Positions 1-29,753 of a DNA stretch of 29,753 nt are shown here, piece after piece. A model generated the notes under the pieces. That model saw only the letters and a list, made by a program, of their open reading frames with translations. It had not been told where the DNA came from and made no database searches. Positions within the stretch are counted from its first letter, which is position 1, and every line of letters begins with the position of its first letter. Source of the stretch: a virus (lineage: Duplodnaviria; Heunggongvirae; Uroviricota; Caudoviricetes); the IMG/VR virus record IMGVR_UViG_2541047785_000004, positions 1 to 29,753 of that record; one strand, given 5' to 3'. The position numbers were made by a program, and so were the translations under genes.

Positions 1-60
1 AGTAACGTCAGCCTGCGAAGCAGTGGCTGAAACAGTTGTTGATTGAGTCTCTTTGGTCAT
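1..60 (-). CDS. Nu3: Scaffolding protein Nu3, nested in-frame start inside C (partial, first ~20 codons only)
   Basis: Internal ATG at 58-60 (minus) preceded by AGGAGGG; peptide begins MTKETQSTTVSATASQADVT, as for lambda Nu3 nested in C. Confidence 0.4.
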   Translation of the reverse strand, partial: MTKETQSTTVSATASQADVT

Positions 61-964
61 TCGCCCTCCTGAGAGACGGGATTTACGTGCATCCAGTGCA
101 TCACGCATAACGGTGATCGCATCGGTGCTGTTGACAAGTTCATCAGCCAGTCCGGCATCAATGGCCTCCTGACCGCTGTACACTGCAGCCTCGGTATCCA
201 GCACAGCCTGCACGGACAGGCCGGTATATGCCGACACCTTCTGCGCAAACATCCGGCGGGTTGCATCCATCCGGGACTGCAGTGTCTCCCGGACGTCATC
301 CGGAAGATGGCTGTAGGGGTTGCCATCCACCTTATGGCTGCCGCTGTAAATCAGCGTGATTTCCACGCCCTGTTTCTCCAGCGCAGCACCGTAATTACTG
401 TGAGCCATCATGACGCCGATGGAGCCTGTCCGGGCGGTCTGCGTGACCAGACGCCGGGAGGCGGCGCTGGCAAGCAGCTGCCCTGCACTGCAGTTCATGT
501 CATTGGCCAGCGCCCATACCGGCTTTATGTCACGCACACGGGCGATGATGTCAGCACAGTCAAATGCTCCCGCCACCATCCCGCCGGGCGTGTCCATATC
601 GAGCAGAATGCCGTCCACCATCGGATCGCTGGCAGCCTGTTGCAGACGGGCGATAATGCCGTTGTAACCGGTCATCCCCGAGTACGGCTGCAGCGCCCGC
701 GTCCGGCTGACCAGCGTGCCGGACACCGGCAGCACGGCGATGCCGTTCATGACCTGATAACTGCGGGCCTGTCGTGGTCCGTCATCATCACCGGATAATG
801 CCAGCGTCGCGAGTGCCTCCTGGGCAGTCAGGCTGTCGCCGGACACCGCATCCGTCAGGCGGCTGATCCCAAGCTGGCCTGCAAGCGCACAAAAGAAAAC
901 CCGCGCATAGGCGGGTTCAAGCATCAGCGGCTCATTAAAGGCCATGCTGGCAATATGCGGGAGA

Positions 965-984
<20 letters not shown>
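1..984 (-). CDS. C: Prohead protease / minor capsid protein C (lambda gpC-like, S49 family); GTG start at 984, 3' end runs off the window start
   Basis: Minus-strand translation from 984 reads VTAELRNLPHIASMAFNEPLM... and near the window start ...VLDTEAAVYSGQEAIDAGLADELVNSTDAITVMRDALDARKSRLSGGRMTKETQSTTVSATASQADVT, matching lambda gpC as recalled. Not in the ORF track because it is incomplete. Confidence 0.85.
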
Positions 985-4697
<3,713 letters not shown>

Positions 4698-5193
4698 ATT
4701 CCTTCATTTTTTCAGCGGACTCAACGCATTTATTAGCCCCCTTCGCAACCAGCTCTTTTAGATAAGCCAATTGTCTGCCTGTCAATTCAGGGAATTTTCT
4801 TTGCATCGAAAGCGGAATACTGTCCAAAACAGATGCCAGTTCTCCGGATAACCGAGACAGGGCAAAAATAGAGAAAGCTGTATCAATCACCTTATGCTCT
4901 GCAACCTGGTTTTTTAACCGCTGAGCAATAGCCTGTTCTTCCGTCAGGTTAACCCTGGCCTGAAGTAGCCTTTCCTCAAGATCATTTTCACCACCTGAAG
5001 ATTTCTGGTTTTGTTGACGTCGCTCGCGATCTATCTCCAGTACAGTTTTAACGTCATAGAAAACCTCTCTCCCCCGGCGCTCAACAGGAGGAACACCCCA
5101 TTTATCAAATGCCTGTACTGAGATACCGATGGAGGAGGCCATGTCGCTTTTATTCAATAAAAAGGCCACAGCCCCTCCATAAACCACCGGCAA

Positions 5194-5400
5194 AAAAGCA
5201 ATACAACAACCACGTTTTTTGTAAAACCCTCTGATTTTACATGCTTTTTCGTATAAGAAAGATCATCAGGTTGTTGTGTTTATTTTTCTTTCTTATTACT
5301 TATCAAGTAGATATATCAAACGATAAAACAACAACCATCACCTCAAAAAAACTCGTAAATAGCGAAAACCCGCGAGGTCGCCGCCCCGTAGCCTGCCGGA
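5194..5400. other. cos packaging site: cosB-like repeats (5203-5341) and cosN core (about 5357-5390), reverse complement of the lambda left end
   Basis: Reverse complement of 5357-5387 reads GGGGCGGCGACCTCGCGGGTTTTCGCTATTT, i.e. the lambda 12-nt cohesive end GGGCGGCGACCT plus flanking sequence. Three copies of ACAACAACC(A) (5204-5213, 5328-5341, inverted at 5269-5280) lie between cosN and the Nu1 start. Confidence 0.85.
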
Positions 5401-5946
5401 TCACCGGAAAGGACCCGCAAAACCGAGAATAAGTATCAATACTATTTGTGATTTGAATGATGCACATCATTGAAACGCCATTCATCCATATACCAGCAGC
5501 ATTCGGTGTTGCACTTCGTAACTCTGTGACTACGGTTATAAAAGCATTGGCAACTTTTGCCACCGGCAAGTCTTCAATGGATTTCCCCTGCCGGTTTTTT
5601 ATTTTCGTCGATGCATAACATTGCATTTACATCAATAGCAGCTATTGTCATTAGTATGTTGCATCGATGCATGGGTGGTATTGGCGGTCTTCGCCGACCG
5701 GTTCTGTGTAGCTCCCTATGACCGGTTTTTTATTTCTAAGATTACAGAAGCCCTTCACTGTATGAAGGGCTTCTGTAACTCTTCTTACTTAGTAATTTTC
5801 GCACCTTCCGGTATTTCCATGAGTTGAGAAATCCTCATACTATCCGACAATAATCATCAATATACGATAAAGACATCTGACCAGATTGCAGTATTAAAAG
5901 CACTCATGCAGACTACGCCCCTCATATCATATACAAGGGGATACTG

Positions 5947-6357
5947 ATGGCTCAGGTTGCCATTTTTAAAGAAATATTTGATCAAGTGCGGAAAGATTTA
6001 AACTGTGACCGGTTTTACTCTGAACTAAAACGCCACAATGTCTCACATTACATTTACTATTTAGCCACAGGTAATATTCACATTGTATTTGAGAGCGATA
6101 ACACGGTGTTAATAAAAGGTTTCCATGATGTTATTCATGTTAGCTTTTGCAGAGACACGCGACTTATAGAAACTTACCTTCATAAGTTGAAATCAAGAGA
6201 AATCACATTTCATGAATACAGGGTAAATCTGGCTAAAGCTGGAGTTTTCCGATGGGTTACAAATATCCACGAACACAAAAGATATTACTATACCTTTGAC
6301 AACTCATTATTGTTTACCGAAAGCATCCAGAACACGACTCAAATTTTTCCACGCTAA
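5947..6357 (+). CDS. DUF1398-like protein (YbcV-like / lambda right-end ORF), 136 aa
   Basis: ATG with upstream AAGGGGA; [40 protein letters not shown]...[18 protein letters not shown] closely resembles the recalled lambda/DLP12 right-arm ORF next to bor. Confidence 0.8.
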
Positions 6358-6581
6358 ACCATAACGTCCGGTTTGATCCGCCTCAGTAGCCGGCACTCCC
6401 ACACAGGAGTTACCAGTCGGTGCTGTGGCCATAGTTAATCTGGGTATACAGTAAAGATACAGCACATCTGGCATACTTTAATAAACATTAACAATATGAG
6501 ATTTCAACTCATTGTTTAGGTTTTGTTTAAATTTCCACAAATACGATGCACCAAACTTAAAAACACAACGGGAATCACACG

Positions 6582-6875
6582 ATGAAAAAAACGCTACTCA
6601 CTTTCACACTGGCGCTGCTTATCTCTGGATGTGCTCAACAGACGTTTACAGTTGAAAACAAACCTACAACAGTAACACCGAAGGAAACCATCACTCATCA
6701 TTTCTTCGTTTCAGGAATTGGTCAGAAGAAAACTGTCGATGCAGCCAAAATTTGTGGTGGCGCAGATAAAGTTGTTAAAACTGAAACCCAGCAAACATTC
6801 GTAAATGGATTGCTCGGTTTTATTACTTTAGGCATTTATACTCCGCTTGAAGCTCGGGTCTATTGCTCACAATAA
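6582..6875 (+). CDS. bor: Bor lipoprotein (serum-resistance lipoprotein), 97 aa
   Basis: MKKTLLTFTLALLISGCAQQTFTVENKP...: signal peptide with lipobox LISGC; near-identical to lambda Bor as recalled; opposite strand to the lysis genes as in lambda. Confidence 0.9.
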   Translation: MKKTLLTFTLALLISGCAQQTFTVENKPTTVTPKETITHHFFVSGIGQKKTVDAAKICGGADKVVKTETQQTFVNGLLGFITLGIYTPLEARVYCSQ

Positions 6876-7305
6876 TTACATGCGCTGCCCATCAATATGG
6901 GCAGTTTTATTTACACTGTTAACCCCTTGGTTGTTTCAGCCGCCGGGGTTTTACTTGTTATTCACTGGTATGAGTACGACATCTGGCTATTTCATTCCGG
7001 GCTTTACTGTCGCCGCGACAGATGCAACGCATCGTATCGCCGTTCAGCGTAGTGATATAAGCCTCATCCGTTTTCTCTACCTGCAAACATGAAATATTCC
7101 CGTTCCGGCAATACTCAATTTTTGCTGCCAGATGGGTATTACGCGGGTAAAACTCCATACGATACATATCCCCCCAGGACATGCACTTCCTCAACCTGAC
7201 GACCATCTTCAGTTACCGTAATCTTTTTCAGTGCGTACATACGTACCTCCGTTCTTTCGTTTTTTGAACAATAAAAAAGCCACCGAAGTGACCTTTTCGA
7301 TGAGT

Positions 7306-7860
7306 TTATAAACCAACGCGCTCTTTCATCCAGCCATAGACAAACGACTCGTTAGCCTCGCGTTTCTCTGCCAGCGCCAGATAACGCTCACCCTGCGTAC
7401 AGTTCAGGGCTTTCACCAGTACCAGTTCGCCATCCCTGCCGCGATTTTTCAGATAAGAACGTAACGCATTAATGGTTCGCGGCCCGATCCCCCCGTCTGT
7501 AACTATGTCCGGATACAGCATTCCCTTCTGATTAAACACATTCAGCCAGCGCTGAAGCATTTTTGTGGCTACCGACGGCCCCATGTTTACCCCAGTATCA
7601 CACAGTTCTGCAGCAATATCAGGAGACAGGTTTGCCACCTGGTCAAAACGAGGTCCATACCAATAGTCCGCCTCAAGGATTTCCAGAGCCTGCCCGCGGC
7701 TCAAATCACGCATATCACCACGGTAACCATGCGCGCGCGCCACTTTTTCAGTAATTCCCCACTTCGTCGCTCCGCCTGTATCGTCAGGATGACTGACATA
7801 CCCCCCCTCTTTTCCGAGGATTTCATCAAAAATTTCATCTCTCGATTTCATATCAGCCAC
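7306..7860 (-). CDS. Endolysin, GH108-type N-terminal domain plus peptidoglycan-binding C-terminal domain; start may be the ATG at 7851
   Basis: EILGKEGGYVSHPDDTGGATKWGITEKVARAHGY is the characteristic GH108 N-terminal signature. Lies immediately downstream of two membrane-protein genes; holin stop and endolysin start overlap (GTGgcTGAtATG). Confidence 0.8.
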   Translation of the reverse strand: MADMKSRDEIFDEILGKEGGYVSHPDDTGGATKWGITEKVARAHGYRGDMRDLSRGQALEILEADYWYGPRFDQVANLSPDIAAELCDTGVNMGPSVATKMLQRWLNVFNQKGMLYPDIVTDGGIGPRTINALRSYLKNRGRDGELVLVKALNCTQGERYLALAEKREANESFVYGWMKERVGL

Positions 7861-8131
7861 TCAGGAAAGCAAAAATTTTTGAAACATTACCGCGCGCACG
7901 CACTACCATGACACCAAACACCAGGTTCAGCATCACTACCAGCCAGTCTGCCGGCAACGGATGACCACAGAGATAACTTAACGGCGTTATCGCATACAAC
8001 AGCATCAGACACCAGGCGCACCACGATATCAGCGGTTTGTGTCGGGACTCTTTTCTGCGGTAGAAAAAAAGCGTCAGTACGATAACCGTACATAACGCCG
8101 CATTCAGTAATCCTGGAAGATTATTTGTCAT
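7853..8131 (-). CDS. Putative holin (class I-like, three predicted TM segments), about 92 aa from the ATG at 8131
   Basis: GGAGG before the ATG at 8131; three hydrophobic helices (LLNAALCTVIVLTLFFY, LISWCAWCLMLLYAITPL, WLVVMLNLVFGVMVV); overlaps the upstream gene stop (ATGACAAATAA) and sits directly upstream of the endolysin. Confidence 0.55.
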   Translation of the reverse strand: MTNNLPGLLNAALCTVIVLTLFFYRRKESRHKPLISWCAWCLMLLYAITPLSYLCGHPLPADWLVVMLNLVFGVMVVRARGNVSKIFAFLSG

Positions 8132-8513
8132 TACCACCACCTCCTCCACGCTGACGGGAGAACAGACCGGATACCAGTGATGTAATCTCCTGCTGGTGGA
8201 TGAATGACAGGACTTTTACTGAGAGCACCGACACCAGGACCGCACACAACGCATCAACGGAAGCACTGTTAAACCCAATACGTTCCGCCATGTAACCGGC
8301 CACACCACGGGCCCCAAGCACACCAACAATAAAGGACACCAGAAAATGTGCAGCCACACGCCAGGCTGAAAGTGTCTGCGGCATTGTTGCCACAAATAAC
8401 GCACCAGCGAACGCACCAAATACAATCCCGAAATCCGTCCCGGTAAACAGCCCGAATACCGTCGCCCCGCCGAGCGCCACAGCAGTGCCGGAACCGGATA
8501 AGGGTTCAGACAT
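8121..8513 (-). CDS. Glycine-rich multi-pass membrane protein, holin/antiholin-like, 130 aa from the ATG at 8513
   Basis: AGGAGA 7 nt upstream of the ATG at 8513; MSEPLSGSGTAVALGGATVFGLFTGTDFGIVFGAFAGALFVATMP... has several hydrophobic Gly/Ala-rich helices; first gene of the lysis cluster. Confidence 0.5.
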   Translation of the reverse strand: MSEPLSGSGTAVALGGATVFGLFTGTDFGIVFGAFAGALFVATMPQTLSAWRVAAHFLVSFIVGVLGARGVAGYMAERIGFNSASVDALCAVLVSVLSVKVLSFIHQQEITSLVSGLFSRQRGGGGGNDK

Positions 8514-8598
8514 ATTTATTCTCCTGTAAATAAAAAGGACCATCAGCGGCCCTAAAAAACTTTATCAAAGGTACCCGCAGATACCTTTTGTAGGCTGT

Positions 8599-8751
8599 TT
8601 ATTCAGATTTGCGAAGTAAAGGCCAGAGTAAGACCGTTACCATCGCCACCAGCACACCATCAGCCAGTACCGACATCAGCCATCCAGTGAAATCCACTGC
8701 CACTACCAGAAACAACAGGATGGCAGCCAGCACAAGGCGCGCACTTTTCAC
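8599..8751 (-). CDS. Possible 50-aa two-helix membrane peptide (GTG start overlapping the TerB-like stop, GTGA)
   Basis: Manual minus-strand translation: VKSARLVLAAILLFLVVAVDFTGWLMSVLADGVLVAMVTVLLWPLLRKSE*; two hydrophobic helices; below the ORF-track size cut-off. Confidence 0.25.
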   Translation of the reverse strand: MKSARLVLAAILLFLVVAVDFTGWLMSVLADGVLVAMVTVLLWPLLRKSE

Positions 8752-9173
8752 AGATACTGCTCCAGTGGTAACTGAAGCGCCTGTGCAATTTTCTTGAGCT
8801 GCGCTTCTTCATCCGGACCAATGCCATCCTGATCAGCGATATCCAGACAGAGGCAAAGCACGTCAACCGCCTCAGTTGTCCCCGCCACATCAGCCAGCTC
8901 ACGCAATGCATGCGCATTCGCACTACGCGGTGACGCTTCATAACGGGCGCGGATATTGGCGCTCATCTGGGCAATCTCACCAGAGAACGGTGCAAAAGCA
9001 GGAAGCGCAGCAATAGTTTTCTCCAGTACTGCGATTTCTTTCGCATCGCAGGTGCCGTCGGCATATGCAATGGAATATGCGCCCCAGACGGTCGCCTCCA
9101 CCGCATCACGGTTCTCCATCTTCTTCACTTCTGTGATGGCCTTGCGGGTTTTCTTTTTGAAAATACCTAACAT
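8748..9173 (-). CDS. TerB-like (tellurite-resistance TerB fold) protein, 141 aa
   Basis: AAGGAAAAG RBS before the ATG at 9173; two repeated acidic motifs (AYADGTCDAKEIAVLEK... and DIADQDGIGPDEEAQLKKIAQAL) typical of TerB-domain proteins. Confidence 0.55.
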   Translation of the reverse strand: MLGIFKKKTRKAITEVKKMENRDAVEATVWGAYSIAYADGTCDAKEIAVLEKTIAALPAFAPFSGEIAQMSANIRARYEASPRSANAHALRELADVAGTTEAVDVLCLCLDIADQDGIGPDEEAQLKKIAQALQLPLEQYL

Positions 9174-9354
9174 CGTGACTTTTCCTTTGCGTAGACGAGC
9201 CTGCGCCAGATGGTTACCAGCCCACAGTGAAAGTCACACTGACAATCCCGTAAGCACCTCCTGAAAGGCTCTGTGTTTTTGATGTGCGCCAGGTGTGGCT
9301 CAGATACAAAAAAAGCTCGCCGTAGCGAGCTAACAGAAAATATGAAGCATGTTT

Positions 9355-9633
9355 TTATCCACGAAGCATGACACTGAACTCATCCATGCCTACACGGCTG
9401 GCTATCTCGTTGTATTCCTCAACAAGAGCCAGCAATTCTGAATTAGCAGCCATGAACTCATCAAAAACCTTATGGATGGCATCACTGTTTAATAAAACAA
9501 TGTTCTTTCCTGAAAGGCGATCAGGGGTAGAAAATATAACTGTTAAACGACTAAAGGCCCTGGCTCGTTCAGCATTAACATCCTCAATACGCAGCAACAA
9601 GCTGGAGCACCTGGAAATATCATCAATATTCAC
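9355..9633 (-). CDS. Hypothetical protein, 92 aa (GTG start with AGGAG upstream)
   Basis: Complete ORF in the late operon direction; no recognisable motif. Confidence 0.45.
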   Translation of the reverse strand: MNIDDISRCSSLLLRIEDVNAERARAFSRLTVIFSTPDRLSGKNIVLLNSDAIHKVFDEFMAANSELLALVEEYNEIASRVGMDEFSVMLRG

Positions 9634-10149
9634 TCTACTCCTGCCATCTGGATGATAATCATTTCACGGAGAGAAGCACTCAGAAGTACCACTGAAGTAT
9701 AACTGGTGACCAGCTGCTTACACATCTGTTGCCATCCTGCTGATGATAAGTCGATATTAACCCTTCTGTCTATAAATGAAACAAAGGATAAGTTCAGGTT
9801 TTAACACTGCCAGGATAAAGTATTGTATACAGTATAGAAGAGCGTTATTGAATGACATAAAAAACCAGACCTAATCCCTTATCCGGAAGATATATCAAAT
9901 AAACGGGGAAAATGTATTAAGATGGCGTTCCTATTCTCTCCATCCCTGATGTCCACGTAACTCGTTATAGAATCAGAACGCCATCTGAATACACACAAAA
10001 AAGCTGGCTTCACACCCTCCTGCATGTGTGAACGCAGTGCCCGACCACGTGCTTTCGCAACCAGCGAAAATCAGTTTTAAATACCGAAAAACGATAAGAA
10101 TATATCAGAACTTCCAAGCATCCTGCTTGGCTTAGATATTAATCGAGGA

Positions 10150-11235
10150 TTAGCTCCTGTTCTTATCTAATTGTGCATTTCGCAATTTATCGTTCAGCAC
10201 CAATATTTCACCAACTGTTTGTTCAAAACGCCCGGACTCAAGTTCAACCCCAATCGTGCGACGCCCCAATCCCATTGCTGCTTTTATTGTTGCCCCCGAT
10301 CCCATAAAAAAATCCGCAACCACATCCCCCGGACGACTGCTGGCAGAAATTATCTGACGCAACATATCCGCCGGTTTTTCGCAGGGATGCTTACCCGGAT
10401 AATACTGCACGGGCTTATGCGTCCAGACGTCCGTATAAGGAACGGCGGCCGATACAGAAAAATAACGCCGCAGAGATTTGTATTCCTCAAGCAGACTGGC
10501 ATATTGCCGGTTCAGTTCACTGTATGTGCTGACCAGTTGCTGGTGTGGCGTTGCCAGCTCCCCACGCTGGTGCTTTTCTTCTGCAACACACGCGAACAGC
10601 GCCTGCAGTTTTCTGTAATCAGCTTCGTTCGGTAACTGCCACTGACAGGTACCAAACCAGTGCGACACCATGTTTTTCTTTCCGGTGGCTTCCGCTATCT
10701 GTTTGGACGTTATCCCCAGTGATTCACGCGCATCACGGAAGTAAGAAATCAGCGGGGCCATGACATGTTGTTTAAGCTCGCGCTCCTTTGCCGCATAGCC
10801 ATCATTTTTTGGCTGGTATGGCCCCTGATAATGTTCGGCAAACAGAATGCGCTCTGTTGCCGGGAAATACGCCCGCAGGCTTTCTTTGTTGCACCCGTTC
10901 CAGCGTCCGGACGGCTTCGCCCAGATAATGTGGTTCAGCACATTAAAGCGCTCACGCATCATGATTTCGATATCAGATGCCAGGCGATGACCACAAAACA
11001 GGTAAAGACTTCCGGCAGGCTTCAGTACCCGCCAGAACTGAGCCAGACACTGGTCCAGCCATTTCAGGTAATCATCGTCGCCCTTCCACTGGTTATCCCA
11101 GCCCTCGGGCTTCACTTTAAAATATGGCGGGTCTGTGACTATAAGATCGACAGAGTTTTCCGATAAGGTCTGGATAAATTCCAGGCAATCGGTGTTGATT
11201 AACTCACAACTGGATATTTTTACAGTATCAACCAT
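10150..11235 (-). CDS. Orphan DNA methyltransferase (beta-class amino-MTase, N6-adenine or N4-cytosine), 361 aa
   Basis: Motif IV DPPY (LIVTDPPYF) near the N-terminus and the AdoMet motif FxGxG (DFFMGSGAT) near the C-terminus, the beta-class order; no adjacent restriction endonuclease gene. Confidence 0.9.
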   Translation of the reverse strand: MVDTVKISSCELINTDCLEFIQTLSENSVDLIVTDPPYFKVKPEGWDNQWKGDDDYLKWLDQCLAQFWRVLKPAGSLYLFCGHRLASDIEIMMRERFNVLNHIIWAKPSGRWNGCNKESLRAYFPATERILFAEHYQGPYQPKNDGYAAKERELKQHVMAPLISYFRDARESLGITSKQIAEATGKKNMVSHWFGTCQWQLPNEADYRKLQALFACVAEEKHQRGELATPHQQLVSTYSELNRQYASLLEEYKSLRRYFSVSAAVPYTDVWTHKPVQYYPGKHPCEKPADMLRQIISASSRPGDVVADFFMGSGATIKAAMGLGRRTIGVELESGRFEQTVGEILVLNDKLRNAQLDKNRS

Positions 11236-11385
11236 AGATCAATAAGCACTTCTCTGATAGGCTCATACCGCTTTTGCGCAAAGCGGATGGGCCTGAGGTT
11301 TGCTTGTGACCCCGATTCATGAGCAGATGGCTGGCAGGTGCCGCTAACACCCACCAGCCGCCCATTACCACAAAGTAAAAAGCCT

Positions 11386-11583
11386 TCACTGCGGAAGGCG
11401 TCTGTAACAACCGAACTGATAATCTGCCAGACCCGCCATAACAAGCTGGGTCAGTATTAACTGACAGCGTTCGCGTGAAAGGTAAGTATTCTGCGCAATT
11501 TCCCCAACTGTTGCCGGTTCAGTGACGCTTAATTCATTAAACACCACTCTGGCTGTTTCTGTCATATCCTGCTGTTTTAGCAT
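11386..11583 (-). CDS. Small hypothetical protein, possible winged-helix DNA-binding protein, 65 aa
   Basis: ORF MLKQQDMTETARVVFNELSVTEPATVGEIAQNTYLSRERCQLILTQLVMAGLADYQFGCYRRLPQ with helix-turn-helix-like character; weak RBS. Confidence 0.4.
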   Translation of the reverse strand: MLKQQDMTETARVVFNELSVTEPATVGEIAQNTYLSRERCQLILTQLVMAGLADYQFGCYRRLPQ

Positions 11584-11755
11584 GTCTTTTTCTCTTTATT
11601 GGTTAACGTGACATACCAATAACTCTTGTCGAAGAAGCCAGCAAGCTGAAAGACCGGTATTAATAACCACCTGCACATTTTATGTACCGAACCATTTTTC
11701 TGGCATAAAAACCTCTCAATGGCGGGCGGTAAAAATCTTTGTTACTCAAGAAATT

Positions 11756-12469
11756 TTAACGCACTCTGACTGTATTAATTTCAAAATCATTAATATTTCC
11801 GCTATTAAATATAACGAATTTCTTACCCCCACTCCTGTATGATTTCGATAACACCAGACGATCATCATAACGCGCAATAATGTAATACCATACATTCTCA
11901 TAGTGGATCGCCTGATATTCCCTCTTAAACTGTGGTTTGTACCAACCGGCAATAAGAGAGAATGCCCAGAAATAAATCATAAACCCAGCCATCATGAACT
12001 CAATTCGGTGATGGCGAATAAAAGACATTTCCGAAAAACATTTGACTGAAACAAGTCTTCTTCCAGACCTGACAAAAAGCGTGATTGTAAAGGCAGCAAG
12101 AATGCAGAAAATCAGTACATCTGGCTCAACATGCTGATGAATTACCGAAAACTCCAGAACAGGTGGAATAAAAAGCAGCAATATCGCGAGAAAAAGCCGG
12201 ATAAAACTCAAATTTTGTATATTGCGCTTTTGTTTTATGCCCAAAAAGAAAACAATACCAACTCCCCATCCAATAAGGAATATAACGATAACTGTCACAG
12301 CATAAAACAAACTTCGTGCTACATCATCGACACCAGCCCCGACAACCCACCATGGAAAGCCATAGTAAAATGAAGTACCCCATCCATAGAAATAAGCGCT
12401 TCCCCATCCTAGACAGCCCATATAAGCAACAAAAAGTGAAGAGTTTCTGAGCAGAGCACTGTCATCCAT
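11756..12469 (-). CDS. Multi-pass integral membrane protein of unknown function (cargo downstream of pR'/tR'), 237 aa
   Basis: Low-GC ORF with 4-5 hydrophobic helices rich in Trp/Tyr/Gly/Phe (e.g. FYGWGTSFYYGFPWWVVGAGV, VTVIVIFLIGWGVGIVFFLGI) and a C-terminal soluble segment; first gene after the late promoter/terminator unit. Confidence 0.7.
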   Translation of the reverse strand: MDDSALLRNSSLFVAYMGCLGWGSAYFYGWGTSFYYGFPWWVVGAGVDDVARSLFYAVTVIVIFLIGWGVGIVFFLGIKQKRNIQNLSFIRLFLAILLLFIPPVLEFSVIHQHVEPDVLIFCILAAFTITLFVRSGRRLVSVKCFSEMSFIRHHRIEFMMAGFMIYFWAFSLIAGWYKPQFKREYQAIHYENVWYYIIARYDDRLVLSKSYRSGGKKFVIFNSGNINDFEINTVRVR

Positions 12470-12608
12470 AGTAACACCATTAACAACTCAAAAATATCAA
12501 CACATATTACATAACAAATTGGATTCCATGCAGTCAAGGGGCGTCATTGATGGAGAAAGTATTGGCACAATCATCATCACGTTTAATGTCTATGCCATTT
12601 TTTTGGGG

Positions 12609-12638
12609 ATAAAAAAAACCCGCTCGGTCACGGGTTTT
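12609..12638 (-). terminator. Rho-independent terminator (tR'-like) ending a short late leader transcript
   Basis: Minus-strand RNA AACCCGUGACCGAGCGGGUU followed by UUUUUUUU (plus strand 12611-12636 aaaaaaaacccgctcggtcacgggtt). Confidence 0.7.
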
Positions 12639-12688
12639 ACTAGCTTTGCCATCACGTATAAAAACGGCAAAATATCAGATTCACACGA

Positions 12689-12717
12689 AATATATGCCTT
12701 TTTATCTACTTTTGCAA
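12689..12717 (-). promoter_or_regulatory. Candidate late promoter (pR'-like): TTGCAA-N17-TATATT on the minus strand
   Basis: -35 TTGCAA (12712-12717), 17-nt spacer, -10 TATATT (complement of 12689-12694); lies 8 nt after the Q-position gene stop and about 70 nt upstream of the tR'-like terminator. Confidence 0.5.
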
Positions 12718-12724
12718 TACTTTG

Positions 12725-13396
12725 CTATGAAAATGCCGCCTTTTGTTCTGAACGTGCTCCCTCCACCAACAATAAAGCTTCACCATCCAGCCGATGAAAA
12801 ATGTGTTTCATTGCAACCCAGTGACCAGTAAATGTCTTGGACCAGTTTTTGGTTGTTACTCCCACCAGTAACGCCAGTTCCTGGTATTCGTAACCTTCCC
12901 CACCAAAAAGCTCAGCTTTTACCGCCTGCGCCGCCAACCAGATCAACGTCTTCAGGCGCACCAGAGTTTTTCCTGCAATTTTTCTGGTACCGGATTGAGC
13001 ATTAAATTCAGTCCACGCCCACTGCGTTATCGCGATCTGATACTCCCAGCAAATGCTACCGCTGTAACACCACAGCAGCCAGGCTTTATGATGTTCTTCA
13101 AGAGACAGAACGGCGCGTCGCCATGATGATGTCGAAAACTCAACCGGACTGACCAGGGCAATTGAAGAACCTTTCGCCAGCGATTGCTTTCCCGGGATCG
13201 GTGGATTATCCAGCGTTACTATTTTTCCAGTGACCTTATCGCGGTACCGGATTTTTTTACGTCTGTAACGCCCTGTATTGAACATGGCATTCTCCTGCCA
13301 GGCTTCAAGCTGACCTTTTGTTGCTCCACTCAAATCAGCGGTGGCGATCGTGAGCTGCTCACGCACAAACTGTAAATACTGGTTATTCATGCGCAC
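12725..13396 (-). CDS. Putative late-gene antiterminator (Q-position protein, family not recognised), about 221 aa from the ATG at 13390
   Basis: Occupies the Q position between rusA and the late promoter/terminator; ATG at 13390 overlaps the rusA stop (ATGA). No Zn-finger like lambda Q; functional call rests on synteny only. Confidence 0.5.
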   Translation of the reverse strand: MRMNNQYLQFVREQLTIATADLSGATKGQLEAWQENAMFNTGRYRRKKIRYRDKVTGKIVTLDNPPIPGKQSLAKGSSIALVSPVEFSTSSWRRAVLSLEEHHKAWLLWCYSGSICWEYQIAITQWAWTEFNAQSGTRKIAGKTLVRLKTLIWLAAQAVKAELFGGEGYEYQELALLVGVTTKNWSKTFTGHWVAMKHIFHRLDGEALLLVEGARSEQKAAFS

Positions 13397-13746
13397 TCCA
13401 GTTCTGTGATTTTTATCCCCAGCCGACCACCGGGAATAACCTGACCGCGCATAATATTAACTTCATCAAACTGCTCATCGTCGATAAGCAGTCCCGCATG
13501 TGTCAGTGCATCCAGTGGTGCTTTCAGAATATTGTCCAGGTCACGACGGCGCTTATCCGGCGGCTCTGCAATAATTTTTATTGCCAGCCTTCCGGACAGA
13601 TTTAATTTCAGTTGCTGCTGGCGAACAATAAGCGCCACATCCCGGCGATAACGCTCCCCTGCTTTTGATACAAAATATGTGCTGCCACGACGACGCCAGT
13701 AGGTATTCACCGTCGGAGGGTAAGGCAAAACAAATTCTATCCCCAT
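13387..13746 (-). CDS. rusA: Holliday-junction resolvase RusA, 119 aa
   Basis: MGIEFVLPYPPTVNTYWRRRG...PPDKRRRDLDNILKAPLDALTHAGLLIDDEQ matches the RusA family pattern (…PDRRRRDLDNLQKA…DAL…); GAGG RBS. Confidence 0.9.
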   Translation of the reverse strand: MGIEFVLPYPPTVNTYWRRRGSTYFVSKAGERYRRDVALIVRQQQLKLNLSGRLAIKIIAEPPDKRRRDLDNILKAPLDALTHAGLLIDDEQFDEVNIMRGQVIPGGRLGIKITELECA

Positions 13747-13758
13747 CAGTAACCTCTT

Positions 13759-14808
13759 TTATCCGAGTACGCCAGTTGCAAAGGCGTGATCAAGAAAACG
13801 AAAAATTAAATCAACCTGAGACCCATGCTTTTCTTCGAACGCCTGCGGATCTGCATGAAGCTCGTTATGATGTTCCCGGCACAGCGGCAACGTAAAAATA
13901 TCGTGGGCTTTTGTCCCCATTCCGCCCTGACCGTGACCAATCAGGTGATGGGGATCGTCTGCTGGCTTACAACAACATGTACACGGCTGTGTCTTTACCC
14001 AGCGCGTGTATTTCTCATTCACCCAGCGGCGACGTTTAGGCCGCTTCATGAATGATTCCGGTGACTCCGGATCAACGGCAATGCTGACCACCGTCTTTTC
14101 CTGTGGCGGGATTTGTTGCTGGTGGACATGAGGCAACGGCGCAAGATTTTTTGTGCGCTGCTTCAGTATGCTGGTGGCGCTCTGCTCTCCCGGTACGATG
14201 TCACTTTCGCGATACACCGAGTGGATTTTTTCCACACGTAATCCCAGAGAGCGACGTAATACTGCCTCCGGTAGCGCGTCCGCCACCTGATTGCAGACCG
14301 CCCACCAGGATAATTCAGCCAGCGATAATTCCCACTCTTGTGTGCCATTCATTGCGTGACGTATGACGTCAATCATCCAGGCTGCCAGATTCTGCTGAGC
14401 AAGTTGCTCCAGTGAATCAGATGTCTGCTCCCGCAGCTGGTTGTCGCAGTGCCAGCACAACACCATCGCGCCAGTACCGTAACGATGTATGACGGTTTCG
14501 CTGTGATGATAATCGCCGTGTGGCCACTGGCAGGATTTCACGTGACGTAATAGCCAGTCAGACAGTGCGCCAGCACCACCTACAGCACGGATCACCCGCT
14601 CATCGCTGAAAAATGGCAGTAACGATTTGTCTTGCGCCAGCGGCTGGCGAACAGCGGGAACCTCTCCTGATGGCAGCGCCCGCATGTTTTTCGGTTCCGG
14701 CTCCACCAGTACCCGGGTATTGTAAAATACCGGCATGGATTCACGGCCCGGATTAAGGACCACCAGCCCAAGTTCCGGTACCAGAACAGGTCGAAGTAAT
14801 ACCCGCAC
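13759..14808 (-). CDS. DUF968-like (YdfU-like) phage protein with C-terminal Cys/His cluster, 349 aa
   Basis: GTG start with GGAGGT RBS 1 nt after the upstream stop; C-terminal region CTCCCKPADDPHHLIGHGQGGMGTKAHDIFTLPLCREHHNELH resembles an HNH/zinc-binding motif; nin-region position. Confidence 0.7.
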   Translation of the reverse strand: MRVLLRPVLVPELGLVVLNPGRESMPVFYNTRVLVEPEPKNMRALPSGEVPAVRQPLAQDKSLLPFFSDERVIRAVGGAGALSDWLLRHVKSCQWPHGDYHHSETVIHRYGTGAMVLCWHCDNQLREQTSDSLEQLAQQNLAAWMIDVIRHAMNGTQEWELSLAELSWWAVCNQVADALPEAVLRRSLGLRVEKIHSVYRESDIVPGEQSATSILKQRTKNLAPLPHVHQQQIPPQEKTVVSIAVDPESPESFMKRPKRRRWVNEKYTRWVKTQPCTCCCKPADDPHHLIGHGQGGMGTKAHDIFTLPLCREHHNELHADPQAFEEKHGSQVDLIFRFLDHAFATGVLG

Positions 14809-14809
14809 G

Positions 14810-15082
14810 TTACCTCCAGATACGTTGCTGGTATGTGCGGGATGGACGCGGTGGGCGTTCGGAATAAGGGAGCCTGACAGAGATTATCCAGTGACGATAA
14901 TCGAGGCTGAGGGCTTTCTTAATCTCGTATCCTTGTCTGCGGTAGCACTGAATTAGCCACTCGGCCTGTTCTTCAGTGCATGGGTCATGCTGGAACCAGT
15001 CAGATTTGAATGTATGAGAACGCCGCCCGTGCCTGCTGGCAAGGTCGGTATCAGAATTGTGATGTTTGGTATTGTGCGCCAT
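14810..15082 (-). CDS. Hypothetical nin-region protein, 90 aa
   Basis: Complete ORF tightly coupled to the downstream DUF968 gene; basic and His-rich; no recognised motif. Confidence 0.45.
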   Translation of the reverse strand: MAHNTKHHNSDTDLASRHGRRSHTFKSDWFQHDPCTEEQAEWLIQCYRRQGYEIKKALSLDYRHWIISVRLPYSERPPRPSRTYQQRIWR

Positions 15083-15160
15083 CGGTTTTCTCTGCTGGCG
15101 CAGCAGGTGCCAGTTGTTCAGGCTGGCCTGTGGATTGTAAACCAGAATACGTAAAACAAA

Positions 15161-15185
15161 AAACCCGCCGAAGCGGGTTTAGATT
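15161..15185 (-). terminator. Strong rho-independent terminator upstream of the nin-like genes (tR2-like position)
   Basis: Minus-strand RNA AAACCCGCUUCGGCGGGUUU followed by UUUUGUUUU (plus strand 15161-15180 aaacccgccgaagcgggttt). Confidence 0.75.
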
Positions 15186-15306
15186 AGATCATTATGCAAC
15201 TCTACGTTCGGGAGCAACCACAAACAGGAATCGGGAAAGGGTGCCCCTTCCTCGCATATCGCATAACTCCATTGATACAAGCGGAATAACGAAAAATAAT
15301 TTCGCA

Positions 15307-15505
15307 CGGTTTTCCGCATTCCTTACAGATTTTCATTGCCATAACCAGCAAGTCCCTGCATACCTGTATCCCCATACAGGTTGCGATTTGTTGGGAGAAC
15401 CGCTAAACTTGCATCTGTCAAATCCAAGTGTGGCGGTGGGGTTCTCCATCTGCACTGGAAAGTTATCGGACTTTCCATCCTAAGCCCTGTTACAGCAGGG
15501 CTTTT
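15307..15505 (+). ncRNA. Candidate ~200-nt plus-strand small RNA (promoter TTGATA-N17-AATAAT, intrinsic terminator at 15483-15505)
   Basis: No credible ORF; -35 TTGATA 15272-15277, -10 AATAAT 15295-15300; internal hairpins (acctgtat/atacaggt 15356-15380; ggagaacc/ggttctcc about 15393-15458); terminator agccctgttacagcagggcttttttat. Confidence 0.3.
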
Positions 15506-15988
15506 TTATAAAAAGTCAAATGATAGTTGATCCATATAAAATCCTAATTCGCGCAAAACCACCTCGGCAAACAAATCTGCTTGCCATTCAGCATCTTCAA
15601 TTTGCGAAGGTGGTTTATTGGAACTGTGAAATAACGCTCTATGCCCCAACACCAAATGTCCGATTTCATGAAAGAGCACAAATAATGCTTCTCTATCACC
15701 TTTACATGCCAACTCAAATGTATGATTCGGCACACTAATTGTCAGTGTAATTGGATCGTAATGCCCAGATGTCAAATCATATGTAGCTTTAGTCCACGCA
15801 CGATCCTCAACGATATTGAGCGTTATCCCATATTCACTCAACAACTCAAATGCATGGTCTAACCGCTTTTTTCTTTTCAACGTTTTAAGGTCGAAGATCG
15901 CGCTATAGTTAACAGCGCGAGTTGTTATATCAACAATACTCATTGGTGCAACACGATTTCCACGTAATGTGTAAGCTGATTGTTCCAA
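15506..15988 (-). CDS. ImmA/IrrE-family zinc metallopeptidase (HEIGH motif), 160 aa, TTG start
   Basis: FVLFHEIGHLVLGHRALF contains the HExxH zinc-binding motif typical of ImmA/IrrE (COG2856) peptidases; TTG start 6 nt after the HTH gene stop with GAGGG RBS. Confidence 0.8.
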   Translation of the reverse strand: MEQSAYTLRGNRVAPMSIVDITTRAVNYSAIFDLKTLKRKKRLDHAFELLSEYGITLNIVEDRAWTKATYDLTSGHYDPITLTISVPNHTFELACKGDREALFVLFHEIGHLVLGHRALFHSSNKPPSQIEDAEWQADLFAEVVLRELGFYMDQLSFDFL

Positions 15989-15991
15989 CGA

Positions 15992-16351
15992 TTATCCCTC
16001 AACATGATTAATACTTTTCATCAACTCTGCTATTCGCTTTAACTGCTCTGGTGTTAATGGGGATTTAGCAAAACCAGCAACCAACATTTGCTGATTTTGC
16101 GACAATCCATCAAGGGAAACAAACTGATTAGATACATCAGCCAATTCCTGAAGATTATTAATCTCATAACCTCTTTTCAGGAAAAAAGCCTGAATCTCTT
16201 TTACCCATTTTTTGGGGATTTTCTTACTGCCTGTTTCTAAACCGCTCAGAAAAGCTGAAGTTACTCCCAGTTCTTGGGCCATCGTAAGCAATGTGCAGTC
16301 GGTATCTATCCTCGCTTTTCTAACGGCCTTACCGAATTCAGTGAGTGCCAT
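15992..16351 (-). CDS. XRE-family helix-turn-helix transcriptional regulator, 119 aa
   Basis: N-terminal HTH (AVRKARIDTDCTLLTMAQELGVTSAFLSGLETG); GAGGA RBS; co-oriented with and immediately upstream of the ImmA-like gene. Confidence 0.85.
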   Translation of the reverse strand: MALTEFGKAVRKARIDTDCTLLTMAQELGVTSAFLSGLETGSKKIPKKWVKEIQAFFLKRGYEINNLQELADVSNQFVSLDGLSQNQQMLVAGFAKSPLTPEQLKRIAELMKSINHVEG

Positions 16352-16577
16352 AGTTAATTCCTCGATTCGCTATAAGTAACAGGCTGCCTATTTTCGGAGC
16401 ACAACCTGTGATGAAGACTTCATGACTAATAAATTATCATAAAAAATGATTTTGTAAACCATTTTGGTAAATTTATTATCTGAAAGCAAAAAAACGCCAA
16501 AGAGGGTTAAGCGCGGGTGCGTTGAGGATGCCGACACATCAGAGGTGGCGGGAGATTACTCTCCCGCCTGGTCACTC

Positions 16578-16733
16578 TTACTTCTCAGATTCGTAGTCCA
16601 CGAAGACAGCAACCTCCGTCTGGCCGGTTCGGATTCGTACCTCGCAGAGGTCTTTCCTCGTTACCAGTGCCGTCACTATGACGGTTAAACAGATGACGAT
16701 CAGGGCGATTAACATCGCCTTTTGCTGCTTCAT
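16578..16733 (-). CDS. hok: Hok/Gef-family type I toxin (HokD/RelF-like), 51 aa
   Basis: MKQQKAMLIALIVICLTVIVTALVTRKDLCEVRIRTGQTEVAVFVDYESEK: single TM helix plus the conserved LTRK.LCE.R...EVA.F..YE tail of Hok proteins; AAGGAG RBS 9 nt upstream; stable hairpin GGCGGGAG/CTCCCGCC (16547-16568) in the 3' region. Confidence 0.8.
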   Translation of the reverse strand: MKQQKAMLIALIVICLTVIVTALVTRKDLCEVRIRTGQTEVAVFVDYESEK

Positions 16734-17023
16734 AGCCTGCTTCTCCTTGCCTTTCGGCACGTAAGAGGCTAACCTAGATTTGCCGTTCATAGATTGAGCC
16801 TCAGATTAATGTTAAGCGTCTTGCAGGACGCGTAATGTTAACTGGGCTTTTCTTTATCTGCCTTTTGATGTTCATGCCTGAGACAGATAGCCTCAAGCAC
16901 CCGCAGCGATTTTACTTACCCTCCCCTCTAGTTCATTCGATACTACAACTTTATTTTCTTTTCGTTGTCTATATAGTAAATAACATGTAATAAAAGTTAG
17001 TCACTAACAATGGAGAGATGCAT

Positions 17024-17242
17024 ATGCCCACACTTATCGGAAAAGTGCTTCGTCGATACACAAGTGCTGTAGCAACCCATGTTGACACCCATCTTGAGCA
17101 AACGACAAAATATCGTCTTACAGTTGATGCGAACGGTAATGCCACCCTGAACATAGAAAACCCAGAAGTTCAAGCAGACATCATCAAGAAAATGAAACAA
17201 TTGCGAAAACTACATAACCGTACAGACAAGGAAGTTGCTTAA
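17024..17242 (+). CDS. Small soluble hypothetical protein (72 aa), first gene of a coupled two-gene cassette
   Basis: GGAGAG 6 nt upstream of the ATG at 17024; stop overlaps the downstream start (TAATG at 17240-17244). Confidence 0.55.
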   Translation: MPTLIGKVLRRYTSAVATHVDTHLEQTTKYRLTVDANGNATLNIENPEVQADIIKKMKQLRKLHNRTDKEVA

Positions 17243-18033
17243 TGGGTCCATTGATTATAACTGTGATTCTCGTGTGTGGTTTTTGGTACACCGAGAATCA
17301 CTATCAATCGAGAATTCATCACGCAAGAACAAATGGGTGGTCATCCTATTTCTACGTTGCAATGCATGGGTGTCGTTTTGTTGCTCAAGGATTTCTTTTG
17401 ACGCTCGGGATCTACATGCTTTTCTGGCTACTGAACTCTATCCCACACATAATCAATATTTTCCGAGACAAACCTATAGAATGGCATTTTTTTAATTGGT
17501 TACTTGAAACCAAAGTGATGGAATTACCACTTTTTGCTGTCATCACCATCATTTTCGCTTGTTGTATTGCTTACTCTGAAGGGGTGGATGCGCGAAAAGA
17601 AATGGAGAATGAAGAAGCGCGGCAAAAGGCTTACAGGGAGATGGCATCAAAAGATTCACTAGAAAACCTATTGATCCAAGCCATTGACACAGAGATGCTG
17701 ATTTTTGTAACACTAAAATCCAGAAAAGTATATATCGGGTATGTGGCAGCACCACGTGTTGAATTCCACAACAGTGCGCATCTTGAGATCATACCATTCA
17801 TTAGTGGTTACAGAGATAAGGATTCACTACGCTACATAGAACAACACCGATACTATGATCTCTATCTATCCAAAGAAATCACATTTGAGTCCGAACCATT
17901 AAATTTACAACATTTTCGACACGTCATTCCTATCGAACAAATTGAAGCGATCTCGCTCTTTGATGAAAGCACGTACAGCGATTTTGAAAGATTTTCCGAG
18001 CCAATGCCTGACACAAAGCAATTACCAGTATAG
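17242..18033 (+). CDS. Membrane protein with three N-terminal TM helices and a ~150-aa cytoplasmic domain of unknown function, 263 aa
   Basis: Hydrophobic segments PLIITVILVCGFWY, FLLTLGIYMLFWLLNSI, LPLFAVITIIFACCIAY, then a charged soluble domain; low GC; opposite strand to the flanking early-operon genes. Confidence 0.7.
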   Translation: MGPLIITVILVCGFWYTENHYQSRIHHARTNGWSSYFYVAMHGCRFVAQGFLLTLGIYMLFWLLNSIPHIINIFRDKPIEWHFFNWLLETKVMELPLFAVITIIFACCIAYSEGVDARKEMENEEARQKAYREMASKDSLENLLIQAIDTEMLIFVTLKSRKVYIGYVAAPRVEFHNSAHLEIIPFISGYRDKDSLRYIEQHRYYDLYLSKEITFESEPLNLQHFRHVIPIEQIEAISLFDESTYSDFERFSEPMPDTKQLPV

Positions 18034-18237
18034 TATTACCCCCCCCTCTAACGATATACTAAAAAGCCGCTACAACTGGACTGCCCCTATAAAGTTGGAC
18101 AGTTCATGTTAAGCGGCTTTCAGGGCTTGACCCAACAGAAGTTAGATTGTAAGTATCCCGCTTAAACGGACCATCTGGTCTTTGTTCCACGGTGACGTGC
18201 TCATACTCATACCTCCTGAAATGTGGGAGATTTGAGT

Positions 18238-18366
18238 ATGGTTGTCCCTTATGAGAGAAATTTGCACGAAGTGGATAAGTTACCGGAGCTGAAGGTCCGC
18301 TGTGAGCGAAGAGCGGACCTGAGATTGTGGTATGCTAATTTATGGGGATCAGGTCAATTGTATTAG
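18238..18366 (+). CDS. Possible 42-aa small ORF with hairpin-sequestered RBS
   Basis: GGGAGA 7 nt upstream of the ATG at 18238; peptide MVVPYERNLHEVDKLPELKVRCERRADLRLWYANLWGSGQLY; the RBS pairs with the upstream ACCTCC; contains a 9-bp perfect stem (18293-18320). Confidence 0.25.
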   Translation: MVVPYERNLHEVDKLPELKVRCERRADLRLWYANLWGSGQLY

Positions 18367-19055
18367 TTATCTTTTTGCTTTTCTTTATCCCATTTCTTTG
18401 CAGTGGTCTGATACCACTCTTCACGTACTCGTTGTTCCTCGGCTCTGTCACTTGAATTATAGTTGTCTGTTTTAATTTTTTTGCTTCCATGGGAAATCGG
18501 CCTCCAGTCTTCTCTAATCTTTTTCACCTGCTCGGCTATCTGTGTCATTGGACTCCTTGCACCTAAGTAGCTAACCCCCTCGAAAGAAGCCATATCATAA
18601 GAATACTCATTCCGCTCTCTTTCAGTTGAGCCCGGCTGTTTAGACCAACTAATACTAACAGAATAAACTTGATCTTTAATCTGTTCATACTTACAAAGAC
18701 TGCTGTTGAGCGAATGGCCGTTTTTTAATACGCTAACCTTGCTAAATGGTATACCTATATTTTTTCTATGTTCAGCATTTACCAGTGGGGGATTAAATCC
18801 GATTTCAATATCATAGGCTGGGGCATTTCCGGTATTAGCAATATTGATATCAAAATAAAAAGCAGCCCAAGAATTTGGTTCAAGAGTCACAACGACGTGA
18901 GGTTGAACTGATGCGTCAACCATCCTTTTTGTCTCGTCTGCTAATAGCCTTGTTACTCTCCACAAGAAAAATGTAGCAACTGCTGTTAGCAATGCTGCCA
19001 AAGCGGAGATAAGTGTGCTTACTGTGTTTATATGCTCTGCGATAAATTCGATCAT
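18363..19055 (-). CDS. Membrane-anchored hypothetical protein (single N-terminal TM, ~190-aa soluble domain), 230 aa
   Basis: AAGGA RBS 7 nt upstream of the ATG; N-terminal helix VSTLISALAALLTAVATFFLW; own long (~450 bp) upstream region; low GC. Confidence 0.7.
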   Translation of the reverse strand: MIEFIAEHINTVSTLISALAALLTAVATFFLWRVTRLLADETKRMVDASVQPHVVVTLEPNSWAAFYFDINIANTGNAPAYDIEIGFNPPLVNAEHRKNIGIPFSKVSVLKNGHSLNSSLCKYEQIKDQVYSVSISWSKQPGSTERERNEYSYDMASFEGVSYLGARSPMTQIAEQVKKIREDWRPISHGSKKIKTDNYNSSDRAEEQRVREEWYQTTAKKWDKEKQKDN

Positions 19056-19543
19056 GAGTTGTCCTTGGGGGCGTACTAATTGTTTTCAAGACTAAAATAG
19101 CGCCGGGCTTGAAAAATTGCACACTTATGGTTCGATTTACCTCAACAGTTAAGGCTTCAGCTTCCCCCATGCACCTCACCCAGCTCAAGGCTGTATGATG
19201 TCTGACAAAGAACTTACTGACACTTGAAAACGAGGTAGCGGCTAGGATTTCTCGTAGGGGAAGGATTGAATACGAAGCCTGTATATTGCTCCGCGAACGC
19301 TGCTGAGAGCAGTTTAAATGTTGGGCGTTTATGTGGCCTTTCACTCACCAGCATGAGTTCAATGCCTGTGAATTACCGACAACAATATAAAGGGGGTGGC
19401 ATCATATATCCAAGGTAGAGTCAAATCCTTTAACTGGTTTTATGATCAGCGTCAATTGTTTAATTATTGAACGTTTACGAAGCGGCACGGGAGTCATATA
19501 ACTAATGGGCAGGTATAAGCCTGTATCACGAGGAATCAGTAAA

Positions 19544-19723
19544 ATGGCTGATGATAAGACCAAAATCGGTACCCCTGACAATGATTTAATAAGTATCAAA
19601 CAGGATTACGAAAGACGTGATTGGGCTGAAAAGTTTGGAGTTAGCGAGGCCAAACTTGTTCAAGCCGTACAGGCTGTAGGTCATTCGGCTAAGAAAGTAC
19701 AGGCATGGCTTAAAGACCATTAA
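19544..19723 (+). CDS. DUF3606-family small protein, ~59 aa from the ATG at 19544 (track ORF begins at 19505)
   Basis: MADDKTKIGTPDNDLISIKQDYERRDWAEKFGVSEAKLVQAVQAVGHSAKKVQAWLKDH matches the DUF3606 pattern (…D..Y…W..K.GVS…L..AV..VG.S…V…L). Confidence 0.65.
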   Translation: MADDKTKIGTPDNDLISIKQDYERRDWAEKFGVSEAKLVQAVQAVGHSAKKVQAWLKDH

Positions 19724-19728
19724 TATAT

Positions 19729-19756
19729 GAGCGCCTTTCTAGGCGCTTTTTTCTTT
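19729..19756 (+). terminator. Rho-independent terminator after the DUF3606 gene
   Basis: agcgcct-ttct-aggcgct followed by ttttttcttt. Confidence 0.7.
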
Positions 19757-19775
19757 GTCCTTTTGGAGATGATTT

Positions 19776-20054
19776 ATGGCTAATAATTTATTTATTACTT
19801 ATGATCTCATTAAAACGAAAGATTATGCGGCTGTGTATGATGCAATTAAATCTTTAGGAAATTGGGCTTTAACAACTGAATCGAACTGGTATGTTAACTG
19901 TAGTTACTCTGCCGAGGATGCAGCCAAAATTGTGAGGGCGGTCATGGATAGTGATGATAAACTTATTGTTGTAGACGCAACCAATAACTTAGTTTATTGG
20001 TACAATCTCTCTGATGAAGTTAGTAACCAAATTCAGACTGAGTGGTACAAGTAA
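19776..20054 (+). CDS. Hypothetical protein, 92 aa
   Basis: GGAG RBS; complete ORF MANNLFITYDLIKTKDYAAVYDAIKSLGNW...; followed by the aaaggggg/ccccccttt hairpin. Confidence 0.6.
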   Translation: MANNLFITYDLIKTKDYAAVYDAIKSLGNWALTTESNWYVNCSYSAEDAAKIVRAVMDSDDKLIVVDATNNLVYWYNLSDEVSNQIQTEWYK

Positions 20055-20055
20055 T

Positions 20056-20080
20056 TAAAGGGGGATACCCCCCTTTAATT
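20056..20080. terminator. Palindromic G/C hairpin (aaaggggg-atac-ccccccttt) between convergent genes, possible bidirectional terminator
   Basis: Perfect 8-9 bp stem flanked by A/T runs on both sides. Confidence 0.5.
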
Positions 20081-20282
20081 CAGAAACTATCATGATTGAA
20101 ACATTAAATATACTGGGTTTATTCTATCATCCCTGCTCTCTTGCTATATGTCCTGAAAGCGTTCTTTTAAACCTTCTGCTCAATATGTCCGGTAATGGCA
20201 CAAAGCGGACAACCACGCTAGCTCTACCCTATGCCATGAAAATGTCAATTCACATATTAATTAATGCTCTTAAATATCATCA

Positions 20283-20702
20283 CTACAATAAATACCGAAC
20301 ATCTCCCTGATAAAACGACAATATGCGCTTCATAACTTCGCTTTTACGGCACTCACTACAAATTATATTATGACGCCTGTCGTAACGACGTATTTCTCCG
20401 TCTGGTAATGACCAAATAAGGTCTGGATCAACCACAACTGGTTTCTTCACCTTTGCCCTCGATAGTTTTTTGCGGGCGTTTTGCCAGTCTTTACGTGCCT
20501 GCTCAGACGGGAATAACCCGTAGCCAGAGTTGTATACGTCACCATTCGCAACCAACTCCCTGGCAAGAACACTTATCTGATATCTTGTCGCCCCCGTTTT
20601 AGCTTCCAGTTGTCGTAACGTCTCGCGCCCACTCTGGCGTACGAGATCAACGATCTGCCCTTTAATTTTTTCCCGCTCTTCCTGTGTAAATACTTTTGCC
20701 AT
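20283..20702 (-). CDS. Hypothetical early-operon protein, 139 aa from the ATG at 20702
   Basis: GGGGAGGG RBS before the ATG at 20702; basic protein with a CxxC (SECRKSE) near the C-terminus; follows the P-like gene. Confidence 0.6.
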   Translation of the reverse strand: MAKVFTQEEREKIKGQIVDLVRQSGRETLRQLEAKTGATRYQISVLARELVANGDVYNSGYGLFPSEQARKDWQNARKKLSRAKVKKPVVVDPDLIWSLPDGEIRRYDRRHNIICSECRKSEVMKRILSFYQGDVRYLL

Positions 20703-20718
20703 AAGCCCTCCCCTGGAA

Positions 20719-21513
20719 TCACTTTTCCGACACAATACGACTGGAGGAATCGACAATCTGTCGGACAATATCCCGGTGCTTGTTCAGCTCCCGCAGCGCG
20801 GCGCAGACTCGCTCCCACTTCTGGACATGACTTTTCGCCCGGCGAAGTTCGCGGCTTGCCATATGCAGCGATGGTAAAATCAGGCCATTCGCTCGCGTTT
20901 CGGTGAACGATGGCAACGACTGCACAATGTCCCCCACAGTATCTGTTTTAATTTCTTCCTGTGTTGCCGCTTCCTGTACTGGTAACGCAACACCGGCTGG
21001 CTGAGGAAAGCCTTTACCAGGTGTTTTCGCTACCGATACAACTTTCGGCTCTGCTGGTAAATTTTCCCCGGTTTCTTTTACCAGCATCCACTTACACCCC
21101 TTCCCCTGTCCCAGCTTAATCGCCATGCCATCGCGGCAAAGCTTTTCCATCGCAGAAACCAGCGACCTGACGCAATCAGCACGCCCCACAGCAATTGCAA
21201 TCTCAGCGGTGGTCATTGCCCCACTATGAGCAAGTGTGGACAGGATTTCGCAGCGTTTCAGTGGCTCACGCTCTTTTCTACTGACCACCGGATGGGATTT
21301 TCTTTCCACTTTACACACCGTTACTTTTTTTTCTTTCACGCCCGTTTGTCGTTCTGAAACAGACCAGTAACCATTAACCGACACAACTTCTCCCAGCTCT
21401 TCGTACTCCCTCAGCATTTTAATCGCCTCTGCAGGTTCAATGCCCAAACTGGCAGCAAGCTCGGTGCACGTCACCTTTTGCATCGCTTTTAACGTATCAA
21501 TCAACGTTTCCAT
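20719..21513 (-). CDS. Replication-module protein at the P position (no Walker motif recognised), ~264 aa from the ATG at 21513
   Basis: GGGAGA RBS before the ATG at 21513; two winged-helix-like segments; immediately follows the O-like initiator. Function inferred from position only. Confidence 0.5.
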   Translation of the reverse strand: METLIDTLKAMQKVTCTELAASLGIEPAEAIKMLREYEELGEVVSVNGYWSVSERQTGVKEKKVTVCKVERKSHPVVSRKEREPLKRCEILSTLAHSGAMTTAEIAIAVGRADCVRSLVSAMEKLCRDGMAIKLGQGKGCKWMLVKETGENLPAEPKVVSVAKTPGKGFPQPAGVALPVQEAATQEEIKTDTVGDIVQSLPSFTETRANGLILPSLHMASRELRRAKSHVQKWERVCAALRELNKHRDIVRQIVDSSSRIVSEK

Positions 21514-21557
21514 CAAAATTTCTCCCGTTAAAATCATTTACCAATCTCAAACCAAAC

Positions 21558-22520
21558 TTATCCCCTGAACCCTGGCGGAATTTCGGTGTCCGGTTCAGAA
21601 ATATGATTCACACAACGCTGTACAGGCGAACGCCCCAGACGGATAACCAGCTCATCCCATTTATCGCGAAGTTTTGACGGACTCATGATGTTTTTTACCC
21701 AGAATGGATCCCGCTGTACCCGACCAAACATTTCGCAGATTTGTCTGTGAGTTCTGCCATCCAGCATCCGCATTATGCGCACGTCATTGGCCCATGCTGT
21801 CCAGTTGGGTTCTTTCGGTCGGGTGATCTCGCCATCATCGCTGGCGGCCTGTTCGTAAAGACTCACGATTCGCCCCCAGATCCACTGTGCGCATGCCAAA
21901 TCCTCCTGATTTCCCCACTGACGTTTTTTTGCACTAAACACAATCGCATCAGGATGTCGGGTTAAAAAGTCCTGTTCAGCCGTCTGCGGGTCCGGTTGCG
22001 AAGCTTCCGGACGAAAAGATCTTTTATCTGACGGATCAGGTTTTAATACTGACGGATCGGGGCCAACCATCGCCCCCCTAACCGGCTGTTTTTTACAAAC
22101 GGTTGATCCATCAAAATTTGACGGGTCAATCGTTGAGGGGGCAATATTTGACTGGTCAACTGTTAACGGGTCATTTTTTGCCGGGCTAATTTTTCTTTTC
22201 GGTTTATATGCCTCACGCGCCGCCTCAGCTGCTGCTTCGAGTTTTTCCACATTAAGGCGGTAGATATTGCTTTCATTACGCCCACCGACCTTACGCTCCT
22301 CCTTCGTCAGCCAGCCGTTCTTTTCCAGTTCCGCTATCGCCGCTTTAACCGTTGATTCACTCTTTGCCCCAATCTGACGACGAATGGTCTCCACTGCAGG
22401 CCATGACACACCTTCGTCATTGCTGTAGTCTGCAAGGCGAGCCATTACTGCCACCCTGGATAAGATCATGCCGGTGAAGGCGCACCCTTCCCAGACAAGA
22501 CCATGAAGCTTGCTGCTCAT
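21558..22520 (-). CDS. Replication initiator (lambda O analogue) carrying the origin iterons in its coding sequence, 320 aa
   Basis: N-terminal HTH-like region (VSWPAVETIRRQIGAKSESTVKAAIAELEKNGWL), central repetitive peptide (PLTVDQSNIAPSTIDPSNFDGSTV) encoded by DNA iterons, and an AT-rich tract on the 5' side of the iterons. Confidence 0.75.
   Translation of the reverse strand: MSSKLHGLVWEGCAFTGMILSRVAVMARLADYSNDEGVSWPAVETIRRQIGAKSESTVKAAIAELEKNGWLTKEERKVGGRNESNIYRLNVEKLEAAAEAAREAYKPKRKISPAKNDPLTVDQSNIAPSTIDPSNFDGSTVCKKQPVRGAMVGPDPSVLKPDPSDKRSFRPEASQPDPQTAEQDFLTRHPDAIVFSAKKRQWGNQEDLACAQWIWGRIVSLYEQAASDDGEITRPKEPNWTAWANDVRIMRMLDGRTHRQICEMFGRVQRDPFWVKNIMSPSKLRDKWDELVIRLGRSPVQRCVNHISEPDTEIPPGFRG
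22026..22205. repeat. Origin of replication: six iterons (TTGAC-GG-GTCAA type) plus adjacent AT-rich tract, inside the O-like gene
   Basis: ctgacggatcagg (22028-22040), ctgacggatcgg (22049-22060), ttgatccatcaa (22103-22114), ttgacgggtcaa (22118-22129), ttgactggtcaa (22148-22159), ttaacgggtcat (22163-22174), then tcattttttgccgggctaatttttcttttcggtttatatg. Confidence 0.7.
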
Positions 22521-22543
22521 AAAAAACCCCGAACACCGTGCTT

Positions 22544-22969
22544 TTAGTGCATCACCACAGCATTTCCTGCCGGGCCACCACGATTCATCTGATTGAAACC
22601 GGCGATTGCCACTGCGACAAAATCATCAGCGTCTCTCACCAGTCGTTCCCGCGTCTCCACCAACTCCCGAAAATAGACTGAACTGTGGCTGCGCATCCGG
22701 GCCACCAGCAGAGGTGGCATTGCTTTTTCGATCGCTGGTAACAACGCCTGAATTTTTTCAACCGCATCAGTAGTGTCTTTCTCCACCCAGCGGAAAATTT
22801 TCTGGGTATTACGAGCCAGGGCTTCTGGATGGCTGTCGTCGTACAGTTCCGGGGACGTCATTCCCAGTTCGAAATAAGCCCTGGTTATCTTGGCCGCCGG
22901 AACTTTTTCACCATCCGGACGCGCCCAAGCATTCATCGCCATGCGGATGTGTTCATGCTTGATTTTCAT
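22544..22969 (-). CDS. ydaT: YdaT-like protein (Rac-type, CII-position), 141 aa
   Basis: Begins MKIKHEHI... as recalled for Rac YdaT; second gene of the rightward early operon, after the Cro-like gene. Confidence 0.6.
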   Translation of the reverse strand: MKIKHEHIRMAMNAWARPDGEKVPAAKITRAYFELGMTSPELYDDSHPEALARNTQKIFRWVEKDTTDAVEKIQALLPAIEKAMPPLLVARMRSHSSVYFRELVETRERLVRDADDFVAVAIAGFNQMNRGGPAGNAVVMH

Positions 22970-22991
22970 GAATCATTTGCCTCTTGATGTT

Positions 22992-23288
22992 TCAGGTATG
23001 ATCAAATGAGGATTTGTTACTGTCATTTAGTTGCTTCACTGACATATTCTGCGAACAACATGCCGAACGTCGTAAATATGACCAGTCAATATCAGGACGA
23101 AGTTCTTCGCACAGAACCTCACCTCTTGTTGCACGTTCAATTGCTGGACATCTCTCGGCAGGCAATTGACGTACCCCTTTGATCCATTGATTTACGCTTG
23201 GAGGTGATACACCTAAAAGCCTAGCCATTGCTGATTGCCCACCGACAACAGCACAAGCTTGCTTGAATGAATAGTTCTCTTTTTTCAT
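22992..23288 (-). CDS. ydaS: Cro-like HTH regulator (YdaS-like), 98 aa
   Basis: MKKENYSFKQACAVVGGQSAMARLLGVSPPSVNQWIKGVRQLP... HTH; divergent from the repressor gene with operators between; matches Rac YdaS as recalled. Confidence 0.8.
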   Translation of the reverse strand: MKKENYSFKQACAVVGGQSAMARLLGVSPPSVNQWIKGVRQLPAERCPAIERATRGEVLCEELRPDIDWSYLRRSACCSQNMSVKQLNDSNKSSFDHT

Positions 23289-23411
23289 CGAATGAACTCC
23301 AAAAACACACAGAAATATTAGGCGACGCCTAACGTAAATGTCAATAGGCTATGCCTAATGCGATAAAGGTAGGGATTGCCTAATGCAATGAGCATAGGAG
23401 AATATTAAGCA
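23289..23411. promoter_or_regulatory. Right operator/promoter region: palindromic operators TTAGGC-N3-GCCTAA overlapping a TTGACA-N18-TAATAT promoter for the cro-like gene
   Basis: Perfect palindrome ttaggcgacgcctaa (23318-23332); taggctatgcctaa (23345-23358); half-site ttgcctaatgca (23376-23387); minus-strand -35 TTGACA (23339-23344), -10 TAATAT (23315-23320). Confidence 0.65.
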
Positions 23412-23888
23412 ATGCTTAGTGGTAAAGACTTAGGCCGAGCGATAGAGCAGGCCATTAACAAAAAAATCGCATCGGGATCCGTCAAATCAAAGGCGGAGGT
23501 CGCACGCCACTTCAAAGTCCAACCACCATCAATTTATGACTGGATTAAGAAAGGCTCTATAAGTAAAGATAAACTTCCAGAATTATGGCGTTTCTTTTCT
23601 GATGTTGTTGGTCCAGAGCATTGGGGGCTTAACGAATACCCCATACCAACCCCCACCAATTCAGATACAAAAAGTGAACTTTTAGATATAAACAACCTTT
23701 ATCAAGCAGCCTCTGATGAAATAAGAGCGATTGTAGCTTTCCTGTTATCTGGAAATGCTACAGAACCAGATTGGGTTGACCACGATGTTCGCGCCTACAT
23801 AGCAGCGATGGAAATGAAAGTGGGTAAGTATCTGAAAGCTCTAGAATCTGAACGGAAAAGCCAGAACATCACAAAAACTGGAACTTAA
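23412..23888 (+). CDS. racR: Prophage repressor (RacR-like), 158 aa
   Basis: AGGAG RBS; HTH AEVARHFKVQPPSIYDWIKKGS; divergent from the cro-like gene and flanked on both sides by the same operator repeats; matches Rac RacR as recalled. Confidence 0.8.
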   Translation: MLSGKDLGRAIEQAINKKIASGSVKSKAEVARHFKVQPPSIYDWIKKGSISKDKLPELWRFFSDVVGPEHWGLNEYPIPTPTNSDTKSELLDINNLYQAASDEIRAIVAFLLSGNATEPDWVDHDVRAYIAAMEMKVGKYLKALESERKSQNITKTGT

Positions 23889-23960
23889 ACTTATATGGTC
23901 TGACGGAAAACTCCTAGATTCCGTTATTTAACCCCCCCATCACTTTCTGCTGTCGCCATC

Positions 23961-24027
23961 ACCTATTAGGTTACGATCAAAACATTAGGCATAGCCTATT
24001 GACAATCAATTAGGCATTACCTATAGT
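23961..24027 (+). promoter_or_regulatory. Left operator/promoter region (pL-like): TTGACA-N17-TATAGT with overlapping TTAGGCAT(A/T)(G/A)CCTA operators
   Basis: ttaggcatagccta (23985-23998), ttaggcattaccta (24010-24023); -35 TTGACA 23999-24004, -10 TATAGT 24022-24027; mirrors the cctattgaca motif of the right promoter. Confidence 0.6.
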
Positions 24028-24207
24028 TCCAGCATACCACCCACCCCGCCCCACAGAACGCAGGGCAATACTTCGAGTTACCAGGCAGTGGTCAGGGGTT
24101 AAGTAGCCAGCCCGAGGCGTAAGAACATGACGGCAGGGTTCAACTTTAATAACTATGCAGCAGGTTTTTGTTCCGCTACCCCGGCGTTAAGGGGACATGA
24201 GGTCAAC

Positions 24208-24360
24208 ATGGATACTATCGATCTTGGCAACAACGAATCTCTGGTATACGGCGTGTTTCCCAACCAGGACGGCACATTCACCGCGATGACGTATACCAAA
24301 AGCAAAACGTTTAAAACCGAATCTGGCGCGCGTCGCTGGTTAGCCAGAAATACTGACTGA
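24208..24360 (+). CDS. DUF1391-like small early protein (YdaF/YdfA-like), 50 aa
   Basis: GAGG RBS; MDTIDLGNNESLVYGVFPNQDGTFTAMTYTKSKTFKTESGARRWLARNTD resembles the recalled Rac/Qin YdaF/YdfA family. Confidence 0.6.
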   Translation: MDTIDLGNNESLVYGVFPNQDGTFTAMTYTKSKTFKTESGARRWLARNTD

Positions 24361-24371
24361 TGAGGTTGACT

Positions 24372-24761
24372 ATGGAATTTAAAGATTTACCAAAAGAAAT
24401 CCAAGAAATTGCAGCACATACACTTCGTCAACGTCTGAACGAAGTTGCATTAGAAGCTGAAACGAAAAAAGACATTGATAATATGGCTCGTAATGTGCGC
24501 GATGCGTTTACCGGACTGTATTCTGTTTCTGTTGAGGACAATAACATTCCTGACGAACAGGAAGAGAGTACAGACCCCCACAAATTCTGGAAATCTGTAG
24601 AGGTCATTGCAAAAGCCAAACTACTGGAACTTAACAACTTATATCATCGTGAGAATGATGGTCGTCAATCTTTGCATCATCAGGGAGTCGCCACCCTGAT
24701 AGCTCTAACGAAAGAGCAAGGCGAATATCATCCAGTGGCATTAAACGACACTGTGAAATAG
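24372..24761 (+). CDS. Hypothetical early-left protein, 129 aa (3' end overlaps a convergent ORF)
   Basis: GAGG RBS 7 nt upstream of the ATG at 24372; amphipathic charged N-terminal region; last ~40 codons overlap the minus-strand ORF 24631-24930. Confidence 0.5.
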   Translation: MEFKDLPKEIQEIAAHTLRQRLNEVALEAETKKDIDNMARNVRDAFTGLYSVSVEDNNIPDEQEESTDPHKFWKSVEVIAKAKLLELNNLYHRENDGRQSLHHQGVATLIALTKEQGEYHPVALNDTVK

Positions 24762-24930
24762 TCCATCCATGTTTACGGGATAGATAAAGATATATCGCTT
24801 CGAAACCATCGACATGGTTTGGATAGCCTTCCTCAGCAGCAAGGTTATCCCCAAAACATTCAAGAATATAATTTAAACGCGCTGTTTCATAATGAATCTT
24901 CCAGCGAGTCTGATTTAGTTTGCTGACCAT
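24631..24930 (-). CDS. Hypothetical protein at the sieB-equivalent (convergent) slot, ~99 aa from the ATG at 24930
   Basis: GGAGGA 10 nt upstream of the ATG at 24930; MVSKLNQTRWKIHYETARLNYILECFGDNLAAEEGYPNHVDGFEAIYLYLSRKHGW...; convergent with the early-left operon. Confidence 0.45.
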   Translation of the reverse strand: MVSKLNQTRWKIHYETARLNYILECFGDNLAAEEGYPNHVDGFEAIYLYLSRKHGWTISQCRLMPLDDIRLALSLELSGWRLPDDAKIDDHHSHDDISC

Positions 24931-25278
24931 TTTAATTTTATCCTCCATTGAGGTTACTGGTTGAGAATGGAGACCACACGTGACAGCGCGTGGTCGTGCG
25001 CCGGACACGGATAAGAATCCGGCACAAACAGTTTACTGAAAGGATATATCCCTGAAAAGTCAGGGCATAACGCGAAAGCGCACGGCGAAGTCATTCCTCC
25101 CTTTGTTGTGTACCACTGACATCTTCGTCTGTGCGCTTCCGGTTGTGGCAATCCGCGAAATGGCGCGGCGGTAAGTATGGCGGGGTTATTCCTTCCCCGT
25201 TGAGGACACCGGGTTGTCAGGTTGACCATACGCTTAAGTGACAACCCCGCTGCAACAACCCATGTTGATTACCTTTTG

Positions 25279-25328
25279 GCGGGTATCCGTTTTTTGTTTT
25301 CCCTTGTGATACCCGCCCTTTTTAAAGT
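25279..25328 (+). terminator. Plus-strand intrinsic terminator-like hairpin (10-bp stem ggcgggtatc/gatacccgcc, 20-nt loop, then CTTTTTAAA)
   Basis: Seen directly; in the GC-rich non-coding stretch of the early-left operon. Confidence 0.45.
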
Positions 25329-25506
25329 GAATTTTGTGATGCGGTGAATGCGGCTCAGCGCACGCGGAACAGTTAAAAAGGCCAGTTGACTTCCGTATTG
25401 GTTCTTATGGGTGGGTTCTCTGTATCCGGCGTTAATTATTAACTGGTTAACGTCACCTGGAGGCACCAGGCACCGCATCACAAAATTCATTGTTGAGGAT
25501 GCGATA

Positions 25507-25689
25507 ATGGAAACGTTATTACCAAACGTCAATACGTCTGAAGGTTGTTTTGAAATTGGTGTCAGAATCAGTAACCCTGTATTTACTGAAGATGCCATTA
25601 ATAAGAGAAAACACGAACGGGAGCTATTAAATCAAATATGCATTGTTTCAATGCTGGCCCGTTTACGCCTGATGCAAAAAGGACGATGA
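25507..25689 (+). CDS. Small early protein (KilR/YdaE-position), 60 aa
   Basis: GAGGA RBS before the ATG at 25507; METLLPNVNTSEGCFEIGVRISNPVFTEDAINKRKHERELLNQICIVSMLARLRLMQKGR; stop overlaps the next start (ATGA). Confidence 0.5.
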   Translation: METLLPNVNTSEGCFEIGVRISNPVFTEDAINKRKHERELLNQICIVSMLARLRLMQKGR

Positions 25690-25895
25690 CAATGAATACA
25701 GTATTTGCACTCGTTCTGACGGTTTTTCTTAATACAGGCGAGCCAGTCGATCTTGTTATTGGTATACATGACTCAATGAAAGAATGCATGGCTGCCGCAG
25801 CGGAACAGAAAATTCCCGGCAACTGTTATCCGGTTGATAAAGTTATTCGCATGGACAATAACGAAATCCCGGCAGGACTTAAAACAGCACCGTAA
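25686..25895 (+). CDS. Small protein with hydrophobic N-terminus (signal/anchor-like), 69 aa
   Basis: MTMNTVFALVLTVFLNTGEPVDLVIGIHDSMKECMAAAAEQKIPGNCYPVDKVIRMDNNEIPAGLKTAP; translationally coupled to the upstream ORF. Confidence 0.5.
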   Translation: MTMNTVFALVLTVFLNTGEPVDLVIGIHDSMKECMAAAAEQKIPGNCYPVDKVIRMDNNEIPAGLKTAP

Positions 25896-25975
25896 TTAAT
25901 ATCCGGTTTCATTTTTATATGCCAGCAATGGCAGGGATTTGTTCACCCTTAAATCTGTAATGAGGTTAAAACAAA

Positions 25976-28447
25976 ATGAGTAAAGTCTTTATTTGCGCCG
26001 CCATTCCGGACGAACAGGCAATAAAGGAAGAAGGTGCAGTCGCTGTAGCCACTGCCATTGAAGCCGGCGACGAACGCCGCGCCCGAGCCAAATTTACCTG
26101 GCAATTCCTGGAGCAATATCCGGCTGCTCAGGACTGCGCTTATAAATTTCTTGTTTGCGAGGATAAACCCGGCATGCCCCGCCCTGCCATCGACTCCTGG
26201 GATACCGAATATATGCAGGAAAACTGCTGGGATGAGGAATCCGCTTCCTTTATTCCGGTCGAACCAGAATCCGATCCGATGAACGTCAATTTTGACAAGC
26301 TGTCCCCTGAAGTACAGAACGCGGTCCTGGTTAAGTTCGACACATGTGAAAACATCACCATTGATATGGTTATTAGCGCACAGGAATTGTTGCAGGAAGA
26401 CATGGCAACATTCGACGGACATATCGTTGAAGCGTTGATGAAAATGCCAGAAGTTAACGCCATGTATCCGGAGCTTAAGTTGCACGCCATTGGGTGGGTT
26501 AAGCATAAATGTATTCCTGGTGCTAAATGGCCCGAAATTCAGGCAGAGATGCGCATCTGGAAAAAACGTCGCGAAGGTGAACGCAAGGAAACCGGAAAAT
26601 ACACGTCTGTTGTTGATCTCGCCCGCGCCAGAGCCAATCAACAGTACACTGACAATTCAACAGGAAAAATCAGCCCGGTCATTGCTGCCACTCATCGCGA
26701 ATACAAGCAGACATGGAAAACACTGGATGACGAACTGGCCTACGCTCTCTGGCCTGGTGATGTGGATGCCGGAAACATTGACGGCAGCATCCATCGCTGG
26801 GCAAAAAATGAAGTTATCGACAACGACCGCGAAGACTGGAAGCGTATCTCGGCATCAATGCGCAAACAGCCTGATGCCCTTCGCTACGACCGCCAGACTA
26901 TTTTTGGCCTTGTCCGTGAACGTCCGATCGACATTCACAAAGACCCTGTGGCACTGAACAAATACATTACTGAATACCTGACTACAAAGGGCGTGTTTGA
27001 AGATGAAGGAAGAAATCAGAGCGCAACTGATACTCTCTCGTCGCCAGTACCAGAAACTGATGCAGTGGAAACGGCAATTCCGGACAACGAAAAAACCGAA
27101 TGCAAAGTGGAAGTCGAACCATCTGTAGAGCGTGAGGGGCCGTTCTACTTCCTCTTCACCGACAAGGATGGCGAAAAATATGGTCGCGCAAACAAACTTT
27201 CTGGTCTGAATAAGGCGCTGACTGCAGGGGCTACTGAAATCACGAAAGAAGAATATTTTGCCCGTAAAAACGGTACATACTCAGGTTCACAACAAAATAC
27301 TGGTGCATCTGACACGACCGCACAACCAGAGCCGGTAAAAGTTACCGCTGACGAAGTAAACAAAATTATGCAGGCAGCCAATATCACCCAGCCTGACGCC
27401 GATAAGTTGCTTGCTGTATCACGTGGTGAATTTGTTGCAGGGATTAGCGACCCGAATGATCCGAAATGGGTGAAGGGGATTGAAACCCGCGATTCAGTGA
27501 ATCAGAACCAGCAAGAAACGGAACAGAACGACCAGAAAGCGGAACAAAACAGCCCAAATGCGTTACAAAACGAGCCAGAAACGAAACAACCTGAGCCAGT
27601 AGCGCAACAGGAAGCGGAAAAAGTCTGCACCGCCTGCGGTCAGACCGGCGGCGGCAACTGCCCTGATTGTGGTGCGGTGATGGGCGACGCAACATACCAG
27701 GAAACATTCGATGACAAGAACCAGGTTGAAGTTCAGGAAGACGATTCGGAGAAAATGGAAGGCGCTGAACATCCACACAAAGAGAATGCTGGCAGCGCTC
27801 AGGATCACGCCAGCGATAGTGAAACTGGCGAGACGGCAGATCCCTTAATTACGGTGAACGGTCATCACGTTATCACATCCACCAGCAGGACGTGTGACCA
27901 TCTAATGATCGACCTTGAAACCATGGGAAAAAATCCTGATGCCCCGATTATCTCAATAGGTGCAATATTTTTCGATCCTCAAACCGGAGATATGGGACCG
28001 GAATTTAGTAAGACTATCGATCTGGAAACTGCTGGCGGAGTCATTGATCGGGACACCATTAAATGGTGGCTTAAGCAATCACGCGAAGCGCAATCTGCCA
28101 TTATGACCGATGAAATCCCGTTAGATGATGCACTGTTACAATTGCGGGAATTTATCGACGAAAACTCCGGTGAATTTTTTGTTCAGGTCTGGGGAAATGG
28201 AGCCAACTTCGACAACACGATTTTGCGCCGTTCATACGAACGGCAGGGGATCCCCTGCCCGTGGCGTTACTACAACGATCGCGATGTACGCACAATCGTT
28301 GAGCTGGGGAAAGCCATAGACTTCGATGCCAGAACGGCTATTCCATTCGAAGGTGAGCGCCATAATGCACTTGATGACGCCCGTTACCAGGCAAAATACG
28401 TTTCAGCAATCTGGCAAAAACTGATCCCGAATCCGGTTGATTTTTAA
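25976..28447 (+). CDS. RecE-like large recombination protein with a CxxC…CxxC zinc ribbon and a C-terminal DnaQ-like DEDDh 3'-5' exonuclease domain, 823 aa
   Basis: Central region (EREGPFYFLFTDKDGEKYGRAN…, DADKLLAVSRGEFVAGISDPNDPKWVKGIETRD) resembles recalled RecE N-terminal/middle segments; zinc ribbon CTACGQTGGGNCPDCG; exonuclease motifs MIDLETMG (Exo I), WGNGANFDNTIL (Exo II), HNALDDARY (Exo III, DEDDh). Confidence 0.8.
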   Translation: MSKVFICAAIPDEQAIKEEGAVAVATAIEAGDERRARAKFTWQFLEQYPAAQDCAYKFLVCEDKPGMPRPAIDSWDTEYMQENCWDEESASFIPVEPESDPMNVNFDKLSPEVQNAVLVKFDTCENITIDMVISAQELLQEDMATFDGHIVEALMKMPEVNAMYPELKLHAIGWVKHKCIPGAKWPEIQAEMRIWKKRREGERKETGKYTSVVDLARARANQQYTDNSTGKISPVIAATHREYKQTWKTLDDELAYALWPGDVDAGNIDGSIHRWAKNEVIDNDREDWKRISASMRKQPDALRYDRQTIFGLVRERPIDIHKDPVALNKYITEYLTTKGVFEDEGRNQSATDTLSSPVPETDAVETAIPDNEKTECKVEVEPSVEREGPFYFLFTDKDGEKYGRANKLSGLNKALTAGATEITKEEYFARKNGTYSGSQQNTGASDTTAQPEPVKVTADEVNKIMQAANITQPDADKLLAVSRGEFVAGISDPNDPKWVKGIETRDSVNQNQQETEQNDQKAEQNSPNALQNEPETKQPEPVAQQEAEKVCTACGQTGGGNCPDCGAVMGDATYQETFDDKNQVEVQEDDSEKMEGAEHPHKENAGSAQDHASDSETGETADPLITVNGHHVITSTSRTCDHLMIDLETMGKNPDAPIISIGAIFFDPQTGDMGPEFSKTIDLETAGGVIDRDTIKWWLKQSREAQSAIMTDEIPLDDALLQLREFIDENSGEFFVQVWGNGANFDNTILRRSYERQGIPCPWRYYNDRDVRTIVELGKAIDFDARTAIPFEGERHNALDDARYQAKYVSAIWQKLIPNPVDF

Positions 28448-28513
28448 TGTTCAACCCTGATCGCCGTCCCCGAATTATATTGGCGGCGGTCATGCTGTAA
28501 GGCACGTGACCAC

Positions 28514-28765
28514 ATGTACGAATTAACTCTATCGCCAGCAGAGATTCAAGAGATCACGAAATACGAGCGATACACAAAACAGCAACACCAGTTAAGGCTG
28601 CACGGTATCCCATTTGTAATCGGTCCTAAAAACGAACCAATAGTTCTTCGCAGGGATATTCCACACGGACTGACTACGATGCCAAAAGCACCTGAACTGG
28701 TTTCCGCTGAACCCGATTTTGAGGCGCTGAACAATGGGAAGACCAAGAAAAAACAAAAAAGATAA
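28514..28765 (+). CDS. xis: Putative excisionase (Xis-position protein), 83 aa
   Basis: Immediately upstream of and overlapping the integrase start as in lambda; N-terminal MYELTL and basic C-terminus NNGKTKKKQKR loosely resemble lambda Xis (MYLTLQEW…NGKKAKS). Confidence 0.5.
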   Translation: MYELTLSPAEIQEITKYERYTKQQHQLRLHGIPFVIGPKNEPIVLRRDIPHGLTTMPKAPELVSAEPDFEALNNGKTKKKQKR

Positions 28766-29753
28766 TGCACTACCACCGCGTGTTAGATCGAATGGTTACA
28801 GTTACGTATGGAAACCCGAAGGAAGCACAAGAACTATAGGGCTCGGAAGAGTGTGGGAAACCAGCGTAGCTAAAGTCTGGCAAAATTATGAGCTGGAAAA
28901 AGCAAAACTCCACAACATAATGACAGTAGCTAAATTATGGCACATGTTTATGGACTCCCCTGCATTTACAGAACTGGCCCCCCGAACCCAAAAAGATTAT
29001 CGGCAACATCAAAGGGCATTGTTGGCAGTATTCGGAAAAGTGCTTGCTGATAATGTAAAAATTGAACAGGTAAGAATTTTCATGGATAAGCGAGGACTTG
29101 AGAGCAAGACCCAGGCAAACCATGAACTGGCAAGTCTGAGCCGTGTATACGGATGGGGATATGAGCGTGGGTATGTGAAAAATAATCCATGCAAAGGAGT
29201 CAGAAAATTCACACTTAAAGCCCGTACTGTTTACATCACCGATGAACAGTATGCTGCAATATATGCGGAAGCAATTCCACAGTTACGTATTGCAATGGAG
29301 ATATCCTATCTTTGTGCGGCAAGGCTCGGTGATGTACTCGAGCTGAAATGGCAGGATATTATGGAGAAAGGGATTTACATTGAGCAAAACAAGACCGGCA
29401 CTAAACAAATCAAGGAATGGTCTCCGCGATTACGTACGGCGATCCAGTTAGCCCGAAATGTATCTTCCGGCACATGCGAGTATGTGATCAACACAACCAA
29501 AGGCGGGAAGGTAATAGCCAAGACGCTGAACAACTGGTGGAATCAGGCTAAACGTGCAGCCGAGCAAAAAGCCGGCGTTCCGTTTGGGTGCAACTTCCAT
29601 GACATAAAAGCCAAAGGGATTTCAGATTACGAAGGCAGCAGTCGCGACAAACAAATTTTCAGTGGACACAAAACAGAAAATCAGGTGTTGATTTACGATC
29701 GTAAAACCAAAATAACACCAACACTGGATTTGCCGCTTGTGGTCAGTAAGTAG
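28734..29753 (+). CDS. int: Tyrosine integrase, lambda Int family, 339 aa (stop at window end)
   Basis: N-terminal arm-binding-like region MGRPRKNKKDNALPPRVRSNGYSYVWKPEGSTRTIGLGR; catalytic region IAMEISYLCAARLGDVLELKW…IYIEQNKTG…FHDIKAKG…SGHKTENQVLIYDRK carries the R…K…H…H…Y signature in lambda Int order. Confidence 0.9.
   Translation: MGRPRKNKKDNALPPRVRSNGYSYVWKPEGSTRTIGLGRVWETSVAKVWQNYELEKAKLHNIMTVAKLWHMFMDSPAFTELAPRTQKDYRQHQRALLAVFGKVLADNVKIEQVRIFMDKRGLESKTQANHELASLSRVYGWGYERGYVKNNPCKGVRKFTLKARTVYITDEQYAAIYAEAIPQLRIAMEISYLCAARLGDVLELKWQDIMEKGIYIEQNKTGTKQIKEWSPRLRTAIQLARNVSSGTCEYVINTTKGGKVIAKTLNNWWNQAKRAAEQKAGVPFGCNFHDIKAKGISDYEGSSRDKQIFSGHKTENQVLIYDRKTKITPTLDLPLVVSK

Follow-up and report, generated by a model that had tools for sequence, protein, structure and literature searches.

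A putative RNA-processing region with a non-DicF small RNA allele and an STnc100-like domain upstream of a prophage dicB gene

Introduction

DicF is a textbook prophage small RNA (sRNA) that blocks cell division, rewires metabolism and has been implicated in the virulence of EHEC. RNase III sites are familiar from early phage transcripts such as the lambda N leader and the T7 early mRNAs, and unmasking of a ribosome-binding site (RBS) by RNase III is known from adhE.

In Escherichia coli K-12, DicF (Rfam RF00039) is encoded in the dicBF operon of the Qin prophage (ydfABC-dicF-dicB). As cited in the secondary literature, the K-12 transcript undergoes processing by RNase III as well as RNase E and has no internal promoter, with an RNase III-dependent 5′ end for a 190-nt DicF species and an RNase III-generated 3′ end for a 72-nt DicF; in the main texts of two RNase III atlases, DicF is mentioned as an already known example and nothing more. 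A counterpart in the K-12 Rac prophage is KilS, an Hfq-associated sRNA that has been verified experimentally by northern blotting, for which transcription start site data suggest a possible promoter of its own (Bar et al.). Two further systems bear on the locus described here, namely the STnc100 family (RF02076), which includes EcOnc27 downstream of stx2B, together with PasD, and the "dicF-like region" in the ban operon of phages P1 and P7.

Results

Identity and genomic context of the locus

The locus was studied in the window, by which we mean the whole 29,753-nucleotide stretch of Caudoviricetes DNA (IMG/VR record IMGVR_UViG_2541047785_000004). By sequence comparison, the stretch is the untranslated RNA-processing region 5′ of the prophage cell-division inhibitor gene dicB and the counterpart of the ydfC-dicF-dicB intergenic region in the early-left dicBF operon of the K-12 Qin prophage. 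This identity follows from the adjoining dicB, the operon order, the similarity to the K-12 Qin spacer and the spread among E. coli genomes. The downstream features are:

25495-25499, plus strand: Shine-Dalgarno sequence GAGGA, 5′ of dicB
25507-25689, plus strand: dicB (Pfam DicB, E = 1.5e-37), also called as dicB by PGAP in a 100%-identical genome

The operon runs from a repressor gene through a DUF1391 gene, a phrog_1363 gene, the noncoding stretch, dicB and a DUF1482 gene to an exonuclease gene, xis and int. The K-12 Qin locus shares the operon position, the terminator-ended sRNA slot, the downstream dicB and both long stems described below, and the stretch is 87-99% identical to the K-12 ydfC-dicB spacer (87-99% in the leader, 96-97% in the dicF-dicB spacer) except in three places: the slot, the loop at the apex of the upstream long stem, and the helix P3. 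In contrast, the sRNA core of about 60 nt is replaced in the window, and where K-12 has ydfB and ydfC the window carries a phrog_1363 gene and a minus-strand ORF. Of 5426 complete E. coli genomes, 4710 contain a related region, which can occur at as many as 10 sites in a single genome.

An earlier note on this DNA had described the stretch as GC-rich and devoid of a convincing ORF. The latter is borne out, as no credible ORF was found in 24762-25506 and PGAP leaves the interval between 24761 and 25507 blank in the 100%-identical genome; a coding explanation by minus-strand ORFs of 96 and 109 amino acids or by small plus-strand ORFs was rejected, none of them having a Pfam or PHROG match. The GC content is raised only modestly: it is 0.49-0.54 across 24900-25300, compared with 0.38-0.44 for most of the sequence on either side. 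At the Rfam gathering threshold, sok was the only match in the window and lies elsewhere in it. A promoter scan returned two promoter-like sites, below the chance expectation; as neither is a plus-strand site within the stretch, an independent promoter is not supported. The multicopy prophage sRNA HnrS was also considered and found to be unrelated and located in the late region.

The region consists of three parts, a leader (24995-25256), an sRNA slot (25257-25323) and a unit bounded by an inverted repeat (25328-25489).

The leader

24997-25065, plus strand: 5′ part of the conserved leader, with hairpins H1 (25000-25005/25018-25023) and H2 (CCCTGAAAAGTCAGGG, 25050-25065)
25066-25148, plus strand: long interrupted stem (arms at about 25066-25090 and 25123-25148) capped by a loop of variable sequence; predicted to be the upstream site of RNase III
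25153-25250, plus strand: three-hairpin block of H3 (25153-25168), H4 (about 25179-25201) and H5 (25211-25247)

Homology to K-12 Qin and to phage Tritos begins near 24995, and 24995-25090 is 87.5% identical to K-12 Qin. Hairpins H1 and H2 are present in both the minimum free energy (MFE) and the centroid folds and recur in related loci. Two weaker inverted repeats, I2 and I4 (24999-25017 with 25402-25431), were taken as chance.

In the long stem, an RNAalifold consensus of 12 diverse variants contains 18 pairs, five of which show compensatory double changes, and the arms are conserved around an apical segment (25091-25130) that is only 40% identical to K-12. The following sequence, 25131-25256, is 99.2% identical to K-12 Qin and includes the three-hairpin block, which forms the body of the predicted 190-nt long form of the sRNA. 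The 9-bp stem 25211-25219/25239-25247, pointed out earlier from the sequence, is real and lies inside H5, the loop of which is near-invariant (GGTTGACCAT.CGC.T.AG, alignment A4). The same alignment contains one compensatory pair in H4, one in H5 and one broken pair in P1/P7.

The block has homologues in Salmonella phage F1055 and in the dicF-like region of the P1/P7 ban operon. The P1/P7 region is 77-82% identical to 25153-25250, continues into a terminator-ended RNA and, as in the window, lies downstream of a repressor-controlled early promoter; however, its terminator RNA is of other sequence and is followed by tRNA genes, with no STnc100-like unit. The block is absent from the Rac/KilS-type loci, and KilS is accordingly 98 nt rather than 190 nt long.

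The sRNA slot and its allele

25257-25323, plus strand: sRNA slot at the DicF/KilS position with a non-DicF allele, comprising an AU-rich single-stranded 5′ part (CAUGUUGAUUACCUUUU), a terminator and a U-tract

The slot lies between the conserved leader and the dicF-dicB spacer, just as for DicF, and ends in an intrinsic terminator with a 10-bp GC-rich stem (25278-25287/25308-25317) followed by a C and TTTTT at 25319-25323. The hairpin at 25278-25323, already recognized as terminator-like in the earlier note, is thus a mid-operon intrinsic terminator that ends the small RNA. The slot itself is only 48.5% identical to K-12, whereas its flanks are 96-99% identical. The Rfam DicF model gave no match at its gathering score of 48 bits in the window, nor any at E ≤ 10 in 24700-25700, while the K-12 locus scores 76.7 bits by an equal procedure. 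Judged by its sequence, the occupant is a third allele, neither the DicF of K-12 Qin nor the KilS of K-12 Rac.

At least 10 alleles or mosaics occupy the slot in related loci, and all of them keep a GGCGG...CCGCC terminator stem and the U-tract that follows. The window allele occurs in 158 of the 5426 complete E. coli genomes (about 3%), among them O121 and O55:H7 strains, and is annotated in none; a full-text literature search with the slot and arm sequences returned no relevant report. The Rac KilS/kilR locus shares the leader long stem, the GGCGG...CCGCC-ended sRNA, an STnc100-like unit closed by an inverted repeat and a downstream gene for an FtsZ inhibitor. It differs in the seed of KilS (GCUGUGUGUAGUC...), in the terminator loop and in the downstream gene, which is kilR and not dicB. 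Since KilS is a verified RNA, non-DicF slot alleles can be expressed as Hfq-associated sRNAs. For the window allele, the predicted products are a mature RNA of about 50-60 nt and a longer one of about 190 nt that begins near 25136.

Complementarity to the ftsZ RBS was compared with RNAduplex on a 39-nt target (ftsZ -30 to +9), which is a crude energy test; a 160-nt target was dominated by long loops. DicF reached -27.9 kcal/mol, with 3% of shuffles at least as good, while the window allele reached -18.4 kcal/mol against -20.5 ± 3.6 for shuffles, 70% of which were at least as good. As the complementarity of the allele to ftsZ is no better than chance, a DicF-like function cannot be assumed, and its different seed suggests that the allele probably has different targets than DicF and KilS.

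The earlier note had also proposed an attenuator. In a loose sense the term fits, as an intrinsic terminator does stand in mid-operon, but the inverted repeat lies downstream of it and therefore cannot be an antiterminator; a non-systematic look at the folds made here revealed no convincing antiterminator pairing upstream.

The inverted repeat as a closing stem

25326-25346, plus strand: left arm of the closing stem P1, with perfect pairing from 25328 and a predicted RNase III cut after about 25337
25471-25491, plus strand: right arm of P1, with the partner cut predicted near 25479-25483 from the 2-nt staggered geometry of RNase III

The inverted repeat previously noted at 25327-25346/25471-25490 around 124 bp is present essentially as described. 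The arms 25328-25346 (TGAATTTTGTGATGCGGTG) and 25471-25489 are complementary at 19 of 19 positions and 124 nt apart, and the 20th position (G25327/T25490) would form a G-U pair in RNA. The 19-mer occurs only at these two positions in the 29.7-kb window, with none expected from 100 shuffles. The unit bounded by the repeat folds with -71.5 kcal/mol (z = -6.8 relative to shuffled sequence), and the pairing in its closing stem P1 is perfect over 19 pairs; the MFE fold lengthens the stem to 21, and irregularities including the U-tract bring it to as many as about 28. Compensatory changes are found in 10 of the 19 pairs, the arms covary also via G-U pairs that are workable only as plus-strand RNA, and closing stems of 18-24 bp recur in Klebsiella, Raoultella and other loci with arms of unrelated sequence. 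P1 is therefore a helix under selection with roughly two turns (at least 20 bp), the form of an RNase III site.

These observations bear on the earlier suggestion of a miniature inverted-repeat (MITE) or other DNA-level insertion with 19-bp terminal inverted repeats. Perfect repeats around a unit of about 160 bp and up to 10 copies of the region per E. coli genome are what such an element would display, but every copy examined lies in a prophage at one and the same point of the operon, between the sRNA terminator and dicB, kilR or another early gene, and the repeat pair is single in the window. Moreover, no IMG/VR contig has a DicF terminator within 5-35 nt of the dicB start, that is, a junction without the unit, which also speaks against the 164-bp segment being an indel among related prophages. 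The strand-specific covariation of the arms via G-U intermediates, the stem retained in other genera with unrelated arms and an interior that matches an RNA family model point the same way. The arm covariation, the fixed operon position and the absence of an empty site effectively refute the insertion, to which we assign almost no probability.

Finally, the ends reported for K-12 coincide with the two long stems. As cited in the secondary literature, the 5′ end of the 190-nt precursor maps by alignment A2 to about 25136-25141, in the right arm of the upstream stem, and the 3′ end of the 72-nt DicF maps to 25337, the 10th of the 19 left-arm positions of P1. In a published table of RNA-seq in an rnc mutant versus the wild type, a peak at 1649470 lies inside the K-12 unit, where it is flagged as a known site, and a peak at 1418510 lies in the Rac leader stem homologous to 25066-25148; the signal is weak, at 26 and 41 reads versus none, and is resolved to tens of nucleotides. 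The reported K-12 RNase III cuts can thus be assigned, by alignment, to two specific covarying stems, and of the proposals in the earlier note that of a processed RNA is the one that fares best, by analogy with K-12. P1 closes a conserved folded RNA domain and is most likely a cutting site for RNase III.

The inner STnc100-like domain

25347-25470, plus strand: inner STnc100-like domain, with junction J1/2 (AAU), P2 (25350-25365) and a variable P3 (about 25377-25427)
25428-25438/25444-25454 and 25456-25460/25466-25470, plus strand: helices P4 and P5 of the inner domain
25370-25376 and 25439-25445, plus strand: pseudoknot strands CAGUUAA and UUAACUG, the latter in the P4 loop

A structure search, one of the checks proposed earlier, detected a partial match to the STnc100 model with 33.5 bits (E = 2.3e-5, model positions 21-154 of 206). 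The unit does not reach the gathering score of 47 bits and neither does that of K-12 Qin, while canonical members score 57-132 bits. The core architecture is nevertheless present, with P1, the GGUGAAU junction, P4, P5 (CACCNGGAGGCACCNGGCAC) and a pseudoknot between J2/3 and the P4 loop, and the AT palindromes remarked upon earlier proved to be real parts of P4 and of a pseudoknot strand (TTAACTG, 25439-25445). STnc100 and PasD have in common with the unit P1, the AAU junction, P2, P4, a UCA, P5 (CACCNGGAGGCACCNGGCACC) and the pseudoknot, and, like the window unit, are found in phages and prophages of Enterobacteriaceae. In the STnc100 RNAs, however, P1 is about 8 bp long, compared with 19-28 bp in the window unit, and the P2 sequence differs.

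In alignment A3, 95.5% of the cells are paired and 17 of the 43 pairs change on both sides, compared with 6.7 in shuffles; none of 500 shuffles reaches the observed covariation, and slid controls pair at 31-40%. The complementarity of the pseudoknot strands is higher in cis than in trans, with a mean best helix of 7.46 bp versus 6.04 ± 0.15 among 69 family representatives. P3 is only 35% identical to K-12. The spacer 5′ of dicB and kilR is thus distantly related to STnc100; it stays below the threshold of the model, has a long closing stem and contains a conserved pseudoknot.

The sharp mosaicism of the region, with flanks of 96-99% identity around a 48% slot and a P3 of 35%, would also be expected if the conserved blocks were DNA-level recombination linkers of mosaic lambdoid genomes without RNA function; breakpoints do fall inside the unit in some loci (L031, L041, L053), and seeds and terminator loops recombine independently. 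The compensatory changes in four helices and in the pseudoknot, however, imply selection on RNA structure, and published processing and sRNA data for the K-12 homologues likewise disagree with this explanation, which we regard as highly unlikely. Recombination in the flanks is probable, as a consequence and not as the function.

Discussion

As a whole, the region is probably best explained as untranslated intercistronic RNA of an early-left operon in a lambdoid prophage, serving as a platform for the expression and processing of an sRNA, with a processing site 5′ of dicB. Transcription would proceed from left to right from a repressor-controlled promoter upstream of the DUF1391 gene. RNase III would cut the leader stem at 25066-25148 and so determine where the long form, of about 190 nt, begins, and RNase E would then cut in the unpaired AU-rich sequence immediately upstream of the terminator hairpin, which would yield a short Hfq-type sRNA of about 50-60 nt ending at the terminator 25278-25323. 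Transcripts that read through the terminator would form the closing stem 25326-25346/25471-25491 of 19-21 bp, and RNase III cutting in the middle of the stem, near 25337 and 25480, would trim the read-through sRNA, excise the inner pseudoknotted STnc100-like domain and leave a dicB mRNA with a free 5′ UTR of about 25-28 nt. We infer the cleavage and the exact cut sites in the window prophage by analogy with K-12; where the mature sRNA starts, what it targets and how translation or stability of dicB may be affected are inferred as well.

The closing stem resembles those of the lambda N leader, the T7 early mRNAs and adhE in being a stem of roughly two turns directly 5′ of an RBS in an early operon transcript, presumably cut by the host RNase III. 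While those are simple hairpins, the stem in the window closes a conserved pseudoknotted domain of about 125 nt, and, unlike in those systems, the same predicted cut also makes the 3′ end of the read-through sRNA. A plain hairpin would suffice for RNase III, and the strong conservation of the pseudoknotted inner domain is left unexplained by the model.

A conservation well beyond the needs of a cleavage site is more readily accommodated if the 164-nt unit is itself a trans-acting sRNA of the STnc100/PasD/EcOnc27 type, released by RNase III and functional as a released domain. Bona fide STnc100 genes have P1, P4, P5, the pseudoknot and the junction motifs in common with the unit, the partial match of the unit to the model is significant, and canonical STnc100 members are Hfq-bound sRNAs. 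In those, however, a variable presumed seed region and a terminator follow the domain 3′, and the canonical loci have promoter-like and terminator sequences, whereas the window unit is embedded in an operon with no promoter, seed tail or terminator of its own. It also lacks the form of a stand-alone STnc100-type gene of about 200 nt, with no plus-strand promoter-like site upstream and no terminator; only 5 nt separate the unit from the Shine-Dalgarno sequence of dicB. Within the K-12 unit, coverage amounts to 0 reads in the wild type against 26 in the rnc mutant, which indicates that the excised domain does not accumulate under those conditions. We consider the trans-acting function unlikely, but it is compatible with the processing platform and does not exclude it.

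Slightly less improbable, but still doubtful, is that the domain acts in cis as a 5′ element that protects or regulates dicB, kilR and other toxic genes of this sort, either by blocking RNase E scanning or Rho loading or by masking the RBS until RNase III cuts, as in adhE and the lambda N leader. In every case the unit is immediately followed by a Shine-Dalgarno sequence with its gene, be it dicB, kilR, a 283-aa gene or genes for small membrane peptides, and expression of kilR depends on read-through that is limited by NusG and Rho. The helix can furthermore be extended to about 28 bp when the U-tract pairs at or beside the Shine-Dalgarno sequence, by UUUUU/GAGGA pairing in the dicB type and UUUUU/AAAAA in the kilR type, and in the MFE fold the U-tract 25319-25323 can pair weakly with GAGGA. 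This extension is, however, G-U rich in the dicB type, not found in the centroid fold and missing in some downstream-gene contexts such as that of the 283-aa gene, and a closing stem of 19-28 bp is too stable for a reversible switch. Riboswitch-type switching of P1 was judged implausible from the helix length alone.

The interpretation given in the earlier note is partly supported overall; dicB, the identity with the DicF locus and the STnc100 relation had escaped it.

Taken together, an interchangeable sRNA platform at the DicF locus combined with an STnc100-like domain that acts as a functional class of RNA is a tentative proposal at present. Enterobacterial temperate phages may carry RNase III-flanked scaffolds with swappable seed and terminator cassettes, which may include DicF, KilS, the window allele and at least six others. 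If this is true, each prophage lineage would aim a different sRNA at its host while the machinery of biogenesis is kept. The STnc100-like domain, which forms the 5′ body of sRNAs that stand alone and elsewhere is embedded 5′ of cell-division-inhibitor genes, may in turn have a biochemical role of its own and so be more than a cleavage site; binding of a host or phage factor and shielding of the downstream RNA from RNase E or Rho are candidates for that role. Its relationship to STnc100 and the conserved pseudoknot make the function of the domain directly testable. Annotation pipelines and Rfam are blank between the upstream gene and dicB, yet the processing architecture is kept there, and to view DicF, KilS and the window allele as alternatives in one slot offers a concrete basis on which prophage sRNAs that differ in their host targets can be found and compared.

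A structured noncoding interval upstream of dicB

The structured RNA region at 24951-25500 is genuine and non-random. All the elements listed in the earlier note, namely an inverted repeat, a 9-bp stem, a terminator-like hairpin and AT palindromes, are found in the sequence, while its description as GC-rich reduces to a mild enrichment (GC 0.49-0.54 versus 0.38-0.44 across most flanking sequence). A repeat search gives a perfect 19/19 inverted repeat, 25328-25346 with 25471-25489, with a spacer of 124 nt, and the 19-mer has no further copy in the window (0 expected from shuffles). The stretch was also thought to lack a convincing ORF, and this holds: interior ORFs have no relatives in Pfam or PHROG, and the PGAP annotation of a 100%-identical E. 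coli chromosome places no feature between 24761 and 25507, so that the noncoding interval is really 24762-25506. A disrupted coding sequence can likewise be dismissed, as no related genome carries an ORF across the stretch. Short "hypothetical proteins" are annotated over the leader (24995-25256) in some phage records, but the way the sequence is conserved at the RNA level speaks against them.

Features in and around the interval
24372-24761, plus strand: phrog_1363 gene, upstream flank (PHROG match)
25211-25219/25239-25247: 9-bp stem (repeat search)
25278-25287/25308-25317: GC-rich 10-bp stem, then C and TTTTT (repeat search)
25507-25689: dicB, encoding DicB, downstream flank (E = 1.5e-37)

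In the identical genome the genes run in the order LexA-family repressor, DUF1391 (ydfA-like), hypothetical protein, gap, dicB, DUF1482, exonuclease, excisionase-like gene and integrase, the arrangement of a lambdoid prophage early-left operon. By BLAST, 4710 of 5426 complete E. coli genomes carry related sequence, and in the phage Tritos record the matching feature is annotated "DicF antisense sRNA". Alignments with this phage and with the K-12 Qin prophage show the stretch to be the counterpart of the ydfC-dicF-dicB spacer, and the K-12 dicBF literature already provides most of the explanation for the region. The identity profile against Qin is sharply mosaic.

Identity to K-12 Qin along the interval
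24995-25090: 87.5%
25091-25130: 40% (apical loop of the long stem)
25131-25256: 99.2%
25257-25317: 48.5% (position of DicF)
25318-25378: 96.7%
25379-25412: 35% (variable hairpin in the inverted-repeat unit)
25413-25506: 95.7%

Two further elements of the prophage may be mentioned. A 105-aa minus-strand ORF (24634-24948) lies between the phrog_1363 gene, whose 3′ end it overlaps by ~128 nt, and the leader; Pfam and PHROG give no match for it, and the PGAP annotation of the identical genome omits it. A hypothetical protein annotated in phage phiSTEC1589-Stx1c shares 65% identity with it (tblastn 6e-31), and the ORF may be a real antisense-oriented moron, in which case its promoter would lie in 24950-25000. 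A full-length sok antitoxin RNA (16728-16902, minus strand; Rfam RF01794, 95.6 bits) points to a toxin-antitoxin module of the hok/sok type in this prophage.

Covariation and relation to STnc100

The unit bounded by the inverted repeat folds by itself to -71.5 kcal/mol (z = -6.8), and an Rfam search at relaxed threshold aligns it to STnc100 model positions 21-154; its 33.5 bits (E = 2.3e-5) fall short of the gathering score, 47, and the K-12 Qin unit gives a similarly sub-threshold match. In an alignment of 17 non-redundant operon-embedded subfamily members, the tested structure (the closing stem P1, P2, the base of P3, P4 and P5) is paired in 95.5% of cells, and both sides change in 17 of 43 pairs versus 6.7 ± 2.0 in shuffles, none of 500 matching the observed value; sliding the 3′ partner by 1-3 columns leaves pairing at just 31-40%. 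Compensatory changes occur in 10 of the 19 closing-stem pairs, one lineage has a wholly different outer arm, CAGACCTTGCAATGCAGTG, and closing stems of 18-24 bp with yet other sequences are found in Klebsiella, Raoultella and further Enterobacteriaceae. Several positions of the stem alternate between U-A and U-G, variation that only plus-strand RNA allows. Units identical to the E. coli Rac or Qin types also appear in metagenome-assembled genomes labelled Veillonella, Nanosynbacter, Collinsella and "Proteobacteria" (L261, L266, L267, L256), most likely by binning contamination from E. coli prophage contigs. The suggestion of a miniature inverted-repeat insertion is rejected in view of the strand-specific covariation, the fixed position of the unit, its single copy in the window and the finding of no IMG/VR sites lacking it.

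STnc100 (EcOnc27) is described in published work as an Hfq-binding prophage sRNA located downstream of stx2B and related to PasD. Canonical genes collected by a second IMG/VR scan score 57-132 bits. In these genes promoter-like sequences immediately precede an 8-bp P1, the domain is followed on its 3′ side by a variable tail and a terminator, and tandem arrays occur in some cases. Such arrays in two loci (L130, ~2265-3380; L175, ~4349-5513 and 8357-8555) contain 3-5 diverged copies spaced 250-720 nt apart, adjoin tRNA genes and an IsrI-like RNA, and resemble structured-sRNA gene islands in IMG/VR prophage contigs. The window unit shares with STnc100 the GGUGAAU junction, P4, UCA, the P5 sequence CACCNGGAGGCACCNGGCAC and P1; in contrast, its P1 is extended to 19-28 bp, it has no promoter, tail or terminator of its own, and a Shine-Dalgarno sequence follows it after 5 nt. 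In 69 representatives, the strand 3′ of P2 and the P4 loop are complementary (CUGGUG/CACCGG, AUCAGC/GCUGGU, CCAGUC/GACUGG; CAGUUAA/UUAACUG in the window), with a mean best helix of 7.46 bp in cis versus 6.04 ± 0.15 for permuted partners, a complementarity that indicates a conserved pseudoknot. The AT palindromes correspond to P4 and the pseudoknot strand in its loop, UUAACUG.

In the leader, the long stem has 18 consensus pairs over 12 variants, five of them with double changes, and a freely varying apex. The block of three hairpins that follows (H3-H5, 25153-25250), which includes the 9-bp stem, matches K-12 at 99% identity and is also present in the P1/P7 ban operon "dicF-like region" and in one Salmonella phage. 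In these phages H4 and H5 each have one compensatory pair, one pair is broken and the H5 loop hardly varies. The phage P1 region (AF234173, 68414-68573; L245, 1495-1654) is homologous to this block and not to DicF proper; in P1/P7 the C1-controlled Pban lies just upstream of it, a different terminator RNA follows it, and tRNA-Asn and tRNA-Thr lie downstream. Rac-type loci lack the block, which accounts for KilS, the Rac sRNA, being 98 nt long instead of 190 nt.

Probable RNase III processing

According to published work on K-12, the operon has no internal promoter and DicF accumulates in two forms, one of 190 nt with a 5′ end generated by RNase III and one of 53 nt with a 5′ end generated by RNase E. 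Carried over by alignment, the 190-nt 5′ end so reported maps to 25136-25141 on the right arm of the long interrupted stem 25066-25090/25123-25148, and the 3′ end of a 72-nt DicF, likewise ascribed to RNase III, to 25337, position 10 of 19 in the left arm of the inverted repeat; both reported RNase III events thus fall within the region's two longest predicted duplexes. An independent rnc-versus-wild-type RNA-seq table has a coverage-ratio peak at 1649470 inside the K-12 unit (26 reads in the rnc mutant, 0 in wild type), flagged by its authors as a known site, and another at 1418510 in the Rac leader stem; with low counts and coarse positional resolution, the table lends weak support to RNase III processing. 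The processed RNA proposed in the earlier note is supported by homology to K-12 dicBF and the published positions on both long stems. Of the proposed attenuator, the terminator is real, but the inverted repeat lies 3′ of it and cannot act as its antiterminator. In Rac (L246, NC_000913.3 1418405-1418510), the leader long stem holds the KilS 5′ end in its right arm, 8 nt downstream of the rnc-dependent peak; this end may thus be an RNase III product, as for the 190-nt DicF, and not a transcription start as had been proposed.

Alternative occupants of the sRNA slot

The K-12 homologue of 25257-25323 is DicF (Rfam 76.7 bits), whereas the window slot has no DicF match in Rfam even at E ≤ 10. The design is retained, with an AU-rich single strand, a terminator stem GGCGG...CCGCC and U5, but the seed and loop sequences differ. 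In about 120 IMG/VR loci, recovered by an exact motif in the adjoining unit, canonical DicF is the commonest occupant, and at least 10 other alleles or mosaics occur, with independent recombination of 5′ seeds and terminator loops. The occupant in the K-12 Rac prophage is the annotated ncRNA KilS (b4833), a prediction from Hfq RIL-seq that a northern blot verified; it lies directly 5′ of the equivalent unit and of kilR. In phage phiSTEC1589-Stx1c (L272, 985-1224) the kil-type gene 3′ of the unit is annotated "cell division protein FtsZ", probably a mislabelled KilR-type FtsZ inhibitor. The window allele is a third type, carried by 158 of the 5426 complete E. coli genomes (at ≥99% identity in 82), with no annotated feature over it in any of the 158, and in a single deposited phage record. 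A simple duplex test recovers the DicF-ftsZ interaction (-27.9 kcal/mol, equalled by 3% of shuffles), whereas the window allele reaches only -18.4 kcal/mol, no better than shuffled sequence; with no Rfam match and no better-than-shuffle ftsZ pairing, we call it a DicF-slot sRNA and not a DicF.

A processing platform model

The best-supported reading of the locus is a processing platform. The analysis demonstrates homology, slot replacement, covariation and the match to published cut positions. Transcription from the early-left promoter would run through the leader, RNase III would cut the upstream stem, and RNase E would free a short sRNA ending at the terminator. Read-through transcripts would fold the closing stem, and RNase III cuts near 25337 and 25480 would trim the sRNA tail, excise the inner domain and leave a dicB mRNA with a leader of ~25-28 nt. 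Cutting could also unmask the ribosome-binding site of the downstream gene, since in dicB-type and kilR-type loci the U-tract, UUUUU, is able to pair at or beside the Shine-Dalgarno sequence, with GAGGA or AAAAA according to the type, although this extension is weak and is missing before a third kind of downstream gene. Cleavage leaves the conservation of the pseudoknotted 125-nt domain unexplained, and the domain may act in trans or protect the downstream message, although the absence of wild-type reads inside the K-12 unit speaks against a stable product of excision in the repressed state. For this prophage we infer the cleavage itself, its exact ends, the sRNA targets and the consequences for dicB. 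Relative to the literature found, what appears new is that the inverted repeat is predicted to be an RNase III-type stem closing a long-stemmed STnc100 relative that scores below threshold and has a conserved pseudoknot, that the window carries an unannotated slot allele, and that DicF, KilS and the window RNA are alternative occupants of one slot.

Follow-up and report, generated by a model that had tools for sequence, protein, structure and literature searches.

The open reading frame at exactly 25976..28447 (+) of the window, the whole 29,753-nucleotide stretch of Caudoviricetes DNA that we analysed, encodes an 823-residue protein in which a DEDDh-type 3'-5' exonuclease cassette takes the place held in Rac-type prophages by the RecE PD-(D/E)xK nuclease together with recT. 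By its sequence, the frame represents ydfE in unbroken and complete form (the K-12 Qin copy is broken), and it is the last gene of the early-left operon before xis and int in Qin- and mEp460-like lambdoid prophages. We consider it probable that the product, built on a RecE-type scaffold and expressed with the early-left operon, acts during lytic growth as a 3'-5' DNA exonuclease that needs no annealase and is accessory to host recombination. A first-pass annotation had described a RecE-like scaffold fused to a DEDDh exonuclease. Its observation is confirmed: the frame, the architecture and the absence of an annealase all hold. Its interpretation is supported in part, the non-canonical recombination or nuclease function that it proposed being an inference.

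The features of the gene and its surroundings are the following:

23999..24027 (+), pL-like promoter candidate downstream of racR, 11/12 consensus positions, from a consensus scan only
25507..25895 (+), dicB and a ydfD-like gene (DUF1482), early-left genes upstream of the exonuclease gene, in the order found in Qin
25976..28447 (+), full ORF, intact ydfE-family exonuclease, 823 aa, PHROG 2082 matched over 823/823
25976..26743 (+), YdfE-type N-terminal region, aa 1-256, 93% identity to K-12 Qin ydfE
26693..27007 (+), second helical domain, aa 240-344, common to genuine RecE proteins, AF2 pLDDT 95-98
27008..27394 (+), polar linker, mostly disordered, aa 345-473, AF2 pLDDT <50 for aa 345-457
27395..27843 (+), RecE middle segment, aa 474-623, 81% DNA identity to Rac-SA53 recE (blastn)
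27626..27670 (+), Cys4 knuckle C551-x2-C554-x7-C562-x2-C565, motif identical in Rac-SA53 RecE
27834..27843 (+), module junction, aa 620-623, where Rac recE homology ends and DEDDh-cassette homology begins
27879..27886 (-), Chi octamer just within the DEDDh cassette
27899..28414 (+), DEDDh 3'-5' exonuclease domain (DexA/Rv2179c-like), aa 642-813, Pfam PF16473
28514-28765 (+), xis-like DUF4224 gene, directly downstream with no recT between
28734-29753 (+), tyrosine integrase

HMM domain annotation of the ORF protein returned PF16473 and neither PF12684 nor PF06630. The match to PF16473 (Rv2179c-like 3'-5' exonuclease) has an E value of 1.6e-67, scores 227.1 bits against a cut-off of 27 and covers model positions 2-177 of 177. 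The catalytic residues of T4 DexA, D7, E9, D119, H186 and D191, have D646, E648, D746, H796 and D801 as their aligned counterparts, and the DnaQ-like Exo I/II/III motifs that had been read at the C-terminus are thus present with all five residues. T4 DexA (PDB 8KEL) is the closest solved relative by sequence. In the MSA-based AlphaFold2 model, which was used because a single-sequence model gave a mean pLDDT of 35.6, the domain is predicted to adopt a DnaQ-like fold; DexA tied with RNase T at the top of the fold matches, and Orn and REXO2 were also among the best. We infer the 3'-5' polarity and the DNA substrate of the domain from these sequence relationships. The canonical RecE nuclease domain was looked for by Pfam, NCBIfam, BLASTP and phmmer and was not found: the Pfam scan gave no match in the ORF protein to PF12684 (DUF3799; the PD-(D/E)xK nuclease, RecE residues ~564-866), and neither BLASTP nor phmmer matched the nuclease domain of Rac-SA53 RecE. 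The window protein therefore differs from Rac RecE in carrying a DEDDh 3'-5' domain instead of the 5'-3' PD-(D/E)xK nuclease.

T4 DexA and the E. coli exonuclease EcD belong to the same PF16473 DEDDh subfamily and have the five catalytic residues in common with the window domain, but they are stand-alone proteins of ~190-230 aa, whereas the window domain forms the C-terminus of an 823-aa protein. Stand-alone phage DEDDh exonucleases also occur directly before xis and int. One of them, the Salmonella protein P0110 (189 aa), is 60% identical to the domain, but it lacks the scaffold, and its early-left neighbours are DndB-like and DUF2303 genes. The possibilities that a "...PVDF" C-terminal tail mimics the SSB tip, or that the protein has a clamp-binding motif, were considered and dropped, since the tail is not conserved in this Salmonella homologue.

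The scaffold ahead of the nuclease is composite. The first-pass annotation had called both its N-terminal and middle regions RecE-like; this stands for the middle but not for the N-terminus, which is YdfE-type. The NCBIfam exodeoxyribonuclease VIII model (NF007259) aligns with aa 238-626 only, to model positions 261-603 of 877, and its equivalog score of 279.8 bits lies below the cut-off of 1269, so the protein as a whole does not classify as RecE. BLASTP against Rac-SA53 RecE gave 72% identity across aa 474-626, Cys4 motif included. The helical domain at aa 240-344, with which the exodeoxyribonuclease VIII match starts, has a weak BLASTP match to Rac-SA53 RecE aa 295-368 and shares 78% DNA identity with the PF06630+DEDDh gene of locus L012; the linker that follows consists to 41% of Q/N/S/T/P/G. 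The CxxC…CxxC motif reported before the nuclease was found at residues 551-554 and 562-565, with a weak Pfam DZR match (E 0.12). It is part of the RecE middle and not special to the fusion, and of the 13 relatives in the family that possess the segment, DEDDh and PD-(D/E)xK forms both included, 12 retain all four cysteines.

Residues 1-256, by contrast with Rac RecE, gave no match to PF06630, the enterobacterial RecE N-terminal domain, at E<=1 in the Pfam scan, and are 93% identical to the product of K-12 ydfE (b1577, a pseudogene). A helical domain at ~aa 100-210 is modelled confidently (AF2 pLDDT ~90). Precomputed Pfam matches place YdfE_N (PF27430) and YdfE_C (PF27432) on relatives with the same N-terminus (P0053, P0067, P0126, P0130 and P0132), and PF06630 is present in the relatives P0142 and P0249. 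In K-12, IS2E cuts ydfE at codon 256; the stump retains the Qin-type synteny seen in the window (dicB, ydfD, ydfE, then int) but is without the RecE-like middle and the nuclease, whereas the window gene is intact.

The claim that a DEDDh domain replaces the PD-(D/E)xK nuclease on a RecE-type scaffold is borne out by a sharp junction at 27834-27843. DNA homology to Rac recE ends at 27843, and homology of the DEDDh cassette to the otherwise divergent L012 gene starts at gene nucleotide 1859, which is window position 27834. In the family, N-termini of either YdfE or PF06630 type are combined with a DEDDh domain, with a PD-(D/E)xK domain or with none that is recognisable as a nuclease, and in the PF06630+PF16473 combination the DEDDh fusion recurs with a different N-terminal module. 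Judging from these combinations, the scaffold family is combinatorial, its proteins being built of exchangeable modules. All three sampled PD-(D/E)xK forms (Rac-SA53, L015 and L014) are followed by recT. Nine DEDDh loci were sampled (the window, HannyBb, Tritos, mEp460, Evi, PPompW, L011, L012 and L013), and tblastn with a RecT query found a match in none of them; eight lead directly into xis and/or int, and in Evi, where int is replaced, a mobile element follows a small ORF in the xis position. Across these 3 versus 9 sampled loci, cassette type is linked to the presence of recT.

The window gene shares the operon position of Rac recE, as the last large early-left gene before xis/int, but the window is without recT, ralR or ydaC downstream. 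The earlier statement that Xis-like and Int genes come next with no annealing partner holds: the DUF4224 and integrase genes follow, tblastn with RecT found no match in the window or in nine related loci, and PHROG and Pfam detected none of the SSAP families RecT, Red-beta, ERF, Rad52/Sak and Sak4 among the unnamed ORFs, a search that very divergent members could escape. By RefSeq names, no annealase was found in the window, past its right end or elsewhere in the closest complete prophage. Immediately outside the window, host yccA lies right of the integrase in the best-matching genome, and in the closest relatives lambda-like head and tail genes extend left to tRNA-Ser. A nuclease is thus present in the window, and no SAP, SSB or anti-RecBCD gene was found there. 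No SSAP gene is adjacent, and the sole nuclease domain is of the DEDDh type, the characterised members of which work 3'-5'; it does not appear to be a 5'-3' dsDNA exonuclease leaving 3' tails, as in SynExo pairs. The pL-like promoter candidate on the racR side lies upstream of the gene and on its strand, a placement that supports the assignment of the gene to the operon, and the consensus scan found no comparable promoter-like site between 23999..24027 and the exonuclease gene. DicF was not found upstream of dicB by Rfam, which returned only an STnc100 match below threshold.

Both the gene and its arrangement have been catalogued before (PHROG 2082; the Tritos orthologue), and they are no new kind of system. 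The accessible part of Zheng et al. 2025 (PMC12315714) already describes nuclease-only, annealase-less lambdoid phages, with Tritos as the prototype, and DnaQ-type nucleases adjoining int in lambdoid phages. There, the Tritos-type class (nuclease present; annealase (SAP), SSB and anti-RecBCD absent; Chi-rich) is one table row, and the protein itself is not dissected. The Tritos orthologue is 92% identical in nucleotide sequence, and its gene order dicB, ydfD, exo, xis, int is that of the window. In the class, Chi sites are abundant and mostly in one orientation (PMC12315714). The window, which covers only part of the prophage, has 8 Chi sites against 1.02 expected, a number reached in 0 of 100 shuffles; five of these are on the - strand and three on the + strand. 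No link to the exonuclease family could be shown for two further publications, the ISG20-like "TONDO" preprint and the Gifsy-1 RtcR paper, and they were set aside.

The ORF product is identical to RefSeq WP_063121881.1 ("exonuclease"); RefSeq sometimes names it "3'-5' exoribonuclease domain-containing protein", and many records label the gene "exodeoxyribonuclease VIII / RecE". Among 5426 complete genomes of E. coli, 3532 contain matches over at least 80% of the gene length; matches to the gene lie at a median of 2 places per genome, and E. coli copies number roughly 10,000 in all. Few genes of lambdoid prophages are as common in E. coli, and the arrangement is not unusual.

The protein thus combines YdfE-type helices at its N-terminus, a middle of RecE type and a nuclease cassette at its C-terminus. 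In the middle, a single helical domain is followed by a long linker that is acidic, mostly disordered and bears the Cys4 knuckle. Under the reading that we favour, the protein would be expressed from a pL-type operon upon induction or infection. The cassette would be a metal-dependent 3'-5' exonuclease working at DNA 3' ends without a dedicated annealase, and hence would not form a two-component (SynExo) recombinase. The Chi count of the window and the profile of the Tritos-type class speak for dependence on host recombination. Phages that carry the gene, being without Red/RecET and Gam, presumably use host RecBCD-Chi/RecA recombination, beside which the nuclease may provide an accessory end-processing or DNA-degrading activity; the shared scaffold would bring whichever nuclease it carries to one common partner or substrate. 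The pro-recombination role is the weakest step of this proposal because, as PMC12315714 states, DnaQ-like exonucleases of 3'-5' polarity tend to hinder recombination, not to favour it. The delivery role of the scaffold is conjecture because its fold gave no structural match in fold searches; the N-terminal part of RecE likewise has no known function (PMC11611040). A bolder version, which we put forward tentatively and hold to be doubtful, is that the YdfE/RecE scaffold serves generally as a platform for delivering nucleases and directs interchangeable cassettes of opposite polarity (PD-(D/E)xK 5'-3' with RecT; DEDDh 3'-5' alone) to one partner or DNA structure. The DEDDh form might then channel phage DNA to RecBCD-Chi/RecA, or disarm or mimic host defence, and Red-less, Gam-less lambdoid phages would gain annealase-independent end processing from it.

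Prophages often carry defence genes, and the nuclease could instead be an HREX-type superinfection-exclusion or defence factor that, like EcD, selectively degrades incoming modified-cytosine phage DNA and protects the lysogen. EcD is a homologue, 38% identical to the C-terminal domain, and is itself prophage-borne; it is reported to digest 5hmC DNA and, expressed from a plasmid, to protect E. coli from T4 (PMC12153337). We identified its sequence through the cloning primers of that paper, of which the reverse primer departs by one base from the genome copy, and EcD may differ slightly from L005:5989-6567. The residues proposed to recognise 5hmC (PMC12153337) are, however, changed in the window protein, W152 to Y766 and D169 to K779 (the latter in a gapped region of the alignment, where the position is less certain), whereas EcD has W and E; the tetramer residue D90, the loss of which is said to confer selectivity (PMC12153337), is retained as D718, whereas EcD has A78. 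Moreover, the gene ends a repressed early-left operon without a promoter-like site of its own (although EcD too lies in an early operon, of a P2-like prophage), and the 640-aa scaffold common to RecE would be left without a role. PADLOC returned only a generic, weak match (CRISPR-associated DEDDh, E 1.9e-5), and therefore no defence system was assigned. A defence function is, in our estimate, unlikely. An RNA substrate would suit the Pfam family, which takes its name from Rv2179c, an exoribonuclease of M. tuberculosis, and the high rank of RNase T, Orn and REXO2 in the fold searches; the RefSeq exoribonuclease name on some copies points in the same direction, and prophage DEDDh RNases with auxiliary domains are reported to defend against RNA phages (PMC13344964). 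We nevertheless judge it quite unlikely that the protein trims the 3' ends of phage or host RNA or short oligonucleotides in the manner of Rv2179c, RNase T or Orn, with transcript processing or the removal of signalling nucleotides as possible roles.

Single-strand-annealing recombination would require an annealase in trans, either the RecT or Bet of another prophage or one unrecognised among the unnamed early genes. Several lambdoid prophages per E. coli genome are usual, the exonuclease gene itself matching at a median of two places, and several window ORFs of 230-270 aa are without assigned function. However, a 3'-5' exonuclease would leave 5' overhangs, the opposite of those on which RecT and Bet load in RecE/RecT and lambda Exo/Bet. 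The unnamed ORFs sit in the nin/moron and replication regions, away from the nuclease; what RecT requires of RecE is no more than the nuclease domain (PMC11611040), absent here; and free-living phages with the gene carry no SAP genome-wide, as far as the accessible part of PMC12315714 reports. These points make annealing in trans very unlikely. Related prophages are often defective, K-12 ydfE being truncated by IS2, the PPompW copy being frameshifted and NZ_OU342919 carrying deletions and an IS2 (the IS2 is absent from the window). This would suit a non-functional chimera, in which what is left of a degenerating recE has by chance been fused to a DEDDh gene within a defective prophage. Against this, HannyBb, Tritos and mEp460 all keep the frame at exactly 823 aa (Evi has 826 aa), no catalytic residue is lost, and the same fusion logic recurs as PF06630+PF16473. 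The whole-gene dN/dS is 0.22-0.30; segment by segment it is 0.17-0.38 against HannyBb, Tritos and mEp460 in every segment, the disordered linker included, and 0.14-0.58 against Evi, the value of 0.58 coming from a segment with a dS of only 0.014. Purifying selection acts on all segments of the gene, which sequenced phages retain, the isolate HannyBb among them, and plaque-forming phages have the gene order of the window. Because of the dN/dS values and the conservation in phages, we reject the chimera, which is hardly credible.

Taken together, the practical value of the finding lies in annotation and interpretation. The label "exodeoxyribonuclease VIII / RecE" leads one to expect the wrong polarity and a partner for recombineering that the locus does not have, and "ydfE", the K-12 pseudogene, may now be understood as what is left of such a DEDDh exonuclease. 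EcD, presented as a "bacterial" anti-T4 exonuclease, is, like the window gene, an early gene of a temperate phage, which bears on the question of whether it is the host or the phage that benefits from such DEDDh nucleases. The cassette swap, coupled to the presence or absence of recT, amounts to a natural experiment on the N-terminal part of RecE, for which no function is known. If the delivery-platform reading is true, it would open a first way into the N-terminal two-thirds of RecE, which have long gone unexplained.

The gene at 25976-28447 (+) encodes an 823-aa protein in which a scaffold shared with RecE is fused to a DEDDh exonuclease domain. Pfam placed a full-length PF16473 domain (Rv2179c-like 3'-5' exonuclease) at aa 642-813 (E 1.6e-67), and all five DEDDh residues (D646, E648, D746, H796 and D801) line up with those that are catalytic in T4 exonuclease A (DexA), whose structures 8KEL and 8KEN were the only solved relatives found by sequence at E<=0.01. 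Neither Pfam nor comparison among family members revealed a PD-(D/E)xK domain in the protein, which upholds the first-pass annotation of a DEDDh domain in place of the canonical RecE nuclease.

The RecE resemblance is real but, as judged from alignments, partial. Only aa 238-626 align with the NCBIfam model for exodeoxyribonuclease VIII (positions 261-603 of 877, the whole part preceding the RecE nuclease domain), scoring 280 bits vs a cut-off of 1269. Across aa 474-626, the protein is 72% identical to RecE of Rac-SA53, a Rac prophage with recE and recT. Because the CxxC-x7-CxxC knuckle lies within this segment, it is a RecE feature and no addition. In the predicted structure, two helical domains modelled with confidence (aa ~100-210 and 240-344, the second common to RecE) precede a linker of ~300 residues, mostly disordered and acidic/polar, in which the Cys4 knuckle and a short helix (470-500) lie. 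The DEDDh domain comes last. Fold searches found no structural analogues of either helical domain.

Pfam detected no PF06630 in aa 1-256, and this region is 93% identical to the product of ydfE, a pseudogene in the Qin prophage of K-12 (MG1655, L019:5079-5999) that is cut by IS2E exactly where the 256-aa identity ends. Gene order is the same in Qin (dicB, ydfD, ydfE, IS2, intQ) and in the window (dicB, DUF1482, the exonuclease gene, xis-like DUF4224, int), and YdfE_N (PF27430) and YdfE_C (PF27432), both recent families in Pfam, are present in relatives with the same N-terminus. On these three grounds, the window gene is an intact ydfE, and the K-12 pseudogene is the first 256 codons of such an exonuclease gene, truncated by IS2E. 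The proposal that both the N-terminal and middle regions are RecE-like therefore holds for the middle and fails for the YdfE-type N-terminus. Upstream of dicB, Rfam did not find the DicF sRNA at 25330-25484 (+), where it is present in Qin and in the phage Tritos; a sub-threshold STnc100 match lies there (33.5 bits vs a gathering score of 47), and window 25307-25491 has 81% identity to the DNA preceding kilR in Rac-SA53.

Homology to Rac recE DNA runs from 27395 to 27843 and then ends, and homology to the DEDDh cassette of L012, a locus whose gene has a PF06630 N-terminus and is otherwise divergent, begins at gene nt 1859 (window 27834). These two limits place the junction at aa 620-623, ~20 residues ahead of the Exo I motif. 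The nuclease cassette thus appears to have been swapped on a shared scaffold at a sharp junction. An exhaustive HMMER search with aa 1-640 returned only 254 cluster representatives; the long relatives comprise 7 with a DEDDh end, at least 11 with a RecE-type PD-(D/E)xK end and several without a recognisable nuclease, and their N-terminus is either YdfE-type or PF06630-type. Three metagenome contigs (L016, L017 and L018) encode relatives of 702-778 aa that consist of the scaffold only (YdfE_N+YdfE_C), with no nuclease recognised, in the same slot preceding xis/int; in L018, the flanking genes are one for Sipho_Gp157 and one that weakly resembles Gam. Such proteins probably correspond to 'RecE-2' in PMC12315714.

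The presence of recT tracks cassette type in all loci read.

Cassette type and downstream genes
PD-(D/E)xK cassette, recT next: Rac-SA53, L015, L014
DEDDh cassette, xis and/or int directly: window, HannyBb, Tritos, mEp460, PPompW, L011, L012, L013
DEDDh cassette, small ORF in the xis position followed by a mobile element: Evi

RecT had no tblastn match in the nine DEDDh loci. Unnamed window ORFs matched replication, HNH/DUF968, Ren-like and unknown families, with no SSAP among them (PHROG and Pfam scans). In the best-matching genomes, RefSeq names gave no annealase between tRNA-Ser and int, lambda-like head and tail genes lie to the left of the window, and host yccA lies past int in the best match. 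Since the PD-(D/E)xK domain is absent and the flanks carry no annealase, neither of the two refutations proposed at first pass (a canonical RecE nuclease, or an annealase just outside the window) holds. Domain, context and annealase searches thus confirm the observation itself, and its interpretation is supported in part: the architecture and missing annealase stand, the RecE-like N-terminus and the knuckle as an addition do not. In another lambdoid prophage, from Salmonella enterica (L020-L022:6001-6570), DndB-like and DUF2303 genes are followed by a stand-alone gene for a 189-aa DEDDh protein, 60% identical to the window domain, and this gene lies directly upstream of xis-int. The int-adjacent position of the DEDDh domain is conserved, whether fused or stand-alone.

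Zheng et al. 2025 (PMC12315714) report that the Rec module is missing in 22% of lambdoid phages, which appear RecBCD-Chi dependent, present Tritos as the prototype of a nuclease-only class (no annealase, SSB or anti-RecBCD gene; many Chi) and note DnaQ-type nucleases 'very near int'. The Tritos orthologue shares 92% nt identity and gene order with the window gene. The window contains 8 Chi octamers (GCTGGTGG; 3 +, 5 -) vs 1.02 expected from shuffles.

Chi octamers in the window (3 +, 5 -)
8192
8646
11351
14118
14170
14760
22702
27879

This host-like density is consistent with a Gam-less, Red-less, RecBCD-dependent lambdoid phage. The Chi at 27879-27886 (-) sits 36 nt into the DEDDh cassette, beside the junction (27834-27843), and its position is shared by HannyBb, Tritos, mEp460, Evi and PPompW; it is also retained just ahead of the DEDDh domain in the divergent PF06630+DEDDh gene of L012/L013, though not in L011. 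It could be a recombination hotspot favouring cassette exchange, or be conserved simply as part of the cassette.

This prophage gene is widespread and already catalogued, and its arrangement has been noted in print. The protein is identical to WP_063121881.1 (RefSeq, 'exonuclease') and is matched end to end by PHROG 2082; of 5426 complete E. coli genomes, 3532 carry the gene at >=80% coverage (a median of two matching sites in each). The whole window was matched by none of the complete genomes in the collection; EC43 came closest (90% coverage, 98.8% identity). The NZ_OU342919 prophage is otherwise 99.9% identical, but its IS2 is missing from the window (~18030-18360, compared with L001 11199-12427), and the portal and terminase genes which that prophage has lost are kept in the window, which also carries:

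16728-16902 (-): sok antisense RNA (Rfam, 95.6 bits) adjoining a Hok/Gef gene; the two make up a toxin-antitoxin module (hok/sok) within the moron region
15506-16351 (-): paired genes for an ImmA/IrrE metallopeptidase and an HTH regulator, located between hok/sok and the nin region; possibly a moron, or a second switch independent of SOS
8599-9173 (-) and 10150-11235 (-): late-region accessory genes, namely TerB-family and DUF3927 genes adjoining the lysis cassette, plus one for a DNA methyltransferase downstream of Q

The most credible rival reading is an HREX-like defence nuclease. Kang et al. 2025 (PMC12153337) solved the DexA structure and reported that EcD, its homologue in E. coli, digests DNA containing 5hmC and confers protection from T4. 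EcD is 38% identical to the window DEDDh domain. In the window protein, however, the proposed 5hmC-recognition residues are not conserved (Y766 and K779 instead), and the DexA D90 equivalent is kept (D718). Published primers locate EcD at L005:5989-6567 (E. coli S19-651), within the early operon of a prophage resembling P2; therefore EcD, although published as a bacterial anti-T4 'HREX' defence exonuclease, is a temperate-phage early gene, not a host gene. Its neighbours are small early ORFs on one side and ParE-like, dam and gpA genes on the other. RNA as the substrate ranks next, ahead of an annealase supplied in trans.

Least credible is a dead chimera. The dN/dS ratios largely rule it out and point to purifying selection along the entire gene: whole-gene values vs the four phage orthologues (HannyBb, Tritos, mEp460 and Evi) are 0.22-0.30; per-segment values are 0.17-0.38 vs the first three, disordered linker included, and 0.14-0.58 vs Evi, where 0.58 comes from a segment almost without divergence (dS 0.014). 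The open frame is kept at 823 aa in HannyBb, Tritos and mEp460 and at 826 aa in Evi. Segments differ strongly in dS vs Evi (1.09 in the exonuclease domain, 0.014 in aa 261-470), a signature of mosaic exchange.

We favor a 3'-5' exonuclease that would act on DNA ends with no annealase of its own, with the RecE-shared scaffold targeting whichever nuclease is attached. Expression would be from a pL-type operon, because the gene lies downstream of a strong promoter-like site (23999-24027, same strand) and the consensus scan found no site of its own between the two. Such an activity may aid the formation of concatemers that depends on RecBCD/RecA, degrade DNA or exclude other phages.
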